The translations under genes were made by a program, and so were the position numbers. A DNA stretch of 64,000 bases from the NCBI GenBank assembly GCA_023229765.1, contig JALNYO010000001.1:66569-130568 (forward strand), written 5' to 3'. The notes beneath the pieces are model-generated. The model was not told where the DNA came from and made no database searches. It saw only the letters and a program-made list of their open reading frames with translations. The stretch comes from Syntrophales bacterium. GTDB taxonomy: Bacteria; Desulfobacterota; Syntrophia; Syntrophales; UBA5619. This document shows, piece after piece, positions 1-64,000 of the stretch (positions are counted from its first letter, which is position 1; each line of letters starts with the position of its first letter).

Positions 1-1206
1 GTTCTGCAGAAAAAGGATAAAGGTCGGCGGTTTTACCGAGACCTGGGTTATGTATTTGAAGAGGCGCGGCTGGTCGCCCATCCCCGGGGGGGGGTGCATT
101 TCGATAATCTGACGCATTTTTCTGTTTAACTCGCCCGTTTCAACTCTCTGGGAATACTGGGCGTAAATTTTCTCGACAAGGGGAAAAATTTTTTCAACCC
201 TTTGGCCGGAGGTAGCCGAGACGAAAATAATGGGGGCAAAATCCAGAAACTTGGCCTTGTAACGGATGTCTTCGGTATATTCGGGAACGCTGCTGTTGTC
301 CTTTTTTATCGTGTCCCATTTGTTGACGACGATAATGCAGGCGGTCCCTCGCTCGAGCACAAGGCCGGCTATTTTCAGTTCCTGATCGCTGATTCCATCT
401 ACGGCATCGATCATCAGCAGGGCGATGTCGGCCCGTTCGATTGCCTTGATGGCCTGAACGATCGAATATTTTTCCAGATTCAGGCTGATCCGGCTTTTGC
501 GGCGGATGCCGGCCGTGTCGATCAGCAGAAATTTTCTGCCGTTTCTGGTAAACTCGGTGTCGATGGCGTCCCGGGTCGTTCCAGGCAGCGGATTGACTAT
601 CGTTCGTTCATAGCCGAGTATCCGGTTGACCAGCGACGACTTGCCGGCATTGGGCTTGCCGATTACGGCGATCCGGATGACATCTTCATCACTCGGCGGC
701 GGCTCAGTTCCTTTGGGAATGAACTTGACGACGTCGTCCATCAATTCGTCAATGCCAACGCCATGTTGCGCGGAGACAGCGTAAAGCTGCTCGATTCCGA
801 GACGGTAGAAGTCGGCGATCAGGGTTTCGTACCGGGGGCCGTCGATTTTATTGACAGCGTAAAAGACCAGCTTGTCCGTTGTTCTCAGCAGTTTTGCGAT
901 CTCCTGATCTGCGGGCGCAAGGCCGTCCCGGCTGTCCATCAAAAAGATGATGATGTCGGCTTCCTCAATGGCAAGCATGGTCTGCTCGCGCATCTGGGTC
1001 AGAATCTCCGTAGTCGAGGCGGGTTCAAAACCGCCGGTGTCGATCAGGATGAAAGGGTGGTCCAGCCAGTTGCAATCGGCATAGTTTCTGTCGCGAGTGG
1101 CCCCCGGTTCGTCGATAACGATGGCCTTCCCCCGGCGATGCAGGCGGTTGAACAGGGTTGATTTGCCGACGTTGGGTCGGCCAATGATCGCGATTACTGG
1201 TTTCAT
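1..1206 (-). CDS. der: GTPase Der/EngA; the C-terminus runs off the window start
   Basis: Reverse translation from ATG at 1206 reads MKPVIAIIGRPNVGKSTLFNRLHRRGKAIVIDEPGATRDRNY (P-loop and TRDR motif). The frame stays open to base 1, where it reads FKYITQVSVKPPTFILF (KH-domain motif). It is absent from the ORF track because there is no stop in the window. ORF 202..1161 + is its antisense shadow. Confidence 0.93.
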   Translation of the reverse strand, partial: MKPVIAIIGRPNVGKSTLFNRLHRRGKAIVIDEPGATRDRNYADCNWLDHPFILIDTGGFEPASTTEILTQMREQTMLAIEEADIIIFLMDSRDGLAPADQEIAKLLRTTDKLVFYAVNKIDGPRYETLIADFYRLGIEQLYAVSAQHGVGIDELMDDVVKFIPKGTEPPPSDEDVIRIAVIGKPNAGKSSLVNRILGYERTIVNPLPGTTRDAIDTEFTRNGRKFLLIDTAGIRRKSRISLNLEKYSIVQAIKAIERADIALLMIDAVDGISDQELKIAGLVLERGTACIIVVNKWDTIKKDNSSVPEYTEDIRYKAKFLDFAPIIFVSATSGQRVEKIFPLVEKIYAQYSQRVETGELNRKMRQIIEMHPPPGMGDQPRLFKYITQVSVKPPTFILFLQN

Positions 1207-1208
1207 AG

Positions 1209-1299
1209 TACGGTTCACAGCTCACAGCTCATAGTTTACGGTTGCCGGTTGCCGGTTTACGGTTGCCGGTTGCCGGTTGACGGTTTACGGTTCAGAGTT
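1209..1299. repeat. Tandem heptamer array, 13 units of NNCGGTT type (TACGGTT/GCCGGTT/GACGGTT, degenerate CACAGCT units at the left end)
   Basis: Counted unit by unit in the sequence. It fills the whole spacer between the der start codon (1206) and the stop of the four-helix-bundle gene (1292-1294). It is the reverse-complement family of the array at 1668-1821. Confidence 0.9.
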
Positions 1300-1642
1300 T
1301 TTTCAACGAACCATGCAATGATTGAAGCATTTTCGATATTGATTTCAACTCTTGAATTAATTCTTCAGCATCTGAATCAGAAAATATATGAACCTCACGT
1401 GAAATATAAATCTGTGTTCTCAGTTCCGCAGCCGATCCTTGTGCAATATTTACAAACCTTTGGAAATCCGGGATGCTCTTTCTTTCGCTTCCTTCCGCTA
1501 TATTTGATGGAATAGATATGGATGAGCGCAGCATTTGATCTCTTATTCCATAATCGCGGCAATCTCTTAATAATTTATAAAGACGTACTGATAATCTGCA
1601 AGACATTTTCCAAACTTCTAAATCTTCAAAAGAGGATCCCAC
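1292..1642 (-). CDS. Four-helix-bundle protein of the 23S rRNA intervening-sequence protein / Avd-like family
   Basis: 116 aa: FEDLEVWKMSCRLSVRLYKLL...IPSNIAEGSER...FVNIAQGSAAELRTQIYISRE. The DL.VW start and the NIAEG and GS..EL motifs are typical of this family (PF05635-type). The apparent start is GTG. Confidence 0.8.
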   Translation of the reverse strand: MGSSFEDLEVWKMSCRLSVRLYKLLRDCRDYGIRDQMLRSSISIPSNIAEGSERKSIPDFQRFVNIAQGSAAELRTQIYISREVHIFSDSDAEELIQELKSISKMLQSLHGSLKKL

Positions 1643-1667
1643 AAGCTTCCGCTCCCTCGCGCTTTTT

Positions 1668-1821
1668 CAACCGTCAACCGTCAACCGTCAACCGTTAACC
1701 GTCAACCGTCAACCGTCAACCGTCAACCGTTAACCGTCAACCGTCAACCATCAACCGTCAACCGTCAACCGTTAACCGTTAACCGTCAACCGTCAACCGT
1801 TAACCGTCAACCGTCAACCGT
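1668..1821. repeat. Tandem heptamer array, 22 units of CAACCGT/TAACCGT (one CAACCAT)
   Basis: 154 bp is exactly 22 x 7, counted in the sequence. It lies between the rdgC-like stop (1825) and the four-helix-bundle gene start. It is the reverse complement of the ACGGTTN units at 1209-1299. Confidence 0.95.
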
Positions 1822-1824
1822 TTT

Positions 1825-2940
1825 TCACGGTTGGGAAATCCATTTTTCCAGCCGTTCCTGCTCCTTTGCCCAGTCTGCTGTTTGCCGCAGATTCAAAAAC
1901 GAGTGGAAAAGGTTGTCCATTGTTGCCGCGGCCTTTTCAATCAGATAAATCCTCTCCAGGATTTGTCCCTCCCGGTCTTCCTCATCGTCCTCGGAAAGGG
2001 CGGGGAGCTTCATCGACTGAAAATGAAAACGGTCGGCCTTGAAGGTAAATTCCCACTCATCCTGGTCATGGGAGACCCGGAGCCGGGCCGTGGTGATCTT
2101 CTTTCCCTGCCGAAGCGCCTCTTTTCCCTCTTTAAGGTCGGCGTGCAGTCCCTGACAGATAATCGTTTCGGCGTACTCGCCCTCTCCTGATTCCAGAACC
2201 AGCCGCCGCAGAAAAATTATCTCGTCTTCCCCGCCGGCCGCGTTGCCGATAATGCCGTTTCGCTCCTCGCTTTTAAACCAGAGCCAGGTGAGAAACTCTC
2301 TGCCGATGGTCAGTGGATCGATGCCCGCCGGAAGCGATGGCGACGGCGCATCAAGGGTTTGAGACAGTGCGGGCGTTTCTTTTTGGGTAAGGCTTTTTTC
2401 TTCGCTGTTCCAGGGCGCATGGGGAAACAGCGACAATCCAAATGATTCCCGAAACATTTCCTGTAGTTCGCTGCCGATTTTGTCGGAGAGGGTGCAGAAA
2501 GTCAGCAGCCGGTCGGAGACCGACCAGCAGATTTCATAAAAGGCTGGGACAGGCAGGGTTTTTGCAAGCAATTCAAGTCTGACCGACTCACGGATCGCCT
2601 CGCGCTGTTCCCGGTAAAGCTTTTGCTGCCCACTTTCGGCAAGCGCTTTTCGCTCGGCCTCCATTACCCGGATTCGGAAGAGCGAGGGGGGAACAGACTT
2701 GCGGTCTATCCGGAGTGAAAAGAGCATGTATTTGCCCTGTGCATAAGCTGCGTAGGGGAAATCGGTGTCAAGACAGTTTTCAATCGCAATCCAGCCGGCT
2801 ATCTTTTCGTCCGCCGTGCGCCAACTGTCCTGAAAGGCAAAGCGTTTTATCCGTTCGTCAAAGAAATCATTAAAGCCGTCCGGCAGCGGACCGGTGATAC
2901 GATACCGTGAAAAAGTTACTGTTCCCTTCAAAAAACCCAT
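1825..2940 (-). CDS. rdgC: Recombination-associated protein RdgC-like
   Basis: MGFLKGTVTFSRYRITG...GW...RIDRKSVPPS...LYREQREAIRESVRLELLAKTLP...FRESFG follows the RdgC family layout. ATG at 2940 is preceded by GAGGAG, so the track start at 2961 (TTG) is less likely. Confidence 0.6.
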   Translation of the reverse strand: MGFLKGTVTFSRYRITGPLPDGFNDFFDERIKRFAFQDSWRTADEKIAGWIAIENCLDTDFPYAAYAQGKYMLFSLRIDRKSVPPSLFRIRVMEAERKALAESGQQKLYREQREAIRESVRLELLAKTLPVPAFYEICWSVSDRLLTFCTLSDKIGSELQEMFRESFGLSLFPHAPWNSEEKSLTQKETPALSQTLDAPSPSLPAGIDPLTIGREFLTWLWFKSEERNGIIGNAAGGEDEIIFLRRLVLESGEGEYAETIICQGLHADLKEGKEALRQGKKITTARLRVSHDQDEWEFTFKADRFHFQSMKLPALSEDDEEDREGQILERIYLIEKAAATMDNLFHSFLNLRQTADWAKEQERLEKWISQP

Positions 2941-3083
2941 AAACGTCTCCTCTATTTGCAAGGGACACTAACCTACTTGTCGGGATGATGTCAAGGTCTG
3001 TCTGGCGGAATTTCGATAATGCGGTTGGACAAAAGCGTTGTATTATGGTAGGAAAGCGCCCGAAATTATTTTATGGGAATCCG

Positions 3084-3977
3084 ATGACTATAAATAAGGT
3101 GGGAATAATCGCGAATACTGCCAAGGAAGGGTCAAGCGGTTATACGGTCGATCTGCGGAAATGGCTGCTCAAACGCGGTCTGGAGGTTTATCTCGAAGAG
3201 GGAATTGCCGCGGAAATAGGCCTTCTGGAACCTGAGAAAAGCAGGCTTTGGCTGCAGGCGGATCTGATCGTCGTGTTTGGCGGCGATGGAACGATACTGC
3301 GGACGGCCCGTTTGCTGTCGGAACACGATATCCCCATTGTCGGCGTCAACCTCGGCGTTTTTGGGTACCTCACCGAGGTGAACCTCGACGAGATGTACAG
3401 CGCGCTGGAGGAGATTCTTTCCGGAAGATTTCAGATCGAAACGCGGATGATGCTGCATGCGGAGATTCTGAAAGGCGATGCGCTTTTGCACGGGGGCTCG
3501 GTGCTCAATGACGTTGTCATCAATCGGGGCAATCTTTCCCGACTGGTGGAGCTGGAGACGTCGGTTGACGGCAGTTATCTGACGACCTTCAAGGCGGACG
3601 GCCTGATTGTGGCAACCCCGACCGGCTCCACTGCCTACTCTCTTGCCGCGGGGGGACCAATTGTTTTTCCGGAGCTGGGGTCCATCATCATAAATCCCAT
3701 CTGTCCCCACACGCTGACAAACAGGCCGGTGATCCTGCCGGAAGATGCTGTCGTGGAGGTGATCCTCAATACCCAGGAATCGGGGGCGACGGTCACCATG
3801 GACGGGCAGATATCTTTTCCGATAAATTATAAGGACAGGGTTTTAATTAAAAGATCAGAACAGGTAACGAAACTGGTTTCCTCTCCCCAGCGAGGCTATC
3901 TGGAAATTTTGAGGACTAAATTGGGATGGGGCGGCTCCCAGACAGGACTCTCCCGCAAAGAAACCGATGCTATCTGA
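3084..3977 (+). CDS. nadK: NAD+ kinase
   Basis: GGDGTILRTARLL, NLGVFGYLTE and DGLIVATPTGSTAYSLAAGGPIV motifs. Start chosen at ATG 3084 (MTINKVGIIAN). The ORF is open from 2985. Confidence 0.9.
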   Translation: MTINKVGIIANTAKEGSSGYTVDLRKWLLKRGLEVYLEEGIAAEIGLLEPEKSRLWLQADLIVVFGGDGTILRTARLLSEHDIPIVGVNLGVFGYLTEVNLDEMYSALEEILSGRFQIETRMMLHAEILKGDALLHGGSVLNDVVINRGNLSRLVELETSVDGSYLTTFKADGLIVATPTGSTAYSLAAGGPIVFPELGSIIINPICPHTLTNRPVILPEDAVVEVILNTQESGATVTMDGQISFPINYKDRVLIKRSEQVTKLVSSPQRGYLEILRTKLGWGGSQTGLSRKETDAI

Positions 3978-5646
3978 GTTGAATATCCGCGATTTCGCCA
4001 TTATCGACGAACTGCAGGTGAGATTCACCGAAGGTCTGACCGTTATTTCCGGGGAGACGGGGGCGGGGAAGTCGATTCTTATCGGTGCGGTGGGGCTCCT
4101 TCTGGGGGAGAGGGCGAGCGCCGACATGATCCGTTCCCTGAAGGACGAGGCGGTTGTCGAGGCTCTTTTTGATATTCGCGGGCAAAAGACCCTGCAGGCA
4201 AGGATTAGCGAAATGGGGTTTGGAGAAGCAGACGAGATAATTATTCGTCGGGTGGTTTCCCGTTCCGGAAAGAACCGTGTTTATATCAACGGCCGGATCG
4301 GGGCGCTGTCTTCGCTGGCCGAAATCGGGGAATCGCTGATCAATATCTGCTCTCAGAATGCCCATCAAACGATCCTGCAGACGGATAACCAGATAGATAT
4401 ACTTGATGAATTTGGCAGCCTTTTGCCGCTACGCGAGGAATATCGAAAAATCTACGACTATTATCGCCTGCTGGGAGGCGAATTGCGTCTCCTTGAGGAG
4501 AAACAGGGCAAGCGGGCCGAGCGGGAGGAACTGCTGCGCTATCAAATTGAGGAGATCGGCCGCGCCGAGATCCTGGCCGGCGAAGATGCGGCCCTCTCCG
4601 AGGAAAAGAATATCCTCATCAATATTCAGAAGCTTTCGAATCTGTCGCAGTCAGCTTATGAATCACTTTATTCTAAAGAGGAATCAGTGCTTGCCGGGCT
4701 GCACGAGGTAGTTGCCGCGGTTAAGGAAATAAGAAAGATCGATCCTTCCCTGGGATTGTCAGGGCAGGAAATGGATGAATTTTATTACCGGATTGAGGAG
4801 GCGGCCCTGACGCTTCGCGATTACGCCAATCATCTTGCGTTCGATCCACTCCGGCTGGAGGCGATTGAAGAGCGACTGGAGCTTTTGGGGAACTTGAAAA
4901 GGAAATACGGGGGAACCCTCTTGGCTGTTTTGGAAAAATTTGGTGATGCGAAGAAGGAGATAGAAGCGATTTCGACGGTGGAGGATGAGATAACAGTACT
5001 GGCGGGCCGCATCGCTGAGGAAAAGAAACGGTTATGGGCGGCGGCGGCGGAGCTTTCCGCGCAGAGACGACAGGCCGCGTCGGTATTGATGAGTTCAGTC
5101 GAGGATGAGATCAGATCCTTGAGAATGGACAATGCCAGATTTGCGGTTGTTTTTCATGAACGCGAAAAAAGTAACGGTGAGGACGCTCCCCATGAGAAGG
5201 GGAACGATTTCCCGGAATTTTACCTGGCGGCGAATGTCGGCGAAGAGCTGAAACCACTGCGGAATGTGGCATCCGGCGGAGAGCTTTCCCGGATCATGCT
5301 CGCCTTTAAAAAGGTTTTGGCGACGACCGGTTCAGTAGGAACGATCGTTTTCGATGAGGTGGACAGCGGAATCGGCGGGGCGACAGCGGAGATCGTCGGC
5401 AAAAGACTTCAGGAAGTTGCCCGTAGTCATCAGGTCATCTGTATAACGCATCTCCCCCAGATTGCCTGCCGCGGGGAGCGTCATTATCTGGCAGCCAAAC
5501 ATGTTATTGAAAACCGAACGAGTACCAGTGTCTCCATTCTTTCTGATGATGAACGCGTCGAAGAGATAGCCCGAATGTTGGGCGGGGTGGAGTTGACTAA
5601 AAAAACGAGAGAGCACGCCCGGGAGATGCTTTTTACCGCCCGGTAA
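3967..5646 (+). CDS. recN: DNA repair protein RecN
   Basis: MLSELNIRDFAIIDEL...ISGETGAGKSILIGAVGLLLGERA, a long coiled-coil middle and a C-terminal ASGGELSRIMLA...FDEVDSGIGG. The nadK-recN synteny is conserved. Confidence 0.95.
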   Translation: MLSELNIRDFAIIDELQVRFTEGLTVISGETGAGKSILIGAVGLLLGERASADMIRSLKDEAVVEALFDIRGQKTLQARISEMGFGEADEIIIRRVVSRSGKNRVYINGRIGALSSLAEIGESLINICSQNAHQTILQTDNQIDILDEFGSLLPLREEYRKIYDYYRLLGGELRLLEEKQGKRAEREELLRYQIEEIGRAEILAGEDAALSEEKNILINIQKLSNLSQSAYESLYSKEESVLAGLHEVVAAVKEIRKIDPSLGLSGQEMDEFYYRIEEAALTLRDYANHLAFDPLRLEAIEERLELLGNLKRKYGGTLLAVLEKFGDAKKEIEAISTVEDEITVLAGRIAEEKKRLWAAAAELSAQRRQAASVLMSSVEDEIRSLRMDNARFAVVFHEREKSNGEDAPHEKGNDFPEFYLAANVGEELKPLRNVASGGELSRIMLAFKKVLATTGSVGTIVFDEVDSGIGGATAEIVGKRLQEVARSHQVICITHLPQIACRGERHYLAAKHVIENRTSTSVSILSDDERVEEIARMLGGVELTKKTREHAREMLFTAR

Positions 5647-5675
5647 ATTATTGAAAAGATGACAAGGGATGAAAA

Positions 5676-6134
5676 ATGCTTAGAAAAGCGCGCATAGGCG
5701 ACGTAAAGACCATTCACAGGCTGATCAATATCTCCGCCGGCAAGGGGGAGATGCTGCCCCGTTCGCTAATGGACATATACGGAAGCCTGAGGGATTTTTT
5801 TGTCTATTACAACGAAAGAGACGGTGAGATTGTCGGCACCTGCGCAATGAACATAACCTGGGAAAACCTCGCCGAAATTAGATCCCTTAACGTTGCAGAA
5901 GAGCGGAGACGAGAGGGGATTGGACGCAAACTGGTCGAAGCCTGCATATCCGAGGCGGTTACGCTGGAACTCTATCGGATATTCGCGCTTACATACCAGC
6001 GGGAGTTCTTTCTGAAGCTGGGTTTTCAGTATGTAGATCGCGATACCCTGCCGCAAAAGGTATGGTCGGACTGTTTGCGTTGTCCCAAATATCCCGATTT
6101 CTGCGATGAAATATCAATGATATTGGAGCTTTGA
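5676..6134 (+). CDS. GNAT family N-acetyltransferase (short ArgA-like)
   Basis: 152 aa with RREGIGRKLVEAC (acetyl-CoA binding Q/RxxGxG/A motif) and the typical GNAT length. Confidence 0.75.
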   Translation: MLRKARIGDVKTIHRLINISAGKGEMLPRSLMDIYGSLRDFFVYYNERDGEIVGTCAMNITWENLAEIRSLNVAEERRREGIGRKLVEACISEAVTLELYRIFALTYQREFFLKLGFQYVDRDTLPQKVWSDCLRCPKYPDFCDEISMILEL

Positions 6135-6251
6135 CATGTTTGAACGGCTGTATCGAACTGTGCTGCGGCAGCGTTGGGGAGGTAGAAAGGGTCTCTTCAA
6201 AAGGGGAAATCTATTTTTTCCTTGCCGAAATTTCATCGACCTTGCGGTTTG

Positions 6252-6430
6252 GGGCCTGTCCACAAATAACCTGAACATCTTGCATCTCATCTTTGGGCCA
6301 TCTTTGGCTGTGGCTCAATCACAAAATCCTCAACGTAGCGCTGCTACGTCTGCGGTTTTGTTCACTCGCCGCAACCAAATCCAACCCAAATCTGAGCGCA
6401 ATTTTGCCCAGGTTATTTGTGGACAGGCCC
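6252..6430. mobile_element. 179 bp MITE-like element with perfect 22 bp terminal inverted repeats (copy 1)
   Basis: It starts GGGCCTGTCCACAAATAACCTG and ends CAGGTTATTTGTGGACAGGCCC. Its reverse complement matches 9571-9749 with 4 mismatches by manual alignment. There is an internal 7 bp hairpin, ACGTAGC-gct-GCTACGT. Confidence 0.8.
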
Positions 6431-6756
6431 TTATTGACTAAGTTGCAGGGAGATATTTGGCGCAACCGACGAAATATTTATTAAAAAATTCATTTTTTTC
6501 TTGATTCCTGTATCTCTTTGTGTTAGCAGGCAGGCAAACTATCAGCATTCTTTCGTTCCTTTTTTTATTGAGATAATAAGAGTTTGAAATTTGGGCTTGT
6601 TACAGCACAGCATTTGAAACGTTTCCCTGCTTATTTTAGCAGGCAAGGATGGTTCAGGGCGTTAGTCTTACAAGCGCTTCGCGGCAGTTATTAACCCACC
6701 AGAGGGGTGGTGACATTGTAATCCATCAAACCATTATTGAAAGGGGGAAAACAGGG

Positions 6757-7029
6757 ATGACAAAAGCGGAATTGATTGCGGTAATAGCGGAAGAGGCTGA
6801 AATCACCAAAGCTGCGGCGGCAAAGGCTCTTGAGGCCTACGTGGGAACGGTAGCAAAGGAACTCAAGAAAAACGGCAAGATCGGACTGGTCGGATTTGGC
6901 GCTTTTTCGGTTGTCAAGAGGAAGGCGCGCGAAGGCAGAAACCCGCAGACCGGCAAGAAGATCAAGATCCCGGCCAAGAAGGTGGTTAAGTTCAAGGTTG
7001 GCAAGGATCTGGCCAGCAAAGTAAAGTAG
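6757..7029 (+). CDS. hup: DNA-binding protein HU
   Basis: MTKAELIAVIAEE...GFGAFSVVKRKAREGRNPQTGKKIKIPA. ATG 6757 is preceded by AAGGGGGA. The track ORF start at 6649 is an upstream extension. Confidence 0.93.
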   Translation: MTKAELIAVIAEEAEITKAAAAKALEAYVGTVAKELKKNGKIGLVGFGAFSVVKRKAREGRNPQTGKKIKIPAKKVVKFKVGKDLASKVK

Positions 7030-7056
7030 TTTTCGTAACTAAAAAAAATTAAAAGA

Positions 7057-7090
7057 GGCTCCCATCGCGGCAAGGGGGCCTTTTTTATTT
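7057..7090 (+). terminator. Rho-independent terminator after hup
   Basis: GGCTCCC-10 nt loop-GGGGGCC (7 bp including one G-U) followed by TTTTTTATTT. It is followed at once by a second perfect 10 bp hairpin, GGGGACAGAT-ttgca-ATCTGTCCCC (7091-7115). Confidence 0.6.
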
Positions 7091-7120
7091 GGGGACAGAT
7101 TTGCAATCTGTCCCCATTCA

Positions 7121-7150
7121 TTGACACGACCGGACATTTCTGCTATGAAC
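7121..7150 (+). promoter_or_regulatory. Candidate sigma70 promoter for trpS
   Basis: TTGACA (7121-7126), an 18 nt spacer, then TATGAA (7145-7150). Confidence 0.3.
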
Positions 7151-7241
7151 CCCACGGTTTTTAATCATTTTGATAGTATTTCCCCAGTGTTCATCGGCGA
7201 TTATCAGCGAAAGGGAAACAGCTAACACAAAGGAGGTTTTT

Positions 7242-8243
7242 TTGTCTCGGAAAAGAATATTGAGCGGCATGCGGCCTACAGGGAAACTTCATCTCGGCAA
7301 TCTTCACGGGGCGCTTGCTAACTGGGTAAATTTGCAGAATCATGGCGATTACGAATGTTTTTATTTTGTTGCCGATTGGCACGCGCTTACCAGCGACTAC
7401 GCGACGACCGAAAATATAAGGGCCAATACAATTGATATGGTTATCGATTGGCTGGCCGCCGGCCTTGACCCGCGCCTAAGCACGCTGTTCATCCAGTCCT
7501 CGGTCAAGGAACATGCGGAACTCTTCCTCCTTTTATCCATGATCACCCCGCTGGCCTGGTTAGAGAGGAATCCCACCTACAAGGAGGTCAAGGAAGAGCT
7601 TGCCCAAAAGGATCTTTCGACATTCGGCTTTCTTGGATACCCGGTCCTGCAGGCAGCGGATATCATCATGTACAAGGCTTTCGGCGTTCCGGTCGGCATC
7701 GATCAGCTTCCCCACGTCGAGCTGACCCGCGAGATCGCCCGCCGTTTTAACTTTCTCTATGGCGAGATATTCCCGATTCCGGAGCCGCTCATGGCAGAGG
7801 TGCCGAAGCTTTTGGGTACGGACGGGCGAAAGATGAGCAAGTCTTACGACAACTCGATATTCATGAGTGACAAGGGCGCGGAGCTGAAAAAGAAGGTTGC
7901 GTCCATGTTCACCGATCCGCAGCGGCAGCGCAAAAGCGATCCCGGGCGCCCTGAACTCTGCAATGTTTATACCTTGCACGGGTTATATTCAGCGCCAGCA
8001 GAGGTGCTGGAGATAGCTGCCGCCTGCCGAAGTGCCGCCATTGGCTGCATCGAATGCAAAAGGCGGCTGGCTGAGGCTATCGCCGATGGCATGGGGCCCA
8101 TTCACGAAAGACGGGAACACTATCTTGCCCACCCCCAAGAGGTGCGGGAAATTATTGAGGACGGCAACATTCGGGCAGGTTGCATCGCCGCTTCGACCTT
8201 GGCCGAGGTGCGCGAAGCCATGAAGATAAAACATGAGTTATGA
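7242..8243 (+). CDS. trpS: Tryptophan--tRNA ligase
   Basis: ILSGMRPTGKLHLGNLHGAL (HIGH-type) and KMSKS motifs. TTG at 7242 is in frame and lies 7 nt after AAGGAGG. The track start at 7170 lacks an RBS. Confidence 0.93.
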   Translation: MSRKRILSGMRPTGKLHLGNLHGALANWVNLQNHGDYECFYFVADWHALTSDYATTENIRANTIDMVIDWLAAGLDPRLSTLFIQSSVKEHAELFLLLSMITPLAWLERNPTYKEVKEELAQKDLSTFGFLGYPVLQAADIIMYKAFGVPVGIDQLPHVELTREIARRFNFLYGEIFPIPEPLMAEVPKLLGTDGRKMSKSYDNSIFMSDKGAELKKKVASMFTDPQRQRKSDPGRPELCNVYTLHGLYSAPAEVLEIAAACRSAAIGCIECKRRLAEAIADGMGPIHERREHYLAHPQEVREIIEDGNIRAGCIAASTLAEVREAMKIKHEL

Positions 8244-9000
8244 GATCAAACTCGATGTCTTTGAAGGTCCGCTCGATCTTTTGCTTTATTTGATCCGGAA
8301 GAACGAGATTGACATCTACAATATCCCGGTAGCCCTCATTACCAGTCAGTATCTCGGATATCTTGGCGAAATGCGTTCCCTGAATCTCGATCTGGCCGGA
8401 GAATATCTGGTAATGGCGGCGACGCTTGCCCATATCAAATCACGGATGCTGCTGCCTGTGACAGATGAGGGCGGCGATGAGGAGGAAGGGGGGGAGGACC
8501 CCCGCGCGGAACTGGTCAAACAGCTTCTGGAGTATCAGGTTTACAAGGAAGCTGCCGGGCTTCTTTCCGCCCGGCCTCTTCTCGAAAGGGATGTGTTTAA
8601 ACTGGGCGCTTATCCGGAGATGCTTCCCGCTCCGGAAAAAATGGAGATGGGCGTGCTGGAGGTCGATCTTTTTGAACTTGTGGAGGCTTTCCGCCGGATT
8701 GTTGCCGGTCTCGAAGTCGGGGAAGGGCTCGAGTTCAGCACCGAAAAACTTTCTCTGGCCGAGCGGATCAACGAAATTATGGAGATTCTGGCTAGGGAGG
8801 GGCAGATTTCCTTTTCTGAACTGGTCATAGACAAAACCCATAGAAAAATGGTAGTTTATACATTCCTTGCCATTCTGGAGCTTATAAAATTACGGATGGC
8901 AAAGGTGCGCCAGGCAGCGCCGTTTGGCGAGATAAGGCTTTTTCTGGCTGTCAAAGAGGAACTGGAAGCACCGAAGATGTTGGAAAATGCCGAGGTGTGA
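8233..9000 (+). CDS. scpA: Segregation and condensation protein A
   Basis: YEIKLDVFEGPLDLLLYLIRKNEIDIYNIPVALITSQYL is the canonical ScpA N-terminus. Confidence 0.93.
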   Translation: MSYEIKLDVFEGPLDLLLYLIRKNEIDIYNIPVALITSQYLGYLGEMRSLNLDLAGEYLVMAATLAHIKSRMLLPVTDEGGDEEEGGEDPRAELVKQLLEYQVYKEAAGLLSARPLLERDVFKLGAYPEMLPAPEKMEMGVLEVDLFELVEAFRRIVAGLEVGEGLEFSTEKLSLAERINEIMEILAREGQISFSELVIDKTHRKMVVYTFLAILELIKLRMAKVRQAAPFGEIRLFLAVKEELEAPKMLENAEV

Positions 9001-9539
9001 TGGAAGAGAAAATCGCTATCCTGGAGGCGTTGATTTTTGCCTCGGAAACACCCCTTGCCGTCGAGAGGGTCGTCGAGATTTTCCCCGCTCTCAAGAAGCC
9101 TGAAATACTCAGTCTTTTTCAGGAACTGGCGGGGGAATATGAGAGGCGGGAAGGGGGCATCTCGCTTCAGGAGGTGGCAGGGGGTTTTCGTTTTCAGACA
9201 AGAATAGAAATGGCGCCCTGGGTCGGTAAATTGAAGGTGGTTCGTCCCACTTCCCTTTCTCCTTCCGCTCTGGAGACCCTGGCGATTATCGCCTATCGGC
9301 AGCCGGTTATGAAAGTGGAAATAGACCGGATCAGGGGCGTTGATACGGGCGGTGCACTGAAGGGGCTTTTAGAAAAAAAACTGGCAAGGATAGTAGGGAG
9401 AAAGGACGTTCCCGGAAAACCAATTATTTACGGAACATCGAAGAAATTCCTTGAGGTATTCAATTTGAAGGACCTTGCCGAATTGCCGACGCTTCGGGAA
9501 ATGAAGGATTTTCGCCCTGCCGGGGAAACCGAAGGTTAG
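9000..9539 (+). CDS. scpB: Segregation and condensation protein B
   Basis: ILEALIFASETPL...LAIIAYRQPV...IRGVD motifs. ATG 9000 overlaps the scpA TGA (TGATG). Confidence 0.92.
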   Translation: MEEKIAILEALIFASETPLAVERVVEIFPALKKPEILSLFQELAGEYERREGGISLQEVAGGFRFQTRIEMAPWVGKLKVVRPTSLSPSALETLAIIAYRQPVMKVEIDRIRGVDTGGALKGLLEKKLARIVGRKDVPGKPIIYGTSKKFLEVFNLKDLAELPTLREMKDFRPAGETEG

Positions 9540-9570
9540 GGGTAAAAGCTCAGGCGGAAGACGGAACAAA

Positions 9571-9749
9571 GGGCCTGTCCACAAATAACCTGGGCAAGAT
9601 TGCGCTCAGATTTGGGTTGGATTTGGTTGTGGCGATTGAACAAAACCGCAGACGTAGCAGCGCTACGTTGAGGATTTTGTAATTGAGCCACAGCCAAAGA
9701 TGGCCCAAAGATGAGATGCAAGATGTTCAGGTTATTTGTGGACAGGCCC
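9571..9749. mobile_element. 179 bp MITE-like element (copy 2, inverted relative to copy 1)
   Basis: It has the same 22 bp TIRs and matches the reverse complement of 6252-6430 with 4 mismatches. It is inserted between the scpB stop and the rluB start. Confidence 0.8.
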
Positions 9750-9790
9750 AAAGGTAGCGGTAGCGGGTTTTTGAGGGAAGGGTGTTCATC

Positions 9791-10537
9791 ATGGAAGAAC
9801 GATTGCAGAAGATTCTTGCCGGCGCCGGTGTCTCATCGCGACGCGCGGCGGAAAGAATGATCTCCGATGGCAGAATATCGGTAAACGGCGTAGTTGTACG
9901 CCAACAGGGAACGAAGGCTGATGCCGATCGTGATGAAATACGGGTGGACGGCAAGCTTATCTCCTGCGAAACGGAAAAGGTGTATATCGTTCTGAATAAA
10001 CCGAGCGGGTATGTCACCACCCTGAGCGATCCGGAGGGAAGGCCGATCGTGACGGATCTGCTCAGTGGGGTTGCCGAGCGGGTGTTCCCGGTGGGACGTC
10101 TCGACTATGACTCAGAGGGGCTGCTCCTTTTGACCAATGATGGCGATTTTGCCCAGTGCCTTCAGCATCCCCGCTTCAAGGTTCCCAAAACCTACCGCGT
10201 CAAGATCGAAGGGCGTCTGAACAGGCTTGAACTGCAAAGCCTGGAAAAGGGAATGGAGCTTCCCGATGGGAAGTTTGCCCCGTCATCAGTCATTATGGAA
10301 AAGGTCAATCCGAAAAGCACCTGGCTGCTGCTTACCATCCATGATGGAAGAAATCGTGTAATAAGACGGGCCTTTGATTCGCTTGGCCATTCCGTTACCC
10401 GTCTGATCCGCGTCTCTTTTGGCGATCTTACCCTCGATTCTCTCGGCGAAGGCGAGTGGCGAGCCCTGCGTCATGGAGAAGTAGGACAGTTGATGGCCCA
10501 GTCCCAAGCGCAAAAAAACAGCAAAAAATTAGCTTGA
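9791..10537 (+). CDS. rluB: 23S rRNA pseudouridine synthase RluB family
   Basis: S4 domain (RLQKILAGAGVSSRRAAERMISDGRISVNG) and catalytic VGRLDYDSEGLLLLTNDG. Confidence 0.9.
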   Translation: MEERLQKILAGAGVSSRRAAERMISDGRISVNGVVVRQQGTKADADRDEIRVDGKLISCETEKVYIVLNKPSGYVTTLSDPEGRPIVTDLLSGVAERVFPVGRLDYDSEGLLLLTNDGDFAQCLQHPRFKVPKTYRVKIEGRLNRLELQSLEKGMELPDGKFAPSSVIMEKVNPKSTWLLLTIHDGRNRVIRRAFDSLGHSVTRLIRVSFGDLTLDSLGEGEWRALRHGEVGQLMAQSQAQKNSKKLA

Positions 10538-10665
10538 CATTAACTGTAAAATAAATATAGTCCCCGAAAAACAAAGGTGTTTTACCAATTTTGTTTCAGC
10601 CCGTCGCAAATCGGGTTTATTATCAGGGCGGGTGCCGCCGGCAGCAATAATTTAAGGAGGAATTA

Positions 10666-10947
10666 ATGAACAAATCAGAGCTTATCGAGGCGCTGAGCCA
10701 AAAGGAAGAATTAACTGAGAAACTGGCAATGGACGTGGTTAATCTCGTTTTCGACGGTTTTTCCGAGGAATTGGCGAAGGGCGGAAGAATTGAGATCCGG
10801 GGTTTCGGCAGTTTCGTTGTCCGAGAGTACGACGCTTACACCGGCAGAAATCCCAAGACAGGGAAAAGCATAAAGGTTTCCCCCAAGAAGCTGCCTTTCT
10901 TTAAAGTCGGCAAGGAACTCAAGGAAAGGGTTGACGGCAGACGTTAA
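10666..10947 (+). CDS. ihfB: Integration host factor subunit beta
   Basis: MNKSELIEAL...GGRIEIRGFGSFVVRE...GRNPKTGKSIKV. RIEIRGFGSF is the IHF-beta signature. Confidence 0.8.
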   Translation: MNKSELIEALSQKEELTEKLAMDVVNLVFDGFSEELAKGGRIEIRGFGSFVVREYDAYTGRNPKTGKSIKVSPKKLPFFKVGKELKERVDGRR

Positions 10948-10991
10948 TTCTTTCGCAGGTTATTCATAATTTTTACAGATAGCTTAATGCA

Positions 10992-11034
10992 GGCAAGCCG
11001 TGATTGTTACTGGTCACCGGCTTGCCTTTGTGTT
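10992..11034 (+). terminator. Rho-independent terminator after ihfB
   Basis: GGCAAGCCG-17 nt-CGGCTTGCC (9 bp perfect) followed by TTTGTGTT. Confidence 0.6.
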
Positions 11035-11074
11035 GCAGCTTAGGCGTGTCTTTTGCTTGACGTCTGTAACCGGT

Positions 11075-11770
11075 TCAGGTCAGCATTCCCTCTTCGCGAA
11101 AACTGAAGAAGCGGTCTTCGCCGACTATGATATGGTCGTGAACGTTGATGTCGAGCAGCCGCGCTGTTTCACTGATTGTTTTGGTGATGCGCAGGTCTGC
11201 CTCCGAGGGGCGCACATGTCCTGACGGGTGGTTATGTACCAGGATGATAGCCGAGGCCTTTTTCCGGAGGGCATTTTCCAGCACCTGTCGGGGATATACC
11301 GTTGCCTGATTAACCGTTCCTTTCTGCAGCGTTTCAAATTCTATTATCTGGTTTTGCACATCGAGATAGATAACGCAGAACTCTTCGTCTCTTTTGCCTC
11401 CCAAGATCGTCCGGCAGAAGTTGATAAGCTCGGAGGTGCAGGAAATCTGCGGCTTCTCTTTGGCCTTCTGCTGCAAATACAAGGCGGAACCCTCCTTAAG
11501 CAGTTTAAAAAGGATTGCCGTATGGTCGCTTATGCCGTCAATCTTCTTCAATTCCGCTGGCTCCGCATCAATAATCCCTTTCAGGGAGCCGAACCGCGAC
11601 AAAAGCTCCTTGGCGAGCGGTTTTATGTCACGGCGGGAAATCGCATAGGTGAGAAGCAGCTCCACGACCTCGTAATCGTGGAGTGCCTCTATCCCCGCCT
11701 TTATATATTTCATTTTGAGCCGCTGGCGATGGCCGCTGTTGTAATCTTTTTCATCCACGGTATTTGTCAT
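11075..11770 (-). CDS. radC: RadC-family JAB/MPN domain protein
   Basis: GHRQRLKMKY..., an HhH region (LLSRFGSLKGIIDAEPAELKKIDGI) and the JAMM motif LVHNHPSGHVRPSEADLRITK. Confidence 0.9.
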   Translation of the reverse strand: MTNTVDEKDYNSGHRQRLKMKYIKAGIEALHDYEVVELLLTYAISRRDIKPLAKELLSRFGSLKGIIDAEPAELKKIDGISDHTAILFKLLKEGSALYLQQKAKEKPQISCTSELINFCRTILGGKRDEEFCVIYLDVQNQIIEFETLQKGTVNQATVYPRQVLENALRKKASAIILVHNHPSGHVRPSEADLRITKTISETARLLDINVHDHIIVGEDRFFSFREEGMLT

Positions 11771-11814
11771 TGTCCTGTATCGTCACCTCTTGAAAAATGG
11801 GTCAACCCTGCATA

Positions 11815-13446
11815 CTATTCCGGCGGAAGCATGATCCGGCCTGTAGCAACCATTTCCCGAAGCTCTTTTTTGCTGAATTTTCCGACGCTTGTTTTAGGGA
11901 TAACGTCGAGGAAGGCAAAATGGTCGGGGATCCACCAGGATGCCTTGACCTTATCCCGCAAGAATTCCCTGAGCTCCTCTGCGGTTGCGGATTGCCCCGC
12001 ATTCAGGACAACGCAGCCCAAAGGGCGTTCAACCCATTTGCTGTGGGGGATGCCGATTACGGCGGCCTCGGCTACCGCCGGGTGGGCCATTATGAGATTT
12101 TCCAGGTCAACAGAGGATATCCACTCGCCCCCGCTCTTCACAAGGTCTTTTGTCCGATCAACGAGGTAAACGTAGCCATCTTCGTCTATCGTTCCAATGT
12201 CGCCGGTGTGGAACCAGCCTCCCTCAAAAACTTTCTTCGATATCTCCGGCGCCTTGTAGTATTGGTCAGCTATCCATGGCCCCCGCAGGAGGATTTCTCC
12301 CCACTGCTTTCCATCATTTTTTACCTCCTGACCGGTTTCGTTGACTATTTTCATCTCCAGACCGGTTGCCAGCAGACCGGCGCTTGATTTAACGCTGTAG
12401 AGTTTATCCATAGGAAGGTTGGTCATCGTGCTTTTCGGTGCGGCCACCATTGCCAACGGTGAGGCCTCGGTCATGCCGTAGGCCTGCATGATCGGAAAGC
12501 CGTACTTTTCATTCAGCGTTTCCATGAGAAAGCGGGGACACGCAGAGCCACCGGAAACAATGGTCTTGAGTGACGAGAAATCGTATTTCCCGCCATTTTC
12601 AAGATAGTTGTAAAGCATAAGCCAGATGGTCGGGACCCCAGCCGTGAAGGTTACCTTTTCATCGGCGATGGCTTTGCAGATTGCCTCCATGTTGATCGTT
12701 TCCCGCCCCGGGAGAATCTGCTTGCAGCCGAAACCGACACAGGCAAAGGGGCCTCCCCAGGCGTTGGCGTGGAACATGGGAACTATATGCAGAGCGCAGT
12801 CGCCTTCTGAAACGCGAAGCGTTACCGCTGCGGCGTAGCTGTGCAGCACGAGAGCCCTGTGGGAATAGACAACTCCTTTGGGATCTCCGGTAGTTGCCGA
12901 TGTGTAACAGATCAGCGCCGGGTCATGTTCGCTCAAATTATCGGGGAAATCATAGCTGTCCGGAAAAGGGGCGATGAGATCGTCGTATAGATGGACCGGC
13001 GAGAGGCTGGTTTGAGGCAGCTTGCCTGTCTGTGAAAGGATGACGTAATGTTTGACAGTTGTCAGCTGATCCTTGATGGCGTCAATGATAAATACCAGGT
13101 CCTCGTCGATGAAGAGCACCTTGTCTTCAGCGTGGTTGATAATGTAAACAAGATGCGGAAGGGGAAGGCGAAAGTTTGTTGTATGCAGAACAGCCCCACT
13201 GCAAGGGACGCCGAAATACAATTCGAGGTGACGATGGGTGTTGAGCGCAAGACTTGCCACATGGTCGCCGCGTTTCACCCCGAGCTGCTGAAGGGCGTGC
13301 GCCAGGCGGCAGGTGCGTTTAAAGAAATCCGCATAGGTATAACGGAATATTTTATTGCCGGGATAAATGGACACCACTTCCTTTTTGGGAAAAAATTTTG
13401 CCGCATGTAAAAGAAAGGTCCTCAGTAACAACTGATAATCCATCAT
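11815..13446 (-). CDS. AMP-dependent acyl-CoA synthetase (long/medium-chain fatty-acid--CoA ligase type)
   Basis: YTSATTGDPKGVVYSHRAL (AMP-binding motif I), GMTE, and GWFHTGDIGTIDEDGYVYLVDRTKD. ATG at 13446 is preceded by GGAGGAGGA. The GTG at 13482 is less likely. Confidence 0.88.
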   Translation of the reverse strand: MMDYQLLLRTFLLHAAKFFPKKEVVSIYPGNKIFRYTYADFFKRTCRLAHALQQLGVKRGDHVASLALNTHRHLELYFGVPCSGAVLHTTNFRLPLPHLVYIINHAEDKVLFIDEDLVFIIDAIKDQLTTVKHYVILSQTGKLPQTSLSPVHLYDDLIAPFPDSYDFPDNLSEHDPALICYTSATTGDPKGVVYSHRALVLHSYAAAVTLRVSEGDCALHIVPMFHANAWGGPFACVGFGCKQILPGRETINMEAICKAIADEKVTFTAGVPTIWLMLYNYLENGGKYDFSSLKTIVSGGSACPRFLMETLNEKYGFPIMQAYGMTEASPLAMVAAPKSTMTNLPMDKLYSVKSSAGLLATGLEMKIVNETGQEVKNDGKQWGEILLRGPWIADQYYKAPEISKKVFEGGWFHTGDIGTIDEDGYVYLVDRTKDLVKSGGEWISSVDLENLIMAHPAVAEAAVIGIPHSKWVERPLGCVVLNAGQSATAEELREFLRDKVKASWWIPDHFAFLDVIPKTSVGKFSKKELREMVATGRIMLPPE

Positions 13447-13486
13447 GGCTTTCTCCTCCTCCCTACAGAAAATTTTCGTCACTGTT

Positions 13487-14461
13487 TCATCTGTTCGCCT
13501 TTTTGAAATTAGCCCTTTTCAGCAGATCCAGCCAGATAATATATACTATCATTGACGCAGTGCAGACGGCCGCAGGAATGGCGGCCTCCTTCCCAAACAG
13601 TGTCAGGGCAAGGCCGCCCGCCATGCCCTGATTTTTCAGGGACCCGAGCAAGACGAGGCTCGTGCGCGTTGGAGCGGAAATTTTTAAAAACCCGCCAATC
13701 CTTTCTATCAGAAAGCCGAGGATAAAGTTTGTTGAGAAGGGGATGACTGCTACGGCCAGTAAAACGGGCTGGAGGCTGAGGAAAACGGCGCTGTTTAATC
13801 CCACCAGCGTGTACATGACCAGGAAGAAACTCCAGTTCGTTATTCCGCCTGCCCAGGGGGATATTTTTTTGCTCCAGCCCCTCCAGATCAGAAGGCGCGA
13901 GATGATGAGCGGCAGGATTATCAGTTCAAGTACGACCACCAGCAGTTTGAGCGGCGCAAAAGCCTCCGGACTGAGCAGCGTAAAGGCAATCAGCGGCATG
14001 ACAACCAGCCCCCCAAGGTAGGCGCCGGCTGTCCCTATTAAAGATAAATCGCTGTTTCCCTTGAGAAAACCAGAAAAAGGTATAACCGCCACGGCGGGGG
14101 GGACTGCTGCGAGCAGGACAGTGCCGGCCCAGAGTTTTTCATCCTTCAGCAAAATGGCGCCGAGCCCGATAATAATGCCGCTCAAGAGGATGTAGTTCAT
14201 GAGGATGCCGATAAAGGCGGGTAAAAGGAGCGTGCGGGGCCGGCGGAAGAGGTCATTGCCGATTTCCATGGTCGATAGGATCATTGTCAGGGCGAGCGCC
14301 GGCAGGATCAGTTGACTCGTTGTCTCGGAGGCACCGGGCAAAAACAGCCCCAGAACCAAAGCTGCAATAAAGATGAAATTTCTATTTCGTAACAACCCGT
14401 TCAGGGTGATCATGGGCGCGCCTTTATCGACGATGTCTTTGGCAACTGTGGTTATCTGCAA
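13487..14461 (-). CDS. Polytopic membrane transporter, bile acid:Na+ symporter (BASS/SBF)-like
   Basis: About 9-10 hydrophobic helices, and LLGSLKNQGMAGGLAL resembles the BASS KN..A motif. The start may be the internal ATG at 14413 (MITLNGLL). Confidence 0.45.
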   Translation of the reverse strand: MQITTVAKDIVDKGAPMITLNGLLRNRNFIFIAALVLGLFLPGASETTSQLILPALALTMILSTMEIGNDLFRRPRTLLLPAFIGILMNYILLSGIIIGLGAILLKDEKLWAGTVLLAAVPPAVAVIPFSGFLKGNSDLSLIGTAGAYLGGLVVMPLIAFTLLSPEAFAPLKLLVVVLELIILPLIISRLLIWRGWSKKISPWAGGITNWSFFLVMYTLVGLNSAVFLSLQPVLLAVAVIPFSTNFILGFLIERIGGFLKISAPTRTSLVLLGSLKNQGMAGGLALTLFGKEAAIPAAVCTASMIVYIIWLDLLKRANFKKANR

Positions 14462-14552
14462 AGGGCTGATTATTAATTACAAACAGATATTTGAATTAAA
14501 GTCAAGAAATCCCCGCTTAGCCTCAGTGGGACCGAGGGGGATTCCCGATTTC

Positions 14553-15380
14553 TTATTGAACATAAGCTGATTTGCTTCGTTTCGCTATCCCTTTCACACT
14601 CTTGACGATGGCCAGCAATATCCCGCTGGTGAGGATAATCGAGGCGCCGGAGGGAAACTCAAGGGAGTATGAGATAAAAAGGCCGAGCAGACAGCTTGCG
14701 ATTCCGAAGAAAATGGCAAGGACAATAATTTTGCGGAAGTTCATGGACAGCTCGGAGGCAATCGCAACGGGGATGGTCAAGAGAGCGATGACGAGAAGAA
14801 TGCCGACGACCTGGATCAAGGTCACGATAGTGAGGGCGGCAAGGACGGTAAGGCCGGTTTTCAGTCCTTGAACAGGCAGATGTCTGGCCTGGGCGAATTC
14901 CTCATCGAGGGCGATGGCGACAAAACCTTTGTAGAAGATCGCGACGGTTATAACGACGATAAAAACGATGATGAGCATGATAGCTACATCCGTTCGGGGA
15001 ACGGTCAGGATGTTTCCGAAAAGGAAGCTCAGCAGATCGGGGGCGTAGCCGGGGGTCAGATGGACAAAAACAATGCCGATGGCGACGCCTACGGCCCAAA
15101 ATATCCCGATGAAAAGGTCGTTTTGACTGAGTTTCTTCTCTTCGAGCGAGCTCAGAAAGAGAGCTGCCGCAAGTACGAAGACAGTTGCCCCGTAAATGGG
15201 CCTTATCCCCAGCCAGTAAGCGATGCCGAGTCCGCCGAAGGCGGTGTGACTGAGCCCGCCGCTGATGAAAACCATCCTCCGGGCAACGATAAAAGGGCCG
15301 ATCAGGCCGCAGGCGATGCTGGCCAGGATGGCGGCGAAAAGCGCGTTTTGCATGAACTCGTAGGATAAGATGTCGGTCAC
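14553..15380 (-). CDS. znuB: Metal (Zn/Mn) ABC transporter permease
   Basis: YEFMQNALFAAILASIACGLIGPFIVARRM...GGLSHTAFGG is the ABC-3 family pattern. Confidence 0.88.
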   Translation of the reverse strand: MTDILSYEFMQNALFAAILASIACGLIGPFIVARRMVFISGGLSHTAFGGLGIAYWLGIRPIYGATVFVLAAALFLSSLEEKKLSQNDLFIGIFWAVGVAIGIVFVHLTPGYAPDLLSFLFGNILTVPRTDVAIMLIIVFIVVITVAIFYKGFVAIALDEEFAQARHLPVQGLKTGLTVLAALTIVTLIQVVGILLVIALLTIPVAIASELSMNFRKIIVLAIFFGIASCLLGLFISYSLEFPSGASIILTSGILLAIVKSVKGIAKRSKSAYVQ

Positions 15381-16132
15381 GTTTTTTTCACCTCCTGATG
15401 AGAGGGCAGGAGCGTATGGGGGATTCCGTGTCCCAGCAGTTCCACCGGGCAGCCGTAAACCTTCTCCAGAGTCGTTTCGCTCAACTCCCCCCGTTCATGG
15501 CAGTAGATGTTTGTGTTGAGACAGGCTATGTGTTGATAGATATTTGCATACGGGGTCGGGTCGTGGGTAACGACGACGATGCTCATTTCCTGCTGCAATT
15601 TTCCAAGGATGTCGATCAGGTCTGTCTGCGAGGCTATGTCCAGGGCGGTTGTCGGTTCGTCGAGGAACAGGGCGATCGGGGCGGCGACGAGGGCGCGGGC
15701 GATCAGAACCCGCTGCAACTGGCCGCCGGAAAGGTCGGTGATGTTGTCGTTCAGTTTATCATCAAGAGAAAGTTTCTGCAAAATGCTTCTGCTTTTTTCA
15801 ATGCTTTCCCGGGAGCTTTGCTTCAGATAGTTGTCCCCGTGGATACAGCCGGTGCGGACCATGTCCAGAACGGAAATAGGAAAGCTTCGGTTGAATCCCG
15901 TCGTCTGAGGGACATAGCCGAGGCGATTTTTGGCATCGCCGCGGAAACTTATTTTTCCCGACCAGGGGGTGAGAATGCCGAGGATCAATTTCAGCAGGGT
16001 TGACTTCCCCCCCCCATTCGGGCCGATGATGAGGATAAAATCTCGTTCCCATATCTGTAACGACACATCCTCCAGTACGGCTCTTTTCCCGTAGCCATAG
16101 GCGACGTTCTCAACCTTAATGATGCTTTCCAT
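15377..16132 (-). CDS. znuC: Metal ABC transporter ATP-binding protein
   Basis: Walker A GPNGGGKSTLLK, signature LSGGQLQRVLIARAL and Walker B LFLDEP. Confidence 0.9.
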   Translation of the reverse strand: MESIIKVENVAYGYGKRAVLEDVSLQIWERDFILIIGPNGGGKSTLLKLILGILTPWSGKISFRGDAKNRLGYVPQTTGFNRSFPISVLDMVRTGCIHGDNYLKQSSRESIEKSRSILQKLSLDDKLNDNITDLSGGQLQRVLIARALVAAPIALFLDEPTTALDIASQTDLIDILGKLQQEMSIVVVTHDPTPYANIYQHIACLNTNIYCHERGELSETTLEKVYGCPVELLGHGIPHTLLPSHQEVKKT

Positions 16133-16145
16133 TACAATTGCGCCC

Positions 16146-16988
16146 CTATTTTGTCAGAACGTGCGTCAGCGCGCCGGTGAATGTTCTCAACTCGCTTGGC
16201 CAGTTGCGCCCGAGCGGATTCACCTCGAAAATCCTCCCCCCCAGCTCACGGGCAATAGTTCGGGCGTTCCTGGCGTCAAAACCTTTTTGAACCAGCACGT
16301 CGCGCATGCCCTTTTTTCGCGCGAGATCGATAATGCCGCGGATGCGGGCGGCATTGCCCGGTTTTCCCTCTTCTTCAATCGGAATCTGAACGAGGTTGTA
16401 TTCGTCGGCAAAGTATCCCCAGGCCGGGTGGTAAACCATAAAGCTGTAGCCGCCCTTGCCTTGCAGCGACTTTCTGATCCCTTGATCCAGACGGTCGATC
16501 TCCGCAAGAAACTCCGCCAAATTTCTTTCATACTCATCCTTGTGGGAAGGGTCATAGATTACAAGGGCTTTGGCAATATTAGCGGCGGCGATTCGCACCG
16601 ACGCCGGCGAGGTCCAGGTATGCGGGTCGCCCGTGCGCAATTTCAACCCTGCGGAGGAGTCAATTATGGTCAGGTGGGGATTGCGATCAAGGAAGGTCAA
16701 GAGGAATTTCTTCTCGAAGGGGAAAGTCGGCGCTCCGACCTTTACATACATTCGTGAGTGGGAAAGGTTGATGAGCTGCCGGGGGGTTGGTTCGTAGGTG
16801 TCCGGATTCGCGCCGCCGGGGATCATGATATGAGTAGAGACGTGATTTTTCCCAATCCGTTCCGCGAAATAGGCCTGCGGCGGGACGCTGACGGCGATGT
16901 CGATCTTTTCGGAGGCGGCGAAGGCGGGGAATGTTACAAAAAACATCAAAAATGCCGTAATAATGATGGGAAATTGTTTTTTCATCAT
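16146..16988 (-). CDS. znuA: Metal ABC transporter substrate-binding protein (TroA/ZnuA family)
   Basis: Signal peptide MMKKQFPIIITAFLMFFVTFPAFA, then ...NPDTYEPTPRQ...DPHTW. ATG 16988 was chosen. The track start at 17042 would overlap zur. Confidence 0.85.
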   Translation of the reverse strand: MMKKQFPIIITAFLMFFVTFPAFAASEKIDIAVSVPPQAYFAERIGKNHVSTHIMIPGGANPDTYEPTPRQLINLSHSRMYVKVGAPTFPFEKKFLLTFLDRNPHLTIIDSSAGLKLRTGDPHTWTSPASVRIAAANIAKALVIYDPSHKDEYERNLAEFLAEIDRLDQGIRKSLQGKGGYSFMVYHPAWGYFADEYNLVQIPIEEEGKPGNAARIRGIIDLARKKGMRDVLVQKGFDARNARTIARELGGRIFEVNPLGRNWPSELRTFTGALTHVLTK

Positions 16989-17001
16989 AGCCTTTCCGTT
17001 G

Positions 17002-17487
17002 TTACATTTGACGCTCAGTATGGTCAGCAGGAATGGATGCAAGCGTGTTGCTATTTTCTGCCTGTTGGCAGGGCGCGCAAATCCCCGTCAGTTGCACGTC
17101 GATTTTCTCGATAGAAAAATCGGCGGGCTGGGCCAGCCAATCCCAAGCTTGAGAAAGGGTTAACGAAGGCAGGCAGATGATGCGCCCGCAGCTCCGGCAG
17201 CGGAAATGGGGGTGAACCGGATTATGGGCGCAGGCCATTTCATAAGAGCTGATTCCATGTCCGTTTTCTATTTCCCTGATGATGCCGCTGTCACGAAGGG
17301 ATGAAAGGATGCGGTAAACGGTAACCCGGTTGATCCTGATTTCCCCGGTCGTTTGCTGGAGGATTTCATTTGCGTTGAGCGGGTGGTCAGTGCCGAGCAG
17401 CGATTCCAGAACGGCCATTCTCTGCGCTGTCTTCGCAAGTCCCGAATTTTTTAGGGTTTCAGAAGCGTCGCACTGTTCTGTTCTCAT
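17002..17487 (-). CDS. zur: Fur-family metalloregulator, probable Zur
   Basis: Winged helix (RINRVTVYRILSSLRDSGII), HPHFRCRSCGRI and ...CAPC metal sites. It is the first gene of the znuABC operon. Confidence 0.8.
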   Translation of the reverse strand: MRTEQCDASETLKNSGLAKTAQRMAVLESLLGTDHPLNANEILQQTTGEIRINRVTVYRILSSLRDSGIIREIENGHGISSYEMACAHNPVHPHFRCRSCGRIICLPSLTLSQAWDWLAQPADFSIEKIDVQLTGICAPCQQAENSNTLASIPADHTERQM

Positions 17488-17547
17488 CGCATTTTCCCCT
17501 TCCAGTTTAATCTTTCACAACCATTTATCATGAATGCAACCTATTTG

Positions 17548-17568
17548 CAAACAATAGAATTTTGTTTG
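17548..17568. promoter_or_regulatory. Inverted repeat CAAACAA-N7-TTGTTTG in the zur / activase divergent region (candidate Fur/Zur-type operator)
   Basis: The perfect 7 bp arms were read directly. It abuts TTGACA (17569-17574), a 17 nt spacer and TATATC (17592-17597), which faces the + strand gene at 17655. Confidence 0.3.
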
Positions 17569-17654
17569 TTGACAATGTCGGAAACGGGGATTATATCCAC
17601 TTTCCAATAAGCGGATTGCGAACGGGGTCGGGCGGGTAAAAAAGGCGAAACGGT

Positions 17655-20600
17655 ATGGCGGAAATATACAAAGCAGGAATAGATGCCGGTTCTACAACGG
17701 TAAAGCTGGTCGTCTGCGCTCAAAACGGGAGCATCTTATTCTCCCGTTATCGCCGCCACCATTCGTTGACGCTGGGGACGATAGCGGAAATGCTGATTGA
17801 GGCAAGGCAGGAGCTGGGAAATATCGTCCTCGATGTTGTTCTTACCGGTTCCGCCGGGATGGGGGTTGCCGAGTCTTTTCAGCTTCCCTTTATACAGGAA
17901 GTTGTCGCCTCGACAAAAATTGTCCAGCGCCGCTGGCCGGATGTCCGAACGCTGATAGAGATAGGGGGCGAGGATTCGAAAATCGCCTTTTTTGACAATC
18001 GTTTTCAGCCGGACATCCGCATGAACGGAAACTGCGCGGGCGGAACGGGCGCCTTTATCGAGCAGATGGCTGTGCTGCTGAATGAGCCTCTGAACAAACT
18101 GGACGAACTGGCCCAAAAAAGCGGCGCACTCTATCCGATAGCTTCCCGCTGCGGGGTTTTTGCCAAGACCGATGTTCAGGCCCTCTTGAGCAATCGCGTT
18201 TCCCGGGAGGATATTGCCGCATCGGTGTTTCATGCGATGGCGATTCAGGTGATCTCCTCCCTTTCCCGGGGGCATGACATTGAAAGCAAAGTGCTTTTTG
18301 CCGGAGGACCGCTGACCTTCTTTCCTTCTCTGCGGGCGGCCTTTATCCGCCTGCTTCAGCTTGATCCCGAAAAGGATATCGCCGCGGGTGAACATCCGGA
18401 ACTGATGGCGGCAGTGGGGGCGGCTCTTTGCCATGCGGGAGAGGGTCTTGTGATCGAAATTGAAAAATGCCTTCAGCTTATCCAAAACGGGACAATGAAG
18501 GGGTGCAAGGAGGATCAGAAAAGGCTCCCGCCCCTTTTTTCCGATCAGCGGGAGGTGGAAATCTGGGAGGAGGAGCATCATCAAAAACGCGTTTGCCGGG
18601 TAGATGTTTCGGAGCTGAAAGGGGTTGCCTGTTTTCTGGGGATCGATTCCGGATCAACGACAACGAAGCTTGTCCTGATTGACGATAAAAGGCGGGTCGC
18701 CCTCACCTGGTATCAGTTGAATGGGGGCGATGCCATCGGCGCCGCCCGCCGGGGGCTCTTATTTTTCCGGGATGCCTGTCGCGAGGCGGGCGTTGCCCCT
18801 TTTGTCGCCAGGACCGCCGTTACCGGGTACGGAGAGGATTTGATCAGGGCGGCGTTTGCCATCGATGACGGCGTGGTGGAGACGGTTGCCCACTATCGCG
18901 CGGCCCGCCATTTTCTGCCCGAGGTCTCATTCATCCTTGACATCGGCGGTCAGGACATGAAGGCGATTTATGTGCGCGACGGGGGAATAGCCGATATTCA
19001 GATAAACGAGGCGTGCTCATCGGGCTGCGGTTCTTTCATAGAAACGCTCGCCAATTCCCTGAAGATCAGCGTCTCCGATTTTGCCGGAGTTGCCTGCAGG
19101 GCAGAGGCGCCCTTTGATCTGGGGACGCGCTGCACGGTTTTTATGAACTCGCGGGTAAAACAGGCCCTGCGCGAAGGAGCCACCGTTGGGGATATTTCCG
19201 CGGGACTCGCAAGTTCGGTGATCGGCAATACCCTCTACAAGGTTCTCAAGCTGCACGATCCCTCGGCGCTGGGCGATAAAATAGTCGTACAGGGAGGGAC
19301 ATTCCGCAATCCGGCGGTGCTGCGAGCGTTTGAGCTGGAGATCGGCCGGCAGGTGATCCGCCCGGATATCTCCGAGGCGATGGGGGCCTATGGCGCCGCC
19401 TTGACGGCCTTGCAGGACCGTCTTGCGGAACCGACGCGGGCTTCCACATTTCCGGGGCTGGACGCCGAGACACAGGAAAACATCATCGGGAAAAAGGAGT
19501 TACGGTGCAGCGGCTGCGAAAATAACTGCAAGGTTGCCCGGATAACTTTCAGCGGCGGGCGGAACTATTTTACCGGCAATCGCTGCGAACGCCACTTCAG
19601 CAACAAGGGCGCCGGGGGAAGGCAGGGAGAGAATCTCTTTATCGACCGCCTGAAGCTGATTTTCGACCAGCCCCTCCTGCCGGAACAGAAGCCGCTTCTG
19701 ACCTTTGGCATTCCCCGCGCCTTGAACATGTTTGAAAACTTCCCCTTCTGGGCTAATTTCCTGACCGCCTGCGGCTTTAAGGTTGTCCTTTCCGCCCCGT
19801 CCGATACGAAGCTGTTTGAACGGGGGATACGAACGGTCATGTCCGACAATATCTGTTTTCCGGGGAAGCTTGCCAATGGGCATATCCTCGATCTGATAGA
19901 AAAAAAGGTTGAGCGAATTTTCTACCCGATCGTTGTCTTCGAGGCGAAGGAGGATGCGGACACGCTGAACAGTTTTAATTGTCCCGTTGTTACCGGATAT
20001 CCGGATGTTATCCGCAGCGCGATCGACCCGGAGGGGCGATATGGACTCCCGCTCGACTGTCCTGTGGTCAGTTTCAGGTCGCGGGAGCTTCTCGAAAAGC
20101 AGCTTTACTCGTTTTTCAAGGGTTACGGGATCGCCAGAAAAACAATCTCCGCGGCGGTAACGAAGGGCAGAGAGGCGCAGCAACGGGTGCGGGAGGAAAT
20201 GTCCCGGCGGGCGGTCGCCTTGATCGAGAAGGCCCGCGCGGAAAAGCGTTTTGCCGTGGTCGTTGCCGGCCGACCCTACCATGCCGATCCGCTGGTAAAC
20301 CACGGCCTTCCCGAAATGCTCGCGGGGATGGGGGTGGATGTTATCCCCGAGAGTGCGGTTCCAGTTACTAAAGACGGTCATATACTTAAGGATATTAGCG
20401 TCTTGAGCCAGTGGGAATACACCAATCGTATCCTTGCCGTCTCCCGGTTTGTCGCCGCCAATCCCCATCTCGAACTGCTTCAGATCACCTCGTTCGGCTG
20501 CGGCCTTGATGCTATTTCCACCGACGAGGCGAGGGATATCATTACTGAAAAGGGGAAGGTTTATACGCTTATCAAAATGGACGAGATCTCTAATCTCGGG

Positions 20601-21944
20601 GCGGTAAGGATTCGTCTGCGCTCCATGCTCGATATAGCCAAAGAGAGGTCGCAAAGCTCAACGCCGCATGCATTGCCGCCCCTTTCCGCCGAGCGGGTTG
20701 AAGGAAAGGAAGCGGAAAGGACGATTATTGTCCCCTGGTTTTCTCCCTTTTATTCGCCGGCAATTCCGGCTATCTTTGCCTCGCTGGGCTATAAGGTGGA
20801 GCTTCTCGCCCCCCAGGAGCGTTCCTCGGTGGATGTAGGGCTCCGGTATGTCAACAACGACGTCTGCTACCCGGCGCTGATCGTTATCGGGGATATTGTC
20901 AAGGCCCTGCAATCAGGCAAATGGGACCCCACGAAAACTACCATATTGCTTACCCAGACCTTTGGGCAGTGCCGAGCGTCAAGCTATGTGCCGCTTGCCC
21001 GGAAGGCCCTTATCGCGGCAGGTTTTGGCGAGGTGCCGGTTATTTCCCTTTCCGAGAGCGATGCGCTTATTCATGCGGGCATCCCGATCGATCAGAAAAG
21101 ACTGGTAAAACGACTGGCGCTGGGGCTGATGTTTGCCGATCCCCTGTCGAAAATGGCCCTGGCAACAGCGCCGCGCGAGCTCCATCCCGGCTCGGCCATG
21201 GTCCTTCAAAAGAAGTATCTTGACGAGTTGGGCATCCTTGTAAGCCGGGAAGACTTCGGACTTCTCCTCGCCATGCTGAAGGCGGCCATCCGCGATTTCA
21301 ATATGATTCCGGTTCATGATGATCCGATTCCCGTAATTGGGCTGCTCGGAGAGATATTCGTCAAACACAATGAATTTTCCAATAACAACATCGTGGACTG
21401 GTTCAGAACAAAGGGGGTCGAGGTGGTCGTCCCCCCGCTGCTGAGTTTTTTCGAGCAGCGTTTCGTAAACGAGGAGTTCGATCAGCAGGCTTTTATGAAA
21501 AGCTCTCTTCGGGACCGAGTCGTTCTGGGTCTGCTGGGTAGGTATATAAGCGTTTACCTTCACCGCGTGGAGCGGGCCATGAAAGGATTCCGTTATTACC
21601 GGAGAACTTATGACCTCAAGGAACTGGCGGCTGATGCGGGCAAGGTGACAAGCCTTGCCAACCAGGCCGGCGAGGGGTGGCTGCTGCCGGCTGAGATCAT
21701 CGCGATGGTGCGGCAGGGGATTGATCATATCGTCTGCCTGCAGCCGTTCGGCTGCCTGGCCAATCACATCATCGGCAAGGGAGTGGAAAAAAGGCTGAAG
21801 AAGCTGTATCCGCAGCTCAATCTGCTGTATATCGACATGGACCCGGGGACAACCGAGGTGAATATTCTGAATCGCCTCCACCTGATGGTGATGTCCGTTC
21901 AGGCGGAAATGAAGTGGCCGCGGCTCAAGGCCGAGGGGGAATAA
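17655..21944 (+). CDS. Giant fusion protein: two BcrAD/BadFG-type (2-hydroxyacyl-CoA dehydratase activator-like) ATPase domains plus two DUF2229/dehydratase-like domains
   Basis: GIDAGSTTVKLVV (aa ~9) and GIDSGSTTTKLVLI (aa ~330) are acetate/sugar-kinase fold phosphate-1 motifs. They are followed by the Cys motif CSGCENNCKVARITFSGGRNYFTGNRCERH and about 800 aa of CoA-enzyme-activase-associated region. Confidence 0.8.
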   Translation: MAEIYKAGIDAGSTTVKLVVCAQNGSILFSRYRRHHSLTLGTIAEMLIEARQELGNIVLDVVLTGSAGMGVAESFQLPFIQEVVASTKIVQRRWPDVRTLIEIGGEDSKIAFFDNRFQPDIRMNGNCAGGTGAFIEQMAVLLNEPLNKLDELAQKSGALYPIASRCGVFAKTDVQALLSNRVSREDIAASVFHAMAIQVISSLSRGHDIESKVLFAGGPLTFFPSLRAAFIRLLQLDPEKDIAAGEHPELMAAVGAALCHAGEGLVIEIEKCLQLIQNGTMKGCKEDQKRLPPLFSDQREVEIWEEEHHQKRVCRVDVSELKGVACFLGIDSGSTTTKLVLIDDKRRVALTWYQLNGGDAIGAARRGLLFFRDACREAGVAPFVARTAVTGYGEDLIRAAFAIDDGVVETVAHYRAARHFLPEVSFILDIGGQDMKAIYVRDGGIADIQINEACSSGCGSFIETLANSLKISVSDFAGVACRAEAPFDLGTRCTVFMNSRVKQALREGATVGDISAGLASSVIGNTLYKVLKLHDPSALGDKIVVQGGTFRNPAVLRAFELEIGRQVIRPDISEAMGAYGAALTALQDRLAEPTRASTFPGLDAETQENIIGKKELRCSGCENNCKVARITFSGGRNYFTGNRCERHFSNKGAGGRQGENLFIDRLKLIFDQPLLPEQKPLLTFGIPRALNMFENFPFWANFLTACGFKVVLSAPSDTKLFERGIRTVMSDNICFPGKLANGHILDLIEKKVERIFYPIVVFEAKEDADTLNSFNCPVVTGYPDVIRSAIDPEGRYGLPLDCPVVSFRSRELLEKQLYSFFKGYGIARKTISAAVTKGREAQQRVREEMSRRAVALIEKARAEKRFAVVVAGRPYHADPLVNHGLPEMLAGMGVDVIPESAVPVTKDGHILKDISVLSQWEYTNRILAVSRFVAANPHLELLQITSFGCGLDAISTDEARDIITEKGKVYTLIKMDEISNLGAVRIRLRSMLDIAKERSQSSTPHALPPLSAERVEGKEAERTIIVPWFSPFYSPAIPAIFASLGYKVELLAPQERSSVDVGLRYVNNDVCYPALIVIGDIVKALQSGKWDPTKTTILLTQTFGQCRASSYVPLARKALIAAGFGEVPVISLSESDALIHAGIPIDQKRLVKRLALGLMFADPLSKMALATAPRELHPGSAMVLQKKYLDELGILVSREDFGLLLAMLKAAIRDFNMIPVHDDPIPVIGLLGEIFVKHNEFSNNNIVDWFRTKGVEVVVPPLLSFFEQRFVNEEFDQQAFMKSSLRDRVVLGLLGRYISVYLHRVERAMKGFRYYRRTYDLKELAADAGKVTSLANQAGEGWLLPAEIIAMVRQGIDHIVCLQPFGCLANHIIGKGVEKRLKKLYPQLNLLYIDMDPGTTEVNILNRLHLMVMSVQAEMKWPRLKAEGE

Positions 21945-22016
21945 TTGACGGCAGAAATTATTACTTTCGCTGTTTGCCATGATGTTTATTGATCGCACGA
22001 TTCTTTTCTGGATAAT

Positions 22017-22952
22017 ATGACAAAAAAAATCGGCATAGCCCTGGGAAGCGGTTCCGCCCGGGGGTGGTCGCATATCGGCGTATTGCAGAGCATCGTCGAA
22101 GCGGGAATTGCGGTCGATTTTGTCTGTGGTACGTCGGTCGGCGCCCTTGTTGCCGGTTCGTTTGCCGCCGGCTTTCTCGAACCTCTCGACCGCTGGGCAA
22201 GGCGGCTTTCGTGGTCGCATATTGTTGGTTTCATGGACATGAAGATTCCCCGTTCGGGGCTGATCGAGGGAGAAAAAATATCCGGATATTTACGTGAAAT
22301 GATTACCGATCCCCTGATCGAGAATCTTCCTGTACCCTTTGCCGCAGTGGCGACCGATCTGAAAACCGGCAGGGAGGTGTGGCTCCGGGAAGGATCTTTG
22401 ATAGAGGTTGTCCGGGCCAGCATCTCGCTTCCGGGAATTTTTACCCCCTGCGGGCGCAACGGACAGTGGCTTGTTGACGGCGGATTGGTGAATCCGGTCC
22501 CGACTTCGCTTTGCCGGGCGATGGGGGCCGATATTGTCGTAGCCGTTGATCTTAATTCCGATATCATGGGGAAAAAGAGGATACAGCGGATGGCTGCTCC
22601 CCCGGAAGGAGAAGGAAAGGGTGTTTCTCTTTCCGAACAGGGGCGGTGGGCCGATTTTCTCAAACAGGTGCAACTGAACGGCAAGTTAAAGCTTTTCGGG
22701 CAGATGTTTCAGGAGCAGCCGGACCGGAGCCCGACGCTCTTCGACGTCTTGGCCACATCCGTTAATATCATGCAGGACAAGATAAATCAGCAGCGGCTCC
22801 TTGAGGATCCGCCGGACCTCGTCATCCGTCCCAAACTTTCCGACATCGGCCTGATGGAGTTCAATCGCGCTGCCGAGGCGATTGATGAAGGCAAAAGGGA
22901 GATGGACATGAATATTCCGGCTCTTCGTGAGCTGATGGTAAATGCTGAGTGA
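22017..22952 (+). CDS. Patatin-like phospholipase (RssA/NTE family)
   Basis: GIALGSGSARG (oxyanion), GTSVG (GxSxG nucleophile) and DGGLVNPVP (catalytic Asp). Confidence 0.88.
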   Translation: MTKKIGIALGSGSARGWSHIGVLQSIVEAGIAVDFVCGTSVGALVAGSFAAGFLEPLDRWARRLSWSHIVGFMDMKIPRSGLIEGEKISGYLREMITDPLIENLPVPFAAVATDLKTGREVWLREGSLIEVVRASISLPGIFTPCGRNGQWLVDGGLVNPVPTSLCRAMGADIVVAVDLNSDIMGKKRIQRMAAPPEGEGKGVSLSEQGRWADFLKQVQLNGKLKLFGQMFQEQPDRSPTLFDVLATSVNIMQDKINQQRLLEDPPDLVIRPKLSDIGLMEFNRAAEAIDEGKREMDMNIPALRELMVNAE

Positions 22953-23013
22953 CGGGAAGTTTTAAAAAACTGGACATCAACGGGGAAAAAACGGGGCGAA
23001 AATGCTCCGACGG

Positions 23014-23757
23014 TCAAATCGTTATCTCCAGTCCGTCCGTTGCGGCGATTGTTTGCGGAAATATTGCGGCGGCGGTTCGCCTTGCATCGTCTCGTTCTTC
23101 AAGGGTCTGATACAAAAAAGCGTCGAAGTGGGTGAGGGCGAGGCGTTTCGCCTTGGCCTCGGCGGCGATTCGGGCCGCCGTCTCCGGGTTCAGGTGCGGC
23201 CAGGCCTCATTCGCCTGTCCCCTTTTAAAGGCGCATTCGGTGATCAGCATATCGGCGTCAGTCCCTATCCGGACCGCATTTTCGCAATAACCGGTGTCGG
23301 AGCAATGGCCGATTGTTACCCCCTCAACTTCCAATCGGTAGCCAAGCGTCAGGGATGCGTGCCGGAGCGGCAGCGCCTGGACAAAGAAGGGAAGGGAGGA
23401 TGACTCTTCCGGCATTTCCAATATGTCCGAGGGATAGGGCAGTTGCGCAAGCGGCATGGTGAAAGGGGCATTGAGCAGGGTGTCGAGAATCCGGTTTGTG
23501 TTTTTTGGCCCGCAGATGGTGAGTTTTTCCCGGAAATTAAATTTCCCCAGGATGTGCAGCCCCGCCAGATGATCGAGGTGAAAGTGGCTTATGAAGATAA
23601 AAACAGGTTTTCTGCCGCTGATGTAGCGGTCAACTCGCTGAATGCCGTTCCCGGCGTCGAAGATGATATCAAAGTTTTTGGTCTGGACAAGGGTTGAAAG
23701 TGTGTTCCCCGTCTTTGTATCGTACCAGCCGTTTGTCCCTAAAAAGACGATCTTCAT
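23014..23757 (-). CDS. MBL-fold metallo-hydrolase (RNase Z-like short form)
   Basis: MKIVFLGTNG...ISHFHLDHLAGL...HCSDTG...LTHF. ATG 23757 lies 6 nt after GGAGA. The ORF is open to 23772. Confidence 0.8.
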   Translation of the reverse strand: MKIVFLGTNGWYDTKTGNTLSTLVQTKNFDIIFDAGNGIQRVDRYISGRKPVFIFISHFHLDHLAGLHILGKFNFREKLTICGPKNTNRILDTLLNAPFTMPLAQLPYPSDILEMPEESSSLPFFVQALPLRHASLTLGYRLEVEGVTIGHCSDTGYCENAVRIGTDADMLITECAFKRGQANEAWPHLNPETAARIAAEAKAKRLALTHFDAFLYQTLEERDDARRTAAAIFPQTIAATDGLEITI

Positions 23758-23956
23758 TTTCATTCTCCGCATCTTTGTCTATGAGCGCCGGGGGAAGTCC
23801 GCCATTAAATTGATCTGCCGGCAACGATAATTTATCCTGCCGGCGAATGAACGGACGAAGGAGCGAACTGCTTTCTCTGGCGGCGGGTGGGACATAGCAC
23901 AATTTAGGGAAGGATGTCTATTTCAACGCAAAAATTATAACCGCCAGATCATATAT

Positions 23957-23985
23957 TTTAACAGACGTTAAATAAATATTGACAG
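23957..23985 (+). promoter_or_regulatory. Operator/promoter module A: palindrome TTTAAC-N4-GTTAAA fused to TAAATATTGACAG (-35 TTGACA)
   Basis: The 19 nt GTTAAATAAATATTGACAG is identical to 27868-27886. TTGACA-N15-GATACA follows, with the same spacing as module B. It lies upstream of the DJ-1/MBL operon. Confidence 0.55.
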
Positions 23986-24105
23986 GGGATAGCGGGTAGG
24001 ATACAAAAAATCAAACAGTCGTAAAATAGCCCTCTCCAAGTTATCAGTCTTAGTTACAAGCTTGTTTAGACGGCATTATAAAATGAATGAAGGGAAAGGC
24101 AGCCT

Positions 24106-24939
24106 ATGAAAAAAATATTGGTTATAATCTTGATAGTATTGGTCGTTTTGGGACTGAGCATATGGCTATTTCTGCCCGCAGGGTTGCGCGCCCTGGGACT
24201 GCATCCGGATTACCTCGGTGAAAAATACCAACTTCCCGGCGGCAGGGCCCTGATCATCACAACCAGTCAAGATCAGCTTGGACCAAACGGGGCGAAAACC
24301 GGCGTCTTCGGGTCGGAGATGACTGTTCCTTATTATGAGTTCACTGAAGGCGGGATGAAGGTTGAAATAGCCAGTGTCAAGGGGGGGGAAATCCCCATTG
24401 ATCCCCTGTCTTTTAAATGGCCTATCAAAACAGCCGCTGATGCCCGCTTCCTGAATGATCCAGAGTTTCAGCGGAGGGTCAAACAGTCCCTTCCGCTCGC
24501 CACAGTTGATTTCACCGGTTACGATATCATCTATCTTGCCGGCGGGTGGGGAGCGGCTTATGACCTGGGCGCTTCCGCAGCGCTGGGCCGAAAAATCAGC
24601 CAGGCCTATTCAGCCGGCAAGGTTATAGGAGGGGTTTGTCACGGTCCGCTTGGTCTGCTTTTGGCGACGGATCAAAACAATTTTCCCCTGGTAAAGGGAC
24701 GTCATCTTACCGGAGTGACGGACAAGCAGGTCAGGGAACTGGGGATTACCATGACGCCCCAGCATCCGGAGCGGGAACTGCGGGCGGCCGGAGCGCTCTT
24801 TGAGGGCCGGACGGCCTTCCGGGATATGTTTGCCAATCACTCGGTGGTGGACGGCCAACTGGTAACCGGTCAAAACCAGAATGCCAGCGCGGAAGTGGCC
24901 AATAAAATGATGATGACCGCCAAAGGAAAAATTCGATGA
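24106..24939 (+). CDS. DJ-1/PfpI (type 1 glutamine amidotransferase-like) protein with an N-terminal membrane anchor or signal
   Basis: N-terminal MKKILVIILIVLVVLGLSIWLF and a nucleophile-elbow GGVCHGPLGLL. Confidence 0.75.
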   Translation: MKKILVIILIVLVVLGLSIWLFLPAGLRALGLHPDYLGEKYQLPGGRALIITTSQDQLGPNGAKTGVFGSEMTVPYYEFTEGGMKVEIASVKGGEIPIDPLSFKWPIKTAADARFLNDPEFQRRVKQSLPLATVDFTGYDIIYLAGGWGAAYDLGASAALGRKISQAYSAGKVIGGVCHGPLGLLLATDQNNFPLVKGRHLTGVTDKQVRELGITMTPQHPERELRAAGALFEGRTAFRDMFANHSVVDGQLVTGQNQNASAEVANKMMMTAKGKIR

Positions 24940-26480
24940 ACGAACCACTACCCATCTCTTCAGGAGAAAAAGTTTCTCGCTTTATCATCGGTCTGATCGG
25001 ACTGTTCTTTTTGTTTCTCGGCATCGGGTTTTATACGTTTCCGGAGCTGCTGGCCGCGGCATTTTTTATTCAGCCGCTTTCCCTGCAGGGATTAAACTCG
25101 CTAAGAGGAGATTTCGGCGGTGTTTTTCTGGGAATGAGTTTTTTTTGTTTTTTTGGGGCTGCAACCGGCCGACGCCGCTGGCTTGTTGTTACGATCATTT
25201 TTCTGCTGCTGATAGTTTCCGGACGTCTGCTCAGTTTCGCTCTGGACGGCTTTTCGGCAGCAGGGCTTCAGTCGGTGATAATTGAGATCGTTTTGCTGAT
25301 TGTTTTGACGGCCTCGACCGTCATGATTCCCCCCAAAAATGAATCTGATAAAAGCCATCAGGAAGAGATAAAACTTCGCAACAGCAGATACACCCGACGT
25401 CAGACCCTTAAAATAATTGAAGTTTCCCTGGCAGCTCTCATTGCCGCGATCGTAACCGGCCTGATTTTCTCCCGGAGAAAGATCGGATTGTCCCTGGTAA
25501 ACGAGATTGCCGCCAAATTTATCACCAAAGATCCCCTGCGCGACCTGCCTGACGGTCTTCATGTCATTCTTTGCGGATCCGGATCCCCAATGCCCGATGC
25601 AAGACGGGCATCAGCCGGCACGGCCGTTATCGCCGGGAAAAATCTTTACGTGGTCGATGCCGGCCCGGGCAGTGAGAGAAAACTGGAGCTCATGAGAATA
25701 AATCCCGGGGGAGTCAAGGCCGTTTTACTTACCCATTTTCATTCCGATCACATCGGCGACCTGGGAGAACTGATGCTGAAGAGATGGTCATCCGGTTCAG
25801 CGAAAAATCCTCTTGATGTGTTCGGTCCGACCGGCGTCGAGACAGTGGTTAATGGGTTCAATCTGGCCTACGCGCTGGACTCCGGATACCGGATCGCCCA
25901 TCACGGTGCGGCAATCTGTCCGCCCGCTGGCGCCGGAGGCACGGCCAGAACATTTAATTTCCCGGCGGGGAAAAATGAAACCGTCATTATTGAAGAAAAC
26001 GGCGTCAGGATAACCGCCTTCGCGGTTGATCATCGTCCGGTAACGCCGGCAGTCGGCTATCGTTTTGATTACAAGGGCCGCTCCGTCGTGATCAGCGGCG
26101 ATACGGTTCCGTGTCAATCGCTTCTCAACCAGGCCAGGGGGGTTGACGTGCTGGTGCATGAGGCCCTCCAGCCGGCCATAAACAATATCCTGAGGGACGT
26201 GAACAGAAAATTCGGCAGGTTCAACCTGGCAAAAATAATGAGTGATATAAATGGCTACCACACATCGACAGAGGATGCGGCCAAAATCGCCGGAGAGGCG
26301 GGAGTTAAACATCTGCTTTTGACCCACATCCTGCCGCCTCTTCCTGTTTCCGATCTGGAGGAGGCGTTTCTGGGTGACGCCGAAAAATTTTATAAAGGCC
26401 CGATTACCATCGGTGAGGACGGCATTTCTTTGAGCCTGCCTGCCGGAACCAAGGATATTATCAAACGGGCGCTCTTGTAA
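24936..26480 (+). CDS. Membrane-anchored MBL-fold metallo-hydrolase
   Basis: The N-terminal ~190 aa hold 4-5 TM helices. They are followed by LCGSGSPMPD...DAGPGS...LLTHFHSDHIGDLGEL...HEA...LTH. The start overlaps the upstream stop (ATGA). Confidence 0.78.
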   Translation: MNEPLPISSGEKVSRFIIGLIGLFFLFLGIGFYTFPELLAAAFFIQPLSLQGLNSLRGDFGGVFLGMSFFCFFGAATGRRRWLVVTIIFLLLIVSGRLLSFALDGFSAAGLQSVIIEIVLLIVLTASTVMIPPKNESDKSHQEEIKLRNSRYTRRQTLKIIEVSLAALIAAIVTGLIFSRRKIGLSLVNEIAAKFITKDPLRDLPDGLHVILCGSGSPMPDARRASAGTAVIAGKNLYVVDAGPGSERKLELMRINPGGVKAVLLTHFHSDHIGDLGELMLKRWSSGSAKNPLDVFGPTGVETVVNGFNLAYALDSGYRIAHHGAAICPPAGAGGTARTFNFPAGKNETVIIEENGVRITAFAVDHRPVTPAVGYRFDYKGRSVVISGDTVPCQSLLNQARGVDVLVHEALQPAINNILRDVNRKFGRFNLAKIMSDINGYHTSTEDAAKIAGEAGVKHLLLTHILPPLPVSDLEEAFLGDAEKFYKGPITIGEDGISLSLPAGTKDIIKRALL

Positions 26481-26539
26481 GCATTGTCCATTTTTGCCCT
26501 TCGTTGCGTCCGATACGGGCATGGTGGTTAATTGGCCCA

Positions 26540-26966
26540 GTAGGTATATTCCCCTTTCCCGCTTTTCGGAAGGCCCAGGGGCGCATCGATGTAGATGCGT
26601 CCTTCTATTATAATTTGCGCCGCCATTGTCGCTTGTGAACATCACGATGGTGTTTCCGTTGAGTCCTTGCGCCGTTAATTCCGCAAGCACCCTGCCGATT
26701 CCCCGGTCGAGGGACTTGAGCATCGCGGCATAGACCAGTAAACGATGATCCCTGATGTCCGCAAGCGAGTAGTAATCAGCTTTCAAGGCCTGAAGCGGCG
26801 TGTGCGGAGTGTTATAGGCCGGGTACAGGAAAAACGGCCGCTCCTTGTTGGCCGCAATGACCTTGACTGCTTCGTTCGACAGATAGTCCGTCATATATTC
26901 GGGGGGGGGTGAAGCGCTTCGAGCCGTTGCGAGTAATTGCAAAGGGAAGATTGATGAACTCGTCAA
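26540..26966 (-). pseudogene. Sulfatase gene remnant (internal fragment only)
   Basis: PPEYMTDYLSNEAVKVIAANKERPFFLYPAYNTPHTPLQA...LDRGIGRVLAELTAQGLNGNTIVMFTSDNGG matches the middle of type I sulfatases. The N-terminal CxPxR/metal-site region is absent. After DNGG the frame decays and then runs antisense through the neighbouring MBL gene. Confidence 0.55.
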
Positions 26967-27081
26967 AAGTCAGAATTTTCCGGAAACAGCTTTCTAACAT
27001 ACTTATATTATTAAGTTCCAAATTTAAAAATTGGCAATTTTATGGTTTTTTACGAGGCCATTAAACTTCGTTTTGTGAACA

Positions 27082-27765
27082 TTAAGCTTCGCTTTCATCA
27101 TTTACTTGAGCGCCGCCGCGGATTAATTGTTTCAGGAGTGGCAAAAACAGGGCGGTCAGATTTTCTTTCACCCATTTTTTGTACTCGGGGCTGGAAGGGG
27201 CAACCCCGAGCACGCCGGCATGGAAGCTGCCGGCACCCAGGTAATTTATCGCCAGTACGTTAAAATTGTGGGCGAAGTTTTCGATATTCCGATCTGCGGC
27301 ACGTGCTGAAGATGTTTCTTTAAAGAGTGGAATCCATTGCACAAAGAATTCCTGTAGCACTCGGTAACAGGGAACAATTTGAGATTCCCCGACCTGAACC
27401 TGGTTGAGCAGAAGAATCCTCTGGGCCTCGGGGTGCGCCAGGTTAAATTCTATCAAACGGTCAATGTAAACGGACAGTCCCCGGTCCGCGCCCATTCCGG
27501 CGGTTTCCTTAAGCCACTTCGCATTTTCTTCGTAATATTCTTCAGAGATATCGACAAGAACCGCCTCAAAGAGCGCGGCCTTTGTCGAAAAATAGTACGC
27601 AATGAGCGGGTAATTAAGACCGGCGTCGTTGCCGATCATTCTTATGCTCGCCGTGTGGTAAGGATGCTCCGAGAATATCTTCCTTGCGGAACGAAGTACT
27701 CTCTCGACGGTATCATTTTTTTTCGTTTTGTCCGGCGTCTTATTGCCGGATTTGTCCTTTTTCAA
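27082..27765 (-). CDS. TetR/AcrR family transcriptional regulator
   Basis: N-terminal HTH: RVLRSARKIFSEHPYHTASIRMIGNDAGLNYPLIAYYFSTKAALFEAVL. Confidence 0.88.
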   Translation of the reverse strand: MKKDKSGNKTPDKTKKNDTVERVLRSARKIFSEHPYHTASIRMIGNDAGLNYPLIAYYFSTKAALFEAVLVDISEEYYEENAKWLKETAGMGADRGLSVYIDRLIEFNLAHPEAQRILLLNQVQVGESQIVPCYRVLQEFFVQWIPLFKETSSARAADRNIENFAHNFNVLAINYLGAGSFHAGVLGVAPSSPEYKKWVKENLTALFLPLLKQLIRGGAQVNDESEA

Positions 27766-27857
27766 TGAATTTCTCCTGTTCTGATGGGCATTCGCAATTA
27801 TTTATGGCTTTTCGAAAGGCTATGTTTATCAATTAAAATAAACGCATGTCAAGTAAA

Positions 27858-27886
27858 TTTAACGATTGTTAAATAAATATTGACAG
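27858..27886 (+). promoter_or_regulatory. Operator/promoter module B: TTTAAC-N4-GTTAAA plus TAAATATTGACAG
   Basis: It has the same architecture as 23957-23985. It lies in the divergent tetR / dehalogenase intergenic region and is followed by TTGACA-N15-GATAGG. Confidence 0.55.
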
Positions 27887-27996
27887 CGGACAGGGGATTG
27901 GATAGGAGAAAAAACCAGCAGCCGTCAAATATCCCTGCCCTGCCAGCATCCTTAATGTTGAGCGGCAGGAAAGGCATTTAATCAGGAGGTGTACAG

Positions 27997-28941
27997 ATGA
28001 AAATTCTACGAACGCCCGAGGAACGATTCAAGAATCTCCCCGCTTATCCTTTCGAACCCCAATATGTCGAGGTTCCTGACGGGGAGGGTGCAACCCTGAG
28101 AATACATTATGTAGATGAGGGGCCCCGGGATGCCGGGATTGTTTTGATGATGCATGGGGAGCCCTCCTGGTCTTTTCTCTATCGGAAGATGATTCCCGTC
28201 CTTGTGAGAGCAGGCCAGCGGGTGATTGCCCCCGACCTGGTCGGTTTTGGCAGGTCGGATAAGCCGGCCAGCCGCAATGATTATACGTATGAGCGCCATG
28301 TGAACTGGATGCTTTCGTTGCTTTCGGGCCTCCGACTCAACAGGATAACGCTGGTCTGCCAGGATTGGGGGGGGCTTGTCGGGCTTCGTCTGGTTGCGGC
28401 GAACCCGGATCTCTTCGAGCGGGTTGTCGCCGCCAATACGGGCATGCCCACGGGAGACAATCAAATATCCGCCGCCTTTCTGGAATGGCAGAAATATTCA
28501 CTGAAAGTTCCCCAGTTCGATGTGGGAGGCATCATGAAAATGGCCAATTTGACGGCAGGCCCGGACAACCCTCTGCCTATCCTTTCCGACGAGGTTGTTG
28601 CCGCCTACAATGCGCCTTTCCCCGATGAGTCGTACAAGGAAGGCGCGCGCATCTTCCCGTCGCTGGTCCCGACAAGACCGGACGATCCTTCGTCGTTGGC
28701 CAACCGCAAGGCATGGGAAGTCCTGGCCACTTTCAACAGGCCTTTCCTGACGGCATTCAGCGATGGCGATCCCATCACCCGCGGTGGCGAGCACATTCTG
28801 CAACAGAGGATTTCTGGGGCTCAGGGGCAGCCCCATACGACAATTAAAGGGGCTGGGCACTTTCTTCAGGAAGACAAGGGAGAGGAGTTTGCCGGGGTCA
28901 TTGTGGATTTCATCGCCAAAACCCCGACGCGGGTTCATTAA
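27997..28941 (+). CDS. dhmA: Haloalkane dehalogenase (alpha/beta hydrolase, HLD-I type)
   Basis: MHGEPSWSFLYRKMIP...APDLVGFGRSDKP...LVCQDWGG (nucleophile Asp)...GAGHFLQED (catalytic His). Confidence 0.85.
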   Translation: MKILRTPEERFKNLPAYPFEPQYVEVPDGEGATLRIHYVDEGPRDAGIVLMMHGEPSWSFLYRKMIPVLVRAGQRVIAPDLVGFGRSDKPASRNDYTYERHVNWMLSLLSGLRLNRITLVCQDWGGLVGLRLVAANPDLFERVVAANTGMPTGDNQISAAFLEWQKYSLKVPQFDVGGIMKMANLTAGPDNPLPILSDEVVAAYNAPFPDESYKEGARIFPSLVPTRPDDPSSLANRKAWEVLATFNRPFLTAFSDGDPITRGGEHILQQRISGAQGQPHTTIKGAGHFLQEDKGEEFAGVIVDFIAKTPTRVH

Positions 28942-29043
28942 CCTAAAAAAGAGAAGCTGCTGGAACTGGAACTTGCTCAGGCGGCTAAGGATCTCTGGGG
29001 CGATTATGAATAAAAGGGCAATTAGTTGGTGGATTCTGGATCT

Positions 29044-29093
29044 GCATCCCCCTTGCCTCTCCCGCTAAGGAAAGGCAAGGGATGCGATTTTTA
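29044..29093 (+). terminator. Hairpin terminator between the convergent dehalogenase and GcvH-like genes
   Basis: GCATCCC(cc)TTGCC-16 nt-GGCAAGGGATGC (12 bp with a 2 nt bulge) followed by GATTTTTA. Confidence 0.5.
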
Positions 29094-29909
29094 TGAGGCT
29101 TTATGCCGGGAAACAACTGAATCCAGAATCTGGACAAGCTGTTTTGAATTGATCGAACGGAGCAGGTCTATCAGGTTGGTTACCCGGGCGCCTCCATCCT
29201 GCATGGTGGGGCCGACTTGGGACGAGCTCATTTTCATAAGCGAGCATACCCTGTTGGAGATATCGTTTTCCTCCCGGTGTTTCCAGAAGAGCGCTTTTCT
29301 CCCGAAAAAGAGTTTTTTAAAATCGTTTTCGAGATTGTCCGGTTTGATCGTAACGAGCCAGCCATTTCCCTGCGGATCGGAGGTGAGCAGCCCCGGGTTG
29401 TTTTTAAGACGGTAATTGGTCGCGATAATGATCCCCGAAACGGGAGAAATCACCGGCAATACGTAATCTCCCTGAATAATGTGGGCAAAACATTCTCCAG
29501 CGCCGGTGAAAGAGCCCTCCGCGGGCAGGATTACCAACTGCACGTTGGAGATAAGCATCGTGATAAGTGAATCCAAACCGATCCGCACCTTTTCCTGGGT
29601 TTCCACCTTTACCCAGCAGTGATCAGGATGAAAGAGGAAGGAGCCGTTGTCGAGCTGGTATGACGGATCGTCGAAAAACGACCCCTCCTCTTCTATTTCC
29701 GATGATTCGGAAAAATTGCTGTCCCCCCCGTTTTTCATTGCGCGGTCGAAAGGGCAGGTCTCGCAGTGGTCGTTTCTGTCGCACAGCTTGTAGGATACGA
29801 GCCCTGTTTTCATCCAGACGCATTTGTTTTCTTCTGCTGGAATTAGGGGATAACTTTTGCACTTTGAGCTCATTGAATCCATCTCTGCACCTTTTATTCC
29901 TTCAAGCAT
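29091..29909 (-). CDS. GcvH-like (lipoyl-domain fold) protein with an N-terminal Cys4 motif and no lipoyl lysine
   Basis: C-x12-C-x5-C-x2-C (CVWMKTGLVSYKLCDRNDHCETCPFD), then an H-protein-like core HCWVKVE..VRIGLDSL...LP..G...SPVSGIIIATNYRLKNNPGLLTSDPQGNGWLVTIKP. The position aligned to the GcvH lipoyl-Lys is Asp. The C-terminal region carries VGPTMQDGG. Confidence 0.7.
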   Translation of the reverse strand: MLEGIKGAEMDSMSSKCKSYPLIPAEENKCVWMKTGLVSYKLCDRNDHCETCPFDRAMKNGGDSNFSESSEIEEEGSFFDDPSYQLDNGSFLFHPDHCWVKVETQEKVRIGLDSLITMLISNVQLVILPAEGSFTGAGECFAHIIQGDYVLPVISPVSGIIIATNYRLKNNPGLLTSDPQGNGWLVTIKPDNLENDFKKLFFGRKALFWKHREENDISNRVCSLMKMSSSQVGPTMQDGGARVTNLIDLLRSINSKQLVQILDSVVSRHKAS

Positions 29910-29915
29910 CTCTAT

Positions 29916-30611
29916 TTAAGAAACCAGGAAGAAATCTTTTACCAGCTTATCCCAGTTCTCCGGATCCATGTTTCTGGCAATGCCGTCCACCGGCACACCA
30001 CCATCCTGAGAAAGTGCTCCCAGGTTGTAATTTCCCCGGGCCAGAAGGCTGTCTCTGACGCCATCCATCCATTTTATGGCCAGATCTCCGGTCAGAAGAT
30101 TTTTCAGGTTGGATGAAACCCTCGGGGATTGAACCTTGATCAGCCAGGACTGCCCATAAGGATCGCTGTTTACCCCGGCGGGAGATTTCAGCAGGGCTTC
30201 GTTTACGGCAACTATTTTACCGTCAACGGGGGAGAGCATATCAATCAGTTTTGAGCCTACCTGCACGCTCCACCCCTTTTCTCCCTGGGCGACTTCGGCG
30301 CCAACCTGCGGAAGATTGATTGAATCTATTTTGCCGAGCATTTTCTGTGCGAAGTCATCCATTCCCACCTTCATGATGTTTCCTTCCTCGGGCGTCGCCC
30401 AGCTATGCCCCTGGTGGAAAAACATCCCCTGAGCCGGCATGCTGAACCAGTTGCCGATTGCCGAAACGGCGTTGGCAACTCCTTGGTAAACCGCCTCAAC
30501 GGGTCCTTTCAAAAAATTCCAGAACACAACAAAGGTAGCCAGCACCGCGATTATCACCAGATATTCAATGCCCTTGGTGGCGAATATGTCAACGTAGGTG
30601 AACCCTTCCAT
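29916..30611 (-). CDS. Membrane-anchored GcvH-like protein
   Basis: N-terminal TM helix IEYLVIIAVLATFVVFWNFL. The core is HQGHSWATPEEGNIMKVGMDDFAQKMLGKIDSINLPQVGAEV...SPVDGKIVAVNEALLKSPAGVNSDPYGQSWLIKV. The Lys is displaced by one residue from the lipoyl position (GSKL versus SVKA). The C-terminal region carries LGALSQDGG. Confidence 0.7.
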   Translation of the reverse strand: MEGFTYVDIFATKGIEYLVIIAVLATFVVFWNFLKGPVEAVYQGVANAVSAIGNWFSMPAQGMFFHQGHSWATPEEGNIMKVGMDDFAQKMLGKIDSINLPQVGAEVAQGEKGWSVQVGSKLIDMLSPVDGKIVAVNEALLKSPAGVNSDPYGQSWLIKVQSPRVSSNLKNLLTGDLAIKWMDGVRDSLLARGNYNLGALSQDGGVPVDGIARNMDPENWDKLVKDFFLVS

Positions 30612-30632
30612 TATATAATCCCCCTTTCTTTA

Positions 30633-31976
30633 TCAGGAACGTTTAGTGTTTTTGTCTTGTTCAAGCAGCACACCGCCGTCGGCCATCGTGACACCCAGGC
30701 CCGGGGCAAGCGCGGGAGCATTGGCTTCAGCTTCCATTTCCCTATCCTGTTCCACCGCCCATTGCGGGGAGTGCTTCAATATCGGCAGCCGATTTACGAG
30801 CCATCGGAAAACCCAGACCATCAAAAGGACGATCGACGCGGTAATGGTTACCTCCATCCAGGTCGGGATATACCGTTCACTAAAAGGCAGGTACCATTTG
30901 AAGGCAAGTATCGAATAGTCGATCCGGTTGAAGATCACCCCCGCCATGGTAATGTAGGCGGCAACCCGGATAGGCGTTCGGTTGACCTTTTTTACGCCCC
31001 AGGTGAACAGGGCAATCGGGAGAAGCAGGAAGCCGAACATTTCCGTCAGATACCAGTAGCCCATTCCGGTATTCAGAAGATTCCAGTGCTGGCCGTGAAC
31101 CAGCAGAATCACCTGCAGGAAAAAGTAAACGAACATGCCGACCGCGCAGGCCTTGCCCAGGTCGATCTCGATATTTTTCCATGATTCGCGATACTCCTCG
31201 TCAACCCGATCCTTGCCGAAGACGCGGAAGCTCAAATTGCCGATGAAGATGACTACGGAAAGCCCGGCGTAAATACTCGATACAAAAAACAGCAGTGGGA
31301 TGAATTCATTGTACCACAAAGGATGGACCTTCCATTTGGCCATCAGAAACAGCGCGCCTAAGCCGGACTGATGCAGCGTGGAGAGCGTAACCCCGAAGAT
31401 GACTGCGCCGAGGCTTACCGACATGAAGAACTTGCGCATCTTTCTCAACCCCAGCCATTCAGCGAAAGCCGGAGCCAGCTCAAAGAACTGCGCGATCATG
31501 TAGAGCAGGAAATGCCAGGCGATCAGAAACAGGACGGAATTGACGCCGAACTTGTTGCCAATGATCGGATTATAGATTTGCCACCAGCGTCCGCAATCGA
31601 GCAGAATTGCCCCAGCGTAGAACATATACGCCAGAAACCCATTCAGAACAGCCAGCCTGACTATGGCGTGATACTTTTCGCCTCCCAGCACGTAAACGAC
31701 AAAGGCGCTTACATACGCCCCTCCGGCGAAGGCAACCCCGACCATCACGATGAACCCGATCCAGATTCCCCAAGGGTATTCAGGGACTTCATGCACTACC
31801 GAGCCTAGCCCCATCGCGAGCCGGTAAATAACCAAAATGATGCCGGCAAAAATTATGGCGCCGGAAATGATATTAAACGGGGTGAGAACCTTCCCTTTCG
31901 GTTTGAATTCACCCTTCAAAAAAGTCAGAAGTTCCTTGAAGCTCTTTGTTTCCCGGTTAGTCGCTAAGCTGTTCAT
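30633..31976 (-). CDS. NrfD/PsrC/HybB-family integral membrane quinone-interacting subunit with a C-terminal tail
   Basis: 447 aa with about 10 TM helices, and translationally coupled to the upstream FeS gene (ATGA overlap). The hydrophilic C-terminal tail ends ...APGLGVTMADGGVLLEQDKNTKRS. Confidence 0.75.
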   Translation of the reverse strand: MNSLATNRETKSFKELLTFLKGEFKPKGKVLTPFNIISGAIIFAGIILVIYRLAMGLGSVVHEVPEYPWGIWIGFIVMVGVAFAGGAYVSAFVVYVLGGEKYHAIVRLAVLNGFLAYMFYAGAILLDCGRWWQIYNPIIGNKFGVNSVLFLIAWHFLLYMIAQFFELAPAFAEWLGLRKMRKFFMSVSLGAVIFGVTLSTLHQSGLGALFLMAKWKVHPLWYNEFIPLLFFVSSIYAGLSVVIFIGNLSFRVFGKDRVDEEYRESWKNIEIDLGKACAVGMFVYFFLQVILLVHGQHWNLLNTGMGYWYLTEMFGFLLLPIALFTWGVKKVNRTPIRVAAYITMAGVIFNRIDYSILAFKWYLPFSERYIPTWMEVTITASIVLLMVWVFRWLVNRLPILKHSPQWAVEQDREMEAEANAPALAPGLGVTMADGGVLLEQDKNTKRS

Positions 31977-32860
31977 CTCATCCCTCCCTCTTCAACTTTT
32001 ACTTTTGCCTTGCGTTTAGTTATCGTAGCTATCGCGCTCATAAAGGCGGGCCACAAAAGAAGTATGACAGGCACACTGTACAGGAAGCCTTTTGTATATT
32101 CGGGATAAGCTGTTGTTCCAATGTCGTTTCTGAATCCGATCTGCTCGAAAGGCACCGACGAGATGTACATATAACCGGTGCCGCCGGCCTCGTTTTCGCC
32201 GTAGATGTGGTGGTAGTAATTCTTTTCGTCGCCGTAAATGCGTCGGTTGGCTTCGTCGATCATCTCTCTTCTCGTGCCGAAGGTAAGTGCGTAGGCGGGG
32301 CACGCTTCCACGCAGGCAGGCTCCAGACCTTTCTGCGTCCGGCTGTAGCACATGTCGCATTTGTGCAGTTCCGGGAAGGCCGAATGTTCAAATTTCGGAA
32401 TGTCGAAGGGGCAGGACGTCATGCAGTAACGGCAGCCGATACAGTTGTCATTCCAGGTGACGGCGCCTTCATCATGCTTTTCCATCGCCTTGACGGGACA
32501 TGCCGAAACGCAGGCGGGCTGGTTGCAGTGCATGCACTGCTTCTTGACAAAAACCTCTCCTTTATCTGTTTGAAAATGGTTTACTGCCTCAAGCTGGTGC
32601 GCATTGGTGGTCCTTCTTTTGTCGAAAACGGAAGAATCGTCGATATTGGGAACTTGCAGGCCATGCGCCTCGGCGCACGCCTTTTCACAGCTCCTGCAAC
32701 CTACGCAGCGCGTCGTATCGACGAGCACTCCTACAAATTCTTTATCCGATACCGGGGCGCTTGCCTCCGCCTTTACCGGCAACAATGTGCCGGCCGCGCT
32801 TACGCCGATGCCCGCACCCACGCCTTTTAGAAAAGTCCTCCTGTCGATTCCCATAATCAC
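31973..32860 (-). CDS. Tat-exported 4x[4Fe-4S] ferredoxin-like subunit (NrfC/HybA/DsrO type) with a C-terminal TM anchor
   Basis: Twin-arginine signal IDRRTFLKGVGAG...AEA. Four cluster motifs: CVGCRSCEKAC, CMHCNQPACVSACP, CIGCRYCMTSCP, CDMC...ACVEACP. C-terminal helix LYSVPVILLLWPAFMSAIATI. Confidence 0.85.
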   Translation of the reverse strand: MIMGIDRRTFLKGVGAGIGVSAAGTLLPVKAEASAPVSDKEFVGVLVDTTRCVGCRSCEKACAEAHGLQVPNIDDSSVFDKRRTTNAHQLEAVNHFQTDKGEVFVKKQCMHCNQPACVSACPVKAMEKHDEGAVTWNDNCIGCRYCMTSCPFDIPKFEHSAFPELHKCDMCYSRTQKGLEPACVEACPAYALTFGTRREMIDEANRRIYGDEKNYYHHIYGENEAGGTGYMYISSVPFEQIGFRNDIGTTAYPEYTKGFLYSVPVILLLWPAFMSAIATITKRKAKVKVEEGGMR

Positions 32861-32998
32861 TAGCTCCTTTTCTTCTCAATTTTTTCTGTCGCCCCGTTTA
32901 TGCCGGAACGCTTCAAGATTCTTTCCTCGCCTTTTCCGCCGTCTGCCTCTCCTTTTCTTGTCGAATCCGACAGGCGGCATCCTGTAAATGAACACATT

Positions 32999-33232
32999 TT
33001 ATTTTTTCTCTTTCTCTTTCTCAATTGCAGCGCCGCCGTCGGCCATTGTTACGCCGAGCTGCCCTTTGAAAGCCACGGCATTAACCTCGCCGTTCCTTTC
33101 CCTGGTCCTCGTTAAGATGTCCATCCCCCTGGATATCGCAACATATCCTACAGACGTCATGGCGCCTATAATCCAAAACAGGGGCATGATTAAACCTAAC
33201 GCTAAAAGAATGATGATGACTGCTGTACTCAT
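32999..33232 (-). CDS. Small (77 aa) membrane protein carrying the LGVTMADGG tail motif
   Basis: One or two N-terminal TM helices (AVIIILLALGLIMPLFWIIGAMTSVGYVAI) and a tail ...KGQLGVTMADGGAAIEKEKEKK. The 9-aa motif is identical to the NrfD-like tail but is encoded with 5 synonymous codon differences. An RBS AGGAGGA lies upstream of the ATG. Confidence 0.65.
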   Translation of the reverse strand: MSTAVIIILLALGLIMPLFWIIGAMTSVGYVAISRGMDILTRTRERNGEVNAVAFKGQLGVTMADGGAAIEKEKEKK

Positions 33233-33364
33233 GGTGTCCTCCTTTTCTATGATTTCTCATTTTTGAGTGTCAATGTGCGTCCGCCGCTATTGAATTTTCC
33301 GTTCGACCCTTTTAGGCTTTGCTCAATCTCTATTCACCGTTACTTTTACCCTTTGCTTTCTGTT

Positions 33365-33381
33365 AAACAACATTCATGCCA
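33365..33381 (-). promoter_or_regulatory. Weak sigma54-like -24/-12 candidate for the redox operon
   Basis: The minus strand reads TGGCATGAATGTTGTTT against the consensus TGGCACG-N4-TTGCW, so the -12 GC is GT. It lies about 135 nt upstream of the small-protein ATG. No EBP gene is in the window. Confidence 0.2.
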
Positions 33382-33487
33382 GAAAATATAAACTTCTGAT
33401 AATAATTAAATTATAATGTCTAAACAGCAACTTATATTAATGCATAACTACTGGTAGAAGAACGCCGGGGAAGAGACATGCCAGATA

Positions 33488-33529
33488 CTGTTAATTATAT
33501 TTACATGCCCATGTATAAAATATTAACAG
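33488..33529. promoter_or_regulatory. 42 bp imperfect palindrome CTGTTAAT...TACATG-CC-CATGTA...ATTAACAG
   Basis: The outer 8 bp arms and the inner 6 bp arms are perfect inverted repeats, read directly. It lies in the AT-rich intergenic region upstream of the redox operon. Confidence 0.4.
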
Positions 33530-33706
33530 TATTTGTAAGCATCAGGGATAACAGGGTAATTATAAATATTATTAATTTCCCTTAAATATCAATGTATTAA
33601 ATAAATAATTTATTGTATCAAAATAAAATGTTGTTTTATGTCGTGTGGTTGGTAAGAAGAAGCCGTAGTTTCTGGAGGGGGCCAGCTGCTGCGTTACCGT
33701 AAAAAT

Positions 33707-33725
33707 GTGTTAAATATATTAACAC
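33707..33725. promoter_or_regulatory. Perfect palindrome GTGTTAA-ATATA-TTAACAC
   Basis: Read directly. It shares the TGTTAA/TTAACA half-site with the palindrome at 33488-33529. Confidence 0.4.
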
Positions 33726-33926
33726 TCGCTTCTCAGGCGCACCGGGCAGAGATGTTCAATCTCTCCAAGCTTTCTGGCTGATGGTGCGATCCCAGCGGTA
33801 TAATAAGCTGTTATAATAATTATTAACATCAACATCATACGGCTATTTTTTTCATATTGCCAGCCGGAAGGAACGGGAACTGCCGGTCGTTTAGAGCCAT
33901 CTGCAAATTACAGATGTCATTTACGA

Positions 33927-33954
33927 TTGACATTTCCTGCGCGACTGATAATAT
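33927..33954 (+). promoter_or_regulatory. Candidate sigma70 promoter of the mla operon
   Basis: TTGACA (33927-33932), a 16 nt spacer, then TAATAT (33949-33954). This implies a leader of about 190 nt before mlaE. Confidence 0.45.
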
Positions 33955-34148
33955 ACCGCCAGGCGAAATCGGCGACGGATTTTTGATATTAGCCTCAAAG
34001 CCCAAAGCAGGGCACAAAATAAGGGTGAAATTGCCACCCGGCAAAATGATTGGCAGGGAATATTGGGGTGTTACTTTAGGCAAACCTTTTATTAAATCGG
34101 CTCTGTACATGTATTTAAAAACAGATTGCCAATGATGGATTGCAAGTT

Positions 34149-35003
34149 ATGCTGAATAGAGAAGACATTCTAACGCCTGATAATTACGATGACCGTCCGG
34201 CGATCGTTAAACTGCTGACGTCCCCTTTTACCGCGCTTGGCAGGAAGGCAATTCACCTGGTGAATAGTCTGGGCGCATCGGGAATCTTTCTCTTTTTGGC
34301 TTTTACCGGCATTTTCCGCCCGAAGCAACTGAGCAAAATCCTCCATCAGATTTACTATATAGGCGCAAGATCCTTTGGCATTATCGCCCTTGTCAGCCTT
34401 TTTACCGGGATGGTGCTGGGACTTCAGTCCTACCACGCGCTTGTTCAATTTGGCGCCGAGGGGGCGCTGGGCACCCTGGTTTCGCTGACGCTGATCAGGG
34501 AATTGGGGCCGGTGCTTACGGCGATCATGATAACCGCCCGGGCCGGTTCGGCCATCACCGCGGAAATAGGGATTCAACGTATTTCCGAACAAATTGACGC
34601 CCTTTATACCATGCGGATCGATCCGCTGCGCTTTCTGGTCAGCCCCCGCATCGCCGCCGCCATTATCAGCTTTCCCCTCCTTACCGCGATATTTGATGTA
34701 GTCGGAATCTTTGGCGGCTATATCTCCGGGGTTCTGCTGATGGGAGCAAATTCAGCTTCTTATATTTATCGAATTCAGTCCAATACGGATATTGGCGATG
34801 TTGCCGACGGATTCATAAAGGCGATCGTCTTTGCCATCATCGTCTCCACGGTAAGCTGTTACCAGGGCTATTTCGCCCACATGCGCACTGATGGTCATGG
34901 CGCCAAGGCTGTTGGCCTTTCCACTACGGCGGCGGTCGTTCTGTCCTGCGTCTTGATCCTGGTTTCCGATTATGTAGTTACCTCCATTCTGATGGCTGGT
35001 TAG
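34149..35003 (+). CDS. mlaE: Phospholipid ABC transporter permease MlaE
   Basis: LGPVLTAIMITARAGSAITAEIGIQRISEQIDALYTMRIDPLRFLVSPR is the MlaE signature region. The ATG is at 34149; the ORF is open from TTG 34140. Confidence 0.9.
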   Translation: MLNREDILTPDNYDDRPAIVKLLTSPFTALGRKAIHLVNSLGASGIFLFLAFTGIFRPKQLSKILHQIYYIGARSFGIIALVSLFTGMVLGLQSYHALVQFGAEGALGTLVSLTLIRELGPVLTAIMITARAGSAITAEIGIQRISEQIDALYTMRIDPLRFLVSPRIAAAIISFPLLTAIFDVVGIFGGYISGVLLMGANSASYIYRIQSNTDIGDVADGFIKAIVFAIIVSTVSCYQGYFAHMRTDGHGAKAVGLSTTAAVVLSCVLILVSDYVVTSILMAG

Positions 35004-35007
35004 GATA

Positions 35008-36243
35008 ATGGCTGCCCCTTTCATAGAATTCAGGAATATAACCAAGAGATTCGGTTCGCTGGCCGTTCTGGAAGACGTCAATTTCCAGATTTACGAAGGC
35101 GAGGTAACAACAATCATCGGACTCAGTGGCTCGGGGAAAAGCGTCTTGCTGAAACATATAATTGGGTTGCTCAAGCCCGATAGCGGCATTATCTTGTTTG
35201 AGGGCAAACCCCTCAACGAGATGAGCAAGGGTGAACTGAAGAAGACCCTTTCCCAGGTAAGCTATATGTTTCAGGGGAACGCCCTTTTTGATTCAATGAC
35301 TGTTTACGAAAACATCGCCCTTCCCCTCCGGGAAACAACGAATATGACAAAGGCCGAAATAGACAAAAAGGTCTCGGTCCGAATAGAGCAGACGGAGCTT
35401 ACGGAAGCTGCTCAACGTTATCCTTCCGAGCTTTCCGGGGGGATGCAGAAGCGCGCCGCCTTGGCGAGGGTTCTGGTGACAGATCCGAAGGTCGTTCTTT
35501 TTGATGAACCTACAACCGGCCAGGACCCGGTGCGGAAAAACGCCATTTTGAGCATGATCGCCCAGTATCAGAGAAAATTTGGCTTTACCGCGATCCTTGT
35601 CAGCCACGAGATTCCGGATGTCTATTTTATCTCCAACCGCATTCTTGCCCTTTATCAAAAGAAGATCGTCTTTCAGGGTTCCCCCGAGGAGTTTGAGGAT
35701 TTCGACCATCCCTTCCAGACGGAGGTTATTCGAAGCCTGGAGGGGCTTCAACATGAACTGACGGGCATGTATTCAAAAAGGCAGTTCAAGATGCAGAATC
35801 ATGCGCGGATGAAGCGAACCGGGGAAGGGGACATATACGCCGTTCTTGTGCATACGTTGAGGGAAGATGATTCGACTGGCGGGAAAGAATCTCATGAGGA
35901 GGTTCTGAAGGGGATCGAACACTGTGTAGCTGAATACTTCACCGCCGCGGGAGGTTTTTCCACCCGTCTTAAAACGGACGAATTTGTTACGGTTCTTCCC
36001 TATTCCAATATAGCGGAGGCGGAAGACCTTGCCCGTGATTTTGTTGACTCCCTGAAGGTAAAAACGGGCGGGCGGGGGGGTGTAAGCGGCGCCGGACATG
36101 AACATGACGGCAAGGGCGGGAATTTTGCGCTGCTTACAGGCATAGCGGAGGGATTCCCTGCTGATGAGATAGAAACCGTTATAGCGTCTGCCCGGTCTCA
36201 ACAAAAAGAAACAACGCGTCTTCACTGTGATGCGAGGAGGTAG
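35008..36243 (+). CDS. mlaF: MlaF-type ABC ATPase fused to a C-terminal degenerate GGDEF-like domain
   Basis: The N-terminal ~250 aa carry Walker A GLSGSGKSVLLK, LSGGMQKRAALAR and LFDEPTTGQDP. The C-terminal ~150 aa read HELTGMYSKRQF...AVLVHTLRED...HEEVLKGIEHCVAEYF...STRLKTDEFVTVLPYSNIAEAEDLA...LLTGIAE. That follows the GGDEF-domain layout, with KTDEF in place of GGDEF. Confidence 0.8.
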   Translation: MAAPFIEFRNITKRFGSLAVLEDVNFQIYEGEVTTIIGLSGSGKSVLLKHIIGLLKPDSGIILFEGKPLNEMSKGELKKTLSQVSYMFQGNALFDSMTVYENIALPLRETTNMTKAEIDKKVSVRIEQTELTEAAQRYPSELSGGMQKRAALARVLVTDPKVVLFDEPTTGQDPVRKNAILSMIAQYQRKFGFTAILVSHEIPDVYFISNRILALYQKKIVFQGSPEEFEDFDHPFQTEVIRSLEGLQHELTGMYSKRQFKMQNHARMKRTGEGDIYAVLVHTLREDDSTGGKESHEEVLKGIEHCVAEYFTAAGGFSTRLKTDEFVTVLPYSNIAEAEDLARDFVDSLKVKTGGRGGVSGAGHEHDGKGGNFALLTGIAEGFPADEIETVIASARSQQKETTRLHCDARR

Positions 36244-36247
36244 TTTT

Positions 36248-36703
36248 ATGAAGAAATACACAATGGAAACGACGGTCGGCATTTTTATTGTTCTGGGCTT
36301 GATCATGATCGCCTATATGACAGTAACTCTTGGACATGTATCATTTTTTGCCGATGAGACATATCCCCTTTCGGCCCGTTTTGCATCCGTTACCGGGTTG
36401 AGAAAAGGCAGCCCTGTCTATATGCTGGGGCTCAAGGTCGGCCAGACGGAGGATCTTTCCATCGATCAGAAAAATCAGAAGGCGATTGTAAAGATTCAGA
36501 TTAATAAAGAGATACAGGTATATGACGATGCGATTGCCTCAATCAAAACAGAGGGTCTTATCGGCGACAGTTATTTGAGTATCGATCCGGGAGGTTCAGG
36601 GGAGCTGCTCAAGAGCGGCGGGGTGATCATTGAAACGCATCCGCCATTGGATATCGCCGATTTGATCGGGAAGTACGCCTTTGGCGATGTCAAGAAAAAA
36701 TAG
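36248..36703 (+). CDS. mlaD: MCE-domain protein MlaD
   Basis: N-terminal TM helix TTVGIFIVLGLIMIAYM. MCE core: SARFASVTGLRKGSPVYMLGLKVGQ...IKTEGLIGDSYLSIDPG. ATG 36248 lies 7 nt after GAGGAGG. Confidence 0.88.
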   Translation: MKKYTMETTVGIFIVLGLIMIAYMTVTLGHVSFFADETYPLSARFASVTGLRKGSPVYMLGLKVGQTEDLSIDQKNQKAIVKIQINKEIQVYDDAIASIKTEGLIGDSYLSIDPGGSGELLKSGGVIIETHPPLDIADLIGKYAFGDVKKK

Positions 36704-36733
36704 CGATAATAGGCAGATAAGGGAGAGAAGGCG

Positions 36734-37330
36734 ATGAAAAGATTTGCTTTGATATTGTTTGGCATAATTGTCATCCTGTTTTTTTCATTTGCGGCGTATG
36801 CCGGGGCGCCGTTGGAAAAGCTCCGGAAGGATGTAACCGATGTACTCAATGTTTTAAAGGATCCAGCGAGAAAAGCGGAGTTTGCCAAAGATATAAAGAG
36901 TGACAAAATATTGCCTATTTACGCAACGATGTTCGATGATGTTGAACTTTCCAAAAGGGCGCTGGCAAGAAACTGGAATAATCTCAGCGTCCCCCAGCGT
37001 CAGGAATTTGTAAAGCTTTTCCGGCAGGTGCTGGAGCGGGCCTATGGCGATAAAATTGTCTCCTATAATGACGAAAAGGTTCTTTTCGACCGGGAGACGA
37101 TGCTCTCCGCAAATATTGCCGAGATTCAATCAAGGGTTGTTACCGCCTCCAAAGAAATCCCCGTTAACTATATGATGATCCAGAAAAACGGCGTCTGGAA
37201 GGTTTATGACGTGATTGTCGAGAATGTAAGTCTGGTGCAGAACTATCGAACCCAGTTCAACGAGATTCTCGCCAAAAACACGACCGACCAGCTTCTGGAA
37301 ATTCTCAGAAAAAAGATTAAGGAAAAATAG
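36734..37330 (+). CDS. mlaC: Periplasmic phospholipid-binding protein MlaC (Ttg2D family)
   Basis: Signal peptide, then ...FDDVELSKRALARNWNNLSVPQRQEFVKLFRQVLERAYGDKI, which is typical of Tol/Ttg2. Confidence 0.85.
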   Translation: MKRFALILFGIIVILFFSFAAYAGAPLEKLRKDVTDVLNVLKDPARKAEFAKDIKSDKILPIYATMFDDVELSKRALARNWNNLSVPQRQEFVKLFRQVLERAYGDKIVSYNDEKVLFDRETMLSANIAEIQSRVVTASKEIPVNYMMIQKNGVWKVYDVIVENVSLVQNYRTQFNEILAKNTTDQLLEILRKKIKEK

Positions 37331-37395
37331 CAGAAGAAGAACGTAATTTTTATTTATACTATAAATTCCAATGTCTTCAGAGGATCATTAAGCTT

Positions 37396-38421
37396 ATGAA
37401 AATAACTGCATTTCCTCTATTACTGCTTGTTTTTCTCGCCATCGGCTGTGCCCACAGCCCAGTGCCCACTGCTTATCCAAACCAATCGCCTGCTCAACCA
37501 AAGATAGAGCAATCGCCGACTCCTGCCGCCAATTCAGAGGCCCCCTTTCAGGAATCAACCGGAGCAGCGGTTCTGTCGGCGCAAAAACGAGAGAGCGCTG
37601 AGACCGTTTCTTCAAACAGTGTCGGAGGCGGTTTCCCAAGTAATTCCAGCAGCGCCGATGCGGAGCTTGAGGGGGACTATCAGGAGCCGGAGGAGTTGCG
37701 CAAGCCGGGTGATTATCAGAATACAGATAATTCCGAAAAGAACGGCCAAGGGGAAAACGGCGAAAGATTAACCATTGCCGATCCGCTCGAACCTTTTAAC
37801 CGGGCGATGTTTCAGTTCAACGACAAGCTTTACTTCTGGGTGCTCAAACCGGTAGCCCAGGCTTACAAAAAGGTGGTTCACGAGGATGTCCGGGTGGTTG
37901 TCAAAAACTTTTTCTCGAATGCGGCCTTTCCGGCGCGTTTTGTAAATTGTCTGCTGCAGGCGAACCTTACGGGAGCCGCAAGCGAGGTCGGCCGCTTTGC
38001 CCTGAACACCCTGGTTGGATTTGGGGGCATGTTTGATCCCGCTTCCGACAAGGGGATAAATCTGGCGAAACACGGCGAGGATTTTGGGCAGACGCTGGGG
38101 TTATATGGAATCGGACACGGTTTTTACATCCATTGGCCCATATTCGGACCCTCGAGCCCCCGCGACACGATTGGGATGGCCGGGGACGGATTTCTCAATC
38201 CCTTTTCCTATCTCGATCAGTGGTACGAGTCGGCAGGAGTGGGCGCTTATGACAGGATTAATGACACCTCTTTCAGCATCGGCGATTACGAGACGCTCAA
38301 GCAGGCGGCTATCGATCCTTATGTGGCGGTGCGCGACGCCTATGTCCAGTACCGTTTCAACAAGGTGAAGCGCCGAGATGGATTCTACGCCCCTGCAAGC
38401 GGCGGAGAGCCCGAGCGTTAG
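37396..38421 (+). CDS. mlaA: Outer-membrane lipoprotein MlaA/VacJ with a long disordered linker
   Basis: Lipobox LAIGC, then about 115 aa of low-complexity S/P/E/N-rich linker, then the VacJ core DPLEPFNRAMFQFNDKLYFWVLKPVAQAYKKVV...GFGGMFDPA. Confidence 0.88.
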   Translation: MKITAFPLLLLVFLAIGCAHSPVPTAYPNQSPAQPKIEQSPTPAANSEAPFQESTGAAVLSAQKRESAETVSSNSVGGGFPSNSSSADAELEGDYQEPEELRKPGDYQNTDNSEKNGQGENGERLTIADPLEPFNRAMFQFNDKLYFWVLKPVAQAYKKVVHEDVRVVVKNFFSNAAFPARFVNCLLQANLTGAASEVGRFALNTLVGFGGMFDPASDKGINLAKHGEDFGQTLGLYGIGHGFYIHWPIFGPSSPRDTIGMAGDGFLNPFSYLDQWYESAGVGAYDRINDTSFSIGDYETLKQAAIDPYVAVRDAYVQYRFNKVKRRDGFYAPASGGEPER

Positions 38422-38744
38422 CTGAAATTGACATTATTCAGATAAGTGCCGAGCAATGAATTTCTCCCTGAACGTGATTTTTGCGCAATGACTTTTTCGC
38501 GGCCGCCCGCGCTGAGTATCCAATAAGGGGAGGCTTGTCAATGAATTTCAGTATTGCAAATGCTCAGGGGGCCCGCCTTCCGAAGGGCAGCCTCCGCCCT
38601 TCGGAAGGAATGGTTCGGTTAATGACAAAATAATAATCTGCCGCCTTGAACAGAGGTCGCGAATCTGATAGGGAAGCAAACCATGGAGGAATATTTTTAC
38701 CTGAAAAAAGCTTCTGTAAATCCTGCCTGGCCGGGTGGAAACCA

Positions 38745-39515
38745 ATGAAGGCGATTTTTTTGGCCGACGCGCATCTGAAGAGCGCCGCGGATGAAGGATA
38801 TAAAAAATGCCTGCATTTTTTCGATGGTTTGCATGGGCGGGGAGCGTCGCCTGGGGCGGAACGCGCAAACGGCAATAATGTTGATATAATTGTTATTGCT
38901 GGTGATTTTTTTGACTTCTGGTTCGAGCGCAAGGGCCGCATTTATCAGGAATTCCAGCCGATTGTGACAAGCATTAAACGGTTGAAGGAAGAAGGGGTAA
39001 GAATCTGCATCTGCGAGGGCAACCACGATTTTTTTCTCGCTGATTTTTTTGCCAGAAGACTCGACATTGAGGTTTATCCCGATGCCCTGGAACTTGCAAT
39101 CGACGGTCTGCGGGTCTTTGTTGCTCATGGCGATACCGTCGATCGGGAAAACCGCCGATATCTCGCCTTGCGGGGATTTTTCCGCAGTGCCTTCACCTAT
39201 CGCCTGCAGCAAATAGTCCCGCTGTCGCTGCTCTTTGCCATCGCAAGGTTAAGCTCCGGCCTGAGTCGGGGAATTACAGTCAGCGCCCAGGAACAGATAG
39301 TCGGAAAAATGCGCCTTTTTGCCGAAGAAAGATTCAGGGAGGGATTCGACGCCGTTATTATTGGTCACTCCCATGCCGAGACATTGGGGCAGGAAAAAGA
39401 AAACGGAAAGCAACGAATTTTTGCAACCCTTGGCGACTGGATAACGCTTTCCACATACCTGATCTGCGAGGACGGCCGTTTTTCCCTGGAGCGTTTCGAC
39501 CGGCGGGAAGAATGA
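38745..39515 (+). CDS. lpxH: Calcineurin-like metallophosphoesterase, LpxH-like (UDP-2,3-diacylglucosamine diphosphatase candidate)
   Basis: MKAIFLADAHL, IAGDFFDFWF, CEGNHDFFL, AHGD and GHSH are the metallophosphoesterase motifs in LpxH order. The ORF is open from 38646, but ATG 38745 gives the canonical N-terminus. Confidence 0.7.
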   Translation: MKAIFLADAHLKSAADEGYKKCLHFFDGLHGRGASPGAERANGNNVDIIVIAGDFFDFWFERKGRIYQEFQPIVTSIKRLKEEGVRICICEGNHDFFLADFFARRLDIEVYPDALELAIDGLRVFVAHGDTVDRENRRYLALRGFFRSAFTYRLQQIVPLSLLFAIARLSSGLSRGITVSAQEQIVGKMRLFAEERFREGFDAVIIGHSHAETLGQEKENGKQRIFATLGDWITLSTYLICEDGRFSLERFDRREE

Positions 39516-39579
39516 TGGGTTTACAACAAAGTTTTTTTGATTACGTCGTTATTTGCGTCTGTCGCAAAGGGGAAGAAGA

Positions 39580-40476
39580 ATGGCTTTAGTTTCCAAAGAA
39601 GAGGGCATGCACTACGAGGGGTATTGCATTCGGCCGCCCAGCGAGGCCGACAGCATCCTGCTGCAAGTCACGCTGGGGTGTTCCCACAATCGCTGCACCT
39701 TTTGCGGCTCCTATGGCGACAAATGCTTCGCGATCAAGGACGACAAGATCATCCAAAGCGATATCCGCTATGCTGCCCGGTACATGCAGGGCCAGGAGCG
39801 GCTCTTTCTGATGGACGGCGACGCCCTGATCATCCCCCAGAAAAAGCTGCTGGGAATCCTGGAGAAGATCGCGATGGATCTGCCCTGGGTGAAACGGGTC
39901 GGCGCCTATGCAAACACCAAGGGAATCAAACGGAAATCTGTCGAAGAGCTGAAAGAACTGCGGCAGTTGAAACTCGGCATCCTCTATTACGGCGTTGAAA
40001 CGGGCGACGACGAAATCAGGTCGGCCATCGATAAAGGCTCAACCGCCGCCCAGTGCATAGAGATGGGGCAACGGGTGAAGGAGGCGGGCATCCTGCTTTC
40101 GGTTACCGTTCTGCTCGGGATCGGCGGCGCTCGCCTCTCACTGCGCCATGCGCGGGCCACAGGCGAGCTTTTGAGCGCCATTGATCCAGATTATGTCGGG
40201 GCCCTGACATTGATGCTTACACCCGGAACGCCCCTGTACGAGGATTTTCAGCGCGGAACCTTCACGCTCCCCGATGAGGCCGGAATGTTGCGGGAATTGC
40301 GCGAAATGATTGCCCATACCAACTTGACGAACGGATATTTTTTCTCCAACCATGCCTCGAATTACCTGCCCGTGAAGGCCCGGCTTCCCGAAGGCAAAAA
40401 ACAGGCCCTGGCGCTGATCGATGCGGCTCTGCGCGGCGAGATCGGCCTGAAGCCCGAGTGGATGCGGGCGCTGTAA
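39580..40476 (+). CDS. Radical SAM protein (function unknown)
   Basis: CSHNRCTFCGS (CxxxCxxC), then FLMDGDAL and YYGVETGDDEI. ATG 39580 was chosen. Confidence 0.8.
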   Translation: MALVSKEEGMHYEGYCIRPPSEADSILLQVTLGCSHNRCTFCGSYGDKCFAIKDDKIIQSDIRYAARYMQGQERLFLMDGDALIIPQKKLLGILEKIAMDLPWVKRVGAYANTKGIKRKSVEELKELRQLKLGILYYGVETGDDEIRSAIDKGSTAAQCIEMGQRVKEAGILLSVTVLLGIGGARLSLRHARATGELLSAIDPDYVGALTLMLTPGTPLYEDFQRGTFTLPDEAGMLRELREMIAHTNLTNGYFFSNHASNYLPVKARLPEGKKQALALIDAALRGEIGLKPEWMRAL

Positions 40477-40482
40477 CAACAC

Positions 40483-40983
40483 TCACGTCGCGCAGTCGCG
40501 GGTGTCGCCTTGAATCTTTTCAATCGCATGATTCAGGGCCGGCAGTACGACGTTGAGATTTTCGCGGGCGCCGCGCGGGCTGCCGGGAAGGTTGATGATC
40601 AGCGTCTGGTTGAGGATGCCGGCGATGGCGCGCGAAATCATTGCGTGGGGGGTGACAAGACCGCTTTGCCGGCGCATCTCTTCCGCCATGCCGGGGATCT
40701 CCCGTTCGATAACTTCGCGGGTGGCATCGGGGGTTACGTCCCGGGGACTGACGCCGGTGCCGCCGGTCGTCAGGAGCAGATCGATTTTATTGCCTGCGCA
40801 GAACTCCACAAGCGTCCGGCGGATAATCTCCTTTTCGTCGGGGATTATCCGCCGGACGACTATTTCTATCCCGATTGACTCGAGGATGCGGGCAATCTCC
40901 GGGCCGCTTGCGTCTTCTCTTTCACCGCGGGAGCCCCGGTCGCTGACCGTTACCACCGCGGCGCGGTATCTAATCTCGGGCAT
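40483..40983 (-). CDS. mogA: Molybdenum cofactor biosynthesis protein MogA/MoaB family
   Basis: AAVVTVSDRGSRGEREDASGP...LLLTTGGTGVSPRDVTPDAT...PGSPRGA. Confidence 0.85.
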   Translation of the reverse strand: MPEIRYRAAVVTVSDRGSRGEREDASGPEIARILESIGIEIVVRRIIPDEKEIIRRTLVEFCAGNKIDLLLTTGGTGVSPRDVTPDATREVIEREIPGMAEEMRRQSGLVTPHAMISRAIAGILNQTLIINLPGSPRGARENLNVVLPALNHAIEKIQGDTRDCAT

Positions 40984-43054
40984 CGTTTTTCTTAGCTTCC
41001 GCAATGATCTTTTCGGCTATGAACGAGGGAACCTCCTCGTAGTGTGAATGGGTATAGGTGAAGTTGCCGCGGCCGCTTGTCATTGAGCGGAGATCGGGGG
41101 CGTAGCGGAGAATCTCCGCCAGCGGCGCCTGCCCCTTGATGATCTGGTTATGGCCGAGGGAATCCATCCCGAGCACCTTGCCGCGCCGCGAGTTCAGATC
41201 GCCGATCACGTCGCCCATGTATTCATCGGGAATCTCGATTACAATATTGACGATGGGTTCCAGGAGAATCGGCTGGCAATCGAGCACCCCCTTCTTGAAA
41301 CCGAGCGAGCCCGCAATCTTAAAGGCCATTTCCGAGGAGTCAACCGTGTGATACGACCCGTCCACCAGCGCCACCCGGAGGTCAACTACCGGGTAGCCGG
41401 CGAGGATGCCCTCTTCCATCGCCTCCACGATCCCCTTTTCCACAGCGGGACGGTACTGCTGGGGCACCACGCCGCCGAAGATCTTGTCGGCAAACTCAAA
41501 ACCCGCCCCCCGGGGCAGAGGTTCGATCTCCAACCAGGTGTCGCCGAACTGGCCGCGACCGCCGGACTGCTTTTTGTAACGGCCCTGTATCCTTGTCTTG
41601 CCCTTGATGGTTTCCCGGTAAGGAACTTTGGGCGTCTTCAGGGTGACCTCGAGACCGAATTTGCGCTTCATCTTCTCGACGGCGACCTCGATATGGATCT
41701 GCCCCATGCCGGAGAGGATCATCTCGTTGGTCTGATCGTTTCTGTTGAATGATAAAGTCATATCCTCGTCGATCAGACGGTTTATCGAGGTGCTGAGCTT
41801 GTCTTCGTCGCCGCGTGATTTTGCCTCTACTGCAAAAGAGATAATCGGGACAGGCGGGATCATGCGGGGATAAACAATCGGCGCTTTTTCAGCGCACAGC
41901 GTGTCCCCCGTTGCCGTTTCCTTCAATTTCGCAACTGCGGCGATGTCTCCCGGGACCAGGCTTTCGGCCGGCTTCTGGGTTTTTCCCTCCAGAAAGAAGA
42001 TGTTGCTGATCCTTTCCGTCAGATTGCGGGAAACATTATAGAGCCCCTGATCGGCGCTGAGGGTCCCGGAATAGACGCGAAAGAGGGTAAGGCGGCCGGC
42101 AAAGGGGTCGGCAATCGTCTTGAAAACGAAGGCCGAGAAAGGGGCGCTTTCTTCTGGCGCACGGACTTCCTGCTCTTCGCTTCCCGGTTTTGTGCCGTAA
42201 ATGTTGCCCCGATCGACGGGAGAGGGGAAATAATGGACGATTGCATCGAGGAAGGGGTGGATGCCGATATGCTTCAGCGCCGAACCGCAGTAAACAGGGA
42301 TCAGCGAGCCTTTCAGGATTCCTTTTTTGAGACCCTCTTCCATGTCCTCGGGGCTCAGTTCTCCGCTTTCCAGATATTTGTTCATGAGGCTGTCGTCGGT
42401 CTCGGCGATGTCTTCAGTGAGTATTTCCCGGTACTTCTGCACTGTGTCGGCCATATCGGCAGGGATATCGACTGCCTTTACTCCCTTTTTCTGCTCGTCG
42501 TACTGCAGTGCCTTCATTATCGTCAGGTCAACCACACCGGTAAAGGAGTCTTCTTTGCCGATCGGCAGCGCGCAGATCGTGATCTTGGCGCCGAGACGGT
42601 TTTTGACGCTTTCAACCGCCTTGAAGAAATCAGACCGTTCCCGATCCAGACGGTTGACGAAGACTACTCGGGGAAGGTGAAACTCGTTTGCATATTCCCA
42701 CACCTTTTCCGTCTGAAATTCGACGCCGCCCACGGCATCAATAAGCACCACCGCCCCGTCTGCCACCCGGAGGCAGCTTTTCGTGTCGAAGGCGAAATTG
42801 GAATCACCCGGCGTGTCAATGATGTTTATCCGGCTTTTGTTCCAGTCGATACTGTTGGTTGCGGAGTTGATGGAGACATGCTTTTTCTGTTCTTCCGGTT
42901 CATAATCCATAACGGATGATCCGTCATCAACACGGCCGGGTCGGTCGGTTTTCCCGGACAGGTAAAGGAATGACTCGCATAATGTTGTTTTGCCTGTTCC
43001 GCCATGGCCGACGATGGTCATGTTTCTTATAGATTTTGATTCGTATTTTGACAT
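40970..43054 (-). CDS. fusA: Elongation factor G paralog (EF-G2 type)
   Basis: 694 aa with G1 GHGGTGKTTL, DTPGDSNF and NRLD, and full EF-G domains II-V. It is not in an rpsL-rpsG-tuf context. Confidence 0.85.
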   Translation of the reverse strand: MSKYESKSIRNMTIVGHGGTGKTTLCESFLYLSGKTDRPGRVDDGSSVMDYEPEEQKKHVSINSATNSIDWNKSRINIIDTPGDSNFAFDTKSCLRVADGAVVLIDAVGGVEFQTEKVWEYANEFHLPRVVFVNRLDRERSDFFKAVESVKNRLGAKITICALPIGKEDSFTGVVDLTIMKALQYDEQKKGVKAVDIPADMADTVQKYREILTEDIAETDDSLMNKYLESGELSPEDMEEGLKKGILKGSLIPVYCGSALKHIGIHPFLDAIVHYFPSPVDRGNIYGTKPGSEEQEVRAPEESAPFSAFVFKTIADPFAGRLTLFRVYSGTLSADQGLYNVSRNLTERISNIFFLEGKTQKPAESLVPGDIAAVAKLKETATGDTLCAEKAPIVYPRMIPPVPIISFAVEAKSRGDEDKLSTSINRLIDEDMTLSFNRNDQTNEMILSGMGQIHIEVAVEKMKRKFGLEVTLKTPKVPYRETIKGKTRIQGRYKKQSGGRGQFGDTWLEIEPLPRGAGFEFADKIFGGVVPQQYRPAVEKGIVEAMEEGILAGYPVVDLRVALVDGSYHTVDSSEMAFKIAGSLGFKKGVLDCQPILLEPIVNIVIEIPDEYMGDVIGDLNSRRGKVLGMDSLGHNQIIKGQAPLAEILRYAPDLRSMTSGRGNFTYTHSHYEEVPSFIAEKIIAEAKKNDARD

Positions 43055-43304
43055 GGACGCTCCTTTCAGATTATCTTTGATGCGACTGATATGCGGATGC
43101 GTTTATTAGCGTAACCGTAATTGCAAAGTCAAGATAAATCTGGAATAAAATAGTCGCTTGACTTTGAGGGGCAGTATGGTATCTTCAGCCGGCAGTTAAC
43201 TGATGATATTCTGGCTGATTATCGGGAATATGGAGCTTTATAAAGAAATGAATTTAATAGTCAACTGACCGGGGCTGGGGTCGGTTTTTTTTTGAAAGGA
43301 TGTT

Positions 43305-45830
43305 ATGCTTGGTCTGGTTCTGAAAAAAATTTTCGGCAGCAAGAATGAAAGGGAGATAAAGCGGCTTTCGCTTATCCTGGATGAGGTAAACCGCCTCGAA
43401 CCGTCGATCAAGGCCTTGAGCGATGAGGAGCTGAAAGCCAAGACTCCCTATTTTAAACAAAAGCTGGAAAGCGGGACGGAGCTCGAAGACATTATGGTCG
43501 AGGCTTTTGCCGTCGCGCGCGAGGCTTCCTGGCGGACGCTCGGCATGCGGCCCTTTGATGTCCAGATTATCGGGGGCCTGACGCTGCACGAGGGGAAGAT
43601 TGCCGAGATGAAAACCGGCGAGGGAAAGACGCTGGCGGCGACTCTGCCCATTTACCTGAACGCCTTGACGGGCAAGGGGGTTCACCTGGTTACGGTCAAC
43701 GACTACCTTGCCCAGCGGGATGCGGCCTGGATGGGGCCGATCTACAACTTTCTGGGAATGAACGTGGGCGTAATCGTCCACGGAATGGACGACGCTGAGC
43801 GGCGCGCTGCTTATCATGCCGATATCACGTACGGAACAAACAATGAGTTCGGCTTCGACTATCTGCGCGACAACATGAAGTTCAACATCGAGGAATTTGT
43901 GCAGAGGGATTTTAACTACGCCATTGTTGACGAGGTGGACAGCATCCTGATCGATGAGGCGAGAACGCCGCTGATCATCTCCGGGCCCTCGGAGGAATCT
44001 ACCGATAAATATGCGCGGGTAAACGGGATAATCCCCAGCCTGCGCAAGGAAAAGGATTATGTCGTTGACGAAAAGAGCCGCACGGTCGTGCTCACGGAAG
44101 AGGGGGTGGCCAGCGTCGAGAAGAGTCTCAAGGTGGAGAATCTCTACGAACCCGGGAATATAGACCTGCTGCACCATGTCAACCAGGCGCTCCGCGCCCA
44201 CACCCTTTTCAAACGGGATGTTGATTATCTGGTAAAGGACGGAAAGGTTGTCATAGTCGATGAGTTCACCGGCCGGGTAATGCCGGGCAGGAGATACAGC
44301 GATGGACTCCATCAAGCGCTCGAGGCCAAGGAACATGTAACTATCGAGCAGGAAAACCAGACCATGGCGTCTATTACCTTTCAGAATTATTTCCGCATGT
44401 ATGAAAAATTGGCGGGCATGACCGGAACGGCGGACACCGAGGCGGAAGAGTTCAGCAAGATTTATAATCTGGAGGTTCTTGTCATCCCGACCAATATGCC
44501 GATGATCCGCGAGGATTTCTCCGATGTTATATACAAGACGGAAAAAGAGAAGTTTAATGCTGTTATAGAAGAAATAAAGAATCTGCATGAAGCAAAAAGG
44601 CCCGTTCTGGTCGGGACAATTTCCATTGAAAAATCGGAATTGCTCAGCAAGTACCTCACCCGTACCGGCATCAAGCACCATGTTCTCAACGCGAAGAACC
44701 ATGAGCGGGAGGCGGAAATCGTCGCTCAGGCCGGGCAGCCGGGGCAGGTAACCATCTCGACCAATATGGCGGGCAGAGGCACCGACATCAAGCTGGGCGA
44801 GGGAGTCGCCGACTTGGGCGGCCTTCACATCCTGGGGACGGAAAGACACGAAAGCCGCCGGATAGACAATCAGCTCCGGGGACGTTCCGGACGGCAGGGC
44901 GACATGGGTTCTTCGCGTTTCTATTTGTCTCTGGAGGATGATCTGCTCCGGATTTTCGGCGCCGAGAGGATCTCCGGCGTTATGGAGAGGATAGGGATGG
45001 AAGAGGGGGAGCCTATCGAACACAAGCTCATTTCCAGGGCGATCGAAAACGCCCAGAAACGTGTCGAGGGACAGAATTTTGATATCCGTAAGCATTTGCT
45101 GGAATATGATGACGTGATGAACCGACAGCGCCAGGTGATCTACGAGCAGCGCAAAAGGGTGCTCAAGGGCGGGACGCTCCGGGAAGACATCAAGCAGATG
45201 ATCCGGGAGATCGCCGATGAGATGGCCCCGGTTTACATCGATGAAAAGCGTCATCCGGAAGAGTGGAATCTGGGAGGATTCGACGACGAAATCTTCCACC
45301 GTTTCGGGCTGAAGCTTAATTTGGCGGAAACCGGCAGAGAAGCGGGGCCGGAGGCGCTGCAGGGGATGCTCGTTACGGCTCTCGAAGAACATCTGAAAAA
45401 AAAGGAGAACGATTTCGGTGAGTCCCTGATGGATTATCTGATGCGGGTGATCATGCTGCAGGCGATTGATTCCCAGTGGAAGGATCATCTGCTGGCGATG
45501 GACCACCTGAAAGAGGGGATAGGGCTCAGGGGCTACGGCCAGAAGGATCCGGTGCGGGAGTATCAGAAAGAGGGATACGACATGTTCATGGAGATGATCG
45601 GCCGGATCAAGTATGAAAGTGTCGAGAAGCTCTGCCTGGTGCAGGTCCGTCGCGAGGAAGAGGTAGAGCGGATTGAGGAAAAACAGCGCCGGACCTACAG
45701 GCTTTCCCGGGGCGAGGATGAAGCGCAGGCCGCCACTCCCATCAAAAGAAGCAAGCCGAAAATCGGGCGCAATGACCCGTGTCCATGTGGAAGCGGCAAA
45801 AAATACAAGAATTGCTGTGGCAGGGGCTGA
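43305..45830 (+). CDS. secA: Preprotein translocase ATPase SecA
   Basis: [21 protein letters not shown]..., [28 protein letters not shown] and a C-terminal zinc motif [14 protein letters not shown]. Confidence 0.97.
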
Positions 45831-45882
45831 AGAGGCTCTGGCGCCGGCAGCGTTACGGCAGATGGTTGGTGACGAGGTTGTT

Positions 45883-47079
45883 ATGAAAAAGGTGCAAGAA
45901 TGCAAGGTTCCGGGATTTCTTGCCAATGGAATCCCGGTTGGCATCAAGGAAAACGGCGAGCGGGATTTGTCGCTGATTTTTTCGCGGCAACCGGCAACGA
46001 CGTCCGCGGTTTTTACGACGAACTGTTTCAAGGCTGCCCCGGTGCAAGTCGATATGGAGAGAATCCGCTCCGGGAAGATTCAGGCGATCGTCATCAACAG
46101 CGGTGTCGCCAATGCCGCAACGGGCAAAGAGGGCATAGACGATGCGCTGGCCGTTTCCCGGGCTCTCGCCGCAGAACTTGCCATTGATGAAGAAAAGATT
46201 TTTGTTGCCTCCACCGGCGTCATTGGACGCCGCTTGCCCGTAGGGAAGATCGTGGGCGGAATTAAGGACTTGGTGGCCGGTCTTAATGAAAATGGCATTG
46301 CGGACGCGGAGGCGGGAATCATGACGACAGACCGGTTTCCCAAAATTGCCTTTCGCCGCGGCACGATAGGAGGGTGTGAGATTTCCCTCTGCGGGATAGC
46401 CAAAGGGGCCGGGATGATCCAGCCCAATATGGCGACGATGCTGGCCTTTGTCATGACCGATGCGGCAATAGAAAAGGACGCACTTGATGCCCTGTTTCAC
46501 CGCGCAGCAGCAGGCACTTTTAACGCTGTGACGGTTGACGGCTGTATGAGCACCAATGACACCGCCGTCATTATGGCCAATGGAGTGGCGGGCAACAGGC
46601 CCTTCAAAAAGGGGTTGCACTCGGCCGCGCTCTTCGGGGAGATGCTTGCGGATTTGATGCTGGAGCTTGCCAAAGGTTTGGTACGGGATGGCGAGGGCGC
46701 CACAAAGATGATTGAGATAAAAGTAACCGAGGCGCTTACGCAGAAAGATGCCGAGAAGGTCGCCTACGCCATTGCCAATTCCAATCTGGTGAAGACGGCA
46801 TTTTTTGGAGAGGACCCAAACTGGGGGCGGATTATCTCCGCGGCGGGAGCGGTTGGCGTAGATTTGCCCGTTGAGCAGGTGAAGTTGTTCCTGGAGGATG
46901 TCCCACTTTTTGCAGAAGGCACAGGAGTGTCAGGAAGGGAAGATGAAATAGCGGAAATCATGAAAAGGCCGGAAATAAAAATCGGTATCTCGCTGGGGAT
47001 GGGCAAAAAATCGTGGCGGGTTTGCACATCCGATCTTTCCTTCGACTACGTAAAAATCAACGCGCATTACCATACTTAA
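45883..47079 (+). CDS. argJ: Bifunctional ornithine acetyltransferase / N-acetylglutamate synthase ArgJ
   Basis: PGFLANGIPVGIK...KGAGMIQPNMATMLAFVMTDA (autocleavage ATML site). ATG 45883. The track ORF start at 45673 overlaps secA. Confidence 0.92.
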   Translation: MKKVQECKVPGFLANGIPVGIKENGERDLSLIFSRQPATTSAVFTTNCFKAAPVQVDMERIRSGKIQAIVINSGVANAATGKEGIDDALAVSRALAAELAIDEEKIFVASTGVIGRRLPVGKIVGGIKDLVAGLNENGIADAEAGIMTTDRFPKIAFRRGTIGGCEISLCGIAKGAGMIQPNMATMLAFVMTDAAIEKDALDALFHRAAAGTFNAVTVDGCMSTNDTAVIMANGVAGNRPFKKGLHSAALFGEMLADLMLELAKGLVRDGEGATKMIEIKVTEALTQKDAEKVAYAIANSNLVKTAFFGEDPNWGRIISAAGAVGVDLPVEQVKLFLEDVPLFAEGTGVSGREDEIAEIMKRPEIKIGISLGMGKKSWRVCTSDLSFDYVKINAHYHT

Positions 47080-47265
47080 CTGCAAGCGGTCATCTGTCAG
47101 ACGAAAGCCGACAGCTTATTTCACCTTGCTTATTTTTAATCTTTATGTTATCAGCCGCGCAAATTCGCACACCCCCGGATTGTCGGGCGTTGCCTTTATT
47201 AAAGTAAAGGTTCCCGCCAAGATGATGGTGGTGGAGGGAAAAAACAAATTGAGGAGGATTTTACA

Positions 47266-48108
47266 GTGGCGAGTATTTCAATGAAGTTGTTGCTTGAGGC
47301 GGGGGTTCATTTCGGTCATCAGACCAACAAATGGAATCCCAAAATGAAAACGTACATTTTCGGCGCGAGAAACGGGATCTACATCATTGATCTGCAGCAG
47401 ACGGTCGGGCTTTTTCAGACGGCGTACAAGTTTGTTGTGGAGACTGTTGCCGAAGGTGGGGAGCTGCTCTTTGTCGGCACCAAAAAGCAGGCGCAGGAAT
47501 CGATCCAGGATGAAGCCGCGAGGTGCGAGATGCCATGCGTCAATCAGCGCTGGCTGGGCGGCATGCTGACCAATTTTGTAACGATCAAAAAGAGCATTGA
47601 TCGTTTGAACGAACTTGATCAGATGTTCGAGGATGACAGCATCAAGGCTTTTCCAAAAAAGGAAATCCTCGGCATGCAAAAGGACAGGGATAAGCTGATC
47701 AAGGTTTTAGGCGGGATCAGGAAGCTGAAAAAATTGCCCAAATGCCTGTTTATTGTTGATCCCAAGCGGGAGGATATCGCCGTGACCGAGGCGAGAAAAC
47801 TGAAGATACCGATTGTGGCGATGGTCGATACCAACTGCGATCCTGATCTGATCGATTACATAATCCCCGGGAACGACGATGCGATAAGGGCGATTAAACT
47901 GTTTTCCGCCAAGATGGCCGATGCCGTCATAGAAGGCAAAAAACGTTTTGAGGAGCGGCTGCAGGCCCAAAGCGACAAGGAAAGGGTCGCGGCGGATGGA
48001 CCTATAGTCACTTACATAAAAGATGAGAACGATGTTCCTGAAACAGTGGAAAGCAAGGGTTTGGAGGCGCAGGAAAAGGGCGCCGGGGACCTGGAAGCCG
48101 CCCGGTAA
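47266..48108 (+). CDS. rpsB: 30S ribosomal protein S2
   Basis: [38 protein letters not shown]. Confidence 0.96.
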
Positions 48109-48227
48109 ATAGTTAACGGTTGACGGTTAACAGTTGACGGTTAACCGCCGGCAAATATTGAGGTCTTCAATTCAATGCAAACCGGAACCCGGAAACCGTC
48201 AACCGGAAACCGTAAACCGTCAACCGT
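48108..48227. repeat. Inverted heptamer arrays (NACGGTT x5, ~35 nt spacer, NAACCGN x~7) in the rpsB-tsf spacer
   Basis: The left arm 48108-48142 reads AATAGTT AACGGTT GACGGTT AACAGTT GACGGTT. The right arm 48178-48227 reads ...GAAACCG TCAACCG GAAACCG TAAACCG TCAACCGT. This is the same family as 1209-1299 and 1668-1821. Confidence 0.85.
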
Positions 48228-48243
48228 AAGCAAGGAGGATAAA

Positions 48244-48843
48244 GTGGAAATAACATCAGCGATGGTGAAGGAACTCCGGGTAAAGACAGGCGCCGGGATG
48301 ATGGATTGCAAACAGGCGTTGACTGCGGAGAATGGAGATTTTGAAAAGGCCATTGATTTTCTTCGTAAAAAAGGGATGTCTGCCGCAACGAAGCGTTCTT
48401 CCAAGGCGGCGAAGGATGGAATGGTAGCCTCGTACATCCACATGGGGGGCAAGATAGGGGTTATGGTGGAACTTAACTGCGAGACAGACTTTGTCGCGAA
48501 GACCGATGACTTCCAAACCTTGGCGAGGGACATTGCAATGCACATCGCGGCTTCCAATCCCCGCTACATACGCTCGGAGGAGATACCCGCGGAGGCATTG
48601 GAACGGGAAAAGGATATTTACCGCAGCCAGCTTGCCGCAGAGAAAAAGCCCGAGAAAATGTGGGAAAAAATCATGGAGGGCAAACTGAAAAAGTACTATG
48701 AAGAGGTTTGCCTGCTCAATCAGAAGTTCATAAAGAATACCGATGTTTCGGTTGAAACCCTGGTCAACAACATGATTGCCAAGACCGGAGAAAATATTGT
48801 GATCCGAAGATTTTCAAGGTTCCAGTTAGGTGAAGAACTGTAA
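48244..48843 (+). CDS. tsf: Elongation factor Ts
   Basis: GTG 48244 lies 4 nt after AAGGAGGA and gives [26 protein letters not shown]. The track start at 48175 would translate the heptamer array. Confidence 0.93.
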
Positions 48844-48853
48844 TAGGAAGACT

Positions 48854-49570
48854 ATGGAACAGGCTGTTTACAAAAGGGTTTTGCTTAAACTGAGCGGCGA
48901 GACCTTCATGGGTAAGCTTTCCGCCGGCATAGACCCTGGTGTTGTTGACGCCCTGGCCGCTGAAATACGAGATGTTGTGGCCCTTGGCGTGCAGTTGGGC
49001 ATTGTCATTGGGGGCGGCAACATTTTTCGCGGCATGTCGGAAAGCGCCAAGGGGCTGGACAGAACCACGGCGGACTATATGGGGATGCTTGCCACCGTTA
49101 TCAACGGCCTCGCCCTGCAAAGCGCCCTCGAACATGCGGACGTCATTACCCGCGTGCAGACGGCCATTGAGATGAGGGCCGTCGCCGAACCGTTCATCCA
49201 GAGACGCGCCATGCGTCATCTCGAAAAGGGGCGGGTGGTCATTTTTGCCGCCGGGACCGGAAACCCCTATTTCACGACCGACACGGCGGCGGTGCTGCGG
49301 GCGGTGGAAATAAAGGCTGATATCATCATGAAGGCCACGAAGGTAGATGGCATTTATGACTGCGATCCGGTAAAAAACCCGGACGCGGTCATGTATAAGA
49401 AAATAAGCTATACCGATGTGTTGACAAAAGATCTTAAAGTAATGGATGCAACCGCCATCTCCCTTTGCCGGGCCAACAAATTGCCGCTGAATGTTTTCAA
49501 CCTGCAGAAACCAGGCAACATCAAAAAAGTGATCTGTGGTCAGACGGTGGGCACAATTGTCGGAGGTTAG
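48854..49570 (+). CDS. pyrH: UMP kinase
   Basis: [15 protein letters not shown]...GGGNIFRG...TTDTAA. Confidence 0.95.
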
Positions 49571-49574
49571 GGCT

Positions 49575-50132
49575 ATGAAAGAAGAAATTTTTGGGGAACT
49601 TCACGAAAATATGGGCAAGATGATCCAGTCTTTGGAGAAGTCCTTCAGCAAGGTAAGGACGGGCAGGGCGTCATTGTCGCTGCTGGATGGAATTCGCGTT
49701 GAATACTACGGCACGGTGACGCCTCTTAATCAGTTGGCTTCTCTTTCCACGCCGGAAAGCCGGATGATCCTTATTTCTCCCTGGGACAGTTCCGTTCTGG
49801 GAGCCATAGAAAAGGCGATTCAAAAATCGGATTTGGGGCTGATGCCGAGCAATGACGGCAAGCTTATCCGTCTGGCGATTCCTGTCCTGACCGAGGAGAG
49901 ACGCAAGGAGCTGGTCAAGGTTGTCCGCAAGGCGGCAGAGGAGTGCAAGATCAAGCAGCGCAACTTGCGGCGGGATGCCAATGAGGAGATTAAAAAGCTG
50001 AAAAAAGACAGCGCCATCTCAGAAGACGAGCAATTTGCCATCCAGGAGGAAGTGCAGAAGATTACCGATGGCTACATAGCGCAAACAGACAAGCTCCTGG
50101 CCGTAAAAGAAAAAGAGATCATGGAGATATAG
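49575..50132 (+). CDS. frr: Ribosome recycling factor
   Basis: FSKVRTGRASLSLLDGIRVEYYG...IPVLTEERRKELVK. Confidence 0.95.
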   Translation: MKEEIFGELHENMGKMIQSLEKSFSKVRTGRASLSLLDGIRVEYYGTVTPLNQLASLSTPESRMILISPWDSSVLGAIEKAIQKSDLGLMPSNDGKLIRLAIPVLTEERRKELVKVVRKAAEECKIKQRNLRRDANEEIKKLKKDSAISEDEQFAIQEEVQKITDGYIAQTDKLLAVKEKEIMEI

Positions 50133-50158
50133 GCTGATTCTTCAGTAAAACCTTTACT

Positions 50159-50187
50159 GGGGAGCCTGCCGGCTCCCCGTTTTATTT
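50159..50187 (+). terminator. Rho-independent terminator after frr
   Basis: GGGGAGCC-tgcc-GGCTCCCC (8 bp perfect) followed by GTTTTATTT. Confidence 0.8.
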
Positions 50188-50258
50188 GGCGACATATAGA
50201 CAAACAGGGTTGAATTAAAAAGTTCAATTCTGTTTTGACAATTAGCATCAGGTGGATA

Positions 50259-50996
50259 ATGAGCAGTATTGATTCGGGGAAGCTGCCGCAGCATATCGCG
50301 ATTATCATGGACGGAAATGGTCGCTGGGCGAAAAGCCACGCGCTGGGAAGGGTTCTGGGGCACCGAAAAGGGGCCGAGTCCGTCCGTGTCGCGGTGAAGA
50401 CCTGCCGCCGGATTGGGATCAAATTCCTGACGCTGTACGCATTTTCCATGGAAAACTGGTTTCGTCCGCAAGAGGAGGTTAGTGCCCTGATGAAGCTCCT
50501 TGAGGAGTATCTGGAGGGCGAAGCCGAGGAGATGATGGAGCAGGATATTCGTCTCATGGCGATTGGCCGCATCGATTCCCTCGATAAAGGGGTTCTCGAA
50601 AAACTCCGGGAGACAATGGAGAAAACCGCCGGAAACGGCGGGATGGTCCTTAATCTGGCGTTGAGTTACGGCGGCCGTGAAGAAATTGCAATGGCGGCAA
50701 GAAGAATGCTTAATGAAGGTCTGGCGGGGAAGTTCAGGCCGGAGGAGGTAACCGAGCAGCTCTTCCAACGTTATCTCTATACAAGTGAGCTTCCTGATCC
50801 TGACCTGCTGATTCGCACCGGGGGAGAGCATCGCATCAGCAACTTTCTGCTGTTTCAGGCGGCATACACGGAGTTCTATTTTTCCAATGTTCTGTGGCCC
50901 GATTTTCGCGAGCCGGAACTGCTGGAGGCCATTGCCGAATTCCAGAAAAGGGAACGGCGTTTTGGCCGTATAAGCGAGCAGTTAGAGAAACGGTGA
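50259..50996 (+). CDS. uppS: Isoprenyl transferase / undecaprenyl-diphosphate synthase
   Basis: LPQHIAIIMDGNGRWA...LTLYAFSMENW...IRTGGEHRISNFLL. Confidence 0.94.
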   Translation: MSSIDSGKLPQHIAIIMDGNGRWAKSHALGRVLGHRKGAESVRVAVKTCRRIGIKFLTLYAFSMENWFRPQEEVSALMKLLEEYLEGEAEEMMEQDIRLMAIGRIDSLDKGVLEKLRETMEKTAGNGGMVLNLALSYGGREEIAMAARRMLNEGLAGKFRPEEVTEQLFQRYLYTSELPDPDLLIRTGGEHRISNFLLFQAAYTEFYFSNVLWPDFREPELLEAIAEFQKRERRFGRISEQLEKR

Positions 50997-51844
50997 TGGC
51001 GGAAAAACTGCCGCTGATAACCGATAAAAAGGGAAATATGTTGTCACACGCCAAAAGATGGATAACCGCCCTGATTGCCGTTCCGGTTCTGTTCTGGACG
51101 ATTGCCTGGGGCGGGATGACTGCCTTTGCCGTTTTAATTATAGCCGCCGCGCTTGCGGGGATGTTTGAATACAACCGGATGGCTTTCAGTCGCGGGTTTT
51201 CTGTCGAAAAGATCGTTACAACCGCCTGTGCCCTGTTATTTCCGCTGGCAGCCTGGGGGGGGGACAGGGAACTGCTTTTGGCTCTTGCCGCCCTTTCGGT
51301 CATAGCTGTGTTTGTTTTAAACCTGCTTCAGACTAAAAAGGGCAGGCTGGAGATGAATTGCCCCGCCCGCGCCGTTCTGGGAATAATGTACATTCCCCTG
51401 TTGCTTTCGCACTTGCTTTTGATCCGCGCGCTGCCTGCCGGCGAATTATGGGTTTTTTATGTCCTCGTTGTTGCCTTTGCCGGTGACGTTGCCGCCTATT
51501 ATGTCGGGCGATCGCTCGGAAAACGAAAGCTCCTTATCGAGGTTAGCCCCGGCAAGACCGTTGCCGGTACCGTTGGCCTGATTGTCGGCAGCACTATCGG
51601 CAGCATTGTTTTTATGAAATATTTTTTCCCCTCTCTGTCGCTCTGGCATGCGGTCTTTCTTGGTTTGACCGGTGGAGTGATCGGCCAACTGGGGGATCTT
51701 ACCGAATCAGCCTTGAAACGCGAGGCCGGGATCAAGGATTCGAGCGCCCTGCTTCCCGGGCACGGAGGGATTCTCGATCGTCTGGATTGCCTGCTGTTCA
51801 TTGCCCCGTTCGTATTTTATTACAAGGAGTTCATTATAAAGTGA
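50996..51844 (+). CDS. cdsA: Phosphatidate cytidylyltransferase
   Basis: ATG overlaps the uppS TGA. It is a multi-TM protein with C-terminal GDLTESALKREAGIKDSSALLPGHGGILDRLD. Confidence 0.92.
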   Translation: MAEKLPLITDKKGNMLSHAKRWITALIAVPVLFWTIAWGGMTAFAVLIIAAALAGMFEYNRMAFSRGFSVEKIVTTACALLFPLAAWGGDRELLLALAALSVIAVFVLNLLQTKKGRLEMNCPARAVLGIMYIPLLLSHLLLIRALPAGELWVFYVLVVAFAGDVAAYYVGRSLGKRKLLIEVSPGKTVAGTVGLIVGSTIGSIVFMKYFFPSLSLWHAVFLGLTGGVIGQLGDLTESALKREAGIKDSSALLPGHGGILDRLDCLLFIAPFVFYYKEFIIK

Positions 51845-53001
51845 AGAATATTTCGCTTCTCGGCGCTACGGGCTCGATCGGGGTGAGCACGCTGGATGTG
51901 GTCGCTTCCCATCCGGCGGAGTTTGCAGTTTCGGCCTTGGCGGGGGGGCGCAATATCAATTTGCTGAAGGAGCAGATCGAACGCTTCCGGCCGCGGTTGG
52001 CGGTAGTTATTGACGAAGAACATGCGGTGGAATTAAAAAACATTTTAAATAATTCCCGCACTGCCATTTTATCAGGGGTGGAAGGCTACCGTGAGGCAGC
52101 GTCTTTTTCGGAGGCAGATATCGTTGTCTCCGCGATTGTCGGCGCTGCCGGTCTAATCCCCACGCTGGACGCAATTGACGCCGGTAAGGATGTCGCTTTG
52201 GCCAACAAGGAAACGCTGGTTATGGCGGGGGGGCTTGTACTGGGCAAGGCTGCTGTCAAGGGGGTCAGAATTATCCCGGTTGACAGCGAACACAGCGCCA
52301 TTTTTCAGTGTCTGCAGGGAAACGATCCCCGCTCGGTGCGGCGGATAATCCTGACGGCGTCGGGGGGGCCATTCCTCCACGCAACCCGGAAAGAGCTGGA
52401 AGCCGTCACCCCATGGCAGGCGCTGAAGCATCCCAACTGGAAGATGGGGAGGAAGATCTCCATCGATTCGGCGACGATGATGAACAAGGGGCTCGAGGTC
52501 ATCGAGGCAAGCTGGCTCTTCGGGCTTGCGGCAACGAAAATCGACGTGCTGGTTCACCCGCAAAGCATCGTCCATTCGCTGGTTGAATATTGCGATGGAA
52601 GCGTGATTGCCCAGTTGGGGATTCCGGATATGAGGATCCCGATTGCGTACGCCCTGTCCTATCCGCAGCGTCTGAACCGGTACGGAGGCCGTCTTGACCT
52701 TGCCGCGGCCGGCGGGCTCACCTTTTTAAAGCCCGATTTCGAGCGATTCCCGGCGCTTGGGCTTTCTTTCCGGGCGGCAGAAGCCGGAGGGACGCTGCCG
52801 GCCGTTCTCAACGCGGCCAATGAGATTGCGGTAACGGCTTTTCTGGAAGAGCAGGTCGGCTTTTATGGTATAAGTCGTGTTGTGGAAATGGTTCTTGCCA
52901 GGCATGAGCGGAAGGAGGAACCGTCCTTGGCGGAGATTCTGGAAGCTGACCGGTGGGCCAGAGTTGAGGCCTTAAATATTATTAAAGGAATGACAAAGTG
53001 A
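51841..53001 (+). CDS. dxr: 1-deoxy-D-xylulose 5-phosphate reductoisomerase
   Basis: GTG 51841 gives VKNISLLGATGSIGVSTLDVV. ...LANKETLV and ...DSEHSAIFQCL also match. Confidence 0.94.
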   Translation: MKNISLLGATGSIGVSTLDVVASHPAEFAVSALAGGRNINLLKEQIERFRPRLAVVIDEEHAVELKNILNNSRTAILSGVEGYREAASFSEADIVVSAIVGAAGLIPTLDAIDAGKDVALANKETLVMAGGLVLGKAAVKGVRIIPVDSEHSAIFQCLQGNDPRSVRRIILTASGGPFLHATRKELEAVTPWQALKHPNWKMGRKISIDSATMMNKGLEVIEASWLFGLAATKIDVLVHPQSIVHSLVEYCDGSVIAQLGIPDMRIPIAYALSYPQRLNRYGGRLDLAAAGGLTFLKPDFERFPALGLSFRAAEAGGTLPAVLNAANEIAVTAFLEEQVGFYGISRVVEMVLARHERKEEPSLAEILEADRWARVEALNIIKGMTK

Positions 53002-54098
53002 TTGGAACAAGTATTGTATCGGTAGTAGTTCTGTTGGGTGCGCTGATCTTCATCCACGAATTTGGCCACTTTTTAGTTGCAAAATGGTCGGGGGTTGGGG
53101 TGTTGAAATTTTCCCTGGGCTTTGGCCCTCGCCTGATCGGCAGGAAAGTTGGGGAGACCGAATATATGCTCTCCCTTATTCCGCTCGGCGGCTATGTAAA
53201 ACTTCTCGGGGAGGAGCAGGGCGAGGAATTGTCGCCCGAGGAAGAAAAAAGATCCTTTGCAGTGCAGAAAGTCTGGAAGCGAATTGCTATTGTGGCGGCG
53301 GGGCCGATTTTCAACCTGCTTCTGGCCGTTTTGATCTTCACCGTCGTCAACATATATGGCATGCCGGCGCTGACGTCGGAAGTGGGGACCATCCAGCCTG
53401 ATTCCGCCGCATTTGAAGCAGGGATGCAGGTAGGCGATAAGATAACCGCAATTGATCAGAGGGCTGTGAAAAAATGGGATGATATTGCTGTCATTGTTAC
53501 CAAAAGCAACGGGAAGACCCTGCTTGTGGCCGTCCAGAGAGGCTCAGCCCTGCTGAAGATTCCCATTACTCCGAAACGGATGAAGGCCAGCAATATCTTT
53601 GGGGAAGCAGTTGAATCCTACAAAATAGGGATATCGCCGGCAGCGAGCACCCAAATTGAGAGACTGAACCCAGCCCTGGCCTTTGTCGAAGGCCTGAAGC
53701 AGACTGGACGAATCAGCAAGCTGACTGTTTTGAGCATTGTCAAGATGTTTGAAGGGGTAGTTTCTCCCAAGACCATGGGCGGGCCGATCTTCATTGCGCA
53801 GATTGCCGGAGCTCAGGCAAAACAGGGGGTTGCCGCATTTCTGCTTTTTATGGCCCTGCTGAGCATCAATCTGGGGATATTGAATCTGCTGCCGATTCCG
53901 GTGCTGGATGGAGGTCATCTCTTTTTTATGACAATCGAACTTATAACCGGCAAAGAGGTAAAGCAGCGCTGGCGGGAAATGGCCCAGCAGGTCGGTTTTA
54001 CGCTGCTTATTCTGCTGATGATTTTTGTCTTTCTGATGGATATAGAGAGGCTTGACATCAGATTCATAAGCGATTTCATCAGAAAAATTACCGGTTAA
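52998..54098 (+). CDS. rseP: RIP zinc metalloprotease RseP
   Basis: HEFGHFLVAKW (HExxH), a PDZ region and NLLPIPVLDGGH. Confidence 0.93.
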   Translation: MIGTSIVSVVVLLGALIFIHEFGHFLVAKWSGVGVLKFSLGFGPRLIGRKVGETEYMLSLIPLGGYVKLLGEEQGEELSPEEEKRSFAVQKVWKRIAIVAAGPIFNLLLAVLIFTVVNIYGMPALTSEVGTIQPDSAAFEAGMQVGDKITAIDQRAVKKWDDIAVIVTKSNGKTLLVAVQRGSALLKIPITPKRMKASNIFGEAVESYKIGISPAASTQIERLNPALAFVEGLKQTGRISKLTVLSIVKMFEGVVSPKTMGGPIFIAQIAGAQAKQGVAAFLLFMALLSINLGILNLLPIPVLDGGHLFFMTIELITGKEVKQRWREMAQQVGFTLLILLMIFVFLMDIERLDIRFISDFIRKITG

Positions 54099-54099
54099 G

Positions 54100-54792
54100 A
54101 TGATTACTCTGGCAATCGAGTGCGCGACAAAAGCGGCAAGCGCGGCCCTCTTGGCGGATGAAGAGGTGACAGGCGAGGTATATCTGGATGCAAGGAGTCA
54201 TCATTCCGAGGTTGTGCTTCCGGCCTTAGAGAGCCTTTTGGCGCTAGCAGGGTTGACAATCAAAAATGTCGATCTTTTCGCCTGCACCACAGGGCCGGGT
54301 TCCTTTACCGGCGTGCGCATCGGGATCGCCACTGTCAAGGGGCTGGCTCTTGCCACCGGACGACCGATAGTTGGCGTTTCCACCCTCGAAGCGCTGGCCA
54401 TGAACATCAACTTTTCTAAACGACTGATATGCCCCTTGCTGGATGCCCGGAAAAACCAGGTTTATGCCGGTCTTTACCGCATCGGCGAGGACGGGTTGCT
54501 CCAATCCGTAGTTGCCGATTACCTCGGCGATCTGGAAACAGTTCTGAAGAATCTGCCCCGGGAAGATATAGATTTTATTGGCGAGGGGGCCCTCCGGTAT
54601 CGGGACAATATCCGCGCAGAGTTCCCCGCGGCAAACATCAGCAAGTTTGCGAAGATTAACAACCCCAATGCCGCGTCATTGGGGATTGCCGCAATTGGCC
54701 GCTATAAGCGCGATGGCGTGGTGGAGGATGCGCTGTCGCTGCTGCCGACTTATCTGCGCTTATCCGAAGCTGAACAAAAAAAAGGCCTCTGA
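54100..54792 (+). CDS. tsaB: tRNA t6A37 biosynthesis protein TsaB
   Basis: LAIECATKAASAALL...TGPGSFTGVRIGIATVKGLALA. Confidence 0.9.
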   Translation: MITLAIECATKAASAALLADEEVTGEVYLDARSHHSEVVLPALESLLALAGLTIKNVDLFACTTGPGSFTGVRIGIATVKGLALATGRPIVGVSTLEALAMNINFSKRLICPLLDARKNQVYAGLYRIGEDGLLQSVVADYLGDLETVLKNLPREDIDFIGEGALRYRDNIRAEFPAANISKFAKINNPNAASLGIAAIGRYKRDGVVEDALSLLPTYLRLSEAEQKKGL

Positions 54793-55058
54793 AAAATTTT
54801 GCATGGAAAACTGCGCGCCTTCCCTTAAATCCGGGATTGACATAGCTTCAAAACTGATATAGTTTAACGCCTCGATGGGTTATTCTTCCTGCGGGGCTGT
54901 TTTTGGTGGGGGGAGGCTTTTCAAAGGCCTTTATTCCGTTATCTTTTATTTAAAAATGTCCTGCCGCTGTCCCTTCCTCTCAGCGGGAGAGGATAGGGAG
55001 GAGTTACATCCTTCCATATTCCCGTTGCGGGTATGGGGTTTATAAAGGGAGGCAGTAA

Positions 55059-55712
55059 TTGTCTAAAGAGGATCAGCACAGCAGTTACATAATCGGGGAA
55101 GGGCTCCCCTTTGTCTTTGCTTCATTTCTTGCTGCCATTCTGATCTATTGGGCCGGTTTCCGGTTTGTTTCCCTGTTTTTCTTCTGTCTTGCCTTTTTCA
55201 TAACCTGGTTTTTTCGTAATCCGGAGAGGGAAACCCCTGAAAAAGAGGGGTTGATCATTTCTCCGGCCGATGGCCTGGTAATAAAGATTGAGGAGGTCCA
55301 AAGCGGGGAGATCCCGGGGCAAATCATGCGTAAAGTAAGCATCTTCATGAACGTTTTCAATGTCCATGTCAACAGGTTCCCCTGTTCGGGAGAAATCCGG
55401 ACGATAAGTTACAGGCCGGGGAAGTTCCTTTCCGCCAACCTGGATAAGGCATCGGAAGCAAATGAAAGAAATACAGTTGTCATCAGAATGGCCGACGGCC
55501 GCGAGATCGTAACGATCCAGATTGCCGGTCTTATTGCCAGACGAATCGTCTGGTGGATCAGGGAACATGATACTGCTCAAAAGGGGAAACGGTTCGGAAT
55601 GATCCGTTTCGGTTCACGGCTCGAGGTTTTCATGCCTTTGAGTTCTGCCGTTCTCGTCAATATTGGCGACAAGGTCAGGGCCGGGGAAACGCCCATAGGA
55701 GAATTGACATGA
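55059..55712 (+). CDS. psd: Phosphatidylserine decarboxylase proenzyme (short, membrane-anchored type)
   Basis: ISPADGLV...VSIFMNVFNVHVNR...FGSRLEVF (the GS cleavage site is at the GSR). The TTG start lies 6 nt after AAGGGAGG. Confidence 0.88.
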   Translation: MSKEDQHSSYIIGEGLPFVFASFLAAILIYWAGFRFVSLFFFCLAFFITWFFRNPERETPEKEGLIISPADGLVIKIEEVQSGEIPGQIMRKVSIFMNVFNVHVNRFPCSGEIRTISYRPGKFLSANLDKASEANERNTVVIRMADGREIVTIQIAGLIARRIVWWIREHDTAQKGKRFGMIRFGSRLEVFMPLSSAVLVNIGDKVRAGETPIGELT

Positions 55713-56494
55713 AAAATAACAGACAACACGAGGAGAATAGAAGGAATCTGGTCGTTTATGTGCTTCCCAACCTCTTCACGACGGCCAACCTGTTTTGCGG
55801 TTTTTATTCAGTAATTGCTGCCATGAAGGGTATGTATGAAGTTGCGGCTATTGCTATTCTGGTTGCCGTAGTTCTGGACAGCCTGGATGGCCGGATCGCG
55901 CGCATGACCCATACGACCAGCCGGTTCGGCGGCGAATATGACTCTTTATGCGACCTTGTGAGTTTCGGCGTGGCGCCGGCGCTCATGATTTACAACTGGT
56001 CCTTGTTTTCTTTCGGAAAATGGGGCTGGCTGGTGGCTTTTCTGTTCGTTGTCTGCGGCGCTCTGCGGCTGGCCAGGTTCAATGTGCAGGTGGGGATTAT
56101 CAACAGTCGGGTCTTCAATGGCTTGCCGATTCCCGGCGGCGCGGCGGTGTTGGCTACGTTCATACTGCTTTTTTATTATCTGGGAGGAGAAGGGCGCTAC
56201 CCGAGTTTACCGATCATGATTGGTGTGGCCGCGACATCGATTTTTATGGTAAGCAGCATAAAATATTACAGTTTCAAGGACCTTAATTATTTTTCCCGCA
56301 AGCCTTTTATGTGTTTTGTGTTGATTGTCTTAATCCTCGTTATCATTGCCGCGGAGCCGCAGATTATGCTCTTTACGTTCGCCTTTGGTTACAGTCTAAC
56401 CGGCCCGGTATGGGCTTTGCTGAAACTTCTCAGGCGAAAGCAGGAGAATGTTGAGGTGGAGAAGCAGGCTCAATCTCACGACCTCCCCGTTTAA
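55709..56494 (+). CDS. pssA: CDP-diacylglycerol--serine O-phosphatidyltransferase
   Basis: CDP-alcohol phosphotransferase motif DSLDGRIAR...GGEYDSLCDLVSFGVAPA. Confidence 0.9.
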   Translation: MKNNRQHEENRRNLVVYVLPNLFTTANLFCGFYSVIAAMKGMYEVAAIAILVAVVLDSLDGRIARMTHTTSRFGGEYDSLCDLVSFGVAPALMIYNWSLFSFGKWGWLVAFLFVVCGALRLARFNVQVGIINSRVFNGLPIPGGAAVLATFILLFYYLGGEGRYPSLPIMIGVAATSIFMVSSIKYYSFKDLNYFSRKPFMCFVLIVLILVIIAAEPQIMLFTFAFGYSLTGPVWALLKLLRRKQENVEVEKQAQSHDLPV

Positions 56495-56610
56495 TATGAA
56501 AAAGATGGATAAAGATATAAGTTTTCGGGTTTGAGTTCTTGTATGTCGTTTAGCGGTGCTGCGGGGCGTGCTTAAAAAAATTACAAAATTACAAATCAAG
56601 GAGCGTTTAA

Positions 56611-57627
56611 ATGAGAAGCTACAATGTGGCGGTTGTCGGGGCAACGGGAGCAGTCGGCAACGAGATGATCAAGGTTTTGGAACAGCGCAACTTTCCTGTT
56701 AAGGAATTGACGCTTCTTGCCTCGGACCGATCGCTGGGCAAGGAACTCACCTTTCATGGCAAATCCATACCGGTTGAGGTGCTGACGGAAAACTCCTTCA
56801 GGGGAATTGAGATAGGGCTTTTTTCCGCCGGGGGGAGTATCAGCGAAAAGTTTGCCCCGCTTGCCGCTGCCGCCGGTTGTGTGGTTATCGACAATACAAG
56901 CGCCTTCCGAATGGTCCCGGAGATTCCGCTGGTCGTCCCAGAGGTTAATCCCGAGGCGATCGCCCTGTACAAGAACCGCGGAATTATCGCCAACCCCAAC
57001 TGTTCCACGATACAGATGGTTGTAGCACTGAAACCGATTCACGACGCGGCGCGGATAAAAAGGATCGTGGTTTCGACCTACCAGGCTGTTTCGGGAACGG
57101 GCAAGAGGGCAATCGAGGAACTTTCTCTGCAGACGCAGGCGCTCTTGAGCTTCAATGACCCAGTTGTCAAGGTATATCCGCACCGGATAGCCTTCAACTG
57201 TCTGCCGCATATCGACGTCTTTCTGGAAAACGGCTACACGAAAGAAGAGATGAAAATGGTCAATGAGACCAAGAAGATATTTAACGATCAATCGATCAGG
57301 GTAACCGCCACAGCCGTGCGGGTTCCCGTTTTTTACAGCCATTCTGAGGCGGTAAATATTGAAACAGAAAAAAAGCTCACGGCCGAACAGGTCCGCGAAC
57401 TGCTTTCCGGGGCGCCGGGCGTTGTGGTTGTCGATAACCCGGGCTTCAACGAGTATCCGCTGGCAATTGACGCCGCCGGCAGGGATGAAACGTTTGTCGG
57501 CAGAATACGGGAAGACGAGTCCATTCCCAATGGAATAAATCTCTGGGTTGTGTCGGATAATATAAGAAAAGGCGCCGCCCTGAACGCCGTCCAGATCGCC
57601 GAGATTTTGAGCAGCAAGTATCTATGA
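56611..57627 (+). CDS. asd: Aspartate-semialdehyde dehydrogenase
   Basis: VAVVGATGAVGNEM...IANPNCSTIQMV...SGAPGV. Confidence 0.94.
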   Translation: MRSYNVAVVGATGAVGNEMIKVLEQRNFPVKELTLLASDRSLGKELTFHGKSIPVEVLTENSFRGIEIGLFSAGGSISEKFAPLAAAAGCVVIDNTSAFRMVPEIPLVVPEVNPEAIALYKNRGIIANPNCSTIQMVVALKPIHDAARIKRIVVSTYQAVSGTGKRAIEELSLQTQALLSFNDPVVKVYPHRIAFNCLPHIDVFLENGYTKEEMKMVNETKKIFNDQSIRVTATAVRVPVFYSHSEAVNIETEKKLTAEQVRELLSGAPGVVVVDNPGFNEYPLAIDAAGRDETFVGRIREDESIPNGINLWVVSDNIRKGAALNAVQIAEILSSKYL

Positions 57628-58217
57628 GAATAAGCGGAGGGGAGGCGAAGGGAAGGCTGATCCGCATTCCGGCGGGGGGGCATGTCCGGCCTACAACCGA
57701 TCGCGTCAGGGAATCGCTTTTTAATATACTCTCTACAGTAGCGGAAACATCATTCCTGGATTTATTTGCAGGCAGCGGGATTGTCGGCATAGAGGCGCTG
57801 AGCCGCGGCGCTGCTCATGCCGTCTTTGTGGAAAAGGATTTAAAGGTTGCCGACGCTCTGAAGGAAAGGATCAGCGGGTTCGGATTTACAGGCCGGGCCA
57901 ATGTGATTTCCGCCCCTGTGCATAAGGCGCTGGATATTCTCCGTCGCAGTGGGAAAAGATTTGACATAATTTTTGCAGATCCTCCCTATAACGAAGGTCA
58001 GGCTGTTGAAACCATGCATTTTCTGGAGAATGGGGAGTTGATGGCTCCCGCTGGCGTTTTGGTCCTGCAGCATTCCGCAAGAGAAAAAACCGGGGAGCTG
58101 AAGGCCGTCTCGCTGTTTTTGACCGACAAGAGACAATATGGGGAGACAGTTTTATCTTTTTTCCGAAAAGAAGATTCCGGCGGGGAGGGCGGACAAGGAG
58201 CGCAAGCAGGGGACTGA
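57624..58217 (+). CDS. rsmD: 16S rRNA (guanine966-N2)-methyltransferase RsmD
   Basis: RISGGEAKGR...RPTTDRVRESLFNIL...DLFAGSG...ADPPY. Confidence 0.88.
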   Translation: MRISGGEAKGRLIRIPAGGHVRPTTDRVRESLFNILSTVAETSFLDLFAGSGIVGIEALSRGAAHAVFVEKDLKVADALKERISGFGFTGRANVISAPVHKALDILRRSGKRFDIIFADPPYNEGQAVETMHFLENGELMAPAGVLVLQHSAREKTGELKAVSLFLTDKRQYGETVLSFFRKEDSGGEGGQGAQAGD

Positions 58218-58272
58218 TGGCGGCGCGGTTGGTTAATCCTTAATGGCATAAAAAACGCGAGGGGGAGTAGCT

Positions 58273-58764
58273 GTGAAAAAAATGGCTGTATATCCAGGCT
58301 CTTTTGATCCTATTACCAATGGCCATGTCGATATTATCAGGCGCAGCCTGCATATGTTTGATGAATTGACTGTTTTGATAGCGCATAATCCGACAAAGAA
58401 AACGCACTTTTCCCTGGAGGAGCGCCTGGAGATGATCCGGGAGGTCACCCAGGACTGCAAAAATATCCGTGTGGACAGTTTTGACGGACTGCTGGTCGAT
58501 TATCTAAAGGAAATGGGCGCGGACGTTATTATTCGTGGGCTCCGGGCTCTTTCCGATTTTGAATACGAGTTTCAGCTTGCCCTGATGAACCGTCGGCTGA
58601 ACCGCGATATCGAGACGTTATTTCTTATGACCGGGTACCAGTGGTTCTACACCAGCTCAACAATTATTAATGAGGCGGCCAGTATGGGCGGTTCCGTCGA
58701 GGGGCTGGTCCCGGATATAGTGAACAGGAAGCTGATAGAGAAATATTCAAACAAAGGAGTATAG
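58273..58764 (+). CDS. coaD: Phosphopantetheine adenylyltransferase
   Basis: AVYPGSFDPITNGHVDII. GTG 58273 lies 5 nt after GGGGGAG; an alternative ATG is at 58282. Confidence 0.94.
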   Translation: MKKMAVYPGSFDPITNGHVDIIRRSLHMFDELTVLIAHNPTKKTHFSLEERLEMIREVTQDCKNIRVDSFDGLLVDYLKEMGADVIIRGLRALSDFEYEFQLALMNRRLNRDIETLFLMTGYQWFYTSSTIINEAASMGGSVEGLVPDIVNRKLIEKYSNKGV

Positions 58765-58766
58765 GT

Positions 58767-59978
58767 ATGGAAAAGAACGTAGCTTTGCATAAACTGGCAA
58801 AAAGGATTGGGCTGATCAAGCCCTCGCCGACGTTGGAGATTCAGGCAAAGGCCAACGCCCTGAAAGCGGCAGGACGCGATATCATCAGTTTCGGGGCGGG
58901 GGAGCCCGATTTTGACACGCCGGATAACATCAAGGAAGCGGCCATTGCCTCGATAAAGGCGGGGTTTACCAAATACACGCCCGTCGGGGGAATCGATGAT
59001 CTCAAGGATGCGGTCATCGCCAAGCTGGAGCGGGACAGCCAGTTGCGATACGGGCGTTCCCAGATTGTCGTCTCCTGCGGCGCCAAGCACTCCCTTTTCA
59101 ACATTGCCCATGTGCTCTTCGAGGAGGGCGACGAGGTGCTTATTCCCTCGCCCTATTGGGTCTCCTACACCGACATCGTCTATCTGACCGGGGCCAAACC
59201 GGTGGTGATAAAAACCAGCATTGAAGATGGCTTCAAGCTTCAGCCGGCGCAACTGGAAGCGGCGATAACGCCGCGCACCCGGGCCATGATCATCAACTGC
59301 CCGTCAAACCCCGCCGGGGTCTGTTACAGCCGGCAGGAATTGGAGAAACTTGCCGAGATACTTCTTGCCAGGGGCGTCATGATCATATCGGATGACATCT
59401 ACGAAAAGATAATCTACGACGATAACAGATTTTATTCGCTGGCATCGTTCAGCGAAGAGCTTAAGAACAATACGCTTGTCGTCAATGGCGTATCCAAGAG
59501 CTATGCGATGACCGGCTGGCGCATTGGCTACACGGCCGGCCCCGAAGAGATAATTGCGGCGATTACGAAATACCAGAGTCAGAACACCTCCAATCCGACC
59601 TCGATAGCTCAGAAGGCGGCGGTGGCAGCGCTCAATGGTCCGCAGGAGGGGGTGCTGGCGATGAGTCGGGCATTCCAGCAGCGCCGGGACGTTATTGTCC
59701 GCAGGCTCAACGAGATACCGGGGATCGACTGCCTGAACCCGCAGGGCGCCTTTTATGTGTTTCCCCGTGTCTCGTCTTTCTACGGCAAATCTTTCGGGGG
59801 AAGGGTCATCGGCAATTCATCGGAAATGGCGGCTTATCTGCTGGAAGAGGCGAACGTGGCCCTGGTCCCAGGGGTGGATTTTGGCCATGACGACCATCTG
59901 CGCCTCTCCTATGCCACATCGCTTGCGAAGATTGAAATGGGGGTTGAGAGAATGCGGGCGGCCCTGCTGAAGAGTTAG
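58767..59978 (+). CDS. Pyridoxal-phosphate-dependent aminotransferase (aspartate aminotransferase class I)
   Basis: SPYWVSY...NPAG...VNGVSKSYAMTGWRIGY (PLP Lys). Confidence 0.9.
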   Translation: MEKNVALHKLAKRIGLIKPSPTLEIQAKANALKAAGRDIISFGAGEPDFDTPDNIKEAAIASIKAGFTKYTPVGGIDDLKDAVIAKLERDSQLRYGRSQIVVSCGAKHSLFNIAHVLFEEGDEVLIPSPYWVSYTDIVYLTGAKPVVIKTSIEDGFKLQPAQLEAAITPRTRAMIINCPSNPAGVCYSRQELEKLAEILLARGVMIISDDIYEKIIYDDNRFYSLASFSEELKNNTLVVNGVSKSYAMTGWRIGYTAGPEEIIAAITKYQSQNTSNPTSIAQKAAVAALNGPQEGVLAMSRAFQQRRDVIVRRLNEIPGIDCLNPQGAFYVFPRVSSFYGKSFGGRVIGNSSEMAAYLLEEANVALVPGVDFGHDDHLRLSYATSLAKIEMGVERMRAALLKS

Positions 59979-60022
59979 CTTAACCTTCAGCAACCTCGCT
60001 GATTTTAACTGTTCATAATCAG

Positions 60023-61156
60023 ATGCTGGCAAAGAAGGTGAAGGCGCTCAGTCTGCCGCCGTCAGAAAATAGAGGTCTGAATTTGAGTTTGCCGAGAAAA
60101 AAAACAAAGGTTCTCGATGTGGGGGGGGTAAAGATCGGCGGGGACTTTCAGGTAGTTGTCCAGTCCATGACTTCCTGCGATACCCGCGATGTCGCCTCCA
60201 CGCTGAAACAGATCAAGATTCTGGCAGATGCCGGTTGTGAAATCGTCCGGGTGGCGGTACCGGATGAAACAGCCGCCGCAGCGATCAGAGAAATACGTTC
60301 GCAAATAACCATTCCGCTGATTGCCGACATCCATTTCCGCGCCGACCTTGCGGTTATGGCGCTGAATAATGGCGCCGACGCGATCCGTATCAACCCGGGC
60401 AATATTCCGGTTGAGGACATTCGCCGGATTGTCAAGGAGGCGAAAAAGAACAAAAAGGTCATCCGGATCGGAGTGAATTCAGGTTCTCTGGAGAAGGACA
60501 TAGCCTTCCGTCATCGCGGAGCGACGGCCCCCGCCCTCGTGGAAAGCGCCCTGCGGAATATCCGCCTCTTGGAAGAGATGGACTTTACCGACATGAAGCT
60601 TTCGCTTAAGTCGTCGGATGTGGCAACCACCATTGAGGCCTATCGTTCGATCTCCGCCTTGACCGACTACCCACTGCATCTCGGCGTTACGGAGGCGGGT
60701 ACCCTTCTGCAGTCGGCTATAAAATCGGCGCTGGGCATCGGCGCCCTGCTTTATGATGGGATTGGCGATACGATAAGGGTTTCCATCACCGGCGACCCGT
60801 TGCAGGAAATCGGGGTTGCCTTCGGCATTCTGCGGGCGCTGAAGTTGCGCAATGTCGGCCCGGAAATCATCTCCTGCCCTACCTGCGGTCGTTGCGAAAT
60901 AGACCTCGTATCGCTGACTTCGCAGGTGGAAGAGAAACTCAAAGGGATGAAGGCCCCGCTCAAGATAGCGTTGATGGGTTGTGTCGTGAACGGGCCGGGC
61001 GAGGCCGGCGAGGCCGATATCGGGATTGCCGGGGGAAAGGGCGCTGGCATGCTGTTTAAAAAGGGAGAGGTGGTTCGAAAACTGCGTGAAGATGAATTCG
61101 TCTCGGTGCTGCTGGAAGAGATTCGCCTGATGACCGGGGATTGCGCCGGAAGTTAA
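60023..61156 (+). CDS. ispG: 4-hydroxy-3-methylbut-2-en-1-yl diphosphate synthase
   Basis: VGGVKIGGDFQVVVQSMT...RINPGN...SCPTCGRC...GCVVNGPGE. The start is uncertain; an in-frame TTG at 60089 is an alternative. Confidence 0.92.
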   Translation: MLAKKVKALSLPPSENRGLNLSLPRKKTKVLDVGGVKIGGDFQVVVQSMTSCDTRDVASTLKQIKILADAGCEIVRVAVPDETAAAAIREIRSQITIPLIADIHFRADLAVMALNNGADAIRINPGNIPVEDIRRIVKEAKKNKKVIRIGVNSGSLEKDIAFRHRGATAPALVESALRNIRLLEEMDFTDMKLSLKSSDVATTIEAYRSISALTDYPLHLGVTEAGTLLQSAIKSALGIGALLYDGIGDTIRVSITGDPLQEIGVAFGILRALKLRNVGPEIISCPTCGRCEIDLVSLTSQVEEKLKGMKAPLKIALMGCVVNGPGEAGEADIGIAGGKGAGMLFKKGEVVRKLREDEFVSVLLEEIRLMTGDCAGS

Positions 61157-61171
61157 AAGTGAGGAGATTTA

Positions 61172-62887
61172 ATGCGTTATTCTGAAATGTTTCTGCCTAC
61201 GGCGCGGGAGATTCCGTCCGATGCGGAGTTGATCAGCCATCAGTTGATGGTGCGGGCCGGGATGATAAGAAAACTGACCAGCGGGGTCTATTCCTGGCTG
61301 CCGCTCGGTTACCGGGTTCTTCGCAAGTTTGAAGAGATAGTTAGAGAGGAGATGAACCGGGCGGGCGCCCAGGAGGTGTTTTTGCCGATGGTGCAGCCGG
61401 CGGAGTTATGGCAGGAGTCGGGCCGTTGGGTTCATTATGGCAAGGAGCTCCTGCGTTTTCGGGACCGGCATGACCGTGAGTGTTGCCTCGGCCCGACCCA
61501 TGAAGAGGTCATCACCGACCTGGTCAGGAACGAAATAAAGACCTACCGGCAGCTTCCGAAAAATCTCTACCAGATCCAGACAAAATTCCGTGACGAAATC
61601 AGGCCGCGGTTTGGGGTTATGCGCTCCCGGGAATTTGGGATGAAGGACGCGTACAGCTTTGACGCGGATGAAGCGGGAAGCGAGATCAGCTACAGAAAAA
61701 TGTTTGAGGCGTATAAACGGATATTTTCCCGCTGCGGATTGAATTTCCGGCCGGTCGAGGCGGATTCTGGCAGTATCGGAGGACATTATTCCCATGAATT
61801 CATGGTGATGGCTGATTCAGGGGAGGATGCCGTCTGCTATTGCAGCACCTGCGACTATGCGGCCAATCTGGAAAAGGCGGAGGTTGCGCGTCCTGAAGTT
61901 AATGCCCCGGCGACAGAGGTTGCCCCGATTGCCGAGGTTCATACCCCCTCAGTGAGAACTATCGAAGATGTTTGTGTTTTTCTTGAAGTCAAGCCGTCTG
62001 ATGTTGTAAAAACGCTGATTTTTTCCGCCGATGATATCCCGGTGGCGGTGCTGGTTAGAGGAGACCATGAGGTAAACGAGATCAAGGTTAAGAATTACCT
62101 CCACTGCAATTCAATAGCTTTGGCCGATGAGGCGACGATCAGGATGGTTACTGGAGCGGCAAGAGGGTTTGCCGGCGCCGTCGGAATCAAATGCCGGATA
62201 ATCGCCGATTATTCGCTTTTGGGAAGGAACGACCTGGTTATGGGCGCCAATCGTGATGATTTTCACCTGCGTCACGTCAAGCCCGGCAGGGATTTTCCAC
62301 TGGAGGAATTTGCCGATCTGCGCCTGATCAGGGAAAATGATTCTTGTCCCCGCTGCGGCGGCGCCATCAACATCGCCCGGGGAATCGAGGTCGGTCATGT
62401 CTTCAAATTGGGATTAAAGTACAGCCAGGCGATGAAAGCGGTTTTTCTCGATCGGAACGGCAAGGAACAGTTTATGTTCATGGGGTGCTACGGCATCGGC
62501 ATCGGCAGGACCGTTGCTGCCGCAATCGAGCAGAATAATGACAAGGATGGGATTGTCTGGCCGCCGGCCCTTGCCCCCTATCAAGTCATTATTACCCCGG
62601 TCAACGTCAACGAAAGCGCCCTTGCTGAAGCCGCGGAAAAGCTCTATCAAGCGCTGCTCGCAAGGGGGGTTGAGACCATTCTCGACGATCGCGACGAGCG
62701 GGTCGGCGTCAAGTTTAAAGACGCTGATTTGATAGGCATTCCCTGGCGGGTGACAATCGGCCCGAAAAAGCTGGCGGAGGGGAATGTCGAAATCAAAGAC
62801 AGACGCACCGGTGAGATCAAAATCCTCCCCCTTGCCGAGGCGACGGCTTTTCTGGCTGAAAAAGTTCAGATTAATGTTAATAAATAG
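61172..62887 (+). CDS. proS: Proline--tRNA ligase (bacterial type with INS editing domain)
   Basis: [35 protein letters not shown]...[17 protein letters not shown]...GCYGIG. Confidence 0.96.
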
Positions 62888-63028
62888 TCAATAACAGTGA
62901 GGAATAAATTATAATCTTGCACTCCCGGAATCCCTTTTCAATCTTTACCCGGCTGCCATTCCCGCATGTTTCCTGCGGGAAGCAGGCCGGAAGGCCGATA
63001 AATTGTTGTGGATAAGGGATCAGTCCCC

Positions 63029-64000
63029 ATGCTTCGCATAAACGACATTCTGGATAAAGTCCAAACCTATCTTTCCGCTGAGCAGATGGGGATGATCGAA
63101 AAGGCATATATCTTTTCGGCCTCCGTTCATCAGGGGCAGATCCGTCTCTCCGGCGAGCCCTACCTGACTCACCCGATGGAAGTATGCGGTATTCTTGCCG
63201 ATATGAAACTCGATACGGCAACGCTTGTCACCGGACTTCTGCACGACACCGTCGAAGACACCCTCACCACGATCGAACAGATTGAAGAATACTTCGGCAA
63301 AGAGGTGGCGTTTCTGGTTGCCGGCATGACAAAGATCGGGAAGATCACCTTTGGCAGCAAAGAAAAACGCCAGGCGGAAAATTACCGGAAGATGATCTTG
63401 GCGATGTCAACCGATATTCGCATCCTGCTTGTCAAGCTGGCCGACCGGGTCCATAATATGCGGACAATGCAGTTTCAATCCCCCGAGAAGCAGTTGCAGA
63501 TCTCGCAGGAGACCCTCGATCTGTACGCGCCCCTGGCAAATCGCCTCGGGATAAACTGGATGAAGACGGAACTGGAAGACCTGTCATTCCGCTATATCGA
63601 TTTTGCCGCTTATAACGAGCTGGCGACAAGGATTGAAAAAAAGCAGGATAAAAGAAGCGAATACACCAATGAGATCAAGCAGGTAATTTCCCGGGAGATG
63701 GAGCGGTTCAACATCAAGGGCGAGCTTGAGGGGAGGGCCAAACACCTCTACAGCATCTATAAAAAAATGAAGGAACAGAAGATCGACTTCGACGAGGTGT
63801 ACGATCTGATCGCCTTCCGCATCATCCTCGATTCCGACGCCGTCAAGGACTGCTACGAGGCGCTCAGCATGGTTCACGCACTCTGGAAGCCGGTTCAGGG
63901 AAGGTTCAAGGATTATATCGCGATGCCGAAGGCCAATCATTATCAGTCGCTGCATACGACGGTGATCGGTCCTTACGGGGAGAGGGTGGAAATCCAGATC
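63029..64000 (+). CDS. spoT: Bifunctional (p)ppGpp synthetase/hydrolase RelA/SpoT; the 3' end runs off the window
   Basis: Translation from ATG 63029: MLRINDILDKVQTYLSAEQMGMIEKAYIFSASVHQGQIRLSGEPYLTHPMEVCGILADMKLD (HD domain), then ...KLADRVHNMRT and the start of the synthetase domain. The frame is open to base 64000 and is not in the ORF track. Confidence 0.92.
   Translation, partial: MLRINDILDKVQTYLSAEQMGMIEKAYIFSASVHQGQIRLSGEPYLTHPMEVCGILADMKLDTATLVTGLLHDTVEDTLTTIEQIEEYFGKEVAFLVAGMTKIGKITFGSKEKRQAENYRKMILAMSTDIRILLVKLADRVHNMRTMQFQSPEKQLQISQETLDLYAPLANRLGINWMKTELEDLSFRYIDFAAYNELATRIEKKQDKRSEYTNEIKQVISREMERFNIKGELEGRAKHLYSIYKKMKEQKIDFDEVYDLIAFRIILDSDAVKDCYEALSMVHALWKPVQGRFKDYIAMPKANHYQSLHTTVIGPYGERVEIQI

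Follow-up and report, generated by a model that had tools for sequence, protein, structure and literature searches.

The spacer between rpsB and tsf in the window, by which we mean the whole stretch of 64,000 nucleotides analysed here, is built from two arrays of heptamer repeats in inverted orientation. Two explanations had been put forward for this arrangement in the original prediction: a repeat-borne hairpin co-opted to attenuate tsf relative to rpsB, or an empty or excised site of a related cassette at 1.2–1.8 kb of the same stretch. We asked what kind of element the hairpin is and how it came to lie between two genes of a ribosomal-protein operon.

Arrangement of the heptamer repeats in the rpsB-tsf spacer

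The locus comprises the following features:

47266..48108, + strand: rpsB, ribosomal protein S2, 280 aa (ORF list; Pfam PF00318, E = 3.7e-98)
48108..48142, + strand: 5' arm, five NACGGTT-type heptamers (sequence, pattern search, TRF period 7, inverted-repeat finder I1-I7)
48143..48178, + strand: centre or loop, 36 nt (about 35; MFE structure)
48179..48227, + strand: 3' arm, seven NAACCGN heptamers (sequence, TRF, alignment with relatives)
48232..48843, + strand: tsf including its Shine-Dalgarno sequence, 199 aa (Pfam PF00889, E = 1.1e-43)

The spacer has a total length of 135 nt in the window and is composed as originally predicted, with five NACGGTT units, about 35 nt and seven NAACCGN units; sequence, pattern search and TRF all support the coordinates. 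The first heptamer, a degenerate one, directly follows or overlaps the stop codon of rpsB (TAA, 48106-48108). The units of the 5' arm (48108-48142) read AATAGTT, AACGGTT, GACGGTT, AACAGTT and GACGGTT, three of the five having the strict ACGGTT core and two being degenerate. The centre (48143-48178) opens with AACCGCC, which forms the palindrome GGTTAACC together with the last 5' unit, and contains a small inner hairpin (ATTGAGG...TTCAAT region) as well as a spurious ATG at 48175. On the 3' side the units follow in the order AAACCGG, AACCCGG, AAACCGT, CAACCGG, AAACCGT, AAACCGT and CAACCGT.

From the end of the right array it is 4 nt to the Shine-Dalgarno sequence of tsf (AAGGAGG, 48232-48238) and 16 nt to the GTG start codon at 48244, so that the 16 nt first assigned to the distance from the ribosome-binding site (RBS) refer to the start codon. 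The suspicion that the listed tsf start at 48175 is wrong proved justified: the ORF from this ATG is an artefact, with a spurious N-terminal extension of 23 residues that reads through the right arm. In relatives tsf starts at a conserved GTG/TTG after a conserved RBS, both are kept where the insert is absent, and the gene calls have 199–200 aa.

Searching the window with the two-unit pattern ACGGTTNACGGTT, allowing at most one mismatch, yielded 34 matches versus 0.2 expected. The matches sit in two loci, 1238-1821 and 48116-48227, the sole exception being a one-mismatch match at 46531. TRF detected period-7 arrays at both the rpsB-tsf spacer and the 1.2–1.8 kb locus.

Folding of the spacer and scans for expression signals

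The + strand RNA of the hairpin reached -56.1 kcal/mol (z = -5.65) and none of 200 shuffled sequences folded equally well, in agreement with the predicted pairing of the two arms in the mRNA. The - strand is more stable than the + strand (-62.4). Arms of 30–40 nt with 70–88% complementarity in several registers were reported by the inverted-repeat finder, and in the MFE structure a weak outer pairing can extend to the tsf Shine-Dalgarno sequence. The location between rpsB and tsf, the very stable mRNA hairpin and the reach of the outer pairing all favor an evolved intercistronic attenuator or regulator, i.e. a hairpin co-opted to lower or tune tsf relative to rpsB. Scans of the spacer for expression signals speak against it, revealing no terminator-like site, no U-tract and no promoter-like site. 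A GC-rich stem followed by a U-run and conserved in orthologous spacers, the hallmark of an intrinsic terminator or attenuator, is not what this hairpin presents. Rfam returned no meaningful match in the window, neither at the gathering threshold nor at E up to 10, and no rRNA was detected in the window by ORF list, Rfam and Pfam.

The rpsB-tsf intergenic element of E. coli is a conserved operon feature. It resembles the present case in the identical gene pair and the structured spacer, whereas the hairpin studied here is a lineage-specific insert without terminator features.

Distribution of the hairpin among relatives

By its RpsB homologs the organism belongs to Syntrophales. Comparison with related contigs gave the following picture:

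Window: rpsB-tsf spacer 135 nt, element present
L002: RpsB 97%, spacer 128 nt, element present, right arm one heptamer shorter
L003: RpsB 93%, spacer 19 nt, element absent
L004: RpsB 94%, spacer 20 nt, element absent
L005: RpsB 93%, spacer 19 nt, element absent
L006: RpsB 93%, spacer 19 nt, element absent
L007: RpsB 91%, spacer 31 nt, element absent

L005 and L006 share one RpsB protein, and the non-carriers are counted as five distinct relatives (six contigs). A further sequence of 999 bp with identical RpsB (L001) also carries the element and stops inside the right arm. Among the contigs compared, only the window lineage and L002 carry the insert, which has a size of about 115 nt. L002 lacks the second right-arm unit (AACCCGG), a 7-nt length polymorphism relative to the window. 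The flanks of carriers and non-carriers align cleanly as GGTAAA, insert, GCAAGGAGG. Empty spacers read GGTAAAG(T/A)GC(A)AAAAGGAGG with zero heptamers and, at 19–31 nt, look translationally coupled. Since true empty sites are without any heptamer, the rpsB-tsf copy is not a vacated target. What survives of the suggested empty or excised site is an ORF-less copy, for which loss of the ORF is plausible.

Arrays of period 6–9 with at least three copies were not found in about 85 kb of the relatives' loci. Target-site duplications were sought at filled versus empty sites and none was clear, the junctions being ambiguous. No transposase is associated with the hairpin or with the cassette at 1.2–1.8 kb, and the hairpin does not combine terminal inverted repeats with a target-site duplication and an IS or transposase origin, as a MITE would. 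Since neither duplication nor transposase was found, we use the term mobile on the grounds of presence/absence and cross-phylum distribution. The aligned spacers show the rpsB-tsf hairpin to be a recent, lineage-specific insertion.

This distribution bears on the role in attenuation, since five distinct relatives with 91–94% identical RpsB have short spacers without repeats, which argues against a conserved regulator. Arm length is already unlike in the two carriers, and the same type of element also lies between unrelated gene pairs, rdgC-der in the window and queD-like/folE2 in L128. With relatives lacking the hairpin, no terminator or promoter site and no Rfam match, a dedicated conserved tsf attenuator is unlikely, and the proposed co-option found no support.

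The 7-nt indel between the window and L002 would also suit a generic heptamer microsatellite arising in situ by polymerase slippage of local seeds, its resemblance to the cassette being coincidental. Both arms appear jointly, however, the relatives' spacer contains no seed, and inverted arms are not produced by slippage alone.

The sister cassette between an rdgC-like gene and der

The second locus (window coordinates 1215-1821, so that "1.2–1.8 kb" denotes a position and not a size) contains a gene in its loop. We use IVP as a label for this PF05635/TIGR02436 "23S rRNA intervening-sequence protein". The features, listed by coordinate, are:

1215..1292, - strand: 3' arm, 8 units (C/A)AACCG(G/T), then degenerate GAGCTGT/GAACCGT units
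1292..1642, - strand: IVP gene, 116 aa (Pfam PF05635, E = 4.8e-34; NCBIfam TIGR02436 four-helix-bundle protein)
1667..1821, - strand: 5' arm, 22 ACGGTTG/ACGGTTA units, beginning 3 nt past the rdgC-like stop codon
1825..2961, - strand: rdgC-like gene, upstream of the cassette

The rdgC-like gene, IVP and der are all encoded on the minus strand. The IVP stop codon overlaps the 3' array, which stops 8 nt short of the der start codon (1206). IVP is homologous to XCC0516 of X. campestris (PDB 2GSC, E = 8.8e-18), a pentamer in the crystal. PF05635 proteins are related to Avd, an accessory protein of DGRs.

The cassette is missing in relatives whose RdgC is 95%, 91% and 78% identical, with spacers of 40, 40 and 75 nt; the old 40-nt spacer between rdgC and der is mostly replaced, not duplicated. 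The final codons of the rdgC-like gene are CAA CCG TGA, which contain the heptamer CAACCGT, versus CAG CCA TAA in relatives without the cassette, indicating that the junction was rewritten synonymously. The ends of rpsB and rdgC bear a weak resemblance to the unit, which is a point in favor of slippage from local seeds; against it stands the identity of the units at two loci 46 kb apart while about 85 kb of the relatives' loci are free of such arrays.

The view that the rpsB-tsf hairpin belongs with this cassette held up. Both loci have the same heptamer and the same arm order, G-rich at the 5' and C-rich at the 3' side, both begin at the stop codon of the preceding gene and stop just short of the RBS of the next one, and both are lineage-specific insertions by comparison with relatives. 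The arm order is a genuine chirality. A shared polarity relative to transcription was dropped as uninformative, because an inverted repeat reads alike on both strands. We also considered whether the rpsB-tsf loop is left over from the 3' end of IVP and rejected this: the best local alignment with the cassette interior scored 18, a value matched by 19–26% of controls (p ~0.2).

Heptamer arrays at IVP loci in metagenomes

A metagenome scan provided 80 loci encoding IVP homologs (38–87% identity), 71 of them with both flanks. In nearly all 80, short tandem arrays are found directly upstream and downstream of IVP. Their period is mostly 7, at times 6, 8 or 9, and the unit varies by locus. The two sides are reverse complements, for example GGAGAAG x24 / CCCTTCT x8, GAACGGA x15 / TCCTCCG x16 and GTTGGGA x14 / CCAACTC x13. 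Inverted alignment of the flanks gave a median score of 17 for cognate versus 8 for non-cognate pairs (71 loci), and complementarity exceeded the 95th percentile of non-cognate pairs in 57/71 loci (Mann-Whitney p = 1.7e-35); the direct-repeat signal between flanks is far weaker than the inverted one. A unit equal to the reverse-complement unit with at most one mismatch was observed in 19/31 loci, compared with 3.8% of non-cognate pairs. Array density is 3.27 per kb beside IVP genes and 0.52 per kb elsewhere on the same contigs. About half of the IVP loci on IMG/VR contigs have complementary array flanks.

Placement also follows a common scheme: in most loci no more than about 15 nt separate the first array from the stop codon upstream, and IVP is co-oriented with its upstream neighbor in 59/66 and with its downstream neighbor in 53/63 cases. 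A G-/purine-rich 5' arm and a C-rich 3' arm occur together in 37/39 loci, and both window loci conform. Comparison of sense and antisense fold energies in the 71 loci gave a split of 30 versus 41 (p = 0.13), i.e. no preference for the sense strand. The G-U strand-bias test for an RNA-level stem was thereby uninformative, and no G-U signature of RNA-level constraint emerges. The arms might be kept complementary by selection on the RNA or through template switching or conversion of the DNA.

The heptamer unit is common only to IVPs at least 75% identical (across loci), and other arrays on a contig share the unit of its IVP in 27/60 cases versus 4.4% in the control. Such correlations would be expected if the heptamers were sites for the oligomeric IVP (1292-1642) or for IHF/HU, the rpsB-tsf copy being a target in trans that is regulated, protected or mobilised in a RAYT/REPIN-like manner. 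Arrays flanking IVP genes, gene-less arrays of matching unit nearby and a typical array size of 4–5 units are in keeping with binding, as is the pentameric homolog XCC0516, which abuts a GGGAATC array in Xanthomonas. Joint inheritance of gene and arms, transferred as a single unit, however, would account for these correlations as well.

Close IVP copies and gene-less forms in other taxa

The IVP search returned 1659 relatives. Copies with 77–90% identity bear the labels Desulfosarcina, Nitrospina, Nitrospirae and Pseudomonadota, an identity far above expectation for proteins of those hosts. Many of these close copies lie on contigs below 2.5 kb, as expected if the arrays break assemblies. IVPs of 85–89% identity in Nitrospirae and Desulfosarcina have ACGGTT arms and a homologous leader. 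CGGTT units also accompany the IVPs of L128 (87%; element between queD-like and folE2) and L130 (76%, a pseudogene). These loci and those from the metagenomes show that the cassette type is widespread and that the IVP gene is transferred along with its arms.

The same loci display gene-less forms beside complete ones. At the Nitrospirae locus (IVP 85%), (ACGGTTN)x5-loop-(AACCGTG)x5 immediately precedes the gene and (AACCGTG)x4 follows it, so that a complete gene-less ACGGTT hairpin adjoins the IVP gene. In Desulfosarcina alkanivorans (IVP 89%) the units are of the ACGGTT type and the leader is homologous to that of the window; 3' of its IVP follow a second ACGGTT array, a truncated leader with the initial codons and, last, the complementary arm. 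The second set is a degenerate ORF-less cassette adjoining an intact one. A second Desulfosarcina IVP paralog in the same region, 28% identical, has the complementary pair AAGCTGA / CTTTCAG instead, with gene-less AGCTGA arrays near it and gene-less ACGGTTG arrays near the first paralog. That two such distant paralogs each have a heptamer of their own, with matching gene-less arrays in the vicinity, again favors recognition in trans.

ACGGTT arrays across species

Scanning GTDB for (ACGGTTN)x4 with one genome per species identified at least 120 loci. The matches listed come from Bacteroidota, Acidobacteriota, Cyanobacteria, Gemmatimonadota, Desulfobacterota, Verrucomicrobiota and others, and these genomes show several ACGGTT loci each. 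The 64-kb window has two. An inverted partner within 1.5 kb, mostly less than 100 nt away, was present for 47/133 arrays among the matches listed; the two arm orders of paired arrays occurred 25 times each. Many gene-less ACGGTT hairpins of other phyla are contained in this list. About two thirds of the listed arrays have no inverted partner, so that the possibility of arrays being ubiquitous regardless of orientation, raised at the outset as an argument for simple repeats, holds in part outside this genome; within the window, all but one match fall into two inverted pairs. The unpaired majority among the matches listed would suit slippage, but whole cassettes with ACGGTT arms common to several phyla would not.

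We looked for IVP in the 120 listed loci by jackhmmer and an 80-sequence HMM. A gene within 8 kb was detected in three (L082, L113, L118), and the heptamer was rejected as a predictor of a nearby IVP among the matches listed. Heptamer arrays thus exist independently of the IVP cassette too, and ACGGTT arrays in many listed genomes without IVP within 8 kb count against binding by IVP in trans. Since IVP nearly always lies inside heptamer hairpins and most arrays are without IVP, the relation is asymmetric and resembles that of RAYT to REP/REPIN.

Comparison with known elements

Intervening sequences (IVS) of 23S rRNA carry an ORF in Coxiella and Leptospira and occur as short ORF-less forms in Salmonella, Yersinia and Campylobacter. 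The rpsB-tsf hairpin resembles them in its terminal inverted repeats, which form a long stem enclosing the remainder, and in its sporadic occurrence among close relatives, being limited to the window lineage including L001 and to L002. The optional loop ORF of the S23p/PF05635 family is present in the sister cassette; the rpsB-tsf copy is ORF-less. In Coxiella a 28-bp stem encloses an S23p (PF05635) ORF, three to four tandem GACAGAT heptamers in strain-variable number precede the ORF, and cleavage of the stem by RNase III was shown in vitro and by RACE (PMC4990558). The Coxiella stem thus shares with the present arms an association with tandem heptamers of variable copy number. The two differ in location, helix 25 or 45 of the 23S rRNA gene for IVS versus an mRNA intercistronic spacer here, and in the arms, which are pure tandem-heptamer arrays here; RNase III excision is assumed here by analogy only.

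REP/REPIN-RAYT systems likewise consist of short intergenic palindromic elements, often within operons. Gene-less inverted pairs are many and gene-bearing copies few, repeats of its own family flank the gene, each family is specific to a paralog or genome, and target-site duplication is not evident. The difference is that the flanked gene here encodes a 116-aa four-helix-bundle protein and not an IS200/IS605-type Y1 transposase, so that it is no RAYT, and that the arms are tandem heptamers, not one palindrome of 20–40 nt.

Heptamer SSRs are over-represented in many bacteria, a finding that lends some weight to slippage (PMC4692102). Xanthomonas has about 185 GGGAATC arrays per genome, 70–75 convergent inverted pairs among them, which were read as G-quadruplex motifs; array #15 of the table there starts six nt past bccP and overlaps the XCC0516 start, which was left uncommented (PMC4692102). 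The rpsB-tsf hairpin matches the Xanthomonas GGGAATC and cyanobacterial STRR arrays, which are intergenic, of period 7, typically about 4 units long and variable in length, in its period-7 intergenic arrays and its copy-number variation (TRF; 7-nt indel versus L002). Those arrays were earlier read as G-quadruplex or slippage features without a link to PF05635 or IVS, whereas the ACGGTT unit is not G4-prone.

G. metallireducens contains 24, 21 and 8 pairs (classes 1–3) of inverted tandem 7–9-nt repeats, often inside operons (PMC2700814). The pairs consist of 3–5 units on opposite strands at variable distance, as in nifD-nifK, proB-proA and moaA-mosC, and were named 'global regulator binding sites', with IHF/HU sites as an untested interpretation (PMC2700814). 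With 5 + 7 units around a 36-nt centre the rpsB-tsf hairpin has the form of such a paired site. The Geobacter units are different, and the pairs, in which insertions of the IS110 family are common, are not reported to enclose an IVP gene.

A literature search, incomplete in coverage so that novelty is unproven, found no prior link of non-rRNA PF05635/S23p genes to flanking heptamer arrays. The nearest precedent found for PF05635 together with heptamers is the Coxiella IVS paper (PMC4990558).

Origin and nature of the rpsB-tsf hairpin

In summary, the rpsB-tsf element is best classed among IVS-like, REPIN-like hairpins of heptamers, here located in an mRNA spacer. We consider it probable, at roughly 60%, that the hairpin is an ORF-less member of a family of IVS-like, REPIN-like insertion elements with inverted tandem-heptamer arms, which is selfish or near-neutral and a likely substrate of RNase III. 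The full-length form of this family would carry the PF05635/TIGR02436 IVP gene in its loop and so share the architecture of the ORF-bearing 23S rRNA IVS. A recent ancestor of the window organism and L002 would have acquired the element in its ancestral 19–20-nt spacer, by entry or by replacement of a few bases, at the exact interval that separates the stop codon of rpsB from the RBS of tsf, after which arm length would change by slippage in steps of 7 nt. The copy may have come from a cassette that lost its ORF, which is plausible because a truncated cassette adjoins an intact one in Desulfosarcina, or from the spread of a hairpin that had no ORF to begin with. The selfish or near-neutral insert may be tolerated because the stem brings stop codon and RBS together again. 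By analogy with the stems of rRNA IVS, RNase III would be likely to cut the imperfect duplex of about 35 bp that the rpsB-tsf mRNA forms; a cut would separate the two cistrons or give them unequal stability, presumably as a by-product and not as evolved control.

A wider proposal, which we regard as tentative and somewhat doubtful, is that IVP genes with inverted heptamer arms are hairpin elements moving horizontally across phyla, 23S IVS being no more than the special case of an insertion into rRNA. Every lineage of IVP might then bind, maintain or mobilise its cognate heptamer, as RAYTs may do with REPINs, and gene-less hairpins might be non-autonomous derivatives excised by RNase III from operon transcripts.

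Among the alternatives to an ORF-less insertion element, use of the heptamers as binding sites in trans seems unlikely given that joint transfer of gene and arms accounts for the same correlations. In-situ slippage of local seeds is still less probable in view of the joint appearance of both arms. An evolved attenuator, in spite of the suggestive gene pair and the stable fold, is the least credible with close relatives doing without the structure.

For this locus, the analysis corrects the start of tsf and removes an attractive but unsupported regulatory story. It also reveals that a ribosomal-protein operon tolerates a 115-nt hairpin exactly between stop codon and RBS. The reading as an IVS-like, REPIN-like insertion element joins three separately described and unexplained things: ORF-bearing 23S IVS, the large orphan family of PF05635 'four helix bundle' genes, and the over-abundance in Xanthomonas, Geobacter and cyanobacteria of heptamer repeats and inverted heptamer pairs between genes. 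Should this link prove right, it would account for a common source of assembly breaks and mis-called starts in metagenome-assembled genomes and would place PF05635 proteins in a context of function or mobility that can be tested.

Arrays flanking IVP genes

Genes for homologs of the 23S rRNA intervening-sequence protein (IVP; PF05635/TIGR02436) are almost always accompanied on both sides by short tandem arrays with a period of mostly 7, as observed in the window (1215-1821) and at 80 metagenome loci (L128-L207). The array unit varies from locus to locus, the upstream unit being the reverse complement of the downstream unit. Complementarity of the flanks exceeded the 95th percentile of non-cognate pairs in 57 of the 71 loci with both flanks. 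Three loci with ACGGTT arrays break this inverted-heptamer rule: the IVP gene is surrounded by non-complementary arrays in L082 (370-975; four TTAACCG units and about 25 of TTTTCAC) and by direct CAACCGN arrays in L113 (4715-5480), and in L118 (2940-3630) it lies inside a long (~80 nt) non-repetitive inverted repeat. Internal stop codons were found in three of the 80 metagenome homologs (L130, 36-347; L162; L171), with arrays still present on either side; these are decaying copies.

The window cassette borders on an rdgC-like gene, whose last three codons (1822-1833) read CAA CCG TGA and contain the heptamer CAACCGT. Relatives without the cassette end this gene with CAG CCA TAA (L208, 5105-5116; L211, 3074-3085). 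Compared to these relatives the DNA has been converted to the repeat unit while the protein is the same.

Close copies of the window IVP were located elsewhere. In Desulfosarcina alkanivorans (AP021874, L230) an 89% identical IVP at 9930-10480 possesses ACGGTT arms and a homologous leader, and another cassette in truncated form comes after it. A further IVP paralog (28% identical) with arms AAGCTGA/CTTTCAG is found 6 kb from the first, at 16400-16920. The surrounding EPS gene cluster contains abundant gene-less AGCTGA and GCCCATA arrays of up to 15 units. On a Nitrospirae contig (L232, 4890-5375) a complete gene-less ACGGTT hairpin is located directly upstream of an 85% identical IVP and a further AACCGTG array downstream of it, resulting in the order hairpin, gene, arm.

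Orientation of the arms

We compared the arms of the IVP loci and included two loci of the window:

1234-1821, IVP locus
48108-48227, gene-less hairpin between rpsB and tsf

A G- and purine-rich 5' arm and a C-rich 3' arm were observed in 37 of 39 IVP loci, with a GC skew of +0.53 for the 5' arm versus -0.53 for the 3' arm. Both window loci show this arm order as well. Many 5' units resemble a Shine-Dalgarno sequence (GGAGAAG, AGGTGAT) and many 3' units an anti-Shine-Dalgarno sequence. When considering gene-less ACGGTT hairpins of other species, both arm orders are equally frequent among the matches listed (25 vs 25).

Gene-less hairpins and array-related observations

Giant gene-less hairpins built of the ACGGTT heptamer occur in Desulfobacterales bacterium HSG2, with 21 + 11 units (L030, 4860-5117) and 15 + 31 units (L056, 5277-5681) and loops of ~20 nt. 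Six Acidobacteriota loci (L011, L048 with two copies, L067, L071, L075 and L083) carry hairpins of one conserved family, (AACCGTR)n-GTGACAAG-loop-CTTGTCAC-(YACGGTT)n, located directly 3' of stop codons and with the arm order reversed relative to the rpsB-tsf hairpin.

Heptamer arrays are break points of short-read assemblies, which would account for many IVP contigs below 2.5 kb and is seen for L001 (999 bp). This sole contig with an identical RpsB stops within the right arm of the rpsB-tsf hairpin. A TGCCCAC array (x3.4; window 37449-37472) lies within an mlaA-like coding region, is kept in the relative L002 (321-344) and has no relation to the hairpin family.

A precedent in Xanthomonas

XCC0516, the crystallised IVP homolog of X. 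campestris (PDB 2GSC), is located directly after bccP, and a four-unit GGGAATC array (622956-622983) overlaps its start (supplementary table, PMC4692102). This proximity of a heptamer array to an IVP gene is already published, though unremarked.
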